NCBI GenBank assembly: GCA_965261545.1
Contig: CBDHDF010000010.1
Location: 320,001 to 384,000 of the forward strand
DNA: 64,000 bases
Source: Bdellovibrionales bacterium
GTDB lineage: Bacteria; Bdellovibrionota; Bdellovibrionia; Bdellovibrionales; UBA1609
Direction: 5' to 3'
Shown: positions 1-64,000 of the stretch, piece after piece
Layout: every line of letters begins with the position of its first letter
Numbering within the stretch: the first letter of the stretch is position 1
Program-made: the position numbers and the translations under genes
Notes under the pieces: generated by a model
Databases searched by the model: none
The model's input: only the letters and a program-made list of their open reading frames with translations
Told to the model about the DNA's origin: nothing

Positions 1-2
1 CC

Positions 3-2216
3 TCGAACAAACAAGCTGATTTAAAAAAGCAAATAAACTCAGAAAAGCAAATAGCGGGGGGCATTCAACTCATTCCTCGTGATGATGTGGCTTGGCTGGA
101 GTGGGACTTGCCGGGAGAAAAGGTCAATAAACTTTCTTCTTCTGTGATGGCTTGTTTTCGTCAATTATTGGAAGAACTCAAGGTCTCCAATTACAAGGCT
201 GTGGTTCTTATTTCTCGAAAGAAAAATATTTTTGTGGCTGGGGCCGATATTGGAGAGATGCAAACGATACATACAGCCGAGGAGTATAGTCGGGTGATTG
301 AGTCAGGGCAGGAGATTATGAACCTCCTTGAGGATCTTCCTATGCCCACGGTGGCAGCCATTGATGGGGCTTGCTTGGGAGGTGGCTGCGAACTTGTACT
401 GGCTTGTGACTATCGGATTGTCACAGATAGTCCTTCCATGAAAATTGGCTTGCCCGAAGTGCGTTTGGGATTGATTCCAGGATGGGGTGGATGTGTTCGT
501 TTGCCTAGGGTGGTGGGGTTACAGTCAGCTCTGGATGTGATTTTGGCTGGAAAAACTCTGCCTGGCAAAAAGGCTGTCAAGATGGGTTTGGTGGATGAGT
601 GTGTTCCCAAGGAAATTCTTGAGCAGAGGGTTCAGCTTTTCATTGATGATATTCTTACTGGAAAGAAGGGAAAGCGATTTAAAAGGTTTTCTCCACGGAA
701 CATCATGGATCGATTGATGGAATCTTTTTTGGGCCAGAGGTTGGTTTTTCGTGAGGTAAAGAAAACAGTTTTAAAAATGACCAAGGGTTTTTATCCTGCG
801 CCCCTAAAAGCCCTTGAGGTGATTAAATCTACTTATAATTTACGAGGATTACAAAATCGCAAGCGTGCTTTAGAAGTGGAGAGAAAAGCCTTTTGCCAGG
901 TGGCGGTGACAGATATTAGTGAGTATTTGATTCAACTCTTTTTTCTCACGGAGGGAGCCAAAAGGGAAACAGGTGTTTCATCAGGCAAGAAAGTGGAAAC
1001 CTCCACTGTGAATTATGTGGGGGTTCTTGGGGCTGGGGTCATGGGAGGGGGTATTGCCTACCTCGCTGCAGACAAGGGTTACTCCACTCGTATGAAGGAT
1101 ATTCAGCATGAGTCTGTGGCTCTTGGTTTGAAGTCAGCCCATGGTATTTGGTCAAAAAAGCTTCAGCGAAGAAGAATCACAAACCATGAGTTGAACCGAA
1201 AGATGTCTCTCATTTCAGGTGGTATTGATTTTTCTGGCTTTCAACAAATGGATGTGGTGATTGAGGCCGTGGTTGAGGACATAAAGGTTAAGAAAATGGT
1301 CATTTCTGAGGCGGCCTCCCATTGTCCTGGTGATTGCATTATGGCCACCAACACATCTTCTTTGAGTGTGACTGAGTTGGCAAAAGCTCACCCTCACCCA
1401 GAAAATTTTTTAGGTATGCACTTTTTTAACCCCGTGGATAAGATGCCTTTGGTGGAAGTCATTCGTGGGGTGGAAACCTGCGATCAAGCCACGGCGACTA
1501 TTGTACATCTGTCTAAAAAAATGGGCAAGACTCCTGTGGTGGTCAAAGATAGTCCTGGCTTTTTGGTCAATCGTCTTTTGCTGCCCTGGTTGTTGGAGGG
1601 TATGTTTCTTTTAGAAGAGGGAATGTCCATTGAGGTGGTAGACAAATTTTTATCTGAGGATTTTGGAATGCCCATGGGGCCCTTTCAACTGTTGGATATC
1701 GTTGGCCTTGATACGTCCATGAAGGCTCTTAAGGTTTTTAAGTCCTCTATGGGGGAGCGCATGGAGGAACCCAAGTTTGGAGAGGTCCTCATTCAATCGG
1801 GGAGATTGGGAAAAAAGGGTTCTAAGGGTTTTTATTTATATGATGGCAAAGGCAAGGAAGCGAGTGTTGATCCATCCATTTATTCAGATCTTCAACTTGA
1901 CTCTCCTGCGGACCCAATGACCTGTGAGGAGTGCATTCAGCGTTGTAATTTTCAAATGATTAATGAGGCAGCAAGGGCCCTCTATGAAGATGAAGTTGTT
2001 GCAAAGCCAGAGGATGTGGACCTCGCTACTATTATGGGCTTGGGTTTTCCTCCCTTTCGAGGGGGCTTGTTGAAATATGCCGATTCTTTGGGGTCTCAAA
2101 AAGTGGTGGAAGGCTTGGAAGAGTATGCCTCTCGTTGGGGTCAGAGGTTTCAACCTTGCCAGAGCCTTATAGATATGGCAGGCAAGGGCAGTGGCTTTTA
2201 TCGCTCTGGCTCTTAG
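3..2216 (+). CDS. fadJ: Fatty acid oxidation complex alpha subunit (enoyl-CoA hydratase + 3-hydroxyacyl-CoA dehydrogenase); 5' end probably outside window
   Basis: FVAGADI and GACLGGGCELVLACDYR hydratase motifs, GAGVMGGGIA Rossmann motif, GMHFFNPV; frame is open from base 3 to the called start at 87. Confidence 0.85.
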   Translation, partial: SNKQADLKKQINSEKQIAGGIQLIPRDDVAWLEWDLPGEKVNKLSSSVMACFRQLLEELKVSNYKAVVLISRKKNIFVAGADIGEMQTIHTAEEYSRVIESGQEIMNLLEDLPMPTVAAIDGACLGGGCELVLACDYRIVTDSPSMKIGLPEVRLGLIPGWGGCVRLPRVVGLQSALDVILAGKTLPGKKAVKMGLVDECVPKEILEQRVQLFIDDILTGKKGKRFKRFSPRNIMDRLMESFLGQRLVFREVKKTVLKMTKGFYPAPLKALEVIKSTYNLRGLQNRKRALEVERKAFCQVAVTDISEYLIQLFFLTEGAKRETGVSSGKKVETSTVNYVGVLGAGVMGGGIAYLAADKGYSTRMKDIQHESVALGLKSAHGIWSKKLQRRRITNHELNRKMSLISGGIDFSGFQQMDVVIEAVVEDIKVKKMVISEAASHCPGDCIMATNTSSLSVTELAKAHPHPENFLGMHFFNPVDKMPLVEVIRGVETCDQATATIVHLSKKMGKTPVVVKDSPGFLVNRLLLPWLLEGMFLLEEGMSIEVVDKFLSEDFGMPMGPFQLLDIVGLDTSMKALKVFKSSMGERMEEPKFGEVLIQSGRLGKKGSKGFYLYDGKGKEASVDPSIYSDLQLDSPADPMTCEECIQRCNFQMINEAARALYEDEVVAKPEDVDLATIMGLGFPPFRGGLLKYADSLGSQKVVEGLEEYASRWGQRFQPCQSLIDMAGKGSGFYRSGS

Positions 2217-4711
2217 AGTTTAGCTCTTATCTTATGTTTTTTTGTGCCACCACAAATTGGGGGATCAGACTGAATGCGTTATTTTGAGTCTGCTTTTTTC
2301 TACCTAACATGGTTGAATCTCCCCACACTTGAGTCAATGCCGTTTCCTTAAGCCAATGGCATTCGTTTTTGCAGAAGATTTTTCCACATTTTTCTGACTC
2401 CCTCTAACATACTGAGTTAAGGGGGCTTTTATCTTTTTTCTTTTTCCGAAAAAATACTTGAGTCCACCCCATCGTTGTGTCATATTATATTTGAACCATT
2501 CCCAAAGGGGAGAGACTCAAATGGACCCACGCATAGAGACATTGCCTTCAACAACTTTTTTTGGAAGACGCTTGACGCGCAAGCAAATTGCCGACATTCA
2601 AACCCGAGTTTGACAGCAGCAGGTGTGTTAAATGGCTAAAATTGGTCTGAGCTAAAATATATCCATAGTAGAGCGAATTTGCGGAAAAAAGTGTGGTAAA
2701 CAAAATATGAAAAAAATCATTCACATTACTGTTATCACTTGATCTTATTCATTTTTAGTAGTCACATTTCCTTATGTTCATACGGAAAGTCAAAAATCAG
2801 GCTGGACAGACCTACTACCACATCGTGGAGTCCTACCGAGAGGGTAAGAAAGTTCGCAAGCGTACCTTACTTTCTTTGGGCCGTGTCGAGGATGGCAATT
2901 TAGATAGCTTACTCAATTCTGCGAAGCGTCATAAGGAGATTCTTACAGCTGCGGAATTGGCTAAAAGCGTCTCCATTGACAAGACTTTTATTTTGGGTCC
3001 CCTCCTTATTTTGGAAAAAATGTTTGAAGATTTGGGAATCAACGATGCTCTCAAGGAAATCACAGACTCTCATAAGAAAATCAAGTTTGATTTACAAAAG
3101 ATCGTATTTACCATTGTTGCTAGCCGTTTTGTTCAGCCCGGATCAAAATTAAAGATTTTTGAACATTGGCAAAATTTATTTTATCCTGATATGTTGGAAG
3201 AAGATATCCAATTACACCAATTTTATAGAGCCATAGACCTGCTTTCCCAGCATAAAGACGACATTGAGATGTCTTTATTTCATAGAGATAGGGACTTATT
3301 TAATCGACAGGTAGACATTGTTCTATATGATCTCACCACACTTCGTTTTGAAAGTACGAGAACGGATTTAGGGGATCTTCGCCAGTTTGGTTACAGTAAA
3401 GAGATGCGTTCTGACTGCACTCAGGTTATTTTTGGTCTTTTGGTTGACCGAGATGGAATCCCCTTGGGCTTTGAGGTTTATCCTGGAAATACTTTTGAGG
3501 GTCACACTATTTCTAGCATAGTTGATAAGATGAGAAAGAAGTTCTGTGTTGGGCGTTTTATTTTTGTGGCGGATCGAGGGCTTTTTTCCAAAGATAATTT
3601 GAGAACACTGAGTGATTGTAATGGGGAGTTTATTGTAGGCATGAAATTGGGTACCTTGAAAAAGGATTTCAAGGAGGATGCTTACAATATTGATAACTTT
3701 AGTTGGGTTATAAAAGACGAATTGGCCATTTATGAAAAGGAATTTGAAAAATATAGATGTATTGTCACTTGGTCTTGTCAGAGAGCTAAAAGAGATCGAA
3801 AAATTCGATCAGAAATTATTGAGAAGGTTAAAAAGAAATTACCTGAAATCCCTAAAAGTTGTAACTAGGTGTAGGACTTAAGTCCTGATTATTGTCTGAG
3901 AAGGCCTTCACTTTGATTAAGAGATTGTCATCTCTTCAAAAGCATAGTTACAATATTAACGATGTCATACACTTTTGAGCAAAAAAATAAGGGAAAAACC
4001 TATGTCTATAAAGTTGAAAGCTTTTGGGACAAGGAAAAAAAGCAGGCCAGGCAAAAACGCATCTACCTTGGAAGAAAGGATGAGTTTACAGGTCAAATTA
4101 AGACCAAAAGAAAAAAGATTCCCATAGGCTCCTATAATGTGGGAGCCTTATTTTTCTTAGAGAAAATATGCGAACAACTAAATCTTCTAAAAACATTGTC
4201 TAAAATTTATCCAGATAATTACGAACATTATTTGCATTTAGCTTTTTTTAAAATAATCAAAAGAGAGCCCTTTTATCTTTACGATATGTGGTGTCAAGAA
4301 GCTTATGTTTCAAAGAAAAATTTTATGTCGTCACAAAAAATAAGCAATCTCTTATGTGATCTTGGGAGAGATCAAAAAAAGATAGAATCTTTCTTTAGCG
4401 AATGGATAAGTCAAGTGAAGGGTTCTGGTACGGTAATGTTTGACATCACATCCTTTTCTTCCTACTCTATGAATAATGAATTTTTAGAGAAAGGTTACAA
4501 CAGAGATGGAGAGAATCTCGAACAGATAAACTTAGGTCTGATAAGTAGGAAATCTGAAGACAATAAAACTCATACGCCTATAGCGTACAGAATCTATCCT
4601 GGAAGTATACCGGATGTCAAAACTTTATCGAATATTATTGAGATCATAACAAGTTATAAATTAGATTTAGATTGTTTAGTTATGGATAAGGGTTTTTCTA
4701 GTGTAGAAAAT

Positions 4712-6600
4712 GGGACTGTAAAAATAATTGTGTAACTGCAATTTTTTTCTTAAATCTTAAAGCCACTTATGTGGCTCCACTCCTGGTAAAAAGCACAGTC
4801 CCATATTATTCGTCAATGTATAATTGACATTTTTTCCTTCAAGCGATTTTGTCAGTCACAATGCATTATAAGTTAATGGGGAGGTGGACATCTTCGCTGG
4901 TCTATATAATTGGCCTCTTTAGTTACTCTGGACTTTTGATTGTATTATGGAGCCGTAATGGGATCATATCAGAACTGGAAAGAACTCAAATAAATAATTA
5001 TCATCTTGGTTGAAAAAAAATCAGCAATGGCTCTCTCAAAAAAATGGAAATTCCAATCTCATCAAAGGGTTCATGTGTTTAGGTTCCCATACTATATTAC
5101 CCCCTTTTTTTTATTTTTTTTAACTTAGGATATTCGAGAAATACCAGAATTGGGATGAAATATGAAAAAAAATGGGAACCCAAATCTGCACCAAGAGGGC
5201 ATGTATTTAGGTTCCCATACTATATTACCCTAACCATAGTCTCGGTATTCCAGTACTTCTGTCAACGCCTTAGAGGGGCTTTTAAGCCCCCTTATAAGGC
5301 AGGTGGTGGACCTTATTAAAAAACTTAGTTGTCAAAACGGTCACCGTATTCAATGGCAAACCTGTTCATGGCTGGCTTCCAGTTGTGTAATGGTCGTGTC
5401 CATCGCTTAGAGGCCATTTTTATCGCTAAATATACAACTTTTAAAGCCGACCGATCACTGGGAAATATCTTACGATTTCTGATCGCCTTGCGGATCACGC
5501 TATTTAACGACTCTATGGCGTTTGTGGTATAAAAAATCTTTCTGATTTCATCCGGATAATCGAAAATAGTGATGAGATTGTCCCAATTCCTACGCCAAGA
5601 CTTTTCAATATTCGGATACTTTGAAGACCACTTGGTACAAAATTCCTCAAGGGCCTTTTCAGCTTCTGTCAGAGTCGTAGAGCCATAAATGGACTTGAGG
5701 TCTTGGGCGACAGCTTTCATATCCTTGGAAGGAACATAGCGAAGGGAATTGCGGACCATATGGACAATGCACAGTTGTACTTTAGACTTGGGAAAAGCCG
5801 CTGAAATGGCTTGAGGAAAACCTGTAAGACCATCTACAGAAAATATAAATACGTCTTTCAACCCTCGATTTTGCAGCTCAGTCAAAACACTCAACCAAAA
5901 CTTTGAACCCTCATTTTCAGAAATCCATAGGCCCAACAAGTCTTTCTGACCCTCCTCTGTAATACCAAGAGCTAGGTAAATCGCCTTATTAATAACTCTC
6001 TTGTCTTGATGGACCTTCACCACGATACAGTCCAAAAATACGATAGGGTAAGTGCTATCCAAGGGGCGGTTCTGCCAAGCCGTAACTTCATCAATAACAG
6101 CATCCGTCACGTTGGCTATCACTGAGTGGGATATCTCTGCACCATGGTAGAGGTCTTTGATAGCTCCTTGAATATCCCTGGTCGTCATTCCCCTCGCATA
6201 GAGGGTCAGAATACTGTCTTCAAAGCCCTCAAGACGAGTCTTGCCTTTGGGAATGACTTGGGGCTCAAAGGAGGCACTTCGGTCACGGGGGACCTGAAGC
6301 TCCACCTCGCCTTTCTCTCCCTTTATGGTCTTTCTACTGTAACCATTGCGAGTGTTGGATTTGCGGGTCTCAGACTTCTCATGCCTCTCATAACCTAGGT
6401 GATCGTCCATTTCCGCATTAAGAGCTGTCTCTAAAACAACCTTCATCAGTTGACCCGTTATGTCGGATAAATCCTTTTGGGTCTTGACGTTCTTCGCTAG
6501 TTCCTTGCCTATTGTCTTGATATCCATTTTGCCTTCTCCTTTCAGGATGATAGTTCATCCTAATATGATTCGGCAGTTACACAAAATAGTTTACAGGCTC
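4712..6600 (-). mobile_element. IS256-family element, 8-bp TSD tagaaaat
   Basis: IRs gggactgtaaaaataattgtgtaactgc / gcagttacacaaaatagtttacaggctc; TSD 4704-4711 and 6601-6608. Confidence 0.9.
5325..6527 (-). CDS. IS256-family (Mutator) transposase
   Basis: RNGY, VPRDR, LYARGMTTRDI, QLCIVH, YTTNAIES motifs. Confidence 0.95.
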   Translation of the reverse strand: MDIKTIGKELAKNVKTQKDLSDITGQLMKVVLETALNAEMDDHLGYERHEKSETRKSNTRNGYSRKTIKGEKGEVELQVPRDRSASFEPQVIPKGKTRLEGFEDSILTLYARGMTTRDIQGAIKDLYHGAEISHSVIANVTDAVIDEVTAWQNRPLDSTYPIVFLDCIVVKVHQDKRVINKAIYLALGITEEGQKDLLGLWISENEGSKFWLSVLTELQNRGLKDVFIFSVDGLTGFPQAISAAFPKSKVQLCIVHMVRNSLRYVPSKDMKAVAQDLKSIYGSTTLTEAEKALEEFCTKWSSKYPNIEKSWRRNWDNLITIFDYPDEIRKIFYTTNAIESLNSVIRKAIRNRKIFPSDRSALKVVYLAIKMASKRWTRPLHNWKPAMNRFAIEYGDRFDN

Positions 6601-8539
6601 TAGAAAATATTAAGGGACTGCATCGTAAGGAATTGAAGTATTTGATACCCATGAGTTTTAGAACAAAACTCTCAAGAGAGCTTGCTGTGGCTTTAAATGA
6701 GAAAATAAAATCTCCATCATGCTCTTTTACTTTTAATGAGGAAATTTATTCGCATTGCAAAGAATCAATAAAAATCGGAGGATTTGATTGTACGGCTCAT
6801 ATTTTCTTAGACAAAGAAAGAAGGGTTTATGAGGAATCTGTGTTAATGAAAGAGTTGCTTGATTTTATGAAACTCTTTCTTGAGAAAGATTTGAAATCAG
6901 AAGAACAAGCTAGTTCCTATATGAAAGAAACTTTAGGAAATAAAAAAAGGTTTCTCAATATCTCTGATTGCACTCCATTTAAGATTTCTTTAAATGAAGA
7001 AAATATTAATGAAGAATCTTCTACGCTGGGTATTATGATATTAATTACAAATAGTCATGATTTAAAGAAAACAGATATATTGAGTTTATATCGAAACAAA
7101 GATATCATTGAGAAAGTATTTTTCTCATTCAAGCATGATATTAATGGAAGGAGAAGTCGAGTTCATTCTCTCATGAATATGAGAGGAAGCATCTTTATTA
7201 ATTTTCTCTCTTTAATTTTAATTTCACATATTGATACTGTTATGAAAGATAAGAAGTTATATAAAAAAATGTCTAAAATAGAAATTTACAAAATGATGGA
7301 CCGATTAAAATTTTATGAATTAGCTACAGGTGATCTGATGCTTGGAGAGCTGTCTAAAAAACAAAAGGATATTTTTTCAGCCTTCCAAATAGATGGGCTT
7401 CCCAAGACAAAATGATGTTTTTTATCTGTTTCAAATGTGACGGTGGCTGTGGCTACCACTATGCCTCATCTATCCAATGGAGACGAAGAGGACCTTTCGC
7501 AGCAAATTCTTATGAATCATATTAAATATATTAATACTATTAAACCTCTCAAACCGTTGACAGCAGCCAATTCCATAGGAAGAGAGGAAAGTTAACGCAA
7601 TACATTAAACCTAGTTACAACTTTTAGGGATTTCAGGAAATTATCATCCAAGAGCGTCAAAATCAATACTTTTATTTCCAATAAAGGTTATAAAAAATAT
7701 GTACATATTCCTGACAGTAAAGATCAGAAACCCATACTTAATGTAAAATTCATAGATGAAGAAGAAAAAAAGGATGGCTTTTTTGCTATTGTAACTAACG
7801 TCAAAGACGTGAAATCTAGCGAAATCCTTAAGAATTATAAGGAGCTTTGGAAGATAGAAGATGCCTTTGGGGAGCTAAAAGGAACTTTGAAAACCCGTCC
7901 TATTTTTCATTGGACCGATAATAGAATTATCGGTCACCTGGTCTTGTGTTTCTTGGCTTATTTATGTGAGGCTCATTTAACAAAGAGGCTCAGAGACAAA
8001 AAGTTAGCTTTAAAAAGCCAAGCTATTGAGGATAAAGCTATAAAGCCAAGGGCCTTGACCATAGTGGAAGCTATGAAGGAATTACGGGAGGTCAAAGCTA
8101 TACCTGTTAAAATAGGTCATCGTACCGTGTGGGTACGCACAGATATTGCCGGTAATGCAGCGGCCTTATTTCGAGCCACAGGGCGGGCTATTCCTCCCAA
8201 ACTACTCAAGTGTGGGGAGATTCAACCATGTAAGTAGAAAAAAGCAGGCTCAAAATAATGCATTCAGTCTTATCCTCCGATTTGTGGTGGCACAAAAAAC
8301 AACTGTGTGCGTTAAGTACTTGATACTACATGTTTGACGCAAATGCTTCTGTCAAACTCGGGCCATCGTTGTGTCATATTATATTTGAACCATTCCCAAA
8401 GGGGAGAGACTCAAATGGACCCACGCATAGAGACATTGCCTTCAACAACTTTTTTTGGAAGACGCTTGACGCGCAAGCAAATTGCCGACATTCAAAAGAC
8501 GGTGGCGCTATTTCATCCTAATATGTGTTCGTATCGAAA

Positions 8540-9742
8540 TCAGGATAAATCATAAATCAGTTGGGATGCTATTCGTTTGCTTGCTTCAACCCCTGGCTGA
8601 TTATAGGCATCAATATCGAAACAATCGGCCAGTGTCGCCACCAACAGCTCACAAGAGAGAATAAGATCTCCCATAGAAGAAGCTTGAGGTTGAACTTTCA
8701 CTGTATGATGGAACACTCCGGCCTCTGTGAGTGACCTTTGAGTGCCATCGGCCAAACAGGCCGTCAAATCTCCCAAGCTATGACCCACAAGGGAATTCTG
8801 TTCTTTAAATAAACTCTCCTTGAGAATATCTCCTTTCTTTTCCAATTCCTCATCGCGAAAAAACCAAACAAATTTATTTCTCACTCCCTCGACAACCTCT
8901 TGCAGTAGGGAGTGCTGGTCCTCGGGCCCCATACATGTTAGCACCGAACTGACTTGGGGTGGGGGGTTGCCATGCTTGTCCTGAGCCTTGACAAGGGACT
9001 CACACCACAACTGTTGAAACCAGTGAGTGAAAAACCGAAGCCTTCGGGAATAACTCCAAAATAAATGAATCCACTCACCTCTTTGAAAACTGTCCAATGA
9101 TTGCTCTGCCCACTGAACCACAAGGTTAAGGTTTTGAAGCCTTTGAGCTGCCCCTGCCTGCAGCCCCTCAATGGGGATTCCCGAAGCCATGGCAGGTATA
9201 AGGCCCCCTGTGGTCAAAACCGAAAACCGACCACAAACACTTTGAGGCAAGGGATAGATATCCATTTGATTTTGAGCCGCCCATTGAGCTAAAGAACTAG
9301 ATAAGTCAGCCACAAGCACGCAACTATTCTCCACCAAGTTCAACTTGCGAGACTTCAAAAATTGATGGACATAATTGGCCATGGCGAGAGTCTCCATGGT
9401 TTGACCTGACTTAGAAATAAATAGCCAACCTGTGCTCTCTAGGTCACTGAGACGTTCAAGAGAGCTTTGCATCTCCCTAGGGTCGGTTGTATCAAAAAAG
9501 TGAAGTCGGCAACCACCCGATGACTCACCCAAAAACTGCCACAAAGACTTGATCCCTAGACAACTCCCCCCCATGCCGACAATACAAAGCTTTTTATATT
9601 TTTGTTGGAGTTCTCGCCCTGCCTGAACACAGAAGTCCCAGTGGGAATCATCTTCCACAAGAGAAACAAAACCCGGACGGCTGTTGATAACTCGATCAAG
9701 AGCCTCACGGGGTGATCTGATGGGCTGGGTTTGGGCGCACAC
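8540..9742 (-). CDS. pgi: Glucose-6-phosphate isomerase (start uncertain)
   Basis: VGMGGSCLG, ISKSGQTMET, GRFSVL, QQLWCES, DQHS, NQPGVE motifs. Confidence 0.85.
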   Translation of the reverse strand: MCAQTQPIRSPREALDRVINSRPGFVSLVEDDSHWDFCVQAGRELQQKYKKLCIVGMGGSCLGIKSLWQFLGESSGGCRLHFFDTTDPREMQSSLERLSDLESTGWLFISKSGQTMETLAMANYVHQFLKSRKLNLVENSCVLVADLSSSLAQWAAQNQMDIYPLPQSVCGRFSVLTTGGLIPAMASGIPIEGLQAGAAQRLQNLNLVVQWAEQSLDSFQRGEWIHLFWSYSRRLRFFTHWFQQLWCESLVKAQDKHGNPPPQVSSVLTCMGPEDQHSLLQEVVEGVRNKFVWFFRDEELEKKGDILKESLFKEQNSLVGHSLGDLTACLADGTQRSLTEAGVFHHTVKVQPQASSMGDLILSCELLVATLADCFDIDAYNQPGVEASKRIASQLIYDLS

Positions 9743-9972
9743 TTTCTAAGGATAGATAAAAATACATAGAATTCAAGGTTAAAGATTGACTATGCTATGA
9801 ATATCTTTAGAGCTATGATAGTTAAGTAACTATGACAAATAATATGGATAACTGTTCAGGGGGGCACGAACTTACAGAAAGAGGTTTATAGTTCTTTTGA
9901 TAAGGAGGGGCTATTATTTCTTGAACTCCGCCCCTTAAACGCTCATAACATGGAAGAAGGGAGAATTGCTCT

Positions 9973-10353
9973 GTGCGTTATTTAAGCTTGATTTTACTTC
10001 TTGCCCTTATGGGTTTGTCTTGGGCCACCATCCACAAACCCACTTTCACAGCGGAGTGGGTTCATTGGAGCCTCCAAAAGGAACTCAAAGATATAATAGC
10101 TCGCCAAATTAAAATCAAATATCCCCGTGTGACAAATATTAAATTCGATAAGATTTGGACAGAAAATATCCAGACCAACAAAGTCAAAGCTCTCTTTAAA
10201 TACTCCTACGAAGAAAGTTCACAGAGCCGCGTTCAAATTCAAGGCCATGCCATGTTAGAGCGACAACGACCCAACGGAAACTCTGAAAAGAAAACTCTTC
10301 CATGGACCATCACTGAAATTCATATCTCCAATGAACACATCCTCTATAGATAA
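9973..10353 (+). CDS. Hypothetical exported/membrane-anchored protein
   Basis: 126-aa ORF with hydrophobic N-terminus, overlaps next gene. Confidence 0.6.
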   Translation: MRYLSLILLLALMGLSWATIHKPTFTAEWVHWSLQKELKDIIARQIKIKYPRVTNIKFDKIWTENIQTNKVKALFKYSYEESSQSRVQIQGHAMLERQRPNGNSEKKTLPWTITEIHISNEHILYR

Positions 10354-11452
10354 ATTTATTCAAATCGATGGTGAGGGCTATTTTTGTACCTTGAGCAATA
10401 GCAAGACCTTAGGCAACAGCAAGACCTTAGGCAACAGCAACATATTGGGCAGCAGCAATACCTTGGGCCGGCAGTTACTCTCAAGTATGCGACGAGATGA
10501 GAGAGGGCGTATTTTTACCGAGATTCAAAATGAAACTCTGCTTGTGGAGTATTTTGATGCACCATTGATGGCCCAAAAAATTCAAAAGGTTCAAAAAAAA
10601 AATAATTCATGGGAAGCCATTTTCCCATACGGATTGAAAGCAAGACTCACCTGGAAAAACCTCACTTTGGACGAGTGGGGCCGATTTCATGGATACACCG
10701 ATAAGCAAATTCCCTTTGTTCTCTCTCCATCGGCAGAAGCAGACCTTTTTCAACATCTCGATGCCTATGATGACGACTCCATCACCATAGACGGAGAACA
10801 ACACACCCTCGAATCATGGCTGCGGCTCAAAGAGGACTTCAACCCTGGGGCCCCCCACTCCTGGGATCAATACTACAACAATGGAACTATGCCACCTCCT
10901 TGGGATGCAGAGGGACCGGCTGAGCCCCTCGCCTCTATTCTCCCACAAATCAAGATACCCAAGTCTAGGATTCTCGTTCTCGGCTGTGGGGCAGGTCATG
11001 ATGCCGCTTATTTTTCTCAACAGGGTCACCTGGTGACCGCCATTGATATCAGCGCGAGAGCCATAGAAAAGGCTCGACAAAAATATGGCTATTTAGAAAA
11101 CATCACTTGGCTCGTGGAAGATATGTTTCAACTGCCCCAACACCATCAGCAAAAACACCAGCAACACCATCAAAAATACGATCTCATTTTTGAAAATTGT
11201 TGTTATTGTGCCATTGATCCCATTCGTAGAAGAGATCTTGTGTCTGCATGGAGGCAACTTCTCATTGAAAATGGGCATCTCCTTGGGATTTTCTTAACAG
11301 TGGACCGGCCAGTAGGACCTCCCTTTGGAACCAGTGAATGGGAAGTGCAGCGACAACTCAAAAAGAATTTTAAGCTCCTTTATTGGACTCGCTGGCAACA
11401 CTCAAAAAGGCGAAGGGGGATGGAGCTTATTGTCTATGCTCAAAAGAAGTAA
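10331..11452 (+). CDS. SAM-dependent methyltransferase (thiopurine S-methyltransferase-like) with N-terminal extension
   Basis: LVLGCGAGHD motif I, AIDIS, DLIFE..CYCAI, GPPF motifs. Confidence 0.8.
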   Translation: MNTSSIDKFIQIDGEGYFCTLSNSKTLGNSKTLGNSNILGSSNTLGRQLLSSMRRDERGRIFTEIQNETLLVEYFDAPLMAQKIQKVQKKNNSWEAIFPYGLKARLTWKNLTLDEWGRFHGYTDKQIPFVLSPSAEADLFQHLDAYDDDSITIDGEQHTLESWLRLKEDFNPGAPHSWDQYYNNGTMPPPWDAEGPAEPLASILPQIKIPKSRILVLGCGAGHDAAYFSQQGHLVTAIDISARAIEKARQKYGYLENITWLVEDMFQLPQHHQQKHQQHHQKYDLIFENCCYCAIDPIRRRDLVSAWRQLLIENGHLLGIFLTVDRPVGPPFGTSEWEVQRQLKKNFKLLYWTRWQHSKRRRGMELIVYAQKK

Positions 11453-11635
11453 GAAAATCTTATTCAACAAAAACTTAATAAAACTTTGAAAAATTGGTAA
11501 TACTCTACGGATAATACTCACACCCCTTTCCATTGGAAAAGAGCACTGGAGAGTGCCAGTGCTCTTTTCTCCTCGTACCATACCATTCCCAATGGAGTGA
11601 GGGTGAATCACTACAAATCATCCTAGATATCATAT

Positions 11636-12061
11636 CTAGACATCAGTATCGCATGTCGCAAGAAGTTTATCCTTTCTCTGATTATAAAATTTGATATAAA
11701 GCCTTCCCGTATTACATTCATATGCGTCTCTCCAAATACGTTGAGTGAAAAGTTTTCTTGTCGAGTGAGAAGGGAAGACATCCACTCTCATGTAGGCTCC
11801 ACGGCAACTTCTAAATTGATCTCCGACATGAAAACTGGGATGAACTGTTTTCCACCTTCCCTTTCCTTTACCATACTTGTTGTAACATTTTGTTGCAAGT
11901 TTGTGTTTACTACTGAGGTTATCTATACGGATATATCCCCAATCTCTGCTATTCTGATCTTGTACATTTTTCTCAGTACCCTCTGAACTATCTCCGAAGG
12001 CTACATGTGATAAACAACTCAAGACGATTAAAGTTATAGTGAAATGAATAAATGATCTCAT
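11636..12061 (-). CDS. Hypothetical secreted Cys-containing protein
   Basis: Signal peptide ending VAFG, aaggag RBS, four Cys in mature part. Confidence 0.65.
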   Translation of the reverse strand: MRSFIHFTITLIVLSCLSHVAFGDSSEGTEKNVQDQNSRDWGYIRIDNLSSKHKLATKCYNKYGKGKGRWKTVHPSFHVGDQFRSCRGAYMRVDVFPSHSTRKLFTQRIWRDAYECNTGRLYIKFYNQRKDKLLATCDTDV

Positions 12062-12311
12062 GATGTTCTCCTTTTTCTTAAACTCTCACTCTTATAGGTC
12101 GACCTCTATAAATCTACCTCAAATCAGTTTCAATTCCCCTCCGAGCAATTATTTTCGAAGTGGATAACTATAAATTATAGCTCTGATTATTTTATTGCAA
12201 ATCAATTAGAAAATTTATGAACAAAAATTGGCTTTGATCTATAGGTATTAAGTGCTGCGACCTTTGTGCAATGTTCTACACAATCTTATCTTTTTGGAGG
12301 GCTTCACAGCC

Positions 12312-13832
12312 TTATCTTTTTGAAGAATGCCTAGGTTTCATCCAGAGAAATCGAGATCCCAGTTTTATTTGATTTTTCTTGAACCAACCCATTGGTACTT
12401 CCAAGGCAAATTGAGCGGGCACTCGACTTGAAACCTTGGGAATTTTCTTTTGAGCTATGGAGCGAAGACCTTTCATTGCCTGAATATCCACAAGAATTTT
12501 CTTCTTGTTAAAAAAACCAATATCGAGGTCTATAAAGGTATTCTTCATCCAAAAATTTTGAATGGATTCTCGACCAAAAATAAAGAGCATTCCTGATTGA
12601 GCCTCTAGCTTGTTCCTGTGCATAAGACCTAGGTATCTTTTTTGAGGAGTGTCTGCCAGCTCCACGGTTAGAATCTGATCTCTTATTTTGAGCTTGGATT
12701 TCTTAAGAATCACCGATGAAAGAGTCGAAGAAGAAATTGAAGAAGAAGTCGAAAAAACGGCACCTTGCTGTGATGAATCAGCCAAGGAGTTGGTTGTACA
12801 GGCCCCCAGAAACACAAAAGCCAAGCCATAGCGAAGTCCCTTTGTAGAAACCCTCACTTGCTGAGCTCCCAAGAGTTCTGTGAATTTTTTCAGAATACTC
12901 ACCCCTGCCACAATGACATCTGCTCGTCCAGGTTCCATACCTGGAAGCTTCTGTCTTTTATGAAAAGGTTGCTCAGCTAAGGTTTGTCGATATTTCGCCA
13001 TTTGCTCAAGGGTGAGTAAAAAACCATGGATACGCTCTTCTGAAAATTTTGTCCGTTGAATCACAGCCGCCAAGGTTGTGGGAGTCCCCGCCACAGCCAC
13101 AATTTTTGACGACCTTGGAAGTTGTAAGGCTTTCTCCTCCCAGCGCTCGCATATATAAGCGTCCAATCTTGAAAGTTCTCTTTTTGTGATGGGATCGTTT
13201 TTAATAAACATCTCTGTGAGTCGAACACTTCCCACATCAATACTTCCCCCAGAGAGTTGTTCCCCCCATTGCTTTCCAAGGGGTTTTCGCTTATCAAGGT
13301 CGTCACGATCGCTACAGAGTTTAGGTTCATTAAGATCGTTACGATGAACACGGAGTTGATCTTCACCGCAGTGGTTGCCATAAAAACCAAGTACTTCCGT
13401 GGAGCCTCCCCCAACATCCACCACCGTGTACTCATGGGGGTTTTCTAAATCAAATGTGGCTCCCTTGTAAGTAAGGCGAGCCTCCTCATCTCCAGAAATA
13501 ATAGAGATGGGAATTCCCCACTTTTGACCGAGGGCAAGGAAGTCACTTTGATTTTTGACATCCCTGGCGGCACTTGTGGCAACGGCGATAACCTTATCCA
13601 CTCCATGGTTTTTGATAATAGAAGCATAATTTTTAAAACATTGATCCGCCCTAAAAAGAGTATCCCTATGAAAGGCCCTATTTTCATGAACCCCTTTCCC
13701 CAGTCTTGTCATTTGGACCTCATCGGCAAGAACTTCTTCAATACCTCGATGGCTTATTCTTGCAATAAGCATCAAGAAAGTATTGGATCCAAGGTCAAGA
13801 GCGGCTATTTTCATGGATTCATTTTTCATCAT
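12312..13832 (-). CDS. ppx: Ppx/GppA phosphatase fused to DUF192-like domain
   Basis: DLGSNT, ATSAAR, DVGGGSTE, GLRYG; C-terminal VELADT..R..GLM, GMLFIF, FWMKNT, ALEV typical of DUF192. Confidence 0.85.
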   Translation of the reverse strand: MMKNESMKIAALDLGSNTFLMLIARISHRGIEEVLADEVQMTRLGKGVHENRAFHRDTLFRADQCFKNYASIIKNHGVDKVIAVATSAARDVKNQSDFLALGQKWGIPISIISGDEEARLTYKGATFDLENPHEYTVVDVGGGSTEVLGFYGNHCGEDQLRVHRNDLNEPKLCSDRDDLDKRKPLGKQWGEQLSGGSIDVGSVRLTEMFIKNDPITKRELSRLDAYICERWEEKALQLPRSSKIVAVAGTPTTLAAVIQRTKFSEERIHGFLLTLEQMAKYRQTLAEQPFHKRQKLPGMEPGRADVIVAGVSILKKFTELLGAQQVRVSTKGLRYGLAFVFLGACTTNSLADSSQQGAVFSTSSSISSSTLSSVILKKSKLKIRDQILTVELADTPQKRYLGLMHRNKLEAQSGMLFIFGRESIQNFWMKNTFIDLDIGFFNKKKILVDIQAMKGLRSIAQKKIPKVSSRVPAQFALEVPMGWFKKNQIKLGSRFLWMKPRHSSKR

Positions 13833-15394
13833 TTTCTTAACAATTTTTTTAGCAATTGATTGACAAGATCGGGATTTGCTTGTCCTTGAGTTGACTTCAT
13901 GACCTGGCCGACAAAAAATCCAAACAACTTGTCCTTACCTCCTAAGTACTGTTCAACCTGACGTGGATTGGCCTCTATGATCTCCTCAATAATTTTTTGA
14001 AGAACCGATTCATCTGTGATTTGTACCCATCCCTTTTCTTTAACAATGGTCCCAGGGGCTTGGCTTGTCGCCCACATCTCAGCAAAAACCGTTTTCGCCA
14101 TTTTGCCAGAAATGGTTTTATCATCCACAAGCTGAATCAATTGGGCAAGGTGGTCCGGAGAAATGGGTGACTTCGTGATCTCTTTCTTGGATTCCTTAAG
14201 TTCCCTCATCAATTCACCCATGATCCAGTTGGAGGCCAGCTTGGGGTGTCTTGAAAATTTGACCACAGCTTCGTAGTAGTCAGCATACTCCCTTTCTTGA
14301 GTGAGAATAAGGGCGTCGTATTCAGGCAGCTTGTATTCAGATTGAAACCTTTCGGCTCTCCTTAATGGAAGTTCTGGCAGGCTTTGACGGATATCCTCCA
14401 CCCAGGAGTCATTGAGAACCAAGGGGAGAAGGTCGGGTTCAGGAAAGTAACGGTAATCATAGGCTTCTTCTTTGCTTCTCATGGAAAAGGTTTTATTTTT
14501 TGTGGAATCATAAAGCCTTGTCTCTTGAACAATCTTCCCGCCGGATTTATAGACCTCTACCTGCCTTCGTATTTCGTAATCAATGGCTTTCTCAATGAAC
14601 TTAAAGGAGTTGATGTTTTTTAGTTCCACACGGGTGCGCAAAGATTCTTCTCCACAGGGGCGCACACTTACGTTGCAATCACAGCGCATGGATCCCTCTT
14701 CAAGGTTTCCATCACAAACTTCTAGATAACGTACAATACGACGAACAGATCGTGCATACTCGGCCGCCTCTTCAGGAGAGTGAATGTCGGGTTCAGAAAC
14801 AATTTCCAAAAGAGGAACTCCTGCCCGGTTTAAATTGATCAATGTATGCTGGGAATGGTGAATGGATTTTCCGGCATCCTCTTCCACGTGGGCACGTGTG
14901 ATATGAACTCGCTTTTTTTCGCCCTTGAGAAAATAGTCCACAAAACCTTTTTTGCAAAGGGGTTGGTCAAACTGTGATATTTGATAACCCTTGGGAAGGT
15001 CGGGATAAAAATAATTCTTTCGAGAAAATACAGACATTTTTTGAATCTGACAGTTGAGGGCAAGGCCCATTTTTATGGATAGAGATATGGCTTTTTTATT
15101 AATAACGGGAAGGGCTCCCGGCATTCCTAGGCTTACAGGAGAAACGCATTCGTTATCTCCAGCTCCAAATTGAGTGGAGTCTCGGGAAAACATTTTACTC
15201 GCTGTTTGTAATTGAACATGAATTTCTAATCCAATAACAGGCTCCCATGGAGAATAAGCTGTAGAAGGTGACTTATCAGAGGATTTAAATTCATCAAATG
15301 ATTCAAGTTTATTGGTTGACTCAGGTTTATCAGATGATTCATATTTATCAAACAGTGGGGATTTATCAGTAGAATCATTGTGATTATAAGACAT
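13829..15394 (-). CDS. gatB: Asp/Glu-tRNA amidotransferase subunit B
   Basis: VIGLEIHVQL, RKNYFYPDLPKGYQISQ, DYRYFPEPDL; ATG at 15394 overlaps gatA stop. Confidence 0.95.
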   Translation of the reverse strand: MSYNHNDSTDKSPLFDKYESSDKPESTNKLESFDEFKSSDKSPSTAYSPWEPVIGLEIHVQLQTASKMFSRDSTQFGAGDNECVSPVSLGMPGALPVINKKAISLSIKMGLALNCQIQKMSVFSRKNYFYPDLPKGYQISQFDQPLCKKGFVDYFLKGEKKRVHITRAHVEEDAGKSIHHSQHTLINLNRAGVPLLEIVSEPDIHSPEEAAEYARSVRRIVRYLEVCDGNLEEGSMRCDCNVSVRPCGEESLRTRVELKNINSFKFIEKAIDYEIRRQVEVYKSGGKIVQETRLYDSTKNKTFSMRSKEEAYDYRYFPEPDLLPLVLNDSWVEDIRQSLPELPLRRAERFQSEYKLPEYDALILTQEREYADYYEAVVKFSRHPKLASNWIMGELMRELKESKKEITKSPISPDHLAQLIQLVDDKTISGKMAKTVFAEMWATSQAPGTIVKEKGWVQITDESVLQKIIEEIIEANPRQVEQYLGGKDKLFGFFVGQVMKSTQGQANPDLVNQLLKKLLRK

Positions 15395-16862
15395 GGGATT
15401 GCTTCTCCTTAAAACCAGCTTGTGATTCAATAGCCAAAGCTACGTCCAACATTTTTTGTTCTTCAAAATGGGAGGCCGTCAATTGAACTCCAATGGGAAG
15501 TCCTCTCTCGCTAAGTTCCACAGGGACACTCGTGCCGGGGAGTCCTGCAAGATTTGTGGGTGTTGTCAAGATATCGTTGAAATACATCTTTAGGGGGTCC
15601 CCTGTCCTCTCTCCCATTTTAAAGGCCGGTGTCGTCGTGACGGCACTTAACATAACATCGCATTGCTGAAAGGCTCTGAGAAAATCATTTTGAAGAAGCC
15701 TTCGAACCTGACAAGCTTTTTGATAGTAGGCATCGTAGTAACCACTAGAAAGAGAAAAAGTTCCCAATATGATTCTTCTTTTCACCTCAAAACCAAAGCC
15801 TTCTCCCCGGTTGCGACTGTAAAAGTCATCAATGTCGGAGGGAGGTTCTGTGGAAAAATCAGCACGGTGACCAAAGCGAACGCCATCATAGCGGGCCAAG
15901 TTGCTAGATGCCTCGCTGGTGGCAATAAGGTAATAAATAGAAATGGCATAATTGGCATGAGGAATAGAAATTTCTACCATCTCAGCTCCTGCCTGCTTCA
16001 CCATATCAACAGACTTTTCCACAGTCCTTTTGACATCGTCATCCATTTTGTGAGAAAAATATTCCTTGGGTAATCCCACCTTATAACCTGAAAGATCCCC
16101 ATTTAAGCTTTGGGACCAAGAGGGAACGGGTCGGTGGGAAGAGGTTGAGTCGTAGGGATCATGACCAGATATTTGTTCCAAAACAAGAGCGGCATCCTCT
16201 ACAGATTTTGCCATGGGCCCCACTTGATCCAAGCTGGATGCAAAGGCAATCACACCGTAGCGACTCACTCGACCATAAGTGGGCTTCACTCCTACCACGC
16301 CACAAAAATTTGCAGGCTGTCGGATGGAACCCCCTGTGTCCGTTCCCAAGGCCACTGTGGCCATGCCTGAGGAGACAGCCGCCGCAGACCCTCCACTGGA
16401 ACCCCCTGGTACGTAGTCTTCATTCCATGGGTTGGCGCAAGCTCCACTATGGGAAAACTCCGTGCTTGAACCCATGGCAAATTCATCTTGATTGCATTTT
16501 CCCACCACAATGGCTCCGGCTCTCTCTAGATTCTTCACCACTGTTGCCGAGTAGGGAGGGACAAAGGAATCCAGCATTTTAGAGCCTGCCGCTGTTCGCA
16601 ATCCCTTTGTGCAAATCATATCCTTCACACCCACAGGAATACCTGCCAAGGGAGGAAGTTCTTCCCCCAATGCAATTTTTTTATCAATGACTTTTGCCAA
16701 TGCCAAAGCGGTGTTATCATTCACAGTGACCATGGCGTTGAGGGAGCCATTGCGCTTTGCAATTTGATGAAGATAAGCTTGGGTGATCTCCTCGGCCGAC
16801 CATCTCTTAGCGAGAAGTCCCTTTTTGATTTCAGAAATGGATGCTTGAAGAATATCACTCAA
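15384..16862 (-). CDS. gatA: Asp/Glu-tRNA amidotransferase subunit A
   Basis: Amidase signature GGSSGGSAAAV, GTDTGGSIRQP, SNLARYDG. Confidence 0.95.
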   Translation of the reverse strand: MSDILQASISEIKKGLLAKRWSAEEITQAYLHQIAKRNGSLNAMVTVNDNTALALAKVIDKKIALGEELPPLAGIPVGVKDMICTKGLRTAAGSKMLDSFVPPYSATVVKNLERAGAIVVGKCNQDEFAMGSSTEFSHSGACANPWNEDYVPGGSSGGSAAAVSSGMATVALGTDTGGSIRQPANFCGVVGVKPTYGRVSRYGVIAFASSLDQVGPMAKSVEDAALVLEQISGHDPYDSTSSHRPVPSWSQSLNGDLSGYKVGLPKEYFSHKMDDDVKRTVEKSVDMVKQAGAEMVEISIPHANYAISIYYLIATSEASSNLARYDGVRFGHRADFSTEPPSDIDDFYSRNRGEGFGFEVKRRIILGTFSLSSGYYDAYYQKACQVRRLLQNDFLRAFQQCDVMLSAVTTTPAFKMGERTGDPLKMYFNDILTTPTNLAGLPGTSVPVELSERGLPIGVQLTASHFEEQKMLDVALAIESQAGFKEKQSHVL

Positions 16863-16928
16863 CTGAAACTCCTATGATCTACATGATCCAAATTATCCAA
16901 ATTATCCAAATTAAATAATCGCAATAAA

Positions 16929-17228
16929 CTAAACAACAGGTGGGACTTTAAACAAATGTCCAGACCTTTCTGGTGCATTGTCAAGGGCTTTCTCGCTGTC
17001 TTCCCACACAGAAATTTCGTCAGGACGAAGACTTGATTCAATGGGAGAAGGCGTGACCAAGGGCTCCACGCCTTCTGTATCTACGGTTTTTAATTCATCA
17101 AAATAAATGACAATAGCATTCATTTGTTCTTGAAACAAAATTTCTTCACCTTTACTGAGTTGAAGTCTTGCTAAACGAGCAACTTTTGTGACATCCAGAG
17201 TAACTTTCTTCGCATTCATTTTTTTCAT
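16929..17228 (-). CDS. gatC: Asp/Glu-tRNA amidotransferase subunit C
   Basis: VARLARL, VDTEGVEP, NAP..FKVPPV; upstream of gatA. Confidence 0.9.
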   Translation of the reverse strand: MKKMNAKKVTLDVTKVARLARLQLSKGEEILFQEQMNAIVIYFDELKTVDTEGVEPLVTPSPIESSLRPDEISVWEDSEKALDNAPERSGHLFKVPPVV

Positions 17229-17250
17229 GCCTCCTATATCTCATAACTTT

Positions 17251-17913
17251 TCATGCTTTCTTGTGATAAAAAATCTTTTTTCTTTTGGGATAGCAAGTTG
17301 TGCAAATTTCGCAAACTCTTCCATCACAACCTCGTGCTGTGCAATGCTCTCGTCCATAAAACACAATTCTTAGGTGAAGTTGGTTCCAAGAACTCCGAGG
17401 AAAGATTTTCTTCAAATCCCTTTCTGTTTGCAACACAGTTGGCCCTCGTGTAAGTCCCCAGCGCTGGGCAAGCCTATGAATATGAGTGTCCACAGGGAAG
17501 GCTGGATACCCAAACGCCTGAGACATCACCACCGAGGCCGTTTTATGACCCACTCCAGGCAGTTTTTCCAACTCTTCAAAGCTTTGAGGTACCTCTCCTC
17601 CATGATCCTCAATAAGAATTTGTGAAAGTCCACTTATGGCCTTGGCTTTTCGAGGAGACAAACCACAGGGCCTGATGACTTGTCGAATTTCATCGACTTC
17701 AAGTTGAACCATGTCCTGTGGATTATCTGCCTTGGCAAATAAAGAAGGCGTCACCTGGTTCACCCGAACATCCGTGCATTGGGCTGATAGCAAAACTGCA
17801 ATCAAGAGAGTGTAGGGGTCTTTGTGGTCTAAGGGAATGGGTGTTTTGGGATAGCATTGAGCCAATTTTTGACGAATGTATTTGGCACGCTCCTCTCTTG
17901 TTTTCAAAGTCAT
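17251..17913 (-). CDS. nth: Endonuclease III
   Basis: LLSAQCTD, LPGVGHKTA HhH, VDTHIHR, C-terminal Cys cluster. Confidence 0.95.
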   Translation of the reverse strand: MTLKTREERAKYIRQKLAQCYPKTPIPLDHKDPYTLLIAVLLSAQCTDVRVNQVTPSLFAKADNPQDMVQLEVDEIRQVIRPCGLSPRKAKAISGLSQILIEDHGGEVPQSFEELEKLPGVGHKTASVVMSQAFGYPAFPVDTHIHRLAQRWGLTRGPTVLQTERDLKKIFPRSSWNQLHLRIVFYGREHCTARGCDGRVCEICTTCYPKRKKIFYHKKA

Positions 17914-17962
17914 TTCCTATGAGCCTGAGTCATTTCTTATAAATTGTCATTTATGTTAAATG

Positions 17963-18997
17963 TCATTTCTCATGAACATGAGTCACTTTTTGAAAGATTG
18001 TACCAAAAATGTTTTCGCCTTGGAGGTTTCTCATTTCTATTTTTACTGTGTCACCAGGTTTCATAAAGGGTGTCTTAATGGCTCCCTCGTGGATTTTTTC
18101 CAACATACGCTTTTCAGCAATGCAGCTACTTCCCACCGACATATCCTCATTGGAAACTGTCCCACTTCCTATAATGGTCCCCGCTGTCAAACGACGAGTT
18201 CTCGCAGCATGAGACACCAGTTCTCCAAAGTGAAAGTGCATAGCGCCGGCATGGGCTCGCCCAAAAAATTCTCCATTGTACTCAACATCAAGGGGCAAAT
18301 GAACTCGTCCTTCACGCCAAGCATCACCTAGCTCATCCACTGTGACTGCCAAAGGGGCAAAAGACGACGAGGGCTTGGATTGGAAAAAACCAAAGCCCTT
18401 GTTCAATTCTTCAGGCACTAAACCCCGTAGAGAAACATCGTTGATAAGGACAAACAACCGAATGTACTTCAAAGCATCTTCAGGGGATACCCCCATGGGA
18501 GTGTCTCCCACGATGATGCCAACCTCTCCCTCAAAATCGGTTCCATGGGCGGAGTCCATCTGGGGAATTTCATCTGTTGGAGCTAGAAAAGTGTCACTCC
18601 CCCCTTGATACATAAGTGGAGAGGTCTTGAGAGTTTCTGGCAAAGCAGCATTTCTCGACTTTCGCACCAAAACAATGTGGTGAATAAAGGCCGAACCATC
18701 GACCCATTGAAAGCACCTTGGCAAGGGCGAGTGCATTTGGCTGGGGTCCACGTCAAAAGGTTCCCCTGAAGCTCCATTCTTCTCCCCATGATTGCTGAAT
18801 TTTCCTTGGTTGAGTTGGTGATAAAGCGTCTCCAAGCGGGGGGACATGGTTTTCCAATTTTCTAAGACATTGAGGAGATTGGGCGCAACCCCAGAGGCTT
18901 GAATGGCCTTTTTGTTGTCACGGCTGACGACAACAAGTTGTCCATCACGACTGTGATCATTTTTTAGGGTCCCAAGTTTCATACCACTTACCTCCAT
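17963..18997 (-). CDS. Fumarylacetoacetate hydrolase family protein
   Basis: RDGQLVVVSRD, MYQGGSD, DFEGE, NDVSLR, GSGTVSN. Confidence 0.9.
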   Translation of the reverse strand: MEVSGMKLGTLKNDHSRDGQLVVVSRDNKKAIQASGVAPNLLNVLENWKTMSPRLETLYHQLNQGKFSNHGEKNGASGEPFDVDPSQMHSPLPRCFQWVDGSAFIHHIVLVRKSRNAALPETLKTSPLMYQGGSDTFLAPTDEIPQMDSAHGTDFEGEVGIIVGDTPMGVSPEDALKYIRLFVLINDVSLRGLVPEELNKGFGFFQSKPSSSFAPLAVTVDELGDAWREGRVHLPLDVEYNGEFFGRAHAGAMHFHFGELVSHAARTRRLTAGTIIGSGTVSNEDMSVGSSCIAEKRMLEKIHEGAIKTPFMKPGDTVKIEMRNLQGENIFGTIFQKVTHVHEK

Positions 18998-19089
18998 CTA
19001 TAAAAAACATGACACTGAAAAAACTATGCCATGGCTCTAGAAAAGTCTACCACATTTTAAATTCTTTCACATTTTAAATTCTTCATATT

Positions 19090-19647
19090 TTAGAGTCTTT
19101 CATGGGAGAAGGTGCGCAGTTCCTCCATGGTAAAAAGGGGTCTATGATGGAGTCGAGCCATCAATAGTTTTTGAGTGGACAGCGCGCCTCCTCGATCGAT
19201 CACAGAAATCACAGTGTTCACAGTGGCCCCTTGTTCCCTCAGCTGCTTTGTGCTCTTTATCACCTGCCCCCCCGTTGTGATGATATCCTCTATAAGGCAA
19301 ACTCTTTTGCCTTTCACGGAAGTTCCCTCTGCCAGCTGACATGTTCCATAGGTTTTCGCCTCTTTGCGCACAAAAGCGAGGGGGTGCCCCGTCTCCATGG
19401 ACAAGGCCGTGGCAAGGGGAATGCCTCCCATTTCAAGCCCCCCTAGCACCTCGGTCTCCCCAGGAATAAGAGGAGAGAGGTGGAACGCGATTTCCTTCAG
19501 GAGCTGAGGAATGGCTTCAAAGCGATATTTGTCAAAATACTCATGGGAGCTTTGCCCTGACCTCAACTTAAACTCACCCACGAGATAGGCCACTCTGAAT
19601 ATCTCTTGGGCCAACTCTTCTCTGCCCATTTTGTTCGTTCTGTCCAT
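19090..19647 (-). CDS. pyrE: Orotate phosphoribosyltransferase
   Basis: GEFKLRSG, YFDKY, VRKEAKTYG, PRPP motif LIEDIITTGG. Confidence 0.9.
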   Translation of the reverse strand: MDRTNKMGREELAQEIFRVAYLVGEFKLRSGQSSHEYFDKYRFEAIPQLLKEIAFHLSPLIPGETEVLGGLEMGGIPLATALSMETGHPLAFVRKEAKTYGTCQLAEGTSVKGKRVCLIEDIITTGGQVIKSTKQLREQGATVNTVISVIDRGGALSTQKLLMARLHHRPLFTMEELRTFSHERL

Positions 19648-19879
19648 TACAACGCACCCTCATAAAATTTAAGTTGTCCAAAAAGTCCCTTAAGGATCCC
19701 AAGGGGTTGGGGGGGGCGGGGGCCTTATATCTTTTTCCATTTTTTTATGTCTCTTTTCAAGAATTATTGTTTTTCAAGTTGTTTTTCAAGAATGACTATT
19801 TTTCAAGCAATACGACTTGCTAAAGTTCCATGATACTGCTAACTAGCAATGTCAACTAGCAATGTCTAGGTGCATTGAT

Positions 19880-19955
19880 GCATCCGTAGCTCAATGGATA
19901 GAGCACTTGACTTCGGATCAAGGGGTTGGGCGTTCGAGTCGTCCCGGATGCGCCA
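19880..19955 (+). tRNA. tRNA-Arg (anticodon TCG)
   Basis: gcatccg/cggatgc acceptor stem, tagctcaatggatagagc D arm, cttga-cttcgga-tcaag anticodon arm, ttcgagt T loop, encoded CCA. Confidence 0.95.
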
Positions 19956-20106
19956 AATATCAACAACAAATGGTTCAGGTAAAGGTGTAGCCATGCTGTG
20001 ATCCAATACTTTATTTTGACGAACTTTTCATGGGTTCCTTTGACCTCGAAGAAATTTTTATCATTTTATCCTGACTGAGTTTAAGTTGTTGAGAGTGATA
20101 TTTTGA

Positions 20107-20245
20107 TTAGCAAGGTGTGAGGTTTGTGACCAGTTCCGCATGATCTAGCAACTCCCCTTTTTTAGCTTTAGAACTTTGTTGATATAAGCCTGAAATTGCA
20201 GTTAAGTAAGCATTAACAGCCAACTCCCTCACTGAAGACCCCCTC
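20107..20245 (-). pseudogene. Short N-terminal fragment of a transposase-like gene
   Basis: AYLTAISGLYQQSSKAKKGELLD resembles, from memory, the N-terminus of rve-type transposases; ends after about 45 codons. Confidence 0.4.
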
Positions 20246-20655
20246 GTTGATTGTTTGTTCCCAAATCTCAATCTTACTGAGAGGATCAACAGTGGGGTAG
20301 CTCGTCTCATCTGTTTTAGAAGGCGTAACAATCGGTGCCTTATTGAATGAGGGAGTCCCTCACGCACATTTTTGACTCAAAAAGAGAAGAATGGGAACTC
20401 GGTGTCGGAATAATGAGCCAACCAAGTGGAGGACCATAACCCGGGCAGCACGAAGGTGTTTTAATGTGATGCGTCTTGGTGTCGTTTACTTATGACCCAA
20501 TACGCTCTCCCGCGTACTTTTTAAACGACTTTTCTGTCGGAGAATAATGGAAATAAATGGGGGTACCGCACACGACGATATCTCGCCACACTCTTTCTTC
20601 TAAGCATCTCAGTATCTTAAGATGTTTCTGATTGATACACAATTTTTTTATGAAC

Positions 20656-22413
20656 CTATGATTTATGATTGCCTCGTGATTGCATTTGATAAAAGCGAGC
20701 GTACTCTCCACTAAGGGCGATAAGTTCTTCGTGTCGCCCTTGTTCAAAGATGGCGCCATCTTTGAGAACAAGAATGCGGTCGGCTTTGACGAGGGTGGAA
20801 AGCCTGTGTGCAATCACAAGAGATGTACGTCCTTGCATCAGTTGATCTAAGCCTTTTTGCACCTCCAGCTCACTTTCTGAATCGAGAGCACTGGTGGCTT
20901 CGTCGAGGATGAGAATGGGAGCGTCCTTATAAATAGCTCTTGCTATACTAATTCGTTGTTTCTCTCCTCCAGAGAGGCGGCTTCCCTTTTCGCCCACTCG
21001 GCTGGCGTAGCTCCCCTGAATAGCAGAAATAAAGCTGTGGGCATTGGCCATTTCAGCGGCTTCCACAACTCCACTTTCTTGTTTGACCTGTTTCGTGAGG
21101 CTTCCAAGGCGGATATTATTTTCGATAGAATCTGAAAAGAGAAAGATATCTTGAGTGACAAGGGCAATATTTTTTCTAAGGTCTTTGAGTTCTATTTCTG
21201 TGATGGGAATCTCATCAATAAGGATTTGCCCCCACTGGGGTTCGTAAAATCTTTCGAGTAAATTGACAAGAGTGGATTTGCCACTACCGCTGGATCCAAC
21301 AATGGCCAACATTTCCCCACGGTGAATGGAGAAATTGAGACCACTGAGAACTTCCCTTCCATTCTCAAAGGAGAAGCTGACATTGCGATACTCAATGGCA
21401 CTCCAATTTTTTGGAAATTTCTGCTTTGGAAATTTCTTTTTTGAAGTGGTCTCGGAGCTTGGAGCTTGGAGAATACTTTCCATGCGTTTTATGGCGACGG
21501 CGGCTTGCTGAAGTCTGATATAGGCATACTGACTTTTCTTGAGACCATCTGCAAGAAACCCACTGGCTGTAATAAACTCTATAAAGGAAGAAACTTCAAC
21601 CCCATCACTATGGGAGATTTGGAGGCCCAAGATATAAAGAGTTGTGGCTAGGGCAACAGCTAAAACAGATTCAGCCATGGGTCCCGCAGCTTCCTCTCTT
21701 TTCAGTATAGACCTGCGTGTTCTTAGAAATTGTGTGGCACCACTGTCAAAGCGTTTTTTCATCTCCCCTTCAAGGTTAAAGGATTGAATGACTTGGGCTC
21801 CATCGAGACTTTCTTTAAGTGTGCTGGTGAGTTCCTCCATAATCTGCTGGTTTCTATGGCCGTACTTTCTTAGACTCCGAGAAAATTTCTTGAGAATTAT
21901 GGGAATCACGAGGATGAGTGCAAAGATCATAAAAAGAAACTTTAAGTCAATGAAAGCAATAATGACGATACTGATTAAAACCAGGGCGGGCTGACTGAAT
22001 AAATCACTGATTCTTGGCAAATTTTCGTGAACGATTTGTAGGTCGTTGATAAGGTGGCTAATAAGTCCTCCCGATCCTTTGGAAAGACTTTCTCGATAGG
22101 AGAAGCTCAAGCGTAAATATTTATCCATTAATTTGCGACGGAGGTTGATGATGACAGTGTCGACGATATATTTGGTCCAGAACATATTGATAAAACGACC
22201 GGCACCTATCATGAGCCAGCCACAGGCCAGGGCCACAGGGATTTGCCATGCCAATTCTTGGTTTCCCTTTTCCCAAGCATCTGTGAGACTTCCAAGAAGG
22301 GGGCCTGTTGTTGATTTAAGTCCGCTGACAAGCACTCCAGCAAGGAGGACAAAAAAAAGCTTAAGCTTAAAGGGCTGTAACTCGGGCCATATGCGAGCCC
22401 ACATATTTTTCAT
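20656..22413 (-). CDS. ABC exporter, fused permease/ATPase (MsbA-like)
   Basis: TM N-half, Walker A GSSGSGKST, LSGGEKQR, ILDEATSALD, AHRLS. Confidence 0.92.
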   Translation of the reverse strand: MKNMWARIWPELQPFKLKLFFVLLAGVLVSGLKSTTGPLLGSLTDAWEKGNQELAWQIPVALACGWLMIGAGRFINMFWTKYIVDTVIINLRRKLMDKYLRLSFSYRESLSKGSGGLISHLINDLQIVHENLPRISDLFSQPALVLISIVIIAFIDLKFLFMIFALILVIPIILKKFSRSLRKYGHRNQQIMEELTSTLKESLDGAQVIQSFNLEGEMKKRFDSGATQFLRTRRSILKREEAAGPMAESVLAVALATTLYILGLQISHSDGVEVSSFIEFITASGFLADGLKKSQYAYIRLQQAAVAIKRMESILQAPSSETTSKKKFPKQKFPKNWSAIEYRNVSFSFENGREVLSGLNFSIHRGEMLAIVGSSGSGKSTLVNLLERFYEPQWGQILIDEIPITEIELKDLRKNIALVTQDIFLFSDSIENNIRLGSLTKQVKQESGVVEAAEMANAHSFISAIQGSYASRVGEKGSRLSGGEKQRISIARAIYKDAPILILDEATSALDSESELEVQKGLDQLMQGRTSLVIAHRLSTLVKADRILVLKDGAIFEQGRHEELIALSGEYARFYQMQSRGNHKS

Positions 22414-22633
22414 AGCTTTTACATACAGCGATTTGTTTCATCACACAAGCCGCCTTGAAGAACCAGGAAAGCCAGTTTTGCAGTAGACCACCCAGGGCTT
22501 AATTGACGCCTTGGGACCCCGTGGACCTTGTGGGAGTGGTCGGTTTTGGGTTTTGATCTACGAACACATATATCGTATCAAAGATATTTATATGTTAGCA
22601 AAAACCCTGAGGCATTAGGTCAGGTTAAGATTT

Positions 22634-25206
22634 TTACTTTTTTTGGAGAGCCTTGATTTCGTCTTCAGAAAGCCCTGTTGCTTCGGATATCTCCAAAGCC
22701 TCCTGTCCTTTTAAAATCATCTTTAAAGCAATGGCCTCTCTTTCTTCCCTTCGCCCTTTTTCAAGCCCTCTTTCAAGCCCCTCTTCATGAGCTGTGTCGA
22801 TTTGTGATAAACGATCTCGACGCTGCTTATCTTCAGCTTCAAGTCGTTCTCGCATGAGTTCGTCTTGAGACAAATTCCACAGATTTTTGACGGCTCTTCC
22901 CATGTCCCTTCCTTTTTTGGCTAGCTCTTGGCTGGTTTGTTGATCTAACTCATCCGACCTCTTTAAGAAATAGCACCACGCTTCACGCTGGTCAACAAGG
23001 CTGTCTAATCTGCAGAAATTCCCGCCGAGCTTGAAAAAACATTGAAATTCCTCCAAATCTCAGTGTGAGAATTGCACTGCATCGAATAAGGTAAACCTCC
23101 CCGTCTTCGCCATTTAGAGGCGAATATCCAGACTTTAGTTTAGGGCAAATACGTTAAACTCTTTGGGGCACTTTGAGAAAAATGGCTGCTCATGATGTGT
23201 CGAAAACATCTGAGGCAGCAATAGGCTTAATCCCATAAGCCATTATGGCGAGGAGTTCCTGCCAATTTTTAAAGTATAGGGTATGGAAATACCCCCTTAT
23301 ATGATCCCATAGATAAGATAGTCTCCTCTCTTTTTCTACCGCCTTTTGAAACAATTTACAGGCCAAATGTTGAAGTTGGTCCACTAAAAATACCAGCATC
23401 ATAATCACGGCTAAATTGTTACACAAATTTTGCTTGCCGTGGCCAAAATTGTGCTCAAAGTTGTAACCCAAATTCTTTAACGTATTAAATGTTTCATTTT
23501 CTATCTTCCAGCGTGCTCTTCCCCCCCTCATTATTTGCATTATGTTGTCTTCGTTGATCTCAATGTCAGTCACCCAGCTAAAGTGCTGAACCTTACCGTT
23601 TGCTTTCGTTTCTTTGTATTCAATAAAATTCACTCGACAATCAGGATTTGAATCATTGAGTGAAACATCATTTATGAATCGAAATTCATGTGTCACTCCA
23701 TTCTCTACCACGGTGAAGTGAGAAACTGTTCCTAAGCTATCTGCTCCATTTACAAACTCAAATAAAACTTTGTGGTCCCCCATCTTACAGCCTAAAATAT
23801 AACTTAATTTTAATTCGTTAAGAAGAGTGATGTGAGGAGCATTGGAAGCCAATCCATCCTCAATAACAATCACTGGAAGGTGAGGGTGTTCCCTGCGAAA
23901 ATCTTCAAGGAGTCGTTTGGCTGCATTACGCTCACAATCATTTTTGCTCGATCCATCTGTGTTTGAAATGGGCTCTGGAGCAATAGGTATAACCTGTTTC
24001 TTATCGGGGTGAACAATCACTCCTGCTAACATTTGATGATAGTAGGTCTTCGTCTCATCACGATGATTCTTTATACAACAATTCTCACAATGAATAGTCG
24101 AGGAGCTAAAGGCACCTGTTCCATCAATGCTGAGAAGATATTTTCCACCCAAATATGGGTAACCCTCCAAAACCTTCCCTCTTTGAGCTACGGTAAACAA
24201 AGATTTAAAAAAATTTTGAAACTCACGGGTTGGAACAGGATCTAAAATCTCTCGCATAGCCGTATCACTAGGAATTTGGCCTATTTGAAACAAATGGTGT
24301 AGGTTGTTTTTTGCCACTGGGTCATGGACACGATCACAAAACTGAAGCATGGATGGGTCTTTCAAGGCAAACATTGCCACAGATGACATAATGGCATCGC
24401 TCAGAGGAATCCTATGGGGACGCTGCGATCTTATATCTGGAACTGTAAGAGATTTACTGTGTAACAGGGAATACATTCCTGAAGCGGATAGACCTTTTCT
24501 AAAATGTTGATGCGACATGACGAACCCTCCTTGGTCTGATGTGCAACAACAAATATTCAAACAGATACTTAGGCAAAAGTCTACGAACTCTTTTTGAGGC
24601 GAATCTTTTGGAAGCCACTACTGTGGCCTAAACTATTTTTCGACGGGAATTGCTGTCTAATCTGCCAATGAACTTGTTCAATTCTACAATGACAAATTGC
24701 ATACCATCGGTGAGCCTCAAATGAGGGTATCTATCCTGCCTCATGCTGCATGTATGGTAATAATTGTTGTTGTCCTTGCGTAGCTCAGGAAGGTCCACAG
24801 TACTGAAAACAAGGGAGTAAACAGTTCTTAATTTCTCGTATCTTTCTCCTTCTTTCACTTGATTGGAGTAGACCCGTCCAGCATAGGCAAGAAGGCGATT
24901 TGTGAAGTCTCTTTGGGAGACGGTTTGCATCTCCACATTCACAGTTTCATTTGCGACCCACTCCCCATTGGACAATTGTCGAGAAATGCGAAGCTTCATG
25001 TCCAAGATGAAGGTTTTTCCCGAAGGCTTGCTCGCCTCTGAAGAGTTTTCCTCGGTATCTAACAGTTGAACATGCTCCACCCGACAACCGAGTGGCAAGG
25101 GAAGAAAATCCTGCAACAAAGGCTTGAGCAAGTCCTGGTCATGCTTAAAAAATGCTTTAAAAGTGTTATCAAGGGTTAAGCAAAGGGGAGGGAGGGATTT
25201 TTTCAT
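22634..25206 (-). pseudogene. Rpn-family (PD-(D/E)XK) nuclease copy 2, split by IS (25206-24656 + 23003-22634)
   Basis: Near-identical to 26014-26946; 9-bp TSD tctaatctg. Confidence 0.9.
23013..24655 (-). mobile_element. 1643-bp DDE IS (IS4-like superfamily, ISNCY-type), copy 1; transposase ORF 23190-24560
   Basis: IRs cagaaattcccgccga / tcgacgggaattgctg; 9-bp TSD; SIDGTG, IEDGL, RWKIENETFNTLK. Confidence 0.9.
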
Positions 25207-25292
25207 AAGTAAAAATTATGCATCTCGCTTTGGAGTAAAGTCAATGTATGTTTTCATTTACAGTTGTAGCCTACAACTCTCCCGCGTACTTT

Positions 25293-25679
25293 TTAAACGA
25301 TTTGTAGGTCGTTGATAAGGTGGCTAATAAGTCCTCCCGATCCTTTGGAAAGACTTTCTCGATAGGAGAAGCTCAAGCGTAAATATTTATCGATTAATTT
25401 GCGACGGAGGTTGATGATGACAGTGTCGACAATATATTTGGTCCAGAACATATTGATAAAACGATCGGCACCTATCATGAGCCAGCCACAGGCCAGGGCC
25501 ACAGGGATTTGCCATGCCAATTCTTGGTTTCCCTTTTCCCAAGCATCTGTGAGACTTCCAAGAAGGGGGCCTGTTGTTGATTTAAGTCCGCTGACAAGCA
25601 CTCCAGCAAGGAGGACAAAAAAAAGCTTAAGCTTAAAGGGCTGTAACTCGGGCCATATGCGAGCCCACATATTTTTCAT
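25293..25679 (-). pseudogene. 5' fragment of the ABC exporter
   Basis: First 128 codons near-identical to 22413-22030. Confidence 0.9.
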
Positions 25680-26013
25680 AGCTTTTACATACAGCGGTTT
25701 GTTCCATCACACAAGCCGACCTTGAAGACCAAGGAAAGCCAGTGTTGCAGTTGACCTCCCAAGGGTTTAATTGACGCCCTGGGACCCCGTGGACCTTGTG
25801 GGAGTGGTCGTTTGCTCATCTTGATCTTGGAACTGATTTTTCTAGTGCTATTAGCTCAATCCCCGATGGGCGGCTCAAAATCAAATGGATATCTACCCCT
25901 TGCCTCAAAGTGTTTGTGGTCGGTTTTGGGTTTTGATCTACGAACACATATATCGTATCAAAGATATTTATATGTTAGCAAAAACCCTGAGGCATTAGGT
26001 CAGGTTAAGATTT

Positions 26014-26946
26014 TTACTTTTTTTGGAGAGCCTTGATTTCGTCTTCAGAAAGCCCTGTTGCTTCGGATATCTCCAAAGCCTCCTGTCCTTTTAAAATCAT
26101 CTTTAAAGCAATGGCCTCTCTTTCTTCCCTTCGCCCTTTTTCAAGCCCTCTTTCAAGCCCTCTTTCAAGCCCCTCTTCATGGGCTGTGTCGATTTGTGAT
26201 AAACGATCTCGACGCTGCTTATCTTCAGCTTCAAGTCGTTCTCGCATGAGTTCGTCTTGAGACAAATTCCACAGATTTTTGACGGCTCTTCCCATGTCCC
26301 TTCCTTTTTTGGCTAGCTCTTGGCTGGTTTGTTGATCTAACTCATCCGACCTCTTTAAGAAATAGCACCACGCTTCACGCTGGTCAACAAGGCTGTCTAA
26401 TCTGCCAATGAACTTGTTCAATTCTACAATGACAAATTGCATACCATCGGTGAGCCTCAAATGAGGGTATCTATCCTGCCTCATGCTGCATGTATGGTAA
26501 TAATTGTTGTTGTCCTTGCGTAGCTCAGGAAGGTCCACAGTACTGAAAACAAGGGAGTAAACAGTTCTTAATTTCTCGTATCTTTCTCCTTCTTTCACTT
26601 GATTGGAGTAGACCCGTCCAGCATAGGCAAGAAGGCGATTTGTGAAGTCTCTTTGGGAGATGGTTTGCATCTCCACATTCACAGTTTCATTTGCGACCCA
26701 CTCCCCATTGGACAATTGTCGAGAAATGCGAAGCTTCATGTCCAAGATGAAGGTTTTTCCCGAAGGCTTGCTCGCCTCTGAAGAGTTTTCCTCGGTATCT
26801 AACAGTTGAACATGCTCCACCCGACAACCGAGTGGCAAGGGAAGAAAATCCTGCAACAAAGGCTTGAGCAAGTCCTGGTCATGCTTAAAAAATGCTTTAA
26901 AAGTGTTATCAAGGGTTAAGCAAAGGGGAGGGAGGGATTTTTTCAT
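26014..26946 (-). CDS. Rpn-family recombination-promoting nuclease / PD-(D/E)XK putative transposase, intact
   Basis: DNTFKAFF, ILDM, NVEMQ, C-terminal GLERGLERGLEKG repeats and ISEATGLSEDEI tail. Confidence 0.9.
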   Translation of the reverse strand: MKKSLPPLCLTLDNTFKAFFKHDQDLLKPLLQDFLPLPLGCRVEHVQLLDTEENSSEASKPSGKTFILDMKLRISRQLSNGEWVANETVNVEMQTISQRDFTNRLLAYAGRVYSNQVKEGERYEKLRTVYSLVFSTVDLPELRKDNNNYYHTCSMRQDRYPHLRLTDGMQFVIVELNKFIGRLDSLVDQREAWCYFLKRSDELDQQTSQELAKKGRDMGRAVKNLWNLSQDELMRERLEAEDKQRRDRLSQIDTAHEEGLERGLERGLEKGRREEREAIALKMILKGQEALEISEATGLSEDEIKALQKK

Positions 26947-27950
26947 AAGTAAAAATTATGCATCTCGCTTTGGAGTAAAGTCAATGTATGTTTTCATTTA
27001 CAGTTGTAGCCTACAACTCTCCCGCGTACTTTTTAAACGATTTGTAGGTCGTTGATAAGGTGGCTAATAAGTCCTCCCGCTTTGGAAAGACTTTCTCGAT
27101 AGGAGAAGCTCAAGCGTAAATATTTATCCATTAATTTGCGACGGAGGTTGATGATGACAGTGTCGACGATATATTTGGTCCAGAACATATTGATAAAACG
27201 ACCGGCATCTATCATGAGCCAGCCACAGGCCAGGGCCACAGGGATTTGCCATGCCAATTCTTGGTTTCCCTTTTCCCAAGCATCTGTGAGACTTCCAAGA
27301 AGGGGGCCTGTTGTTGATTTAAGTCCGCTGACAAGCACTCCAACTCCAACAAGGAGGACAAAAAAAAGCTTAAGCTTAAAGGGTGTTAGCTGACAATTAA
27401 AATGCCCCACCGTCGCCAATGAAAAGTGGCCACTTTTCAGAGGAGGACCTATGGTGATTTTTGGCATTGTCAACCGAGACGCATATAATCAATTGATATT
27501 ACTCATAAAAAGGCTCCGAGCTGATAAGAACTCCTTTTGGGTTCTTGTCGACCTGGAAAGGGGCTCCGTGTTGGAGAGTCCTTCCATGACAGCCTATTCA
27601 GGTTCCATATTTCTCATTTGTAGACTGTTTCTGGATTTCAATGAGGTTAAATATATAGTCAAGAAAAGCCTGTTTAGGCTGTGCCCATTTTCTAAAGTAT
27701 TTAAATTCCACAAGATTCCAACATTTGCCTCAATTTTCATGGAATTTCTTTTTGAAGACAGGCTTCCCTTAAAGCCGTCGCCAATTAAAATGTCCCACTT
27801 TCAATATGGAGGTTGTCGCCAATGAAAAGTGACCAATCTTCAGGGAGTGTTCAAATACTAGACAATGAAGTCTCTTCTTCTGATATAGATACTAAGCTCA
27901 CAGAGTCCCTCCCTTTTGCAACTCAAAAGGTTAGCAATGAGGAGGATCTT

Positions 27951-29417
27951 ATGATTAGTCAATACACTTTCGGCCGCATTCGTGACCTGAGTCACAGTGG
28001 TAAAAATAAGACAGAAATATCTCGTGAATTAGGGATCAATCGTAAGACGGTGCGCAAGTACTGTAAGTCCAACACCCCACCGAAGTACAAGGCGAGGTCC
28101 AAAAGAACTCGCCCAGATCCCCTTAATGGATATATGGATCGGGTGAAGTACTTTTTGAAGTTGAACCCAAGTAACACCGCCCGTGAAATATATGAGCTAT
28201 TAGTTGAGGAGGGTTATCGTGGGAGTGAGAGAACGGTTCAGAGAAGAGTTTGTGAGATTCTTGGTTCTCGCCCCAAGGAGCGTTTTTTCAGCCAAAGATA
28301 TGATCCTGGAGAACAGGCTCAGTTTGATTTTAAGGAGAAGGTTGCTTTACCATTTGCCGATGGTGTTCAGATCGTTCATCTCCATTTTGGAACATTGCCT
28401 TGTAGTGGCACCTGTTGGGTTCGTGCCTACCCCTTTCTTGTCTATGAGTGTTTCATCGATGGGGTGCATGCTTTTTTTGAAAAGATAGGTGGGATGAGTG
28501 CGAACATCCGTATTGATAATTTATCTCCCTGTGTGAAGAAAGTTCTTAAAGGAAATCAGCGAATTTACACCCAATCTTTTGATCGAGCCATCCAATACTA
28601 TGGATTTAAGGTTCTTCCCTGCCGCGCAGGGAAGGGCTCTGACAAGGGAGATGTGGAGCGTGATATTCGAACCTTCAGTTCTCGGATAAAAAATATTGTT
28701 AGAAACAAAGGAATTGTTTTTAAAGACTGGGATCATTTGAATCAGTTTTTAGAGTCTTATATGGATCAGCATCAGAGTGACTCCACCAAATCTCGCTTTG
28801 AGGAGGAGGCCAAAGTTCTTAAGCCTTTGCCTCCACGAGATGAAGATATTCTCTGTAAGGTGAATATTTGTCAAAGTAATGGTTATGGGACTTTGAGAAT
28901 AGGTAAAACCACATATTCCATACCTGATGAGGTGATCCAATCTCCCTGTAAAACCGTACAGGGTCCCTATCATGTCACGATCTATCGTGCAGGAGGGAAG
29001 CAAGAAATTGTCGCTCGCCATCAAAGAAAACCTGATGGGGAGCATAGTCTTCTTCTTGAACATATCCTTCCCTCTTTAGTTCGTAAGCCGCAAGCCATGG
29101 TAAGATGGGCTCACCGATCCATTCTTTTTCCAACAAATGTGTTTGAAAATTTTTATCAATACCTCAAGCAACAAGATTCAAGCCGTGCCGAGCATGAATA
29201 TTTAAGAGTTATCAACTTGATTCAGCATGTGAGTTGGCAGGACTTATCTACAGCCATGGAGCTTCAATTAGAAAGTCGTGAGATTTTCGACTTTAAATCC
29301 ATAAAAGATTTGCTCTTAGGAAATCCCACCAAAATTAATTTGAATGACCAACAAAAACCACTTCAACCTAGATTGTCTCAATATGACAGTCTTGTTCCAA
29401 ACATAGGAGGTTCTTAA
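27951..29417 (+). CDS. istA: IS21 transposase
   Basis: HTH ISRELGINRKTVRKY, PGEQAQFDF, DN, KGDVE; ggagga RBS before ATG 27951. Confidence 0.92.
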   Translation: MISQYTFGRIRDLSHSGKNKTEISRELGINRKTVRKYCKSNTPPKYKARSKRTRPDPLNGYMDRVKYFLKLNPSNTAREIYELLVEEGYRGSERTVQRRVCEILGSRPKERFFSQRYDPGEQAQFDFKEKVALPFADGVQIVHLHFGTLPCSGTCWVRAYPFLVYECFIDGVHAFFEKIGGMSANIRIDNLSPCVKKVLKGNQRIYTQSFDRAIQYYGFKVLPCRAGKGSDKGDVERDIRTFSSRIKNIVRNKGIVFKDWDHLNQFLESYMDQHQSDSTKSRFEEEAKVLKPLPPRDEDILCKVNICQSNGYGTLRIGKTTYSIPDEVIQSPCKTVQGPYHVTIYRAGGKQEIVARHQRKPDGEHSLLLEHILPSLVRKPQAMVRWAHRSILFPTNVFENFYQYLKQQDSSRAEHEYLRVINLIQHVSWQDLSTAMELQLESREIFDFKSIKDLLLGNPTKINLNDQQKPLQPRLSQYDSLVPNIGGS

Positions 29418-30199
29418 TGAATCACGAAGAACTTATAGGTTCTCTTAAAAAACTCCGACTTCCAGCGATGGCGGATGAATATGTTGCAACGGCTAGAGTT
29501 GCCGAAAAAACAAAAAAGACGTATGAACAGTATTTAGGTATACTCGTTCAAAATGAGCTTGCTGACAAGCATTCCCAGAGAGTGAAAAGATTGCTTAAGG
29601 GGGCCAAGCTTCCTCAACTTAAATCACTCCAAACTTATAACTTCCAGAAAAGAACGGGAGTGACAGCTCAGCAAATTAATTGGATGGCAGAGGGAGAGTG
29701 GGTCAGAAAAGCCTGTAATGTTGTGTTTTACGGAAGCTTTGGAATGGGGAAAAGTCATTTGGCCATGTCCCTAGTTCGTTCACTCTGTGAACAAGGCTAT
29801 CGATGTTTATGGGTCACCACTCATGAACTTATTGAAACAATGCGTGAAAGCAAGAAAGAACTCTCATTGAATGCTCTTTTTAAGAAATTAGACCGTTTTG
29901 ATCTTATTGCTTGTGATGAACTTGGCTATACAGCTTCCTGCACAGAGGGGGCAGATCTTTTCTTTCAATTCATATCTCAGCGATATGAAAGGAAAAGTCT
30001 CATGATCACTACAAACTTAACATACTCTGAATGGGATAAGGTGTTTCTTAACCCTATTACCACCGCTGCTGCTGTTGATCGAATCATTCACAACTGTGAA
30101 ACCCTCAACATTGAAGGAAAAGAAAGTTGGAGAACCGAATCGGCAAAAGCCAAGTCTAAACAGAGCAAAGAGGAAAGTTCAACCAAAGAAGTTCATTAG
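29417..30199 (+). CDS. istB: IS21 helper ATPase
   Basis: GSFGMGKSHLA, DELGY, TTNL, AAVDRIIH. Confidence 0.95.
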   Translation: MNHEELIGSLKKLRLPAMADEYVATARVAEKTKKTYEQYLGILVQNELADKHSQRVKRLLKGAKLPQLKSLQTYNFQKRTGVTAQQINWMAEGEWVRKACNVVFYGSFGMGKSHLAMSLVRSLCEQGYRCLWVTTHELIETMRESKKELSLNALFKKLDRFDLIACDELGYTASCTEGADLFFQFISQRYERKSLMITTNLTYSEWDKVFLNPITTAAAVDRIIHNCETLNIEGKESWRTESAKAKSKQSKEESSTKEVH

Positions 30200-31453
30200 A
30201 GATCCCCACTTTTGGGGAAGGAACTCGCCAGTTATCCACAAAATTTATCCACAGCAGCACTGCGTTGCTAGACATCGGGGTCACAGCCGCAGTGTCGCCA
30301 TGGATAAATTTATGGATAACTGGCTTTTACCGTACTATTTGCTCGTCACTCTCGCGGAGCTTTAGACATTAGCTGCGCCAAGGAATCCTGAAAAATACTC
30401 CATTTACCTCTGCCATAGGGCTGAAGGATGCATTTGGGGTCATGCCAAAAGTGGTGGGCAGAAAATCATTCCTCAGAATCTTGTGGCATAGTCCGAGTTA
30501 AATGATGAGCAAAATAAAGACACTTGACTAAACTCTGAACGAAGAATAACTAAATCAGTACATCATCAACTGGCCGTTTTTCATTGGCGACGGCTTCTAA
30601 AAATGGCCAATTTTAATTGGCGCCTAACAAAGGGCTGTAACTCGGGCCATATGCGAGCCCACATATTTTTCATAGCTTTTACATACAGCGATTTGTTTCA
30701 TCACACAAGCCGACCTTGAAGACCAAGGAAAGCCAGTGTTGCAGTTGACCTCCCAAGGGTTTAATTGACGCCCCGGGACACCGTGGACCTTGTGGGAGTG
30801 GTCGTTTGCTCATCTTGATCTTGGATCTGATTTTTCTAGTGCTTTAGCTCAATGGGCGGCTCAAAATCAAATGGATATCTACCCCTTGCCTTAAAGTGTT
30901 TGTGGTCGGTTTTCGGTTTTGATCTACGAACACATATATCGCATCAAAGATATTTATATGTTAGCAAAACCCTGAGGCATTATGAATTTTTTATTTTTTC
31001 TTTTCGACTCATAACTTTGCTTAATTTGGGTTTTATGTAATCTATAACCAAGGTATGCTATAGGTGCTGAGATACGCCCCTCAAAGGTCTTAGGGTAGCG
31101 TGTTCTTAACTTCCTTCTTCTCAAAATCGAATAGAGAGTGTCTTTTCCCTCATCAAGCGCACTTTTTGTGTGTGTTAGAATGATGATATCATCGACATAC
31201 CTCTGATAAAAAATATGGGTTTGTTGATTAAAAAAATCATCTAAATCTTTAAGATACAACCAAGCGTAAAATGTTGACATTGAGCTTCCTTGAAAAATAC
31301 TCTTTTCTCTCACAGATTTCGTATTTTTTTCTACTGGCAACAAAAGGTCTTGCCAAATGAGAGAATGTAAGCAACGCGGCACTCCTATCTTGAAAATAAG
31401 TTTTTCCAAGATTACGGTGTCCACACTAGCGAAATAAGATTTAACATCTGTCT

Positions 31454-33366
31454 CCCGAGTTTGACAGCAGCATCTGCGTCAAACGAATGATATTAAAGGA
31501 TTAACGCATATAGTTGTATTTTGTTTATCCACACTTGTGGGCATTAAGGATTCTGGGAGGGATGGGGACGCCTGCGGCTTTAAATAAGGAGTTGGCATTG
31601 CCAGTGATATCTGTGCGGGTCCAAATGACTTGATCACGAATTTTAACAGGGATAGCCCTAACTTCCTTGAGTTCCCTCATGGCCTCTACAACAGTTAAAG
31701 GTCGCTCTTTAACATGACCAATGCCTATGGCTGGGCTTTTTAGGTTCATCTTCTTATCTCTTAAACATTTTGTAAGGTGGGCCTCACAAAGATAAGTTAA
31801 AAAGCATAGAGTTAAATGTCCAATAATCCTCTGGTCTGTCCAATGGAAAACAGGACGTGTTTTCAAAGTCCCTTTTAACTCACCAAAAGCATCTTCAATT
31901 TTCCACAATTCTTTGTAGTTGATAATAATCTCATCTGCCGTCAAGTCTTTGACATTTGTAAGGACGGCAAAAAAACCATCAATTTTTTCATCTAATTCTA
32001 TTTGTTCTGCATTTAATTCAGGTTTTTTATTTTTGTCGTCAGCCATCTTTACATATTTCTTATAACCTTTATTGGAAACAAAAGTACTAGACTGAACACC
32101 TTTAGAAGATAGTTTTCCTTCGATCTTTTCAAGAAGGGATTCTCTAGATTTTTTATCTCTCTCTGCTCTTTTCCTAGACCAAGTCACAATACATCTATGC
32201 CCCCCATGGTCTGTTTCGTAAACAGCAAGCTCATTCTCATATACCCAGCTAAAACGATTTAAATCATAGACCTCTTGTTTCTTTTCTTTTTTTAAAGATC
32301 CAAGCTTCATACCAACAATAAACTCGCTTTGATCCTCACTGAGTTTGTCAGTATTAGCCTTTGATAAAAGCCCCCTATCAGCCACAAAAATGAAACGGCG
32401 TACATTAAACTTTTTTCTCATTTTATCAACAATATCTGAAAGCGTCTTGCCTTCAAAAGTATTACCAGGGAAAACCTCAAAACCTAAAGGGATGCCATCC
32501 CGATTCACCAACAAACCAAAGACAACTTGGGTGCAGTCTGATCGTCTCTCTTTACTATAGCCAAATTGACGAAGTTTCCCTAAGTCTGTTCTTGTACTCT
32601 CGAAGCGTAAGGTTGTTAAATCATACAACACAATGTCTACTTGGAAATTAAATAAATCTCGCCCCACCCAATAAAGCGAGTTCTCTATTTCATCCTTATG
32701 GGAGGCAAGTAAGTCCATAGACCGATAAATATGCTGGAGACTCAAATCACCCTTAATCATGTCTGGGTAAAAAGATTTTTGCCAATACTCAAAAACCTTT
32801 AACTTGGAACTAGGAGCAATAAATCGGCTGGCAACTAAGGTAAAAATCACCTTACATAAATCAAATTGAACTTTCTCATGAGAATCTTTTATGTCTTTGA
32901 GGGTCTTATTGATACCCAGTTGATCAAACAACTTTTGTAAAATCAGCAAGGGACCCAAAATGAAAGTCTCTTCGATGTAAAGCTCCTTAGCCAATTGACT
33001 CACAGTGAGAAGCTCTCGGTGGCGGGATACGGCCTGCGCCAAACTATTAATCTTATCCTCTCCTCCTTCTCCAGCCTTACCTAAGGACATGAGCATGCGT
33101 TTTTTGGATTTGCCTTTTTCTCTGTAGGACTCCACAAGGTGGTAGTAGCACTGACCTTTTGAGTTTTTAGTCGTTTGGATGTACATGAGGATATTTTCTA
33201 CATATTTCTATGATATATCAATATTTAAAACGATAAAATCCTATTTTGTTTTCTACACTTTTTTTACGTCAATTTTAATTTTTCCAGCAGCTACCATTAT
33301 ATTTCAGTACAACCCCAATTTCTGGAAATTTCGCATTTTAACGCAGATGCTGCTGTCAAACTCGGG
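31454..33366 (-). mobile_element. IS1634-family element C (1913 bp), 175-bp direct repeats; intact transposase 31525-33186
   Basis: Same terminal IRs as element A; 31279-31453 repeated at 33367-33541. Confidence 0.93.
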
Positions 33367-33854
33367 ATTGAGCTTCCTTGAAAAATACTCTTTTCTCTCA
33401 CAGATTTCGTATTTTTTTCTACTGGCAACAAAAGGTCTTGCCAAATGAGAGAATGTAAGCAACGCGGCACTCCTATCTTGAAAATAAGTTTTTCCAAGAT
33501 TACGGTGTCCACACTAGCGAAATAAGATTTAACATCTGTCTTAAAAACGTAGGAGTAATTTGTCCTTTGGTGGTACAGTTGGCGGATCGCATAGTTCCGC
33601 CCTTTGCCTGCAGTAGACACATAGTTGTGGGCCACCCAATTCTTTGTTGCTACCATATCTCTCAAATAAGATGACAAGCAAAAATCTACAAATCGATCTT
33701 CCCATTCTTTGTAATAAGTTATTAGTTTACCGCCAATGAATTGGGTTTTTCTTTCCGAAAAAAAATAGGATTGATTTTTAATTTGATGGTTGAGTTCGCT
33801 CACAAATTCTTCTTTACGTTGGGCCCAAGACAAAAGGCGAGAACTGTGTTTGGA

Positions 33855-36780
33855 CAGCAATTCCCGTCGAAAAATAGTTTAGGCCACAGTAGTGGCTTCC
33901 AAAAGATTCGCCTCAAAAAGAGTTCGTAGACTTTTGCCTAAGTATCTGTTTGAATATTTGTTGTTGCACATCAGACCAAGGAGGGTTCGTCATGTCGCAT
34001 CAACATTTTAGAAAAGGTCTATCCGCTTCAGGAATGTATTCCCTGTTACACAGTAAATCTCTTGCAGTTCCAGATATAAGATCGCAGCGTCCCCATAGGA
34101 TTCCTCTGAGCGATGCCATTATGTCATCTGTGGCAATGTTTGCCTTGAAAGATCCATCCATGCTTCAGTTTTGTGATCGTGTCCATGACCCAGTGGCAAA
34201 AAACAACCTACACCATTTGTTTCAAATAGGCCAAATTCCTAGTGATACGGCTATGCGAGAGATTTTAGATCCTGTTCCAACCCGTGAGTTTCAAAATTTT
34301 TTTAAATCTTTGTTTACCGTAGCTCAAAGAGGGAAGGTTTTGGAGGGTTACCCATATTTGGGTGGAAAATATCTTCTCAGCATTGATGGAACAGGTGCCT
34401 TTAGCTCCTCGACTATTCATTGTGAGAATTGTTGTATAAAGAATCATCGTGATGAGACGAAGACCTACTATCATCAAATGTTAGCAGGAGTGATTGTTCA
34501 CCCCGATAAGAAACAGGTTATACCTATTGCTCCAGAGCCCATTTCAAACACAGATGGATCGAGCAAAAATGATTGTGAGCGTAATGCAGCCAAACGACTC
34601 CTTGAAGATTTTCGCAGGGAACACCCTCACCTTCCAGTGATTGTTATTGAGGATGGATTGGCTTCCAATGCTCCTCACATCACTCTTCTTAACGAATTAA
34701 AATTAAGTTATATTTTAGGCTGTAAGATGGGGGACCACAAAGTTTTATTTGAGTTTGTAAATGGAGCAGATAGCTTAGGAACAGTTTCTCACTTCACCGT
34801 GGTAGAGAATGGAGTGACACATGAATTTCGATTCATAAATGATGTTTCACTCAATGATTCAAATCCTGATTGTCGAGTGAATTTTATTGAATACAAAGAA
34901 ACGAAAGCAAACGGTAAGGTTCAGCACTTTAGCTGGGTGACTGACATTGAGATCAACGAAGACAACATAATGCAAATAATGAGGGGGGGAAGAGCACGCT
35001 GGAAGATAGAAAATGAAACATTTAATACGTTAAAGAATTTGGGTTACAACTTTGAGCACAATTTTGGCCACGGCAAGCAAAATTTGTCTAACAATTTAGC
35101 CGTGATTATGATGCTGGTATTTTTAGTGGACCAACTTCAACATTTGGCCTGTAAATTGTTTCAAAAGGCGGTAGAAAAAGAGAGGAGACTATCTTATCTA
35201 TGGGATCATATGAGGGGGTATTTCCATACCCTATACTTTAAAAATTGGCAGGAACTCCTCGCCATAATGGCTTATGGGATTAAGCCTATTGAGGTGGACC
35301 CCAATGTCAGACTGAAAAACTTGATTTTTAAGCTACACCACAGCGCACAAAGAAGCCCCGTGTTAATGTGTTAAATCCACCTCTCCCATATGCACCTGAT
35401 AAGGGGTGCAATCCTGAAGAGACTGGTGTGGCCTTTTATTATTATAAAAATTAAAATACGTTTTAAAACCTTTGTTGGCTTGAACCATTGATTTGTCTTG
35501 ATAGCCTTTCAAGTAAACCTCTTCGTACTTAACAGACCGCCAAAGCCGCTCGATCATGATGTTGTCTAAACACCTGCCTTTGCCGTCCATACTGATCGAG
35601 ATTCCATGATTTTTCAATAATTTTGTGAAAACCTCAGAAGTGAATTGGCACCCTTGATCAGTATTGACGATATCAGGGCAACCAAATGTTTCTATGGCTT
35701 CCTCAAAGACTTCTAAACAAAAAGTTGTCTCAAGGCTATTAGAAAGTCTCCAAGACAGAACAAATCGGCTAAACCAATCTATCACAGCTACCAAGTAAGC
35801 AAAGCCACCAGACAACCTTATAAAAGTAATATCAGTAGCCCACACTTGGTTGGGGAAGCAGATATTAAGCCCCTTAAGTAGGTAGGGATAAACCTTATGC
35901 TGATGGTTTCGCTGACTGGTGTTTGGACCTGGGAAGATAGCGAAAAGACACATCTTTTCCATGAGCCGCTGAATCCTCTTGCGGTTGACCCCATGGCCAT
36001 TAAGTCTTAAGTGAGCTGCCATTTTACGGCTCCCATAAAAAGGGGTCTCCAAGTACTGTTTGTCAATTAAACTCATCAGTTTTAAGTTGTAGGCACTCTC
36101 AGGTATGGGCTTGTAGTACAAGGCTCCCTTAGAGAGTCCTAGCAACTCACATTGGCGAGTGACACAAATATTTGGATGTTTCCAATTGATAGCGGCTTTT
36201 TTCTCAGGCATTGAAGCTCTCAGATTTTTTTTTTAACCAATCATTTTCAACCTTTAACTGCCCTATTTGCCGATACAATTCATCAATGGTTTTTCTTTGT
36301 TCTTCTACCTCGTTGTTGTCCTTTTTTTTGCTCGCTAAGGCCTTAGGAATGGCTTCAATAGCTTGCTTCTTCCAATCTTGGATTTGGATGCGGTGAACTC
36401 CATGCTTGGAGGCCAACTCTGCCATTGTGTCAGTCTCACGAATGGCGTCAAGTGCGACTCTGGCCTTAAATTGTGCGCTGTGTTTCTTTCTCATTATCCC
36501 CTCCTATGAGGGGCTTTTTACCCGCTGCGGTGTAACTTAGCAACCAGTCTGTTTTTGGGGTCCACTATATATTGCTGCCTCAGATGTTTTCGACACATCA
36601 TGAGCAGCCATTTTTCTCAAAGTGCCCCAAAGAGTTTAACGTATTTGCCCTAAACTAAAGTCTGGACATTCGCCTCTAAATGGCGAAGACGGGGAGGTTT
36701 ACCTTATTCGATGCAGTGCAATTCTCACACTGAGATTTGGAGGAATTTCAATGTTTTTTCAAGCTCGGCGGGAATTTCTG
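33855..36780 (+). mobile_element. 1643-bp DDE IS copy 2 carrying a nested IS3; TSD gtgtttgga
   Basis: Same IRs and transposase (ORF from 33950) as copy 1; TSD 33846-33854 and 36781-36789. Confidence 0.92.
35290..36569 (-). mobile_element. IS3-family element, orfA 36204-36494 and orfB 35363-36211, 3-bp TSD tat
   Basis: IR core gtggaccccaa; WATDIT, NTDQGCQF, IERLWRSVKYE; A10 run at the orfA end (36225-36234) fits -1 frameshifting. Confidence 0.93.
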
Positions 36781-36892
36781 GTGTTTGGACTTGTGATTAG
36801 AAATGAACGCTGCTAACTTATCTAGTGAGGTTATCATGATCGATCTATGGCCTCTTGGGAAGGGGGATGCCCCCTTGGGTTACACTAGGGCT

Positions 36893-38309
36893 CAATGCCG
36901 TTTCCTTAAGCCACCACACCCCTCTGCCTCTGCGTTAAGCTATTTCTTTTAAAAGAACTCCCAGCCCTTTTGATAGACCTTTCATAGCTTCTTTTGAAGT
37001 GCCTCCTCTTCTCCATTGAAATCTTCATCAGCAACTTTATCTGCTTCCTAAATTTCTGATAGAGCCCCGCAACAAAAAGAGGGATGCTATCCATTATGAA
37101 ATCAAGAATCAGTTTAAAGTTAGGTTTTTTGTAGTCATTTTTTACCAACTGATTCACACTGTCTTCATCCTCATTTATGCTCATTTGAATCTTTGTATAA
37201 TTGAAGAGCCAAAAATAAGAATACAGCTCTTGCAATATTCCATTAAGGCTTGTTGAGTGCCACTGCTCCATTTTCATTGTCGATGTAAAATCACGAAATG
37301 TCGTTTCTATTTCCCAACGACGAGAGTAAAGAGCAACCATATCCTTCTTGTCCAAGGAGCCATGCGGAAGATTAGTGGCCAAAACAGAGAACTCCCCAGT
37401 CTTTGGGTTTTTATACTTATAGAGATGAATGACCACCCCCTCAATAACCATTCGTGAATACCAACCTGGGCCATTAAATAAATTTACAATGGGGATAAAA
37501 GTAGAGCCTCGCTTACAACGCGCAATAAAGAAGTTACTGGCTTGAGCATGGGCCTTAATAATCTCTGTAGATAAATAAAGCCTATCGTAGAGAGTTATGC
37601 TATTACTCTCAAAACTACCTATCATTTGAATAGCATTGGCGATTTCGTTCAGAGCGGGAGAATAGCAAAGATTCTTTGTCACACCCGATAAAACGTCATA
37701 AGCATGAGATAGATACATACGTAAGAAATGAGTTTCCATCTCATTTGGGCAAGGGTACCCACAATAACCCTCCTTTAAAAGATCTTTAGAGCGAGGAAGT
37801 GCTAATTGGTCGCCATCTATGGCATAGATATAAAAACCATGAAACGTTTTTCTCAATGGTTCGTAGTCTGTAATCAAAGATTCAAAGATATCTTTGAAAA
37901 ATAGGTAAGAAATACTTTGACGTATCTTGCTGAGACTGCTTTTGACTGGCATGAGAAGCAGGTCACCAAAATGAGTCCATACCGTCTTAAGAGCGATTTG
38001 GTAGCCTTCGTAATTTGTTCCGGAAATAAGATAGATAATGGTAAAAAAGAAAATTTGAGGATTAAATTTTCGATTCCTTTTTTGTTTTTCTGGATCGACA
38101 AGGTGCTCTGACTTGAAGGAAGAATCAAGTTTTGGTAGAATAAAATGGTCATCTGTGACGCGAACTCGTCATTTGGGGGCTTTCGAGATCAATATTGGAT
38201 TGCATGTGACTTACTCCTTGGTTGAGGGTTGGGTGTAAAATAAAACAAGTCTTATTCTTGTCGATTTATCTAATAATTTCAAGAGATTTTTCTTAAGGAA
38301 ACGGCATTG
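36893..38309 (-). mobile_element. IS4-family element, 10-bp TSD cactagggct; transposase main frame ends at 36906, RBS-bearing ATG at 38205 is out of frame
   Basis: Perfect 18-bp IR caatgccgtttccttaag; AIDG, YDRLY, YSRRWEIETTFRDF motifs. Confidence 0.9.
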
Positions 38310-38560
38310 CACTAGGGCTATTTAAATTGGAGAAGTGATCTCGTTAACATTAACATTTGAATCCCCTGTGTGTGGCTGAGCCACAAAGGCAGACACGCCC
38401 GTTAAGGCGATGTCGCGGACGGTATACAGACCCCGCGGAGTTCATCAAATCGCGACGCTACTGTCGTTACACTTATCGCGACCGTACTATGACGCCCGTC
38501 GATTGAATTGTGGACGTAATGGCGATTGATTACTTCCACTTTAGTTCGCGCCATCGATCG

Positions 38561-39346
38561 TCAAGTGAACATAATTCGGTAGTGAGACCCGTGTTCGACG
38601 CTCGCAATGTACCCGGTCTTGCAACTTATTACCGGCCATTCAGGGAAATCCCCGATCATCATCCCCTTCTTGATCACGACCGGCCCTGCGGTCGGGCCCT
38701 TTACGGCCGCCATCTCAATCATCGGCACCGCCTTTACGGCAGCCACCAGTTGACCGCAACTCACTATCGGAGCATCCGCACGCCCGGGAGCTGCAGCGTC
38801 GGCAGGACTCGTCGAAAGTAGTATCCGCGCTTGCGGCGGACGGAACGGTCTGACGTAAGACCCATCCACAAATGCGACCGACAAATCACCCTGAAACTCT
38901 CCCGTTGTCCCTGTGGGACGAATATTCTTGACCTGCACAGACTGAACTGTAAGCCTGTTGTACACAGCGGTGCCCGCTGCAGCAATGATGTTATGGGATC
39001 CTGTAAAATCACAACCTGTGCGTATGCTCCCGAGGTTGATGTCACTGGGCGTCTCATCAGGTCTCGTGTCGATGGTAAATGGACCTATGGTCTGCTTGAG
39101 ACCATCTTCTGGACTCGAATTTATGCTATCCTTAAAGTGGCAGTTACAGGTCTCAGTATTTTTTAGGGCTTGGAGGATTAAGTAGTGGTTACTTGCGGCT
39201 GCGAGCTGTTCTTTGATGGATGTGAGTTCCGTATGTTGAAAAGAAAACATTTGAATGAGAGTTGTCAGCAGCATCCCAGTAATGACAGTTGCTACCAGAG
39301 TGGCAGCCAGAGAAAAACCTCTATTATTAATATTAATTAGATTCAC
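38561..39346 (-). CDS. Prepilin-type N-terminal cleavage/methylation domain protein; frame continues past the TGA to 38402
   Basis: NNRG|FSLAATLVATVITGMLL class III-like signal (Glu5 absent), gaggtg RBS, several Cys. Confidence 0.75.
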   Translation of the reverse strand: MNLININNRGFSLAATLVATVITGMLLTTLIQMFSFQHTELTSIKEQLAAASNHYLILQALKNTETCNCHFKDSINSSPEDGLKQTIGPFTIDTRPDETPSDINLGSIRTGCDFTGSHNIIAAAGTAVYNRLTVQSVQVKNIRPTGTTGEFQGDLSVAFVDGSYVRPFRPPQARILLSTSPADAAAPGRADAPIVSCGQLVAAVKAVPMIEMAAVKGPTAGPVVIKKGMMIGDFPEWPVISCKTGYIASVEHGSHYRIMFT

Positions 39347-39390
39347 TTAACACCTCTCAACCAAAAAAATATACCATACTAATAGAATAA

Positions 39391-41033
39391 CAGAAATTCC
39401 CGCCGAGCTTGAAAAAACATTGAAATTCCTCCAAATCTCAGTGTGAGAATTGCACTGCATCGAATAAGGTAAACCTCCCCGTCTTCGCCATTTAGAGGCG
39501 AATGTCCAGACTTTAGTTTAGGGCAAATACGTTAAACTCTTTGGGGCACTTTGAGAAAAATGGCTGCTCATGATGTGTCGAAAACATCTGAGGCAGCAAT
39601 AGGCTTAATCCCATAAGCCATTATGGCGAGGAGTTCCTGCCAATTTTTAAAGTATAGGGTATGGAAATACCCCCTCATATGATCCCATAGATAAGATAGT
39701 CTCCTCTCTTTTTCTACCGCCTTTTGAAACAATTTACAGGCCAAATGTTGAAGTTGGTCCACTAAAAATACCAGCATCATAATCACGGCTAAATTGTTAC
39801 ACAAATTTTGCTTGCCGTGGCCAAAATTGTGCTCAAAGTTGTAACCCAAATTCTTTAACGTATTAAATGTTTCATTTTCTATCTTCCAGCGTGCTCTTCC
39901 CCCCCTCATTATTTGCATTATGTTGTCTTCGTTGATCTCAATGTCAGTCACCCAGCTAAAGTGCTGAACCTTACCGTTTGCTTTCGTTTCTTTGTATTCA
40001 ATAAAATTCACTCGACAATCAGGATTTGAATCATTGAGTGAAACATCATTTATGAATCGAAATTCATGTGTCACTCCATTCTCTACCACGGTGAAGTGAG
40101 AAACTGTTCCTAAGCTATCTGCTCCATTTACAAACTCAAATAAAACTTTGTGGTCCCCCATCTTACAGCCTAAAATATAACTTAGTTTTAATTCGTTAAG
40201 AAGAGTGATGTGAGGAGCATTGGAAGCCAATCCATCCTCAATAACAATCACTGGAAGGTGAGGGTGTTCCCTGCGAAAATCTTCAAGGAGTCGTTTGGCT
40301 GCATTACGCTCACAATCATTTTTGCTCGATCCATCTGTGTTTGAAATGGGCTCTGGAGCAATAGGTATAACCTGTTTCTTATCGGGGTGAACAATCACTC
40401 CTGCTAACATTTGATGATAGTAGGTCTTCGTCTCATCACGATGATTCTTTATACAACAATTCTCACAATGAATAGTCGAGGAGCTAAAGGCACCTGTTCC
40501 ATCAATGCTGAGAAGATATTTTCCACCCAAATATGGGTAACCCTCCAAAACCTTCCCTCTTTGAGCTACGGTAAACAAAGATTTAAAAAAATTTTGAAAC
40601 TCACGGGTTGGAACAGGATCTAAAATCTCTCGCATAGCCGTATCACTAGGAATTTGGCCTATTTGAAACAAATGGTGTAGGTTGTTTTTTGCCACTGGGT
40701 CATGGACACGATCACAAAACTGAAGCATGGATGGATCTTTCAAGGCAAACATTGCCACAGATGACATAATGGCATCGCTCAGAGGAATCCTATGGGGACG
40801 CTGCGATCTTATATCTGGAACTGCAAGAGATTTACTGTGTAACAGGGAATACATTCCTGAAGCGGATAGACCTTTTCTAAAATGTTGATGCGACATGACG
40901 AACCCTCCTTGGTCTGATGTGCAACAACAAATATTCAAACAGATACTTAGGCAAAAGTCTACGAACTCTTTTTGAGGCGAATCTTTTGGAAGCCACTACT
41001 GTGGCCTAAACTATTTTTCGACGGGAATTGCTG
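39391..41033 (-). mobile_element. 1643-bp DDE IS copy 3, TSD atagaataa; transposase ORF 39568-40938
   Basis: Same IRs and protein as copies 1 and 2; sits 45 bp upstream of the prepilin gene. Confidence 0.92.
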
Positions 41034-41357
41034 ATAGAATAACACTATCGTCATTGAAAGAACAAGATTTACAAAAAAAAATCCATAGGTGTTTCTGATT
41101 GATACACAATTTTTTTATGAATCTATGATTTATGAGTTGATTTATGATTGCCTCGTGATTGCATTTGGTAAAAACGAGCAGCGTACTCTCCACTAAGGGC
41201 CATAAGCTCTTCGTGTTGCCCTTGTGTTCTCAAAGATGGCGCACATCTTTGAGAACAAGAATAGGAGCGTCCTTATAAGTGGATTTGCCACTGCCGCTGG
41301 ATCCAATAATGGCCAACATTTCCCCACGGCGAATGGAGAAATTGAGACCGCTGAGAA

Positions 41358-44300
41358 CCCGAGTTTGACAGCAGCATCTGCGTCAAACGAATGATATTAA
41401 AGGATTAACGCATATAGTTGTATTTTGTTTATCCACACTTGTGGGCATTAAGGATTCTGGGAGGGATGGGGACGCCTGCGGCTTTAAATAAGGAGTTGGC
41501 ATTGCCAGTGATATCTGTGCGGGTCCAAATGACTTGATCACGAATTTTAACAGGGATAGCCCTAACTTCCTTGAGTTCCCTCATGGCCTCTACAACAGTT
41601 AAAGGTCGCTCTTTAACATGACCAATGCCTATGGCTGGGCTTTTTAGGTTCATCTTCTTATCTCTTAAACATTTTGTAAGGTGGGCCTCACAAAGATAAG
41701 TTAAAAAGCATAGAGTTAAATGTCCAATAATCCTCTGGTCTGTCCAATGGAAAACAGGACGTGTTTTCAAAGTCCCTTTTAACTCACCAAAAGCATCTTC
41801 AATTTTCCACAATTCTTTGTAGTTGATAATAATCTCATCTGCCGTCAAGTCTTTGACATTTGTAAGGACGGCAAAAAAACCATCAATTTTTTCATCTAAT
41901 TCTATTTGTTCTGCATTTAATTCAGGTTTTTTATTTTTGTCGTCAGCCATCTTTACATATTTCTTATAACCTTTATTGGAAACAAAAGTACTAGACTGAA
42001 CACCTTTAGAAGATAGTTTTCCTTCGATCTTTTCAAGAAGGGATTCTCTAGATTTTTTATCCCTCTCTGCTCTTTTCCTAGACCAAGTCACAATACATCT
42101 ATGCCCCCCATGGTCTGTTTCGTAAACAGCAAGCTCATTCTCATATACCCAGCTAAAACGATTTAAATCATAGACCTCTTGTTTCTTTTCTTTTTTTAAA
42201 GATCCAAGCTTCATACCAACAATAAACTCGCTTTGATCCTCACTGAGTTTGTCAGTATTAGCCTTTGATAAAAGCCCCCTATCAGCCACAAAAATGAAAC
42301 GGCGTACATTAAACTTTTTTCTCATTTTATCAACAATATCTGAAAGCGTCTTGCCTTCAAAAGTATTACCAGGGAAAACCTCAAAACCTAAAGGGATGCC
42401 ATCCCGATTCACCAACAAACCAAAGACAACTTGGGTGCAGTCTGATCGTCTCTCTTTACTATAGCCAAATTGACGAAGTTTCCCTAAGTCTGTTCTTGTA
42501 CTCTCGAAGCGTAAGGTTGTTAAATCATACAACACAATGTCTACTTGGAAATTAAATAAATCTCGCCCCACCCAATAAAGCGAGTTCTCTATTTCATCCT
42601 TATGGGAGGCAAGTAAGTCCATAGACCGATAAATATGCTGGAGACTCAAATCACCCTTAATCATGTCTGGGTAAAAAGATTTTTGCCAATACTCAAAAAC
42701 CTTTAACTTGGAACTAGGAGCAATAAATCGGATGGCAACTAAGGTAAAAATCACCTTACATAAATCAAATTGAACTTTCTCATGAGAATCTTTTATGTCT
42801 TTGAGGGTCTTATTGATACCCAGTTGATCAAACAACTTTTGTAAAATCAGCAAGGGACCCAAAATGAAAGTCTCTTCGATGTAAAGCTCCTTAGCCAATT
42901 GACTCACAGTGAGAAGCTCTCGGTGGCGGGATACGGCCTGCGCCAAACTATTAATCTTATCCTCTCCTCCTTCTCCAGCCTTACCTAAGGACATGAGCAT
43001 GCGTTTTTTGGATTTGCCTTTTTCTCTGTAGGACTCCACAAGGTGGTAGTAGCACCCTGAAATCCCTAAAAGTTGTAACTAGGTTTAATGTATTGCGTTA
43101 ACTTTCCTCTCTTCCTATGGAATTGGCTGCTGTCAACGGTTTGAGAGGTTTAATAGTATTAATATATTTAATATGATTCATAAGAATTTGCTGCGAAAGG
43201 TCCTCTTCGTCCCCATTGGATAGATGAGGCATAGTGGTAGCCACAGCCACCGTCACATTTGAAACAGATAAAAAACATCATTTTGTCTTGGGAAGCCCAT
43301 CTATTTGGAAGGCTGAAAAAATATCCTTTTGTTTTTTAGACAGCTCTCCAAGCATCAGATCACCTGTAGCTAATTCATAAAATTTTAATCGGTCCATCAT
43401 TTTGTAAATTTCTATTTTAGACATTTTTTTATATAACTTCTTATCTTTCATAACAGTATCAATATGTGAAATTAAAATTAAAGAGAGAAAATTAATAAAG
43501 ATGCTTCCCCTCATATTCATGAGAGAATGAACTCGACTTCTCCTTCCATTAATATCATGCTTGAATGAGAAAAATACTTTCTCAATGATATCTTTGTTTC
43601 GATATAAACTCAATATATTTGTTTTCTTTAAATCATGACTATTTGTAATTAATATCATAATACCCAGCGTAGAAGATTCTTCATTAATATTTTCTTCATT
43701 TAAAGAAATCTTAAATGGAGTGCAATCAGAGATATTGAGAAACCTTTTTTTATTTCCTAAAGTTTCTTTCATATAGGAACTAGCTTGTTCTTCTGATTTC
43801 AAATCTTTCTCAAGAAAGAGTTTCATAAAATCAAGCAACTCTTTCATTAACACAGATTCCTCATAAACCCTTCTTTCTTTGTCTAAGAAAATATGAGCCG
43901 TACAATCAAATCCTCCGATTTTTATTGATTCTTTGCAATGCGAATAAATTTCCTCATTAAAAGTAAAAGAGCATGATGGAGATTTTATTTTCTCATTTAA
44001 AGCCACAGCAAGCTCTCTTGAGAGTTTTGTTCTAAAACTCATGGGTATCAAATACTTCAATTCCTTACGATGCAGTCCCTTAATATTTTCTACACTAGAA
44101 AAACCCTTATCCATAACTAAACAATCTAAATCTAATTTATAACTTGTTATGATCTCAATAATATTCGATAAAGTTTTGACATCCGGTATACTTCCAGGAT
44201 AGATTCTGTACGCTATAGGCGTATGAGTTTTATTGTCTTCAGATTTCCTACTTATCAGACCTAAGTTTATTTGTTCGAGATTCTCTCCATCTCTGTTGTA

Positions 44301-45175
44301 ACCTTTCTCTAAAAATTCATTATTCATAGAGTAGGAAGAAAAGGATGTGATGTCAAACATTACCGTACCAGAACCCTTCACTTGATTTATCCATTCGCTA
44401 AAGAAAGATTCTATCTTTTTTTGATCTCTCCCAAGATCACATAAGAGATTGCTTATTTTTTGTGACGACATAAAATTTTTCTTTGAAACATAAGCTTCTT
44501 GACACCACATATCGTAAAGATAAAAGGGCTCTCTTTTGATTATTTTAAAAAAAGCTAAATGCAAATAATGTTCGTAATTATCTGGATAAATTTTAGACAA
44601 TGTTTTTAGAAGATTTAGTTGTTCGCATATTTTCTCTAAGAAAAATAAGGCTCCCACATTATAGGAGCCTATGGGAATCTTTTTTCTTTTGGTCTTAATT
44701 TGACCTGTAAACTCATCCTTTCTTCCAAGGTAGATGCGTTTTTGCCTGGCCTGCTTTTTTTCCTTGTCCCAAAAGCTTTCAACTTTATAGACATAGGTTT
44801 TTCCCTTATTTTTTTGCTCAAAAGTGTATGACATCGTTAATATTGTAACTATGCTTTTGAAGAGATGACAATCTCTTAATCAAAGTGAAGGCCTTCTCAG
44901 ACAATAATCAGGACTTAAGTCCTACACCTAGTTACAACTTTTAGGGATTTCAGGTAGCACTGACCTTTTGAGTTTTTAGTCGTTTGGATGTACATGAGGA
45001 TATTTTCTACATATTTCTATGATATATCAATATTTAAAACGATAAAATCCTATTTTGTTTTCTACACTTTTTTTACGTCAATTTTAATTTTTCCAGCAGC
45101 TACCATTATATTTCAGTACAACCCCAATTTCTGGAAATTTCGCATTTTAACGCAGATGCTGCTGTCAAACTCGGG
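41358..45175 (-). mobile_element. IS1634-family element C copy 2, 291-bp direct repeats; transposase split (44995-44955 + 43049-41429)
   Basis: 41067-41357 repeated at 45176-45466; 1913 bp once nested IS removed. Confidence 0.92.
43056..44954 (-). mobile_element. IS1634-like element B intact copy, TSD tagcac; transposase 43278-44834 (518 aa)
   Basis: IR cctgaaatccctaaaagttgtaactaggt; FDITS, GYNRD, MDKGF, YRNKDIIEKVF. Confidence 0.92.
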
Positions 45176-45195
45176 ATTTACAAAAAAAAATCCAT

Positions 45196-45489
45196 AGGTG
45201 TTTCTGATTGATACACAATTTTTTTATGAATCTATGATTTATGAGTTGATTTATGATTGCCTCGTGATTGCATTTGGTAAAAACGAGCAGCGTACTCTCC
45301 ACTAAGGGCCATAAGCTCTTCGTGTTGCCCTTGTGTTCTCAAAGATGGCGCACATCTTTGAGAACAAGAATAGGAGCGTCCTTATAAGTGGATTTGCCAC
45401 TGCCGCTGGATCCAATAATGGCCAACATTTCCCCACGGCGAATGGAGAAATTGAGACCGCTGAGAACTTCCCTTCCAAATATTTTTCAT
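45196..45489 (-). pseudogene. Internally deleted mini-copy of the ABC exporter gene
   Basis: Four collinear pieces matching 22399-22413, 21271-21361, 20912-20932 and 20620-20775. Confidence 0.85.
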
Positions 45490-45576
45490 AGCTCTTACAA
45501 ACAGCGGTTTGTTCCATCACACAAGCCGACCTTGAAGACCAAGGAAAGCCAGTTTTGCAGTTGACCTCCCAAGGGT

Positions 45577-45786
45577 TTAATTGACGCCCTGGGACCCCGT
45601 GGACCTTGTGGGAGTGGTCGTTTGCTCATCTTGATCTTGGATGGGAACTGGTGTTGCCTTTGTGTCATCGTGAAGGTTGGCGCTGGATAGCAATGGACAA
45701 TCTTCAGCCTTTTGGCTCTTGCTATTGCCAGCCAAGGAAGGCCATGAAAGTAATAGGGTTGAAAGTACTACGATATAGATTTTCAT
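45577..45786 (-). CDS. Small secreted hypothetical protein (69 aa)
   Basis: aaggag RBS, signal peptide MKIYIVVLSTLLLSWPSLA; its 3' end recurs in the tandem array. Confidence 0.65.
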   Translation of the reverse strand: MKIYIVVLSTLLLSWPSLAGNSKSQKAEDCPLLSSANLHDDTKATPVPIQDQDEQTTTPTRSTGSQGVN

Positions 45787-46253
45787 TTTAACTCCTTTGC
45801 TTGGGGCTTGAGGGCCGCGTTTGATTTCGTACTTGTTATTGGCATATGGCACTGAATGGTTGAGTGGTGCTTAATAGAATATAGAGCAAAAAATGAGCCA
45901 GAAATAAGTCAGAGGGAGTATGGCCTAAGTGGAACATTTCTTCTTATAATTGAGTATTTTCAATAGTTTAAAATTATTCAAATCAGAGAGAGGGGCGACT
46001 CTTTTGTCTACAAATTCATCAGGTGAGTGAAAAATTCACACTGGAAGAGGGGCCAGGGAGAGCCTTCCTTTTGGCGGATCCACTTGCTTTTGGCCGATCA
46101 ACTTGGAGTCGTACAACCGAACTGTTGCACGAACAGACAATGGGTTAATGCGTCAAGACCCGGCCTGAGATTCATAGTATAAGCGATGCAGCCATTTATG
46201 AACCATAGAACCGAATCATAGAACCAAGAGTCAGATTAAGCTACGAAGCAGCC

Positions 46254-47654
46254 ATGGAGCAGCCCATGATAGAATCATTGAATGCATTACTGGCCACTAT
46301 TTTATCATATGTTTGGAGCACTCCCCTTGTCGTTCTCTTGGTAGGAACAGGGCTCCTCCTCACTTTTGCGCTTGGGTGTCCTCAAATTAAAGGCTTTTGG
46401 CACGCCATAAAAGTCATTATGGGGCGATATGACGACCCTAAAGCACTTGGGGAAACCTCCCACTTTCAAGCCCTATGCACCGCCCTGTCTGCCACAGTGG
46501 GGCTGGGAAATATCGCAGGTGTGGCTGTCGCCATCAATCTTGGTGGGCCTGGAGCTGTCTTTTGGATGATGCTCACGGGCCTTGTGGGAATGTCCACCAA
46601 ATTTACTGAGTGCAGCCTTGCTGTGATGTACAGGGACATTGACAAAAATGGAACAGTGTATGGTGGCCCTATGTACTACATCACCAAGGGGTTGGGTGAA
46701 AAATGGAAACCTCTGGCCATTTTCTTTGCCTTTGCCTGTATGTGTGGAGCCTTTGGTGCTGGAAATATGTTTCAGTCCAACCAAGTAGCCTCTATTTTTT
46801 TTGGCCCTCAAAACTTTAATATCCCCAAGGAGATCACAGGAATCACCCTTGCCATTCTCACGGCCATTGTCATCATTGGAGGTATTCAAAGAATTGGATC
46901 TGTGACTTCCAAGTTGGTCCCCTTTATGGGGGCCATTTATGCCATAGGAAGCATAGCTGTTATTGTCTTAAATATTGAAAAGGTTCCAAGCCTGCTCATG
47001 GAAATTCTAAGTGCAGCTTTTACGGGCTCGGCAGCTGTGGGTGGAGCTACAGGTGTTGCTGTCAAAACGGCCTTAATACAGGGAGTGCGCCGAGGCTGCT
47101 TCTCCAATGAGGCGGGGCTTGGCTCAGCCCCCATTGCCCACTCGGCGGTCACCACCTCCGAACCCATTCGTGAGGGAGTGGTGGCTCTTTTGGAGCCTTT
47201 TATTGATACGGTGGTGATTTGCACTATGACAGCCCTTGTGATTCTTATTTCTGGAGTTCATTATTCAGGAGACCTCAGTGGTGTTGAATTGACAGCTGCG
47301 GCCTTTGATGCAGCCATACCTGGCTTTGGGTCTTATTTTGTTCCCATTGCTGTGCTTTTATTTGCCTACTCCACACTTTTAAGTTGGTCCTACTATGGGC
47401 AACAGGCTTTTACTTTTATCTTTGGCAAAAGAGGTGTTCTACTCTATAAGGTCTTATTTTGCCTCCTCATATTCGTAGGTGCTAAATGGAGCTTGGGGCC
47501 TGTTCTTAATTTTTCAGATATCATGCTTGGGTTGATGGCCCTCCCCAATCTCATTGCCGTTCTTCTGCTTTTACCCAAGGTGAGGGCGGCATCTAAGGAC
47601 TACTTTTCTCGAATGTCTCAAATGAATAAAAATGCTGAAAGGAATGAAACATGA
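46254..47654 (+). CDS. Alanine/glycine:cation symporter (AGCS family)
   Basis: TVGLGNIAGVA, GGPGAVFWM, GGPMYY, FSNEAGLGSAP, FIDT. Confidence 0.93.
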   Translation: MEQPMIESLNALLATILSYVWSTPLVVLLVGTGLLLTFALGCPQIKGFWHAIKVIMGRYDDPKALGETSHFQALCTALSATVGLGNIAGVAVAINLGGPGAVFWMMLTGLVGMSTKFTECSLAVMYRDIDKNGTVYGGPMYYITKGLGEKWKPLAIFFAFACMCGAFGAGNMFQSNQVASIFFGPQNFNIPKEITGITLAILTAIVIIGGIQRIGSVTSKLVPFMGAIYAIGSIAVIVLNIEKVPSLLMEILSAAFTGSAAVGGATGVAVKTALIQGVRRGCFSNEAGLGSAPIAHSAVTTSEPIREGVVALLEPFIDTVVICTMTALVILISGVHYSGDLSGVELTAAAFDAAIPGFGSYFVPIAVLLFAYSTLLSWSYYGQQAFTFIFGKRGVLLYKVLFCLLIFVGAKWSLGPVLNFSDIMLGLMALPNLIAVLLLLPKVRAASKDYFSRMSQMNKNAERNET

Positions 47655-48157
47655 ACAGAGCTAAAAATAATAAATGGAATGAACTAGGCAAGCAGGGAAT
47701 ACGAGGCAAATGGAGCGTCCCTATAGTCCTCTCTCATCTCATCCCCAACCATCTGCGTTTTCTTTACATCACTCTTTTTTCTCTATCCCTCCTTTTGGGG
47801 CCACTGGGCTGTGCCACCATTATGAAGTATGAAGAAGAGCACATTTATATTGATAGTGATCCCCCTGGAGTTAAGGTCGACTTAGAGGAATATACATGTC
47901 ATACTCCATGTACACTTGAGCTTCCCCGTGGAAGAGACCTCCAGGCCATATTGACAAGACCAGGATTTCGATCTCAAACCCACCATATTAATGGACACTC
48001 CCTTGATGGATGGCTTTGGGGGAATCTTGCCTATTTATTTTTCTTTCCTGTCGCCATCGGTGTTGATTTTTACACGGGGTATGCCTACGACTATGGCCCC
48101 GACCGACTCCATGTTAAAATGGAACCTGTGAAGCAACAACTAAAACGAAAGAAATAG
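47651..48157 (+). CDS. PEGA-like domain lipoprotein (start may be further downstream)
   Basis: LGC lipobox, IDSDPPGV..TPC, VDFYTG. Confidence 0.65.
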   Translation: MNRAKNNKWNELGKQGIRGKWSVPIVLSHLIPNHLRFLYITLFSLSLLLGPLGCATIMKYEEEHIYIDSDPPGVKVDLEEYTCHTPCTLELPRGRDLQAILTRPGFRSQTHHINGHSLDGWLWGNLAYLFFFPVAIGVDFYTGYAYDYGPDRLHVKMEPVKQQLKRKK

Positions 48158-48172
48158 AGATGGGTGGATTTT

Positions 48173-48967
48173 ATGAAAGTTTACCTTGATTTACTTCAAA
48201 AAGTTCTCGACGAGGGCGTTGAAAGAAGTGATCGAACAGGCACGGGAACCCTAAGCACTTTTGGTTACCAAATGCGCTTTGACTTACAGAAGGGCTTTCC
48301 TCTTCTTACCACAAAGAAGCTTCATTTAAAGTCAATCATTCATGAATTGTTATGGTTTATATCTGGGGAAACCAATGTGAAATACCTCAACGACAACGGT
48401 ATTCGTATTTGGAATGAATGGGCCAATGAAGAGGGAGAGCTTGGAAGAGTTTATGGCGCTCAATGGAGGTCTTGGCAAACCCCCAACGGCTCCTCTGTGG
48501 ATCAATTGCAAAAGACGATCGAGCAAATAAAATCAACTCCCTACAGCCGGCGCCACTTGGTGGTTGCTTTTAATCCGGGTGAATTGGACCAAATGGCTCT
48601 ACCTCCTTGCCATGCATTTTTTCAATTCTATGTGGCTCAGGGAAAGCTTTCGTGCCAACTCTACCAAAGAAGTGCTGATGTTTTTCTAGGGTTACCATTT
48701 AATATAGCTAGCTACTCCTTACTTACCATGATGGTCGCTCAAGTTTGTGGTCTAAGCCCTGGAGAATTTATTCATAGCCTTGGCGACACCCACCTCTACC
48801 TCAACCATATTGAGCAAGCGAGACTTCAGCTTCAAAGAAAGCCCCTTGCACTGCCAAAAATGGCCATCCACACTGACGTCAAAGAGATCACATCATTTAG
48901 GTGGGAAGACTTTCAACTTCTTCACTACCAACCTCATTCCCATATTAAAGCTGAAGTTTCAACATGA
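48173..48967 (+). CDS. thyA: Thymidylate synthase
   Basis: [35 protein letters not shown]. Confidence 0.97.
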
Positions 48968-49021
48968 GAGGTCTTAACATAAAAAATTTCAACATGAGAG
49001 ATCTCAACATGAAAGGACTCT

Positions 49022-49540
49022 ATGGCGACTCATAATCCAATGATAGCTCATATCGTTGCAGTTTCAGAAAATAATATTATTGGCTCTCAGGGCCATCTTC
49101 CTTGGGATATCCCCGAAGACATGAAATTTTTTCGAGATAAAACCAAGGGTCATGCCCTCATTATGGGACGCAAAACCTTTGAGTCCTTGGGCTCTCCTCT
49201 TCCCCACAGACTCAATGTGGTTGTTACAAGACAAGAGAATTACCCAAGTTCTCCTGGCGTCGCTGTCACAGCTTCCCTAGAAGAGGCTATAAAGATTTGT
49301 CAAGAACACACACAAGCCCATAAAAACGAGATATTCATCATTGGTGGTGGAGATATTTATAAACAATCACTCTCTCTTGTGAATCGTATTTATCTCACTC
49401 GAATCCATCAATCCTTCGAAGGAGACACCAAGTATCCAAGTATACCTGAAGAATTTCAAGAAATCGAGCGTCGATCTCGCACAGAACCTGTTCCTTTTAG
49501 TTTTCTCATTTATGATCGAGATCGAAGCTCAGAGGGCTAA
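49022..49540 (+). CDS. folA: Dihydrofolate reductase
   Basis: LPWDIPED, MGRKTFES, IIGGG, GDT. Confidence 0.95.
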   Translation: MATHNPMIAHIVAVSENNIIGSQGHLPWDIPEDMKFFRDKTKGHALIMGRKTFESLGSPLPHRLNVVVTRQENYPSSPGVAVTASLEEAIKICQEHTQAHKNEIFIIGGGDIYKQSLSLVNRIYLTRIHQSFEGDTKYPSIPEEFQEIERRSRTEPVPFSFLIYDRDRSSEG

Positions 49541-50220
49541 GTATGCACATGAGCCCCCGCCACTTCGCCATAAACCGTCTGTATTTCATCAGAGACCCTT
49601 TCCATTTCATCATATAAAGTATCAATGACCTTATGGTGAAGGTAGCGAGCACTCAGCCTCAGTTGAAATTGAAGGCAGTCGGGGTGCTCCATATAAATTC
49701 TTATTAATCTGATGACATTGCGGTCTTTGGATTGACCAGCTTCAATGCGTTGTAATGTGACAGAATTTAATCCAAAGGCAAGGGAGATATCTCTCAAAGA
49801 CAGACCCGTTCTTTGACGAAAATCCTTAAGTTTCTTGATCACATCAAAGTCGTCATATAAAACAGACTCAAACACAAATGAAGAAGGTCCCCGTCTTCCA
49901 ATGGTTCCTAAAAGAATGATGAAGTTTTGCTCTGTCACTTCAATGCCAACTTGCTGGCAATAATCCTTATAGGCAGGGTTTTTTCGAGATGGTATTCTGT
50001 CTTGAAACGATTCAAAGAGAAACTCAGACTCATGCCTTATTTTTGTCACAGGTAGATCGGGCCCTAAAGCGAGAGGTCGATTTGAATGAGCATATCTTTT
50101 ATCATAGATAAATACATACTGAGGAAAGCTATCTTGCTGTTGAAGGATGCCAACAAATAGTTTTTGCTTTCTTAACTCCACATAAACATCTAACTTATTC
50201 TTATCTCGACTTAATCCCAT
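49537..50220 (-). CDS. HipA N-terminal (HipS-like) domain fused to C-terminal XRE-type HTH
   Basis: VGILQQ..YVFIYD..Y..LALGPDLP..LFESF.DRIP; RQRTGLSLRDIS..LQRIEAG. Confidence 0.75.
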   Translation of the reverse strand: MGLSRDKNKLDVYVELRKQKLFVGILQQQDSFPQYVFIYDKRYAHSNRPLALGPDLPVTKIRHESEFLFESFQDRIPSRKNPAYKDYCQQVGIEVTEQNFIILLGTIGRRGPSSFVFESVLYDDFDVIKKLKDFRQRTGLSLRDISLAFGLNSVTLQRIEAGQSKDRNVIRLIRIYMEHPDCLQFQLRLSARYLHHKVIDTLYDEMERVSDEIQTVYGEVAGAHVHT

Positions 50221-50228
50221 GACATTCC

Positions 50229-51182
50229 TTATCTAGCAACCATTTCATTGATTCTTTCATGAATGAGTTTTTTGAGAGCCTCTTTCATCAAGGATGAACA
50301 AAAACCATTTTCAATGATTCTAACAATCTTATCTTTATTTATTCTTTTGATAAATTCTTCCACCGCATCTTCAAAGCCGAGCCGAATGAATTCATCTACA
50401 TAATCCTTTGGCAATGGTTCTTTGGAAGACTTTGTGAATACTTTGCCCTTGGGACTCCAGTGCATCTTTAAGAAATCTTCTGACTCTAAACCCAGCTGTG
50501 ATGGATTGTCATAAATGGGAGAAAGTCTCATTTGGTTTGGAGTTGTAATAAACCCTAAATTTCTTCCATGTCTATCATGATTACCTACGAGAGAGTCAAA
50601 AAGGCACACTTGTACAAAAGTATATGTATCCGCCAAACTATTTGTCTTTGAAAGAATAATGTCAAGGAGTGTTTCAATATCAAATTCATCTCCGTTCTTT
50701 AAGTATCTATAAATGTGATTAAGGGTTTGGTAGTCATTGAGAAAGTTTTTTGTGGCAAAGACATGATGGCCAGAGAACTGAAGAAGATAGTACGGTGGCA
50801 CTGGAATACCCAAGGTGCTAGCAATTTGATTGCATATGAATTCAACATCGGGCAATTCTGGAGATTTTTCTTCCCTGACTTTTAGAATATAAGATTTGCC
50901 AGCAAGGGTTGCTGCATATTTCTTGTAATTGCCATGAAAAAAACTTGAGTTCCAGTGACGAGGCATACCGAGTTGATTCTTAGATTTGACATGATGTGCC
51001 CCTACGGACTCTGTTGAGCCCCCCGACTTACCTGACTGACGATTTAGGTTTTGAAAATCTATGCACTCCTTAAGTTGAAACCACTCCATAAAGCAGATGG
51101 GGTGAAGCCCATACCAACCTTTCTTATGAATCTCTTTTAAACACTTCAAACATTTCAACATGGAAGCTCCAAATGCAATCAT
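50229..51182 (-). CDS. HipA-family Ser/Thr kinase lacking the N-terminal subdomain (HipT-like)
   Basis: SFFHGNYKK, YILK, E, FDSLVGNHDRHGRN, LSPIYD; N-terminal CxxC..HxxC. Confidence 0.85.
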   Translation of the reverse strand: MIAFGASMLKCLKCLKEIHKKGWYGLHPICFMEWFQLKECIDFQNLNRQSGKSGGSTESVGAHHVKSKNQLGMPRHWNSSFFHGNYKKYAATLAGKSYILKVREEKSPELPDVEFICNQIASTLGIPVPPYYLLQFSGHHVFATKNFLNDYQTLNHIYRYLKNGDEFDIETLLDIILSKTNSLADTYTFVQVCLFDSLVGNHDRHGRNLGFITTPNQMRLSPIYDNPSQLGLESEDFLKMHWSPKGKVFTKSSKEPLPKDYVDEFIRLGFEDAVEEFIKRINKDKIVRIIENGFCSSLMKEALKKLIHERINEMVAR

Positions 51183-51212
51183 TCATCCACATACAAGTAT
51201 ATTAATTTTATT

Positions 51213-51289
51213 TTGATATTTATAAATGTCAACCTATTTCAATATACAAATATACCAATATTATTTTGATATATAAATATATCAAAATA
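51213..51289. promoter_or_regulatory. Two related palindromic operator candidates upstream of the kinase gene
   Basis: ttgatattta/taaatgtcaa (51213-51232) and perfect tattttgatatat-aa-atatatcaaaata (51262-51289). Confidence 0.6.
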
Positions 51290-51492
51290 TTGGAGGCTTG
51301 TGTATTCACCCCATAGCTCAGGCCTCAGCCTCTAGGGGCTCATAACTCATAGTGTTATACAGTGTCCTACCCACACATGGGTGCCCTATCCTGCTCTGCG
51401 ACGTATTTTTGATCTTGACCCTCTTTAAAGACTGCGTTAGCAAAGCATTGTTATAGATAAAGTCATAGGCAGTAGGTAGGTAAATTAGGTCC

Positions 51493-51960
51493 ATGGAAGC
51501 CTTTGTTAAAGAGTTTACAAATATTTTAGTGGGCTTAGGGGTCAACGAAACCCTTTACCACCAACTGGCTATTTTTTTGGTGGGTTATGGTTTCCTCTAC
51601 CTCCTTGTCTTCAAGCCCTACTTTCATATGCTAAAAGAGAGGGAAAATCGCACAGTGGGTAATGAGGATCTCGCGGGGCAAATTCTCAAAAAAACTAAGG
51701 GGCTAGAAACTGAGTATCAACTCAAGGCCCGCCAGTTGAACGCAAGGTACAAGGAGATTTACGACCAATGTCGAACTGAGGCCATGGTTGAGTATGAAAA
51801 GATTGTAAATGAAGCGAAGCACAGTGCCCAAGACAAGGTCAAAAAGATAAGAGAGAGCATGGCCACCAATGTATCTATGGCCAAAGATCAGATGACAGGT
51901 GAGAAAAACCAAATAGCCCAAGTCATTGCTTCTCAAGTTCTGGGCAAGAGGCTTTCGTGA
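51493..51960 (+). CDS. ATP synthase F0 subunit b'
   Basis: N-terminal TM, LVFKP..RE.R, coiled coil, first gene of operon. Confidence 0.85.
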   Translation: MEAFVKEFTNILVGLGVNETLYHQLAIFLVGYGFLYLLVFKPYFHMLKERENRTVGNEDLAGQILKKTKGLETEYQLKARQLNARYKEIYDQCRTEAMVEYEKIVNEAKHSAQDKVKKIRESMATNVSMAKDQMTGEKNQIAQVIASQVLGKRLS

Positions 51961-52556
51961 GCCCTTGGAGTTCTGTTGTTTTTGTGTTTCTTGGAGGAAT
52001 TGTCTTTACGACAAGTGCCCATGGGGCCTCCTCCGAGGGAGTTCCTTGGTTTCTTGTGGGACCTCAGATTTTAAACTTTTCTCTTTTTGTCGCAGTTCTC
52101 TTTTTTCTCTTAAAAAAGAGGGCCAGAGATATTTTTGCCCAGCGTGAAAAGGATTACACGGAGCATCTTCAAAGAGCTGAAAGGGAAAAAGATGAAGCAG
52201 AAAAACAAAAAATGGTTGTCATTCAAAAATTAAAGATTTTGGAGGCAGACGCCAAAGTGGCCGCTCAAAAGGCTCAGAAAGAAGCTGAAGGCTTAAAGCA
52301 TAAGATCATCTCCGAGGCCCAAGCCATCTCAGAGCGATCTTTGCTAGAAACCGAACGAACTGTTCAATACGAAAGAAACCGAATCATTAGTGAATTAAGA
52401 GAAAAGCTTCTTTTAGAAGCCTTTAAAGGTGCTGAGGTCCTTCTTAAAGAGAAACTAGATGACTCCCAGCAGTCAGAGTTAAACAAAGAGTTTGTAGAAA
52501 AAGCTCTGATCCAGGGCTCTCTTCTCCAAAAAACCCAAGTGGCGGCCTCGTCATGA
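51957..52556 (+). CDS. atpF: ATP synthase F0 subunit b
   Basis: QILNFSLFVAVLFF, coiled coil, operon position. Confidence 0.85.
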   Translation: MSPWSSVVFVFLGGIVFTTSAHGASSEGVPWFLVGPQILNFSLFVAVLFFLLKKRARDIFAQREKDYTEHLQRAEREKDEAEKQKMVVIQKLKILEADAKVAAQKAQKEAEGLKHKIISEAQAISERSLLETERTVQYERNRIISELREKLLLEAFKGAEVLLKEKLDDSQQSELNKEFVEKALIQGSLLQKTQVAASS

Positions 52557-53089
52557 AAGAAATTTCACTAAGATACGCCAATGCCCTCTATGATCTTTCG
52601 GGCCACCAACAAGAGCTTATTTTATCTGAATTAAGGTCTCTGGAAGAAGTGCTGACAAAAAATAAAGAAGTTCAAAGCTTCTTTGCCTCCCCCTTAGTTC
52701 GAGACTCAAAAAAAGAGGCCTTCCTAAAGTCTTCTTTAAAAGACAAGAGTTTTAGCAAAACTACCTATAGTTTTGTGCTCACCTTGGCCCAAAAGGGTCG
52801 AGTGAACCTTTTGCCTGAAGTCATTGATAGGTTTCAAGCAAGAAGTGATAAAGATCATGGCCTTGTTCGTGGAGAAGTGAGGTCCGTCAAGGATCTTACC
52901 TCTGAAGAGAAGCAAAAAATTGAAAAAGCTCTTTCAAAAACCATAGGGAAAAAGATCATTTTAAATTATGTCAAGGATCCCAACATAATGGGGGGGCTTG
53001 TGGCAAAGGTGGGGAGTTATACATTGGATGATACCATTGCTTCTCATTTAAAAAAACTAAATGATGATTTACAAAGGAGAACACACTAG
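52553..53089 (+). CDS. atpH: ATP synthase delta
   Basis: RYANAL, DPNIMGG..KVG...DD. Confidence 0.92.
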   Translation: MKEISLRYANALYDLSGHQQELILSELRSLEEVLTKNKEVQSFFASPLVRDSKKEAFLKSSLKDKSFSKTTYSFVLTLAQKGRVNLLPEVIDRFQARSDKDHGLVRGEVRSVKDLTSEEKQKIEKALSKTIGKKIILNYVKDPNIMGGLVAKVGSYTLDDTIASHLKKLNDDLQRRTH

Positions 53090-54604
53090 ATGGAGACCAC
53101 AATTCGAGCCGATGAAATCAGCCGCATTTTAAGAGAGCAGATTAAAAATTACAATAAATCCGTAGAAATTAGTGAAACGGGAACGGTCCTCTCTGTGGGG
53201 GATGGCGTGGCCCGTATTTATGGAATGGAAAATGTCATGGCTGGTGAGATGGTAGAATTTTCCAATGATATTATGGGCATGGTTCTCAATTTGGAAAAAG
53301 ATTCTGTGGGCGTGGTGATATTTGGTGAAGATAGGCACATCAAAGAAGGGGATACGGTCAAGAGAACTCAAAAGATTGTGCGAGTTCCCGTTGGAGAGAC
53401 CCTATTGGGTCGTGTGGTGGATGTTTTGGGTCGACCCGTGGATGGCCGTGGCCCCATTGAAACGGAGCATAGCCGTGTGGTGGAAGTAAAGGCTCCAGGG
53501 ATTCTCAAGCGTCACCCCGTTCATGAGCCTCTTCAAACAGGGATTAAGTCCTTGGATTCTATGATTCCCATTGGGCGTGGACAAAGGGAGCTTATTATTG
53601 GAGATCGTCAAACAGGTAAGACGGCCATTGCTGTGGATGCCATCATTAATCAAAAAGGGCTCCACGTTCAGTGCTTTTATGTGGCCATTGGACAAAAAAA
53701 ATCAACAGTGGCTCAAGTTGTGGAAAAGCTACGAAAAGCTGGAGCCATGGATTACACCACAGTGGTGATAGCGACGGCATCAGACCCTGCTCCTTTGCAG
53801 TTTTTGGCTCCCTTTTCAGGTTGTGCCATGGCAGAATACTTTAGAGATACAGGTCGCCATGGACTCATCATTTACGATGACCTCACCAAACAAGCTCAAG
53901 CCTATCGCCAACTCTCCCTTCTTTTGAGAAGACCTCCAGGGCGGGAAGCCTTTCCCGGGGATGTGTTTTACATTCATTCCAGGCTCCTTGAGCGTGCGGC
54001 AAAGCTTAGTGAAAAAGAGGGAAGTGGTTCACTGACAGCCCTTCCCATTATTGAAACCCAGGCAGGTGATATTTCTGCTTATATTCCCACCAATGTGATC
54101 TCCATTACAGATGGACAAATCTTTTTAGAAACTGATTTATTTTACAAAGGAATCCGCCCGGCTGTGAGTGTGGGTAAGTCTGTTTCTCGTGTGGGAGGTG
54201 CCGCTCAAATCAAGGCCATGAAGCAGGTGGCGGGAACTCTTAAACTGGAGCTAGCTCAGTTTAGAGAGCTTGAAGCCTTCTCAGCCTTTGCTTCAGATTT
54301 AGACGCCGCCACCCAGGCCCAACTTTCTAGGGGGCGTCGATTGGTGGAAATTCTTAAGCAAGACCAGTATTCTCCCTTCAATGTGGTGGAGCAGGTGGTT
54401 GTCATTTACGCCGCCACCCATGGGTATGTAGACGCTTTGCCTGAATCTGACGTAAAACGGTATGAGGCCGAACTCATTGAGTTTCTATCCCAAAAATACA
54501 ATTCTCTCATGGATCAAATTCGCAATAAAAAGGCCCTGAGTGATGAGATTAAATCAGAGCTTACAAGGGCTCTCGATGAGTTTAAGGCTGTTTTTGAAGC
54601 TTAG
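53090..54604 (+). CDS. atpA: ATP synthase alpha
   Basis: [23 protein letters not shown]. Confidence 0.98.
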
Positions 54605-54668
54605 GCTTGCTAGGCTTAAATAGATAGATGCATGATATTATATTACACAACAGTGGAGTTATTTTTTT

Positions 54669-56965
<2,297 letters not shown>

Positions 56966-57021
56966 TCATAATCATAGTCATAGAAACTTAGATATAGAAT
57001 TCTAAATTTTGAGGGTGTTCC

Positions 57022-57426
57022 ATGCTTAAGCTAACATTAGTGACCCCAGAAAAAGAGATTTTTACAGATATGAACGTAGATGAAGTGATTGTCCCTGGAA
57101 ACCGTGGTGAGTTGAATATACTCCTTGGCCACGCCCCATTGGTGACGACACTGAGTACGGGGACTTTAAAATATAAAAAAGGAGGAGATCCAAAATTTAT
57201 GGCTGCCGTGGTGAGTTGGGGATACTGCGAAGTGTGCATGGATAAAGTTCTTGTTCTTGCAGAAACCGTAGAGCTCCAAGGGAAAATTGACCTGCCTCGG
57301 GCTCAACAAGCCTTAAAAGAGGCTCAAGTCCAATTGGAATCAGGAGACCTTTCTCCCGATGAAATTATCAAGTTCCAAAGAAAAGTAAAAAGATCTCTTG
57401 AAAGAATAAATTCCTTGAAAGAATGA
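57022..57426 (+). CDS. atpC: ATP synthase epsilon
   Basis: LVTPE, GELNILLGHAPL. Confidence 0.95.
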   Translation: MLKLTLVTPEKEIFTDMNVDEVIVPGNRGELNILLGHAPLVTTLSTGTLKYKKGGDPKFMAAVVSWGYCEVCMDKVLVLAETVELQGKIDLPRAQQALKEAQVQLESGDLSPDEIIKFQRKVKRSLERINSLKE

Positions 57427-57481
57427 ATCTATTTATCGTAACAACTCACTCACTGCTGCTAACCCTTGCGACAGAAGCCTT

Positions 57482-59305
57482 TCATTGCGAACCCATGGGA
57501 TTTTCACTCCTTTTTGCTTGAATCCGAGAGGATGGTCTTTTAGAGTTGCGGTTCATAAGATACTTAACCACCCACTCGCCAGCTCGTGGATGCTGGGTAT
57601 TGATATTTAAGACGGCTTTCAATCGTTGGGGTTGACTGATAAGACCAGGATAAGTTGTATTGACAACAATCAACCGAGACTTTGTTGCATTGGTCAAGTG
57701 ATTGAGTATCCTTGCTGTCCCAACTCCTGAAACATAAAAAAGACCTATATTCTGAGGTTTTTTTTCCATAACTTTATCTATGGACAAAAACTTCTTCTTT
57801 CTAAGAAGGTAAAGAGTAGGTTTTGCTAGGGTTCTTTTTTTTATGTTTTTGTAAAAAGATGAATGTGCTGTAAAAACTTTTATTTTCTGTGACTTATCCA
57901 TGGATCCTTTAAGGTGCGGATATTTTTTAAAAGAAGTTCTCATATTTTCTATCAAAACAGATGATATAAGCTGATCCATATTTCTTTGATAATCTCTTAT
58001 AATGTGAGAAAGTCTCTTTTGAGGTTGCCTCTGAGGTGTTGAATTAAAAAGACCAATTCTATTTTTTTCTTTCAATATACGTTCAAGGCTTTCGTTGAAT
58101 CTCTGAGTTGTAATACGACCATTTTTTATAGCGCGATAAACAGCCTTGTAGGCTTTTTCTTGCCTCCCATAGGTTCCGCTCATGATGAGAATGTCACAAC
58201 CAGCCTGAATGGCCTCAATGGCTCTTTCTCCTATGTCTGGGATAAAGTCAGCTCCTGCCATTTCAAGGTCATCGGTAATAACAAGGCCATTGTAGCCATA
58301 TCTTTTTCTTAATAAGTTCTTTATAAGTATTCGAGAAAATGTAGCTGGCCGTCCAGAACCATCAATATTTGGGAAAGCAATATGAGCCACCATAATGGCA
58401 AAGGGGATACCAGAGGCAATAAACTGCCTAAAAGGTCGAGAACCATGGACATCAAGTTCTTGAGCCGTAGATAGTTTTGTAGGCAATCGAAAATGGCTAT
58501 CTTGAACAAGTCCGCCATGCCCTGGGAAATGCTTCAGTGTGGGAATAATATTTTGGTAGCTCAATGCTTCTACAAAGGGTTGAGCCATGCCCTGAATCAT
58601 TTCATAATTTTCACCATAGGATCGGTTGCCAATAAAGCTTCTTTTGTAAGGGTTTGAAGCATCGATAACAGGAGCTAGATTCATATGAAATCCTAAATTA
58701 TTTAGCAAATGGCCTGTCAAGTTACCAAGGCGCCGGCTATAAGATTGTTTTTGAGTCATACCTATGGACAAAGCACTGGGGGGTGGAGGACCTGTTACAA
58801 TGCGCGTAACAAAACCCCCTTCTTGATCCACCATGATAAATGGGGTGACTCCTGTTTGTTGAGTGATGAGTTGTGTGATCTGTTTATTGAGTTGGGCAAT
58901 CCTATAGGGAGAAGCAATATTTCTTTTAAACGTAATAATGGATCCTGGTCTAAGATTGTAGATAACTCTTCTTGAGTTTTTATTAATTTTGTTTCCCAAA
59001 TAACTAAAAGCAAAGAGCTGGCCAACCTTATCTTTAAAAGATATTTCATTTATGATGCTTTGGACATCAAAATCTTTGGATTGTGTTATTTTGGTGGTTA
59101 AATTTGATTTAATTATTGGATATTCTTTTGTTGTTGAATGTGTTTTATATGAAATTTCTTGTTTTTGTTTATATTGGAATTCTTGTCTCCTGGATGCATG
59201 GCTTACTGTAAAATGGACTGGTATTAAAATAAAGGCTAGTGATAAAGCAAAGAAAAATAGAGTGAAAGAGGAATATTTTTTATATTTATATAAAGTGTAT
59301 ATCAA
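57482..59305 (-). CDS. nagZ: Glycoside hydrolase family 3, beta-N-acetylhexosaminidase-like
   Basis: DQEGG.V.R, APV.D, KHFPGHG....DSH, ITDDLEM. Confidence 0.85.
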   Translation of the reverse strand: MIYTLYKYKKYSSFTLFFFALSLAFILIPVHFTVSHASRRQEFQYKQKQEISYKTHSTTKEYPIIKSNLTTKITQSKDFDVQSIINEISFKDKVGQLFAFSYLGNKINKNSRRVIYNLRPGSIITFKRNIASPYRIAQLNKQITQLITQQTGVTPFIMVDQEGGFVTRIVTGPPPPSALSIGMTQKQSYSRRLGNLTGHLLNNLGFHMNLAPVIDASNPYKRSFIGNRSYGENYEMIQGMAQPFVEALSYQNIIPTLKHFPGHGGLVQDSHFRLPTKLSTAQELDVHGSRPFRQFIASGIPFAIMVAHIAFPNIDGSGRPATFSRILIKNLLRKRYGYNGLVITDDLEMAGADFIPDIGERAIEAIQAGCDILIMSGTYGRQEKAYKAVYRAIKNGRITTQRFNESLERILKEKNRIGLFNSTPQRQPQKRLSHIIRDYQRNMDQLISSVLIENMRTSFKKYPHLKGSMDKSQKIKVFTAHSSFYKNIKKRTLAKPTLYLLRKKKFLSIDKVMEKKPQNIGLFYVSGVGTARILNHLTNATKSRLIVVNTTYPGLISQPQRLKAVLNINTQHPRAGEWVVKYLMNRNSKRPSSRIQAKRSENPMGSQ

Positions 59306-59508
59306 AGTAAGTCCTTTATATTTTATATTCCATTTTCTATACTCCGTAGTATCAATTTTATATATGATTTATTTATCGGTCTTCTTGTTTTATTATCTGA
59401 ATGGACCTTTTATTATCTATTGGCTTGTGGCCCCTCTAGTTCACTGGTTCGTTGTCCGGGCAGATCCACTCTGGCCACCTAGTCTAAGGTCGTGCTTGTG
59501 AGGTCGAC

Positions 59509-60276
59509 TTATTTCTTTTGGCCAAGATACCTTACCATAACGATAGAAAATTCATACAAGAAAATAAGGGGAATCATCATGGCAAGCATACTAATCACAT
59601 CGGGCGGAGTTATGATGGCTGCAAGAGCAGCCAAAAAAACAATAGCAATTCGCCGTTGAGCTATGAGGAGATGATGGTCAATAATTCCCATCATGCTCAA
59701 GATAGTGAGTATTAAGGGCAATTCAAAGGCTCCTCCAAAGACCAGAGTGACGGTTATAAAAAATGAAAGGTATTCTTTAATTGTAATCATAGCTACATCT
59801 GTGGTGCCTCCAAACATCAATAAGAACTCAAATGTTATGGGAAAAACAAATAAGTACACAAAGCTAACTCCACTAAGAAAAAGAATGGAACCCAAGGCAA
59901 TAAAACTGATGCCATATTTTTTTTCATTGGCATAAAGACCTGGAGAAATAAATCTCCAAATCTGATATACCCAATAAGGGCAGGTAATAATAGTACCAGA
60001 AAATAAAGACACCTTAACATGAGCCATAAATTTATCCATAGGATGTGTAAAAACCAATCCTCCTTCATTTAAAAAGGGGATAATGGGGTGCCGTATGAAG
60101 TCAAATATCTCAGAACTAAACGTCCAGCAAATGGTAAATCCAACGAGAATACCAGCGAGGGAGTGTATAAGGCAAGACCTTAGCTCAGTAAGATGTTCTT
60201 TGAGGGACTGGTGTTTGTCTTCAGCTTGATTCATGGGGTGAATCTTTATGGGAGTCTTTGTTAGGTTTTTCCGCAT
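59509..60276 (-). CDS. tatC: Twin-arginine translocase TatC (true start probably ATG 60234)
   Basis: EHLTELR, YQIWRFISPGLY..EK, FELP, ITPPD. Confidence 0.95.
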   Translation of the reverse strand: MRKNLTKTPIKIHPMNQAEDKHQSLKEHLTELRSCLIHSLAGILVGFTICWTFSSEIFDFIRHPIIPFLNEGGLVFTHPMDKFMAHVKVSLFSGTIITCPYWVYQIWRFISPGLYANEKKYGISFIALGSILFLSGVSFVYLFVFPITFEFLLMFGGTTDVAMITIKEYLSFFITVTLVFGGAFELPLILTILSMMGIIDHHLLIAQRRIAIVFLAALAAIITPPDVISMLAMMIPLIFLYEFSIVMVRYLGQKK

Positions 60277-60508
60277 TTTTTATTTGTTTGAGAGACTTTT
60301 GTATTTCACTCTGGACCTTGCTTTGATCCTCACTCTTAACACCAGACTGAATGTCAGATAAAGAGCTTGTGATTTCTTCTGAAATTCTTTTAAATTCATT
60401 AAGAAGTCGAGCCACACCATGGGCGACTTTGGGAATTTGTTGAGGACCAATAACAATGAGGGCCAAGGAGGCGAGAACTAAAATTTCCACCATTCCTAAA
60501 TTAAACAT
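60221..60508 (-). CDS. tatB: Twin-arginine translocase TatA/TatB family
   Basis: MFNLGMVEIL..ALIVIGPQQIP, upstream of tatC. Confidence 0.85.
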   Translation of the reverse strand: MFNLGMVEILVLASLALIVIGPQQIPKVAHGVARLLNEFKRISEEITSSLSDIQSGVKSEDQSKVQSEIQKSLKQIKNAEKPNKDSHKDSPHESS

Positions 60509-60571
60509 TCAACTGAGTGCCTCCCTAATATTATGACTTTGATTAACATACACCTCTCACTAAAATAAAAC

Positions 60572-60610
60572 TAATGATTTCAAGAGATTCTTCTTAAGGA
60601 AACGGCATTG
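60572..60610. mobile_element. Isolated IS4-type end remnant
   Basis: 39 bp matching 38271-38309 with 2 mismatches, including the full IR. Confidence 0.75.
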
Positions 60611-60614
60611 GCTC

Positions 60615-62975
60615 TTAGATATTCGATTTAAGAAAAGTCAAAACCTTAATTATATGAAGTCTTTCGGCATTTAAAACACGCTTTTCAGGCAATCTTTTCC
60701 AATGATAAAAGCGAAAACCCAAAAGCTTGTCATCACGACCTCCCCCCGGTACAGTCCCATATTTGAGCAAAAAGCTCAGTAAGGTAGAGAACTCAGCCTC
60801 TTCCAGCTGGGAAAAGCCAGTCCAACGAGAGCTAAAAATTGGAAAGAAAAGAGGGACAGACCTCTCGGCTTCCCCTAAGCTTAGGAGTTGATTGAGGTTT
60901 GTGTCATACCTTAGCACTAAAGTCTCTACATAACTGATTAAAGACAACATTCTTACTATATAACTCTTGGTAATCAAACCGGATTTCTGGGAGCCCCCCC
61001 CTAGAGCTGCATCTAAGGCTATTGACATCTCAGCCCATGAGGAATCTGACAAAGCCCTCACATAGTCACTCAGGTCACTCATGGCCCCAAAGTGATGAAT
61101 AATTTGAAATCGAAGGGCCTCCCAATAACAAGAGGCCTTGAGTTCTTCAGAAGTATGAGGGGCCACTAAGCAGTGACTCATATTTGAAACAAGAAAATTA
61201 GCTCGCCTAAAGCTAGTCAATACATAATCTAAATAGGCCACACCCTCCCCTAGGCTCAACTTTTGGTCTCCATCAGACCATGGGGTAAAAAGGCTCGCTT
61301 CCACAAATAGGCTCCGGTAAAAAGAATCATTTTCCTCAGACATCAATCCAAAAGCCACCAAAAAAGGCTTCAACTCAACATAGGCTACCCCTAGTTGCTT
61401 TTCCGTTAAACCAGCACCCTCACCCTCATCACCCTCAGAAGGTTTATCGGAATAAGACCTTACCAACTGCCTTATAAGTGCCCTCTTCCAGTTAAGAGAA
61501 GATAAGTCCTCAGTTGTCCAACTTAAATTTAATAGCCTCCTAGACAAATTCAAATGGCCTTCACGATCCTTGTGCAAAGGCCAAGGAGCACAAAGAACCA
61601 GTCTTCTCATTTCATTAACTCCACCCACTCCTTCAATTTGACCACACTGAAGCTTTTCAGACTTCTCTCCACTTTCTCCATGGATAAGTCGCCCCTCGTT
61701 AATAAATGTCTGTGTCACAGCCCAATCTTGAAACTCAGCTCTTAAAATCTCTAAGTGAGCAAAACCAAAACTTTGGAATGGTTGACTGACAGCAGTTTCT
61801 ATGGATCGAATGCTCCCAAGAGGTTCCATAAGAAATCGATGAACCAGCAAGTTCCAACCTGATTTTATAAGGCTTCCAGACCACCGACCCTGAGGAAGAA
61901 GCCCCACAGATTCCAAGGTATCTATCAAATAATAAAAATCACGACTGGTAAGGCTATACCCCTTTTCTGGTCCTTTTCCAGGTTCCTTTTTTAGAAGCTT
62001 CTCTACTTTGGCGCCATAGATCCGTTGGTTAGATAAAATCTCAGCAAGAAGTCTCTCTACTTTATTAACCATAGAGTAAACTTGATGAAAGCCTTGTCCA
62101 TGTGTCAATGGCTGGCCATGAAGAAAATACCTATAGCGGGTGTAGGTCTCAAAGGTGCGAATGCCTACTTTAAAAAATAAATCCCACTCCCCCGGCTGAA
62201 CAGTTAAGCTTGAACCAATAAGCAACTCCTTGCTTGCGAGAAAGACATCTAGCCACTGACGAAGGTCGAGATTAAAAAAGGATATTTGAAGATCAAGGGA
62301 CTCCACAAATCGAATCAATACCTCTGTGTTCAATTGAGCCTTATTGACCTCCATCCACAAGCCAAACCTGCTAAGAGTCATCTCAAGGTCTTGGAAAGCC
62401 TGATCCACTTGAAACACTGCCGGCGACTTAGAAGCCCCCCCTTTTTTCCCAAACAAAGTGGGCCAATGGGCATAAAGGCGATGAGTAAGAGTATCCAACT
62501 CTTGAAACAATTCTCTTGCCTTCATAAGATCCTGAGGTGTTACAAACTGCACACTTGCAGGGTTATTTTTAGATAACAAAGCTGATTTAAGACTCATAAG
62601 AGATTGAAATAGATCATCACTCATATGAAAATTAAAATATTCGGCCAAAAAGCCCCTGACCTCTTCGTCTCGATATTTCTCCTCGACCTTACCATCCACA
62701 TATTTTTCAAACAAAGTGAGAGCTGAATCCATACAACTCCAAAACTCCTTCAACTCCTCTTCACTGATTCTATGGTTAAGATATCGATCCAAAGTTTCGG
62801 AAAAATTAGAAATGCACTCAAGCTTAAGACCTTTCATATTTATTTCATTGGCATTTTTGAGCTCTTGCTCCTCATTTCTTTCTGCACAATGAGTGATAAA
62901 AGTGAGCATAAAAAGACCAATAGAAATAAACCCTAAAGACTTGGGCACCAACCTATATAAATTTCTAAAAATCAT
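60615..62975 (-). CDS. Large hypothetical protein, possible lipoprotein
   Basis: 786-aa ORF, hydrophobic N-terminus followed by Cys. Confidence 0.75.
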   Translation of the reverse strand: MIFRNLYRLVPKSLGFISIGLFMLTFITHCAERNEEQELKNANEINMKGLKLECISNFSETLDRYLNHRISEEELKEFWSCMDSALTLFEKYVDGKVEEKYRDEEVRGFLAEYFNFHMSDDLFQSLMSLKSALLSKNNPASVQFVTPQDLMKARELFQELDTLTHRLYAHWPTLFGKKGGASKSPAVFQVDQAFQDLEMTLSRFGLWMEVNKAQLNTEVLIRFVESLDLQISFFNLDLRQWLDVFLASKELLIGSSLTVQPGEWDLFFKVGIRTFETYTRYRYFLHGQPLTHGQGFHQVYSMVNKVERLLAEILSNQRIYGAKVEKLLKKEPGKGPEKGYSLTSRDFYYLIDTLESVGLLPQGRWSGSLIKSGWNLLVHRFLMEPLGSIRSIETAVSQPFQSFGFAHLEILRAEFQDWAVTQTFINEGRLIHGESGEKSEKLQCGQIEGVGGVNEMRRLVLCAPWPLHKDREGHLNLSRRLLNLSWTTEDLSSLNWKRALIRQLVRSYSDKPSEGDEGEGAGLTEKQLGVAYVELKPFLVAFGLMSEENDSFYRSLFVEASLFTPWSDGDQKLSLGEGVAYLDYVLTSFRRANFLVSNMSHCLVAPHTSEELKASCYWEALRFQIIHHFGAMSDLSDYVRALSDSSWAEMSIALDAALGGGSQKSGLITKSYIVRMLSLISYVETLVLRYDTNLNQLLSLGEAERSVPLFFPIFSSRWTGFSQLEEAEFSTLLSFLLKYGTVPGGGRDDKLLGFRFYHWKRLPEKRVLNAERLHIIKVLTFLKSNI

Positions 62976-63939
62976 AACGAACTCCTAAACTCACCACATC
63001 ATGATAGCGATAGCGACGGGTCAAACCCGTCTCAAACTTTGGCTCTATATCACCAAAAACCTCAAAAATATGCCATTTTAAGTAGGTCACAAGTTGAGGG
63101 GTCCAGTGCAGACCTAAAAATGATTTCATAAAAAGCCCATTTTGTTCCCAGTCGTAGAATGCAGAAAATTTACTACTAAACTTAGACCCTAAAAAGGGTT
63201 CCAAAAATCGATTCATCCCTAAAAATGTTGTATGAGTGAGTTCATACCGAGACCCAAAGTAAGATTTTTCTCCCGAAAAATCACCAATATCTTTAGCTAA
63301 ACCCCCATTGACATAGGAGTGCCCCATAAAAAACTCCGGCGCTTTTGTGGACTCACTCCACCCCTTCGATAGGCCCATGGTATATACATAGGCATCTGTC
63401 ATATTTTGAATGAGATAATTACCCCCTTCATACTTATCCCGAGAGACAAGAGGCTGATCGTGGGTGACATCCAACTCGAACTTCCAAAGACCTCGCTTCC
63501 AAGTAAGTTCATGGGTCCAAAGCCTGTGGTACTCAACAGATAAATGCATCGCCAATTCAATATGAGACTCTCCACGATCAATGGCTCCAATATTCAAAGA
63601 CACCGGAGTGTAAAGATGAAATTGATTCATAGGCTTATAAGCCAAAGAAAAGCCCCACCGAAGATCCTCACTTTCCCATTCTAACTTGGTCGCCGCTCCC
63701 GGAGATCTTAACAAAATATCTTTTGTGGAAGCCACAACAAGGCGACTCCTAATATCTACACTTTTACCATTGATAGAGGTACTCTCTAAAGACGACAAAA
63801 ACCAGGGGTTGGCTGATCTAAACACTCCATTTTCTTCCTGAATGTAGGGCAGAGTGTCAGGCATAAAAAAAGGGGTCACCGCAGCCACCCAACGAAACCC
63901 CCCCTTGTTTTGAGGTGATTTTAAAAACAACCCCATCAA
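62965..63939 (-). CDS. Hypothetical outer-membrane beta-barrel-like protein; probably continues beyond window
   Basis: C-terminal LGVRYDF, alternating aromatic pattern. Confidence 0.6.
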   Translation of the reverse strand: MMGLFLKSPQNKGGFRWVAAVTPFFMPDTLPYIQEENGVFRSANPWFLSSLESTSINGKSVDIRSRLVVASTKDILLRSPGAATKLEWESEDLRWGFSLAYKPMNQFHLYTPVSLNIGAIDRGESHIELAMHLSVEYHRLWTHELTWKRGLWKFELDVTHDQPLVSRDKYEGGNYLIQNMTDAYVYTMGLSKGWSESTKAPEFFMGHSYVNGGLAKDIGDFSGEKSYFGSRYELTHTTFLGMNRFLEPFLGSKFSSKFSAFYDWEQNGLFMKSFLGLHWTPQLVTYLKWHIFEVFGDIEPKFETGLTRRYRYHDVVSLGVRYDF

Positions 63940-64000
63940 GCCTTGGGATTCAGGTTCGCTGCGACTCCAATAAAAGCGAGGCTCCCACAGCCCTCTCCCA

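Follow-up and report, generated by a model that had tools for sequence, protein, structure and literature searches.

A recently inactivated cassette of a prepilin-like gene and a UG4-like reverse transcriptase in a Bdellovibrionales genome

The 64,000-nucleotide stretch of Bdellovibrionales DNA analysed here (the window) contains one copy of a two-gene cassette, inactivated not long ago, in which a prepilin-like adhesin gene is followed by the gene for a UG4-like reverse transcriptase (RT). Insertion sequences (IS) interrupt both the RT gene and the spacer in front of it, and the locus reads as follows.

30954..31453, minus strand: RT piece 3, carrying QGSSMS, YVDD and YLGY
31454..33366, minus strand: DDE insertion sequence, with a 175-bp duplication (31279-31453 = 33367-33541)
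33367..33854, minus strand: RT piece 2, with the other copy of the 175-bp duplication at 33367-33541
33855..36780, plus strand: insertion sequence with a 9-bp target-site duplication and a nested IS3
about 35294-36565, within the preceding element: nested IS3, arms 35294-35314 and 36545-36565
36790..36837, minus strand: RT piece 1, start codon at 36837
36838..36892, minus strand: last 55 nt of the spacer, with a G/C hairpin
36893..38309, minus strand: DDE insertion sequence with an 18-bp terminal inverted repeat and a 10-bp target-site duplication, interrupting the pilin-RT spacer
38320..38401, minus strand: opening 82 nt of the spacer; a short hairpin directly follows the pilin stop
38402..39346, minus strand: prepilin-like gene, a 314-codon frame with a type IV N-methyl motif, of a Bdellovibrionota family
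38402..38440, minus strand: conserved pilin end, the last 12 codons and the stop
38441..38599, minus strand: unalignable tip core, codons 250-302, 72 nt shorter than that of the intact twin and containing a premature stop
38600..38728, minus strand: graded zone of the tip, codons 207-249, gap-free against the twin
39386..41033, minus strand: another copy of the ISNCY-like element, inserted 40 bp ahead of the pilin start

Once the three IS blocks and one duplication copy each are excised in silico, 286 codons read through without interruption; their product resembles RVT_1, and the frame begins 137 nt past the second of the two prepilin stops. A preliminary description had reported this uninterrupted RT, 137 bp behind a co-oriented prepilin frame; we reproduced it exactly and confirmed all of its IS borders (31454-33366, 33855-36780 and 36893-38309). 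We take the first element to be IS1634-like, a type with long, variable target duplications; genome-wide it has 22 full copies, 16 with duplications of 8–322 bp. The second is presumably ISNCY/ISAs1-like and the third presumably IS4-like, and the host genome as a whole is riddled with IS. The element at 39386..41033 probably separates the pilin gene from its own promoter. Assignment of that gene as a prepilin draws on an N_methyl match (E 0.008) and an Atlas match to N_methyl/PilV-like proteins (0.96); the product is type IV prepilin-like and no subunit of chaperone-usher fimbriae. An Atlas search with the tip gave no match above 0.76, and the single-sequence fold of the pilin has a pLDDT of 41. 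An in-frame TGA at codon 262 (38561-38563) breaks the frame inside the variable tip, while the rest of the locus has hardly decayed.

The window prepilin is a pseudogene twin of an intact 338-aa gene on contig C11, where the whole cassette stands uninterrupted (G000:C11:1008640-1010654, L009) between two IS91-like elements. This copy excludes chance reassembly of the RT frame, and because a plain Pfam search of the genome finds it, the module is not invisible until the IS are removed, as had been thought. The twins differ at 3/861 nt and 1/286 aa in the RT, which bears out the proposed recent inactivation, at 1/137 nt in the spacer and at 8/618 nt in the pilin stalk; their tips cannot be aligned. 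Each tip is present in independent short-read contigs, and the read contigs of one sample, which drop rare variants, hold these two tips only. A third RT copy, on contig C7, is a 63%-identical fragment with a different upstream ORF, preceded by the same G/C hairpin that lies in the last 55 nt of the spacer.

Between stalk and tip core, the graded zone has 29 differences, 23 of which involve A, with 14 A/G and 1 C/T changes (post hoc binomial p values of 0.01 for the A share and 0.001 for the 14:1 ratio). Only 2 of 621 paralogue windows of similar divergence reach this A share, and 1 of the 621 has C/T≤1. Over the whole pilin gene A is involved in 88/149 differences, and, for a check of silent A bias in the twins, just 3 fourfold sites lie in the graded zone. 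Both tips have a fourfold-site GC of 0.68, compared with 0.42 genome-wide and a gene-end 99th percentile of 0.658; over the last 120 codons the value is 0.64, as against 0.12–0.47 in 15/15 RT-less paralogues. Silent-site A in the tips (0.19–0.22) is not depleted, ruling out simple one-way A-to-N self-templating.

The best RT-class profile for the enzyme is UG4 (PADLOC RT_UG4, 3e-32, top of 53 families), at 110 bits compared with 92 for UG17 and 89 for UG26, and the UG4 profile matches 26/26 of its aligned homologues; core UG4 members, however, score 300–450 bits, far above the query. In a 44-row tree the query clade (12 rows, 93/98) lies outside the clade of core UG4 and UG18 (98/93), the latter class including the RT of a Legionella plasmid (L170). 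DGR rows form a separate clade (100/100), as do the GII rows, apart from the query. We file the RT as UG4-like rather than UG4 because its clade falls outside core UG4 plus UG18 and the branch to the close clade is long. RVT_1 is its sole domain, with no fusion; top RT representatives span 110–421 aa and full-length relatives 275–286 aa. The predicted model has fingers and palm but almost no thumb, ending after a single short thumb helix, and its top Foldseek match is the G2L4 RT (PDB 9d4s; E 2e-14, TM 0.81 over the query), although many other RT classes match about equally well. Profiles, tree and model place the enzyme in a lineage related to core UG4 yet outside it, predicted to be nearly thumbless.

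DGR RTs carry the motif GxxxSQ, where this protein reads QGSSMS, and retron RTs carry NAxxH and VTG, both absent from its sequence. Curated models score far under their cut-offs (in bits, TIGR04416 68.5 versus 300; St85 RT 35 versus 235; Drt3a 67.5 versus 200; Drt2 37 versus 390; Drt4 18.5 versus 450), and Rfam at gathering score, which covers few retron RNAs, gives 0 matches on L009 and L010. HMM scores, tree and Rfam thus agree with the preliminary description that this short RT stands alone and is neither a DGR or retron enzyme nor the relic of a group II intron. Its label of 'unclassified or group-II-like' gives way to UG4 as the best profile, and in this tree the homologues do not fall inside the GII clade as relics.

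We found no close RT in 108 genomes of the family (7 weak matches near 1e-12) or in 383 genomes of the order; among 400 phylum genomes one has an RT match, of core-UG4 type, and metagenome and GTDB scans gave relatives of 24–48% identity at most, stopping short of the 50%-identity clade. A viral scan contributed 80 distant RTs (23–31% identity), which served only as DGR outgroup. Sharifi and Ye (PMC8934634) placed 66% of UG4 RTs near fimbrial domains. Among 24 loci with UG4 as the best RT score, we find that in 21 the RT 3′ end abuts a gene for an exported protein or a RiPP-precursor-like ORF, a count in which many signal peptides were judged by eye and related loci are not independent. The abutting genes are of many kinds (Lcl_C, collagen-like, PEP-CTERM, carboxypeptidase-regulatory, MrpH, invasin, lasso-type clusters), and a conserved stalk with a scrambled tip recurs in L167/L171, in L124/L129 and among the tandem precursors of L134. 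In core UG4 it is the DNA 3′ of the RT that varies, in the window and C11 cassettes the DNA 5′ of it; simple folding of 10 UG4-type loci revealed no conserved upstream RNA structure. The suggested coupling of prepilin and RT stands in part: two copies occur here, and the insensitive pairing of 11 pilin homologues with close RT homologues gave one outside match, linking a 96%-identical RT indirectly (P0001/P0155), but relatives adjoin many other kinds of exported protein.

What might the RT do? There are hints, in sequence comparisons, that it diversifies surface proteins, and the reading that we tentatively put first is that it assists in diversifying the tip of the neighbouring surface protein, with no template repeat apart from the gene itself. 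RNA spanning the pilin's own 3′ end would be copied by the RT, beginning near the conserved last pilin codons or the spacer hairpins. Error-prone or template-switched cDNA would then replace a stretch of the gene, varying in length, by recombination. The result would be a tip that is sharply bounded on its 3′ side, saturated in the core and fading out towards 5′, and selection would retain working tips. Such events would be rare, with no DGR-like storm. The diversification module proposed earlier gains circumstantial support from the unalignable tips of the twins, the A-skewed flank, the GC-rich tips, the stop inside the tip of an otherwise hardly decayed copy and the neighbours of related RTs. 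On the other side, RT-less controls vary as much, the read contigs of one sample hold only two tips, silent A is not depleted, and the variable DNA lies on the opposite side of the RT from that in core UG4.

Nearly as likely is an account in which old, divergent tip alleles are exchanged in the ordinary way between conserved flanks under positive selection. The RT, linked and mobile, would then be a passenger or a recombination anchor with another job, such as self-spread or repair as in G2L4, its top fold match. The controls favour this account. In invasins that lack an RT the tips defy alignment just as much and silent GC drops similarly (4/4 pairs, 7 genes), so the Salmonella tip pattern is not RT-specific, and we discarded the Salmonella invasin tips and their silent-GC drop as support for an RT role. 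At fourfold sites A is involved in 14/35, 12/22 and 20/46 differences of the Salmonella pairs, which is no A bias. Two prepilin alleles of this genome with no known RT (C10:660768 and C5:21220) differ by 32 non-synonymous codons to 1 synonymous, with 42/49 differences at codon positions 1–2, and P0168, P0169 and P0171, also without a known RT, vary at the tip too. L122 and L124 have 98%-identical RTs beside unrelated genes, and their homology stops at the last RT motif, showing that the RT moves; the differing upstream ORF on C7 points the same way. Two E. albertii plasmids with an intact RT differ at 5/10,603 nt and encode the same neighbour. Such a passenger, by contrast, leaves unexplained why a mobile RT sits at the ends of exported-protein genes in 21/24 loci, why the tips are GC-rich and T-poor in an AT-rich host, why the graded zone is A-skewed and why a freshly exchanged tip holds a stop codon.

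It is improbable that a DGR-like system, with its template lost or missing from the assembly, is at work, in which this RT or the DGR RT of contig C4 mutates prepilin tips in trans. The A-skewed graded zone, the codon-position bias of the C10/C5 alleles and the presence of a complete canonical DGR on C4 speak for it, but the template on C4 has no match except its own FGE-sulfatase-like target. The preliminary description had suggested looking for a near-copy of the tip with differences mainly at adenines; we found none for the two RT-linked tips in the 4.3 Mb assembly (96.8% complete) and none genome-wide for the C10/C5 tips, the scans returning only self matches and A-rich low-complexity noise. 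Among 45 scanned loci no UG4-type locus, L009 included, yielded a template repeat, whereas 3/3 DGR controls (L017, L036, L078) were detected. Moreover, neither side of the RT has an ORF for Avd or another accessory protein, the 137-nt spacer alone separating pilin and RT, and the RT lies outside the DGR clade.

More doubtful still is an anti-phage RT of DRT type guarding a pilus used as a phage receptor. The RT belongs to the UG/Abi superfamily and weakly matches Drt3a and Drt2, but every DRT score is far under its cut-off, around it lie an ABC-transporter fragment, IS and housekeeping genes but no partner or effector gene, and UG4 is not enriched in defence contexts (Mestre et al. 2022, PMC9226505); the earlier idea of a defence module finds no support. 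A truncated group II intron RT, left behind a pilin gene by chance, is very unlikely: the genome is rich in group II intron RTs and the protein lacks most of the thumb, but the GII clade is separate, full-length relatives are equally short and the two Rfam-searched loci have no intron match.

More broadly, one could speculate that UG4 and its sister lineage constitute, beside DGRs, a further widespread class of RTs that generate diversity, one with no need of a template repeat, copying RNA of adjoining exported-protein ends and repeatedly writing the error-laden copy back, so that the end is scrambled and the stalk stays intact. This idea, which we consider a long shot, would take in pilin and invasin tips, fimbrial lectin domains, Lcl domains, RHS ends and RiPP cores. 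To our knowledge, UG4 is among the few bacterial RT groups without an assigned function or defence signal. In the full-text literature searched, mostly non-subscription, we found no function assigned to UG4 and no description of template-free RT diversification of adhesins. New here are the unalignable tips of the twins, the A-skewed flank, the GC-rich silent sites and the 21/24 exported-protein or peptide-precursor neighbours; the rule that the RT adjoins the variable end of mutually unrelated exported proteins goes beyond the published proximity to fimbrial genes. The live and freshly killed copies form a natural pair, with RTs 99.7% alike and pilin tips that cannot be aligned. If the RT is a diversifier, it would be a template-free counterpart of DGRs; if not, it joins a known puzzle as a divergent member, in an IS-riddled genome.

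Several known systems invite comparison. Like UG4 RTs, which belong to UG/Abi class 2, this enzyme stands alone without a fused domain, adjoins an adhesin-type gene and has no defence context. It ends, however, ahead of the C-terminal RLYE..W..W thumb helices found in its relatives, reads YVDD where most close relatives have YKDD, and has as partner an upstream, co-oriented prepilin-like gene rather than chaperone-usher fimbriae or a convergent gene at the RT 3′ end. The G2L4 RT, a group II intron-like repair enzyme, is only 17–18% identical and has a full thumb (408 aa). With DGRs the cassette shares a short RT next to a surface protein with a variable C-terminus, a conserved 3′ end, a hairpin behind the stop and A-skewed differences in the alignable flank; it differs in having neither template repeat nor Avd, in the clade of its RT, and in large indels, saturation that includes silent sites and silent A that is not lost. 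Variable-tip adhesins, such as inverse autotransporters and the MAT fibres of Bdellovibrio (PMC10769870), likewise combine a conserved anchoring end with a diversified distal end, and 12 paralogues in this genome, with long repeat fibres and a chaperone-like C-terminus, resemble MAT fibres as judged by eye. An RT is no part of those systems, and the tips of RT-less invasins are mostly AT-rich, whereas the tips of the window and C11 cassettes are GC-rich in an AT-rich host.

The preliminary description held that a prepilin-like gene and a reverse transcriptase (RT) form a module visible once insertion sequences (ISs) are removed. Its three IS blocks are borne out, borders included, by the duplications flanking each.

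IS blocks in the window copy of the cassette
31454-33366: IS block, 175-bp duplication around it
33855-36780: IS block, 9-bp target-site duplication (TSD), nested IS3 within
36893-38309: IS block, 10-bp TSD

Removing these blocks and one duplicate each yields the expected frame of 286 aa, which starts 137 nt downstream of the prepilin frame. A fifth IS lies 40 bp before the pilin start, and the pilin carries an in-frame TGA at codon 262; IS damage of this kind is ordinary for this genome. The IS type at 31454-33366 occupies 22 sites including the window, with duplications of 8-322 bp at 16 of the 22 full copies. Long, variable target duplications are known from IS1549/IS1634.

An uninterrupted twin of the cassette on contig C11 (locus L009) proves that the rejoined frame is real; its RT differs at 3 of 861 nt (one residue) and its pilin-RT spacer at 1 of 137 nt. 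The twin is bordered by IS91-like elements and ABC-transporter fragments, so the cassette was duplicated recently and the window copy hit by ISs afterwards; the same framing suggests rolling-circle or circle-mediated duplication. The two IS91-like elements, in the same orientation, flank the intact cassette within L009:4260-11252 (G000:C11), and the ABC-transporter gene, whole at window 20656-22437, frames it as 3' and 5' fragments; four further copies of the upstream fragment exist. A third RT copy (L010:3419-7924, G000:C7), 63% identical and truncated after 83 codons, is preceded by another ORF, cysteine-rich with repeats, and has the same pre-start hairpin as the cassette; more RT scraps lie at C7:108326 and C2:273420.

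Residues 1-200 of the pilin, which has about 20 paralogues in the genome, match Bdellovibrionota N-methyl/PilV-like clusters (Atlas 0.96). Divergence between the twins is 8 of 618 nt in the conserved stalk and 29 of 129 nt in the gap-free graded zone (codons 207-249); codons 250-302 (window numbering) cannot be aligned, the window copy having 72 nt less there, and conservation resumes over the last 12 codons. The genome holds a duplicated pilin-RT cassette with one dead copy, a UG4-like RT and a scrambled tip between conserved borders, for which no template repeat was found in the assembly. Short-read contigs of one sample contain both tips, as a bubble, and no further variant. A third tip, in protein P0155, is indirectly linked to an RT, P0001 (96% identical), as the two lie on contigs of equal length. 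Twelve long prepilin-headed fibre genes also form tandem clusters (C2:618833-639170, C7:320080-327100, C7:426745-433640); with repeats and a chaperone-like C-terminus, they resemble, as judged by eye, Bdellovibrio MAT proteins (PMC10769870).

We tentatively favor RT-driven replacement of the tip, a reading we hold to be somewhat short of an even chance. The RT would occasionally copy RNA spanning the pilin 3' end, faulty or template-switched cDNA would replace the tip, and the surface filament could thereby gain new binding ends. In the graded zone, A is involved in 23 of 29 differences and A/G outnumber C/T 14:1, values reached by 2 and 1, respectively, of 621 paralogue windows, which are mutually non-independent and were compared with a zone picked post hoc. 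The most A-skewed control window (20/22 differences) belongs to a lipoprotein repeat family (ORF starting near C2:491118 plus paralogues). Fourfold-site GC is 0.68 in both tips versus 0.42 in the genome and exceeds the 99th percentile for gene ends, while T at these sites falls to 0.10-0.14; gene-end GC values in RT-less paralogues are 0.12-0.47 (15/15). The stop codon lies inside the window tip while the remainder has hardly decayed.

UG4 is the best-scoring profile for 24 of 27 scanned RTs. In 21 of these 24 loci, a raw count, the RT is adjoined at its 3' end either by a gene for an exported protein (16 convergent, 2 co-oriented fimbrial) or, in 3 cases, by a RiPP-precursor-like ORF. About half are backed by Pfam or annotation and the rest by signal peptides recognized by eye; several of the loci are related to one another, and L136, L138 and L145 fail the rule. 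The conserved-stalk, scrambled-tip profile recurs in Salmonella invasins (L167/L171, a pair with similar RTs), in L124/L129, whose RTs are similar and whose neighbors start out about 90% alike and end scrambled, and in Escherichia fimbrial operons with similar RTs, where the operons are 83-85% alike but the gene behind the RT is unalignable. In lasso-peptide-like clusters with PqqD, B2 peptidase, Asn-synthase and sulfotransferase, the UG4 RT and a small precursor-like ORF overlap.

Precursor-like ORFs at lasso-type UG4 loci
L134:10696-10860 and 11309-11470
L131:7745-7910
L130:10746-11051

The tandem L134 precursors show the conserved-then-scrambled profile as well: they share a near-identical leader and their last three residues, with unalignable 29-aa cores.

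Nearly as likely is ordinary allele exchange plus selection with the RT as a passenger, which must be weighed against the A-centered spectrum and silent composition of the twin tips. Invasins that lack an RT show tips just as unalignable and a comparable silent GC drop, and tips of prepilin alleles without a known RT are also variable. Fourfold sites of the Salmonella pairs lack the A bias, and in E. albertii just 5 of 10,603 nt distinguish two plasmids that both carry an intact RT. The UG4 RTs of L122 and L124/L129, 98% identical and equally frameshifted, lie beside unrelated secreted-protein genes, homology stopping at the RT's last motif; the RT is therefore mobile and could merely prefer such sites. 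Silent A is undepleted in every tip examined, so one-way A-to-N self-copying of the gene cannot explain everything. The arrangement also speaks against an RT role: variable DNA lies 3' of the RT in core UG4 but 5' in this cassette. A second variable prepilin gene has alleles at G000:C10:660768-662018 and G000:C5:21220-22566, with flanks about 100% identical and no adjoining RT. Differences are confined to the last 170 codons (32 codons change non-synonymously and 1 synonymously; codon positions 1-2 account for 42 of the 49 changes; indels in-frame), the C10 allele is frameshifted near its start, and no template repeat was found for the pair.

That the cassette is a diversity-generating retroelement (DGR) whose template was lost seems unlikely. 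In the genome's canonical DGR, 14 of 15 VR-TR differences fall at template A, and that DGR targets a gene other than the cassette pilin; none of 45 UG4-type loci scanned yielded a template repeat, while DGR controls were detected 3/3.

Complete canonical DGR, L017:4214-7574 (G000:C4:57213-60573)
VR L017:5258-5385: in the FGE-sulfatase-like target gene
L017: HRDC-like and Avd-like genes (labeled by eye)
TR L017:7447-7574: preceded by the DGR RT

Another DGR RT, this one degraded, is found where C4 begins.

The query RT has only the Pfam RVT_1 domain. Its top profile is UG4 (110 bits; UG17 92, UG26 89), which matches 26/26 aligned homologues and gives 300-450 bits with core UG4 proteins. In a 44-row tree it belongs to a clade of 12 rows (93/98) that branches outside core UG4+UG18 (98/93), and DGR and group II intron (GII) RTs are separate; a quick 73-row tree agrees. 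In its AlphaFold model (pLDDT 87.5), fingers and palm are present and the thumb amounts to one short helix. Full-length close relatives have 275-286 aa, mostly with YKDD, an unusual residue in the catalytic motif (P0002-P0009 and relatives), and all lack the usual thumb at their end. Given the far lower UG4 score, the tree position and the reduced thumb, we therefore file it as UG4-like, a thumb-reduced sister lineage rather than a proven UG4 member. The lineage is rare, with none among 383 genomes of the order. The model's best fold match is the G2L4 RT, with DRT9, GII and DGR RTs closely behind; a defence RT is improbable, as curated DRT, retron and Abi models score far below cut-offs. An intron relic is more improbable still, curated GII models likewise scoring far below theirs.

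The broader proposal of a template-free class of diversity generators we regard as doubtful. The RT is kin to a named family of unexplained function: according to two surveys, UG4 RTs stand alone, lie near fimbrial genes, have no known function and are not enriched in defence islands (PMC9226505; PMC8934634), and full-text literature searches turned up no functional account of UG4. A live/dead cassette pair lets this question be tested directly. New here are controlled spectrum and composition tests and a neighborhood rule wider than before, together with a lineage placed outside core UG4 that has lost its thumb and has a type IV partner upstream of the RT.
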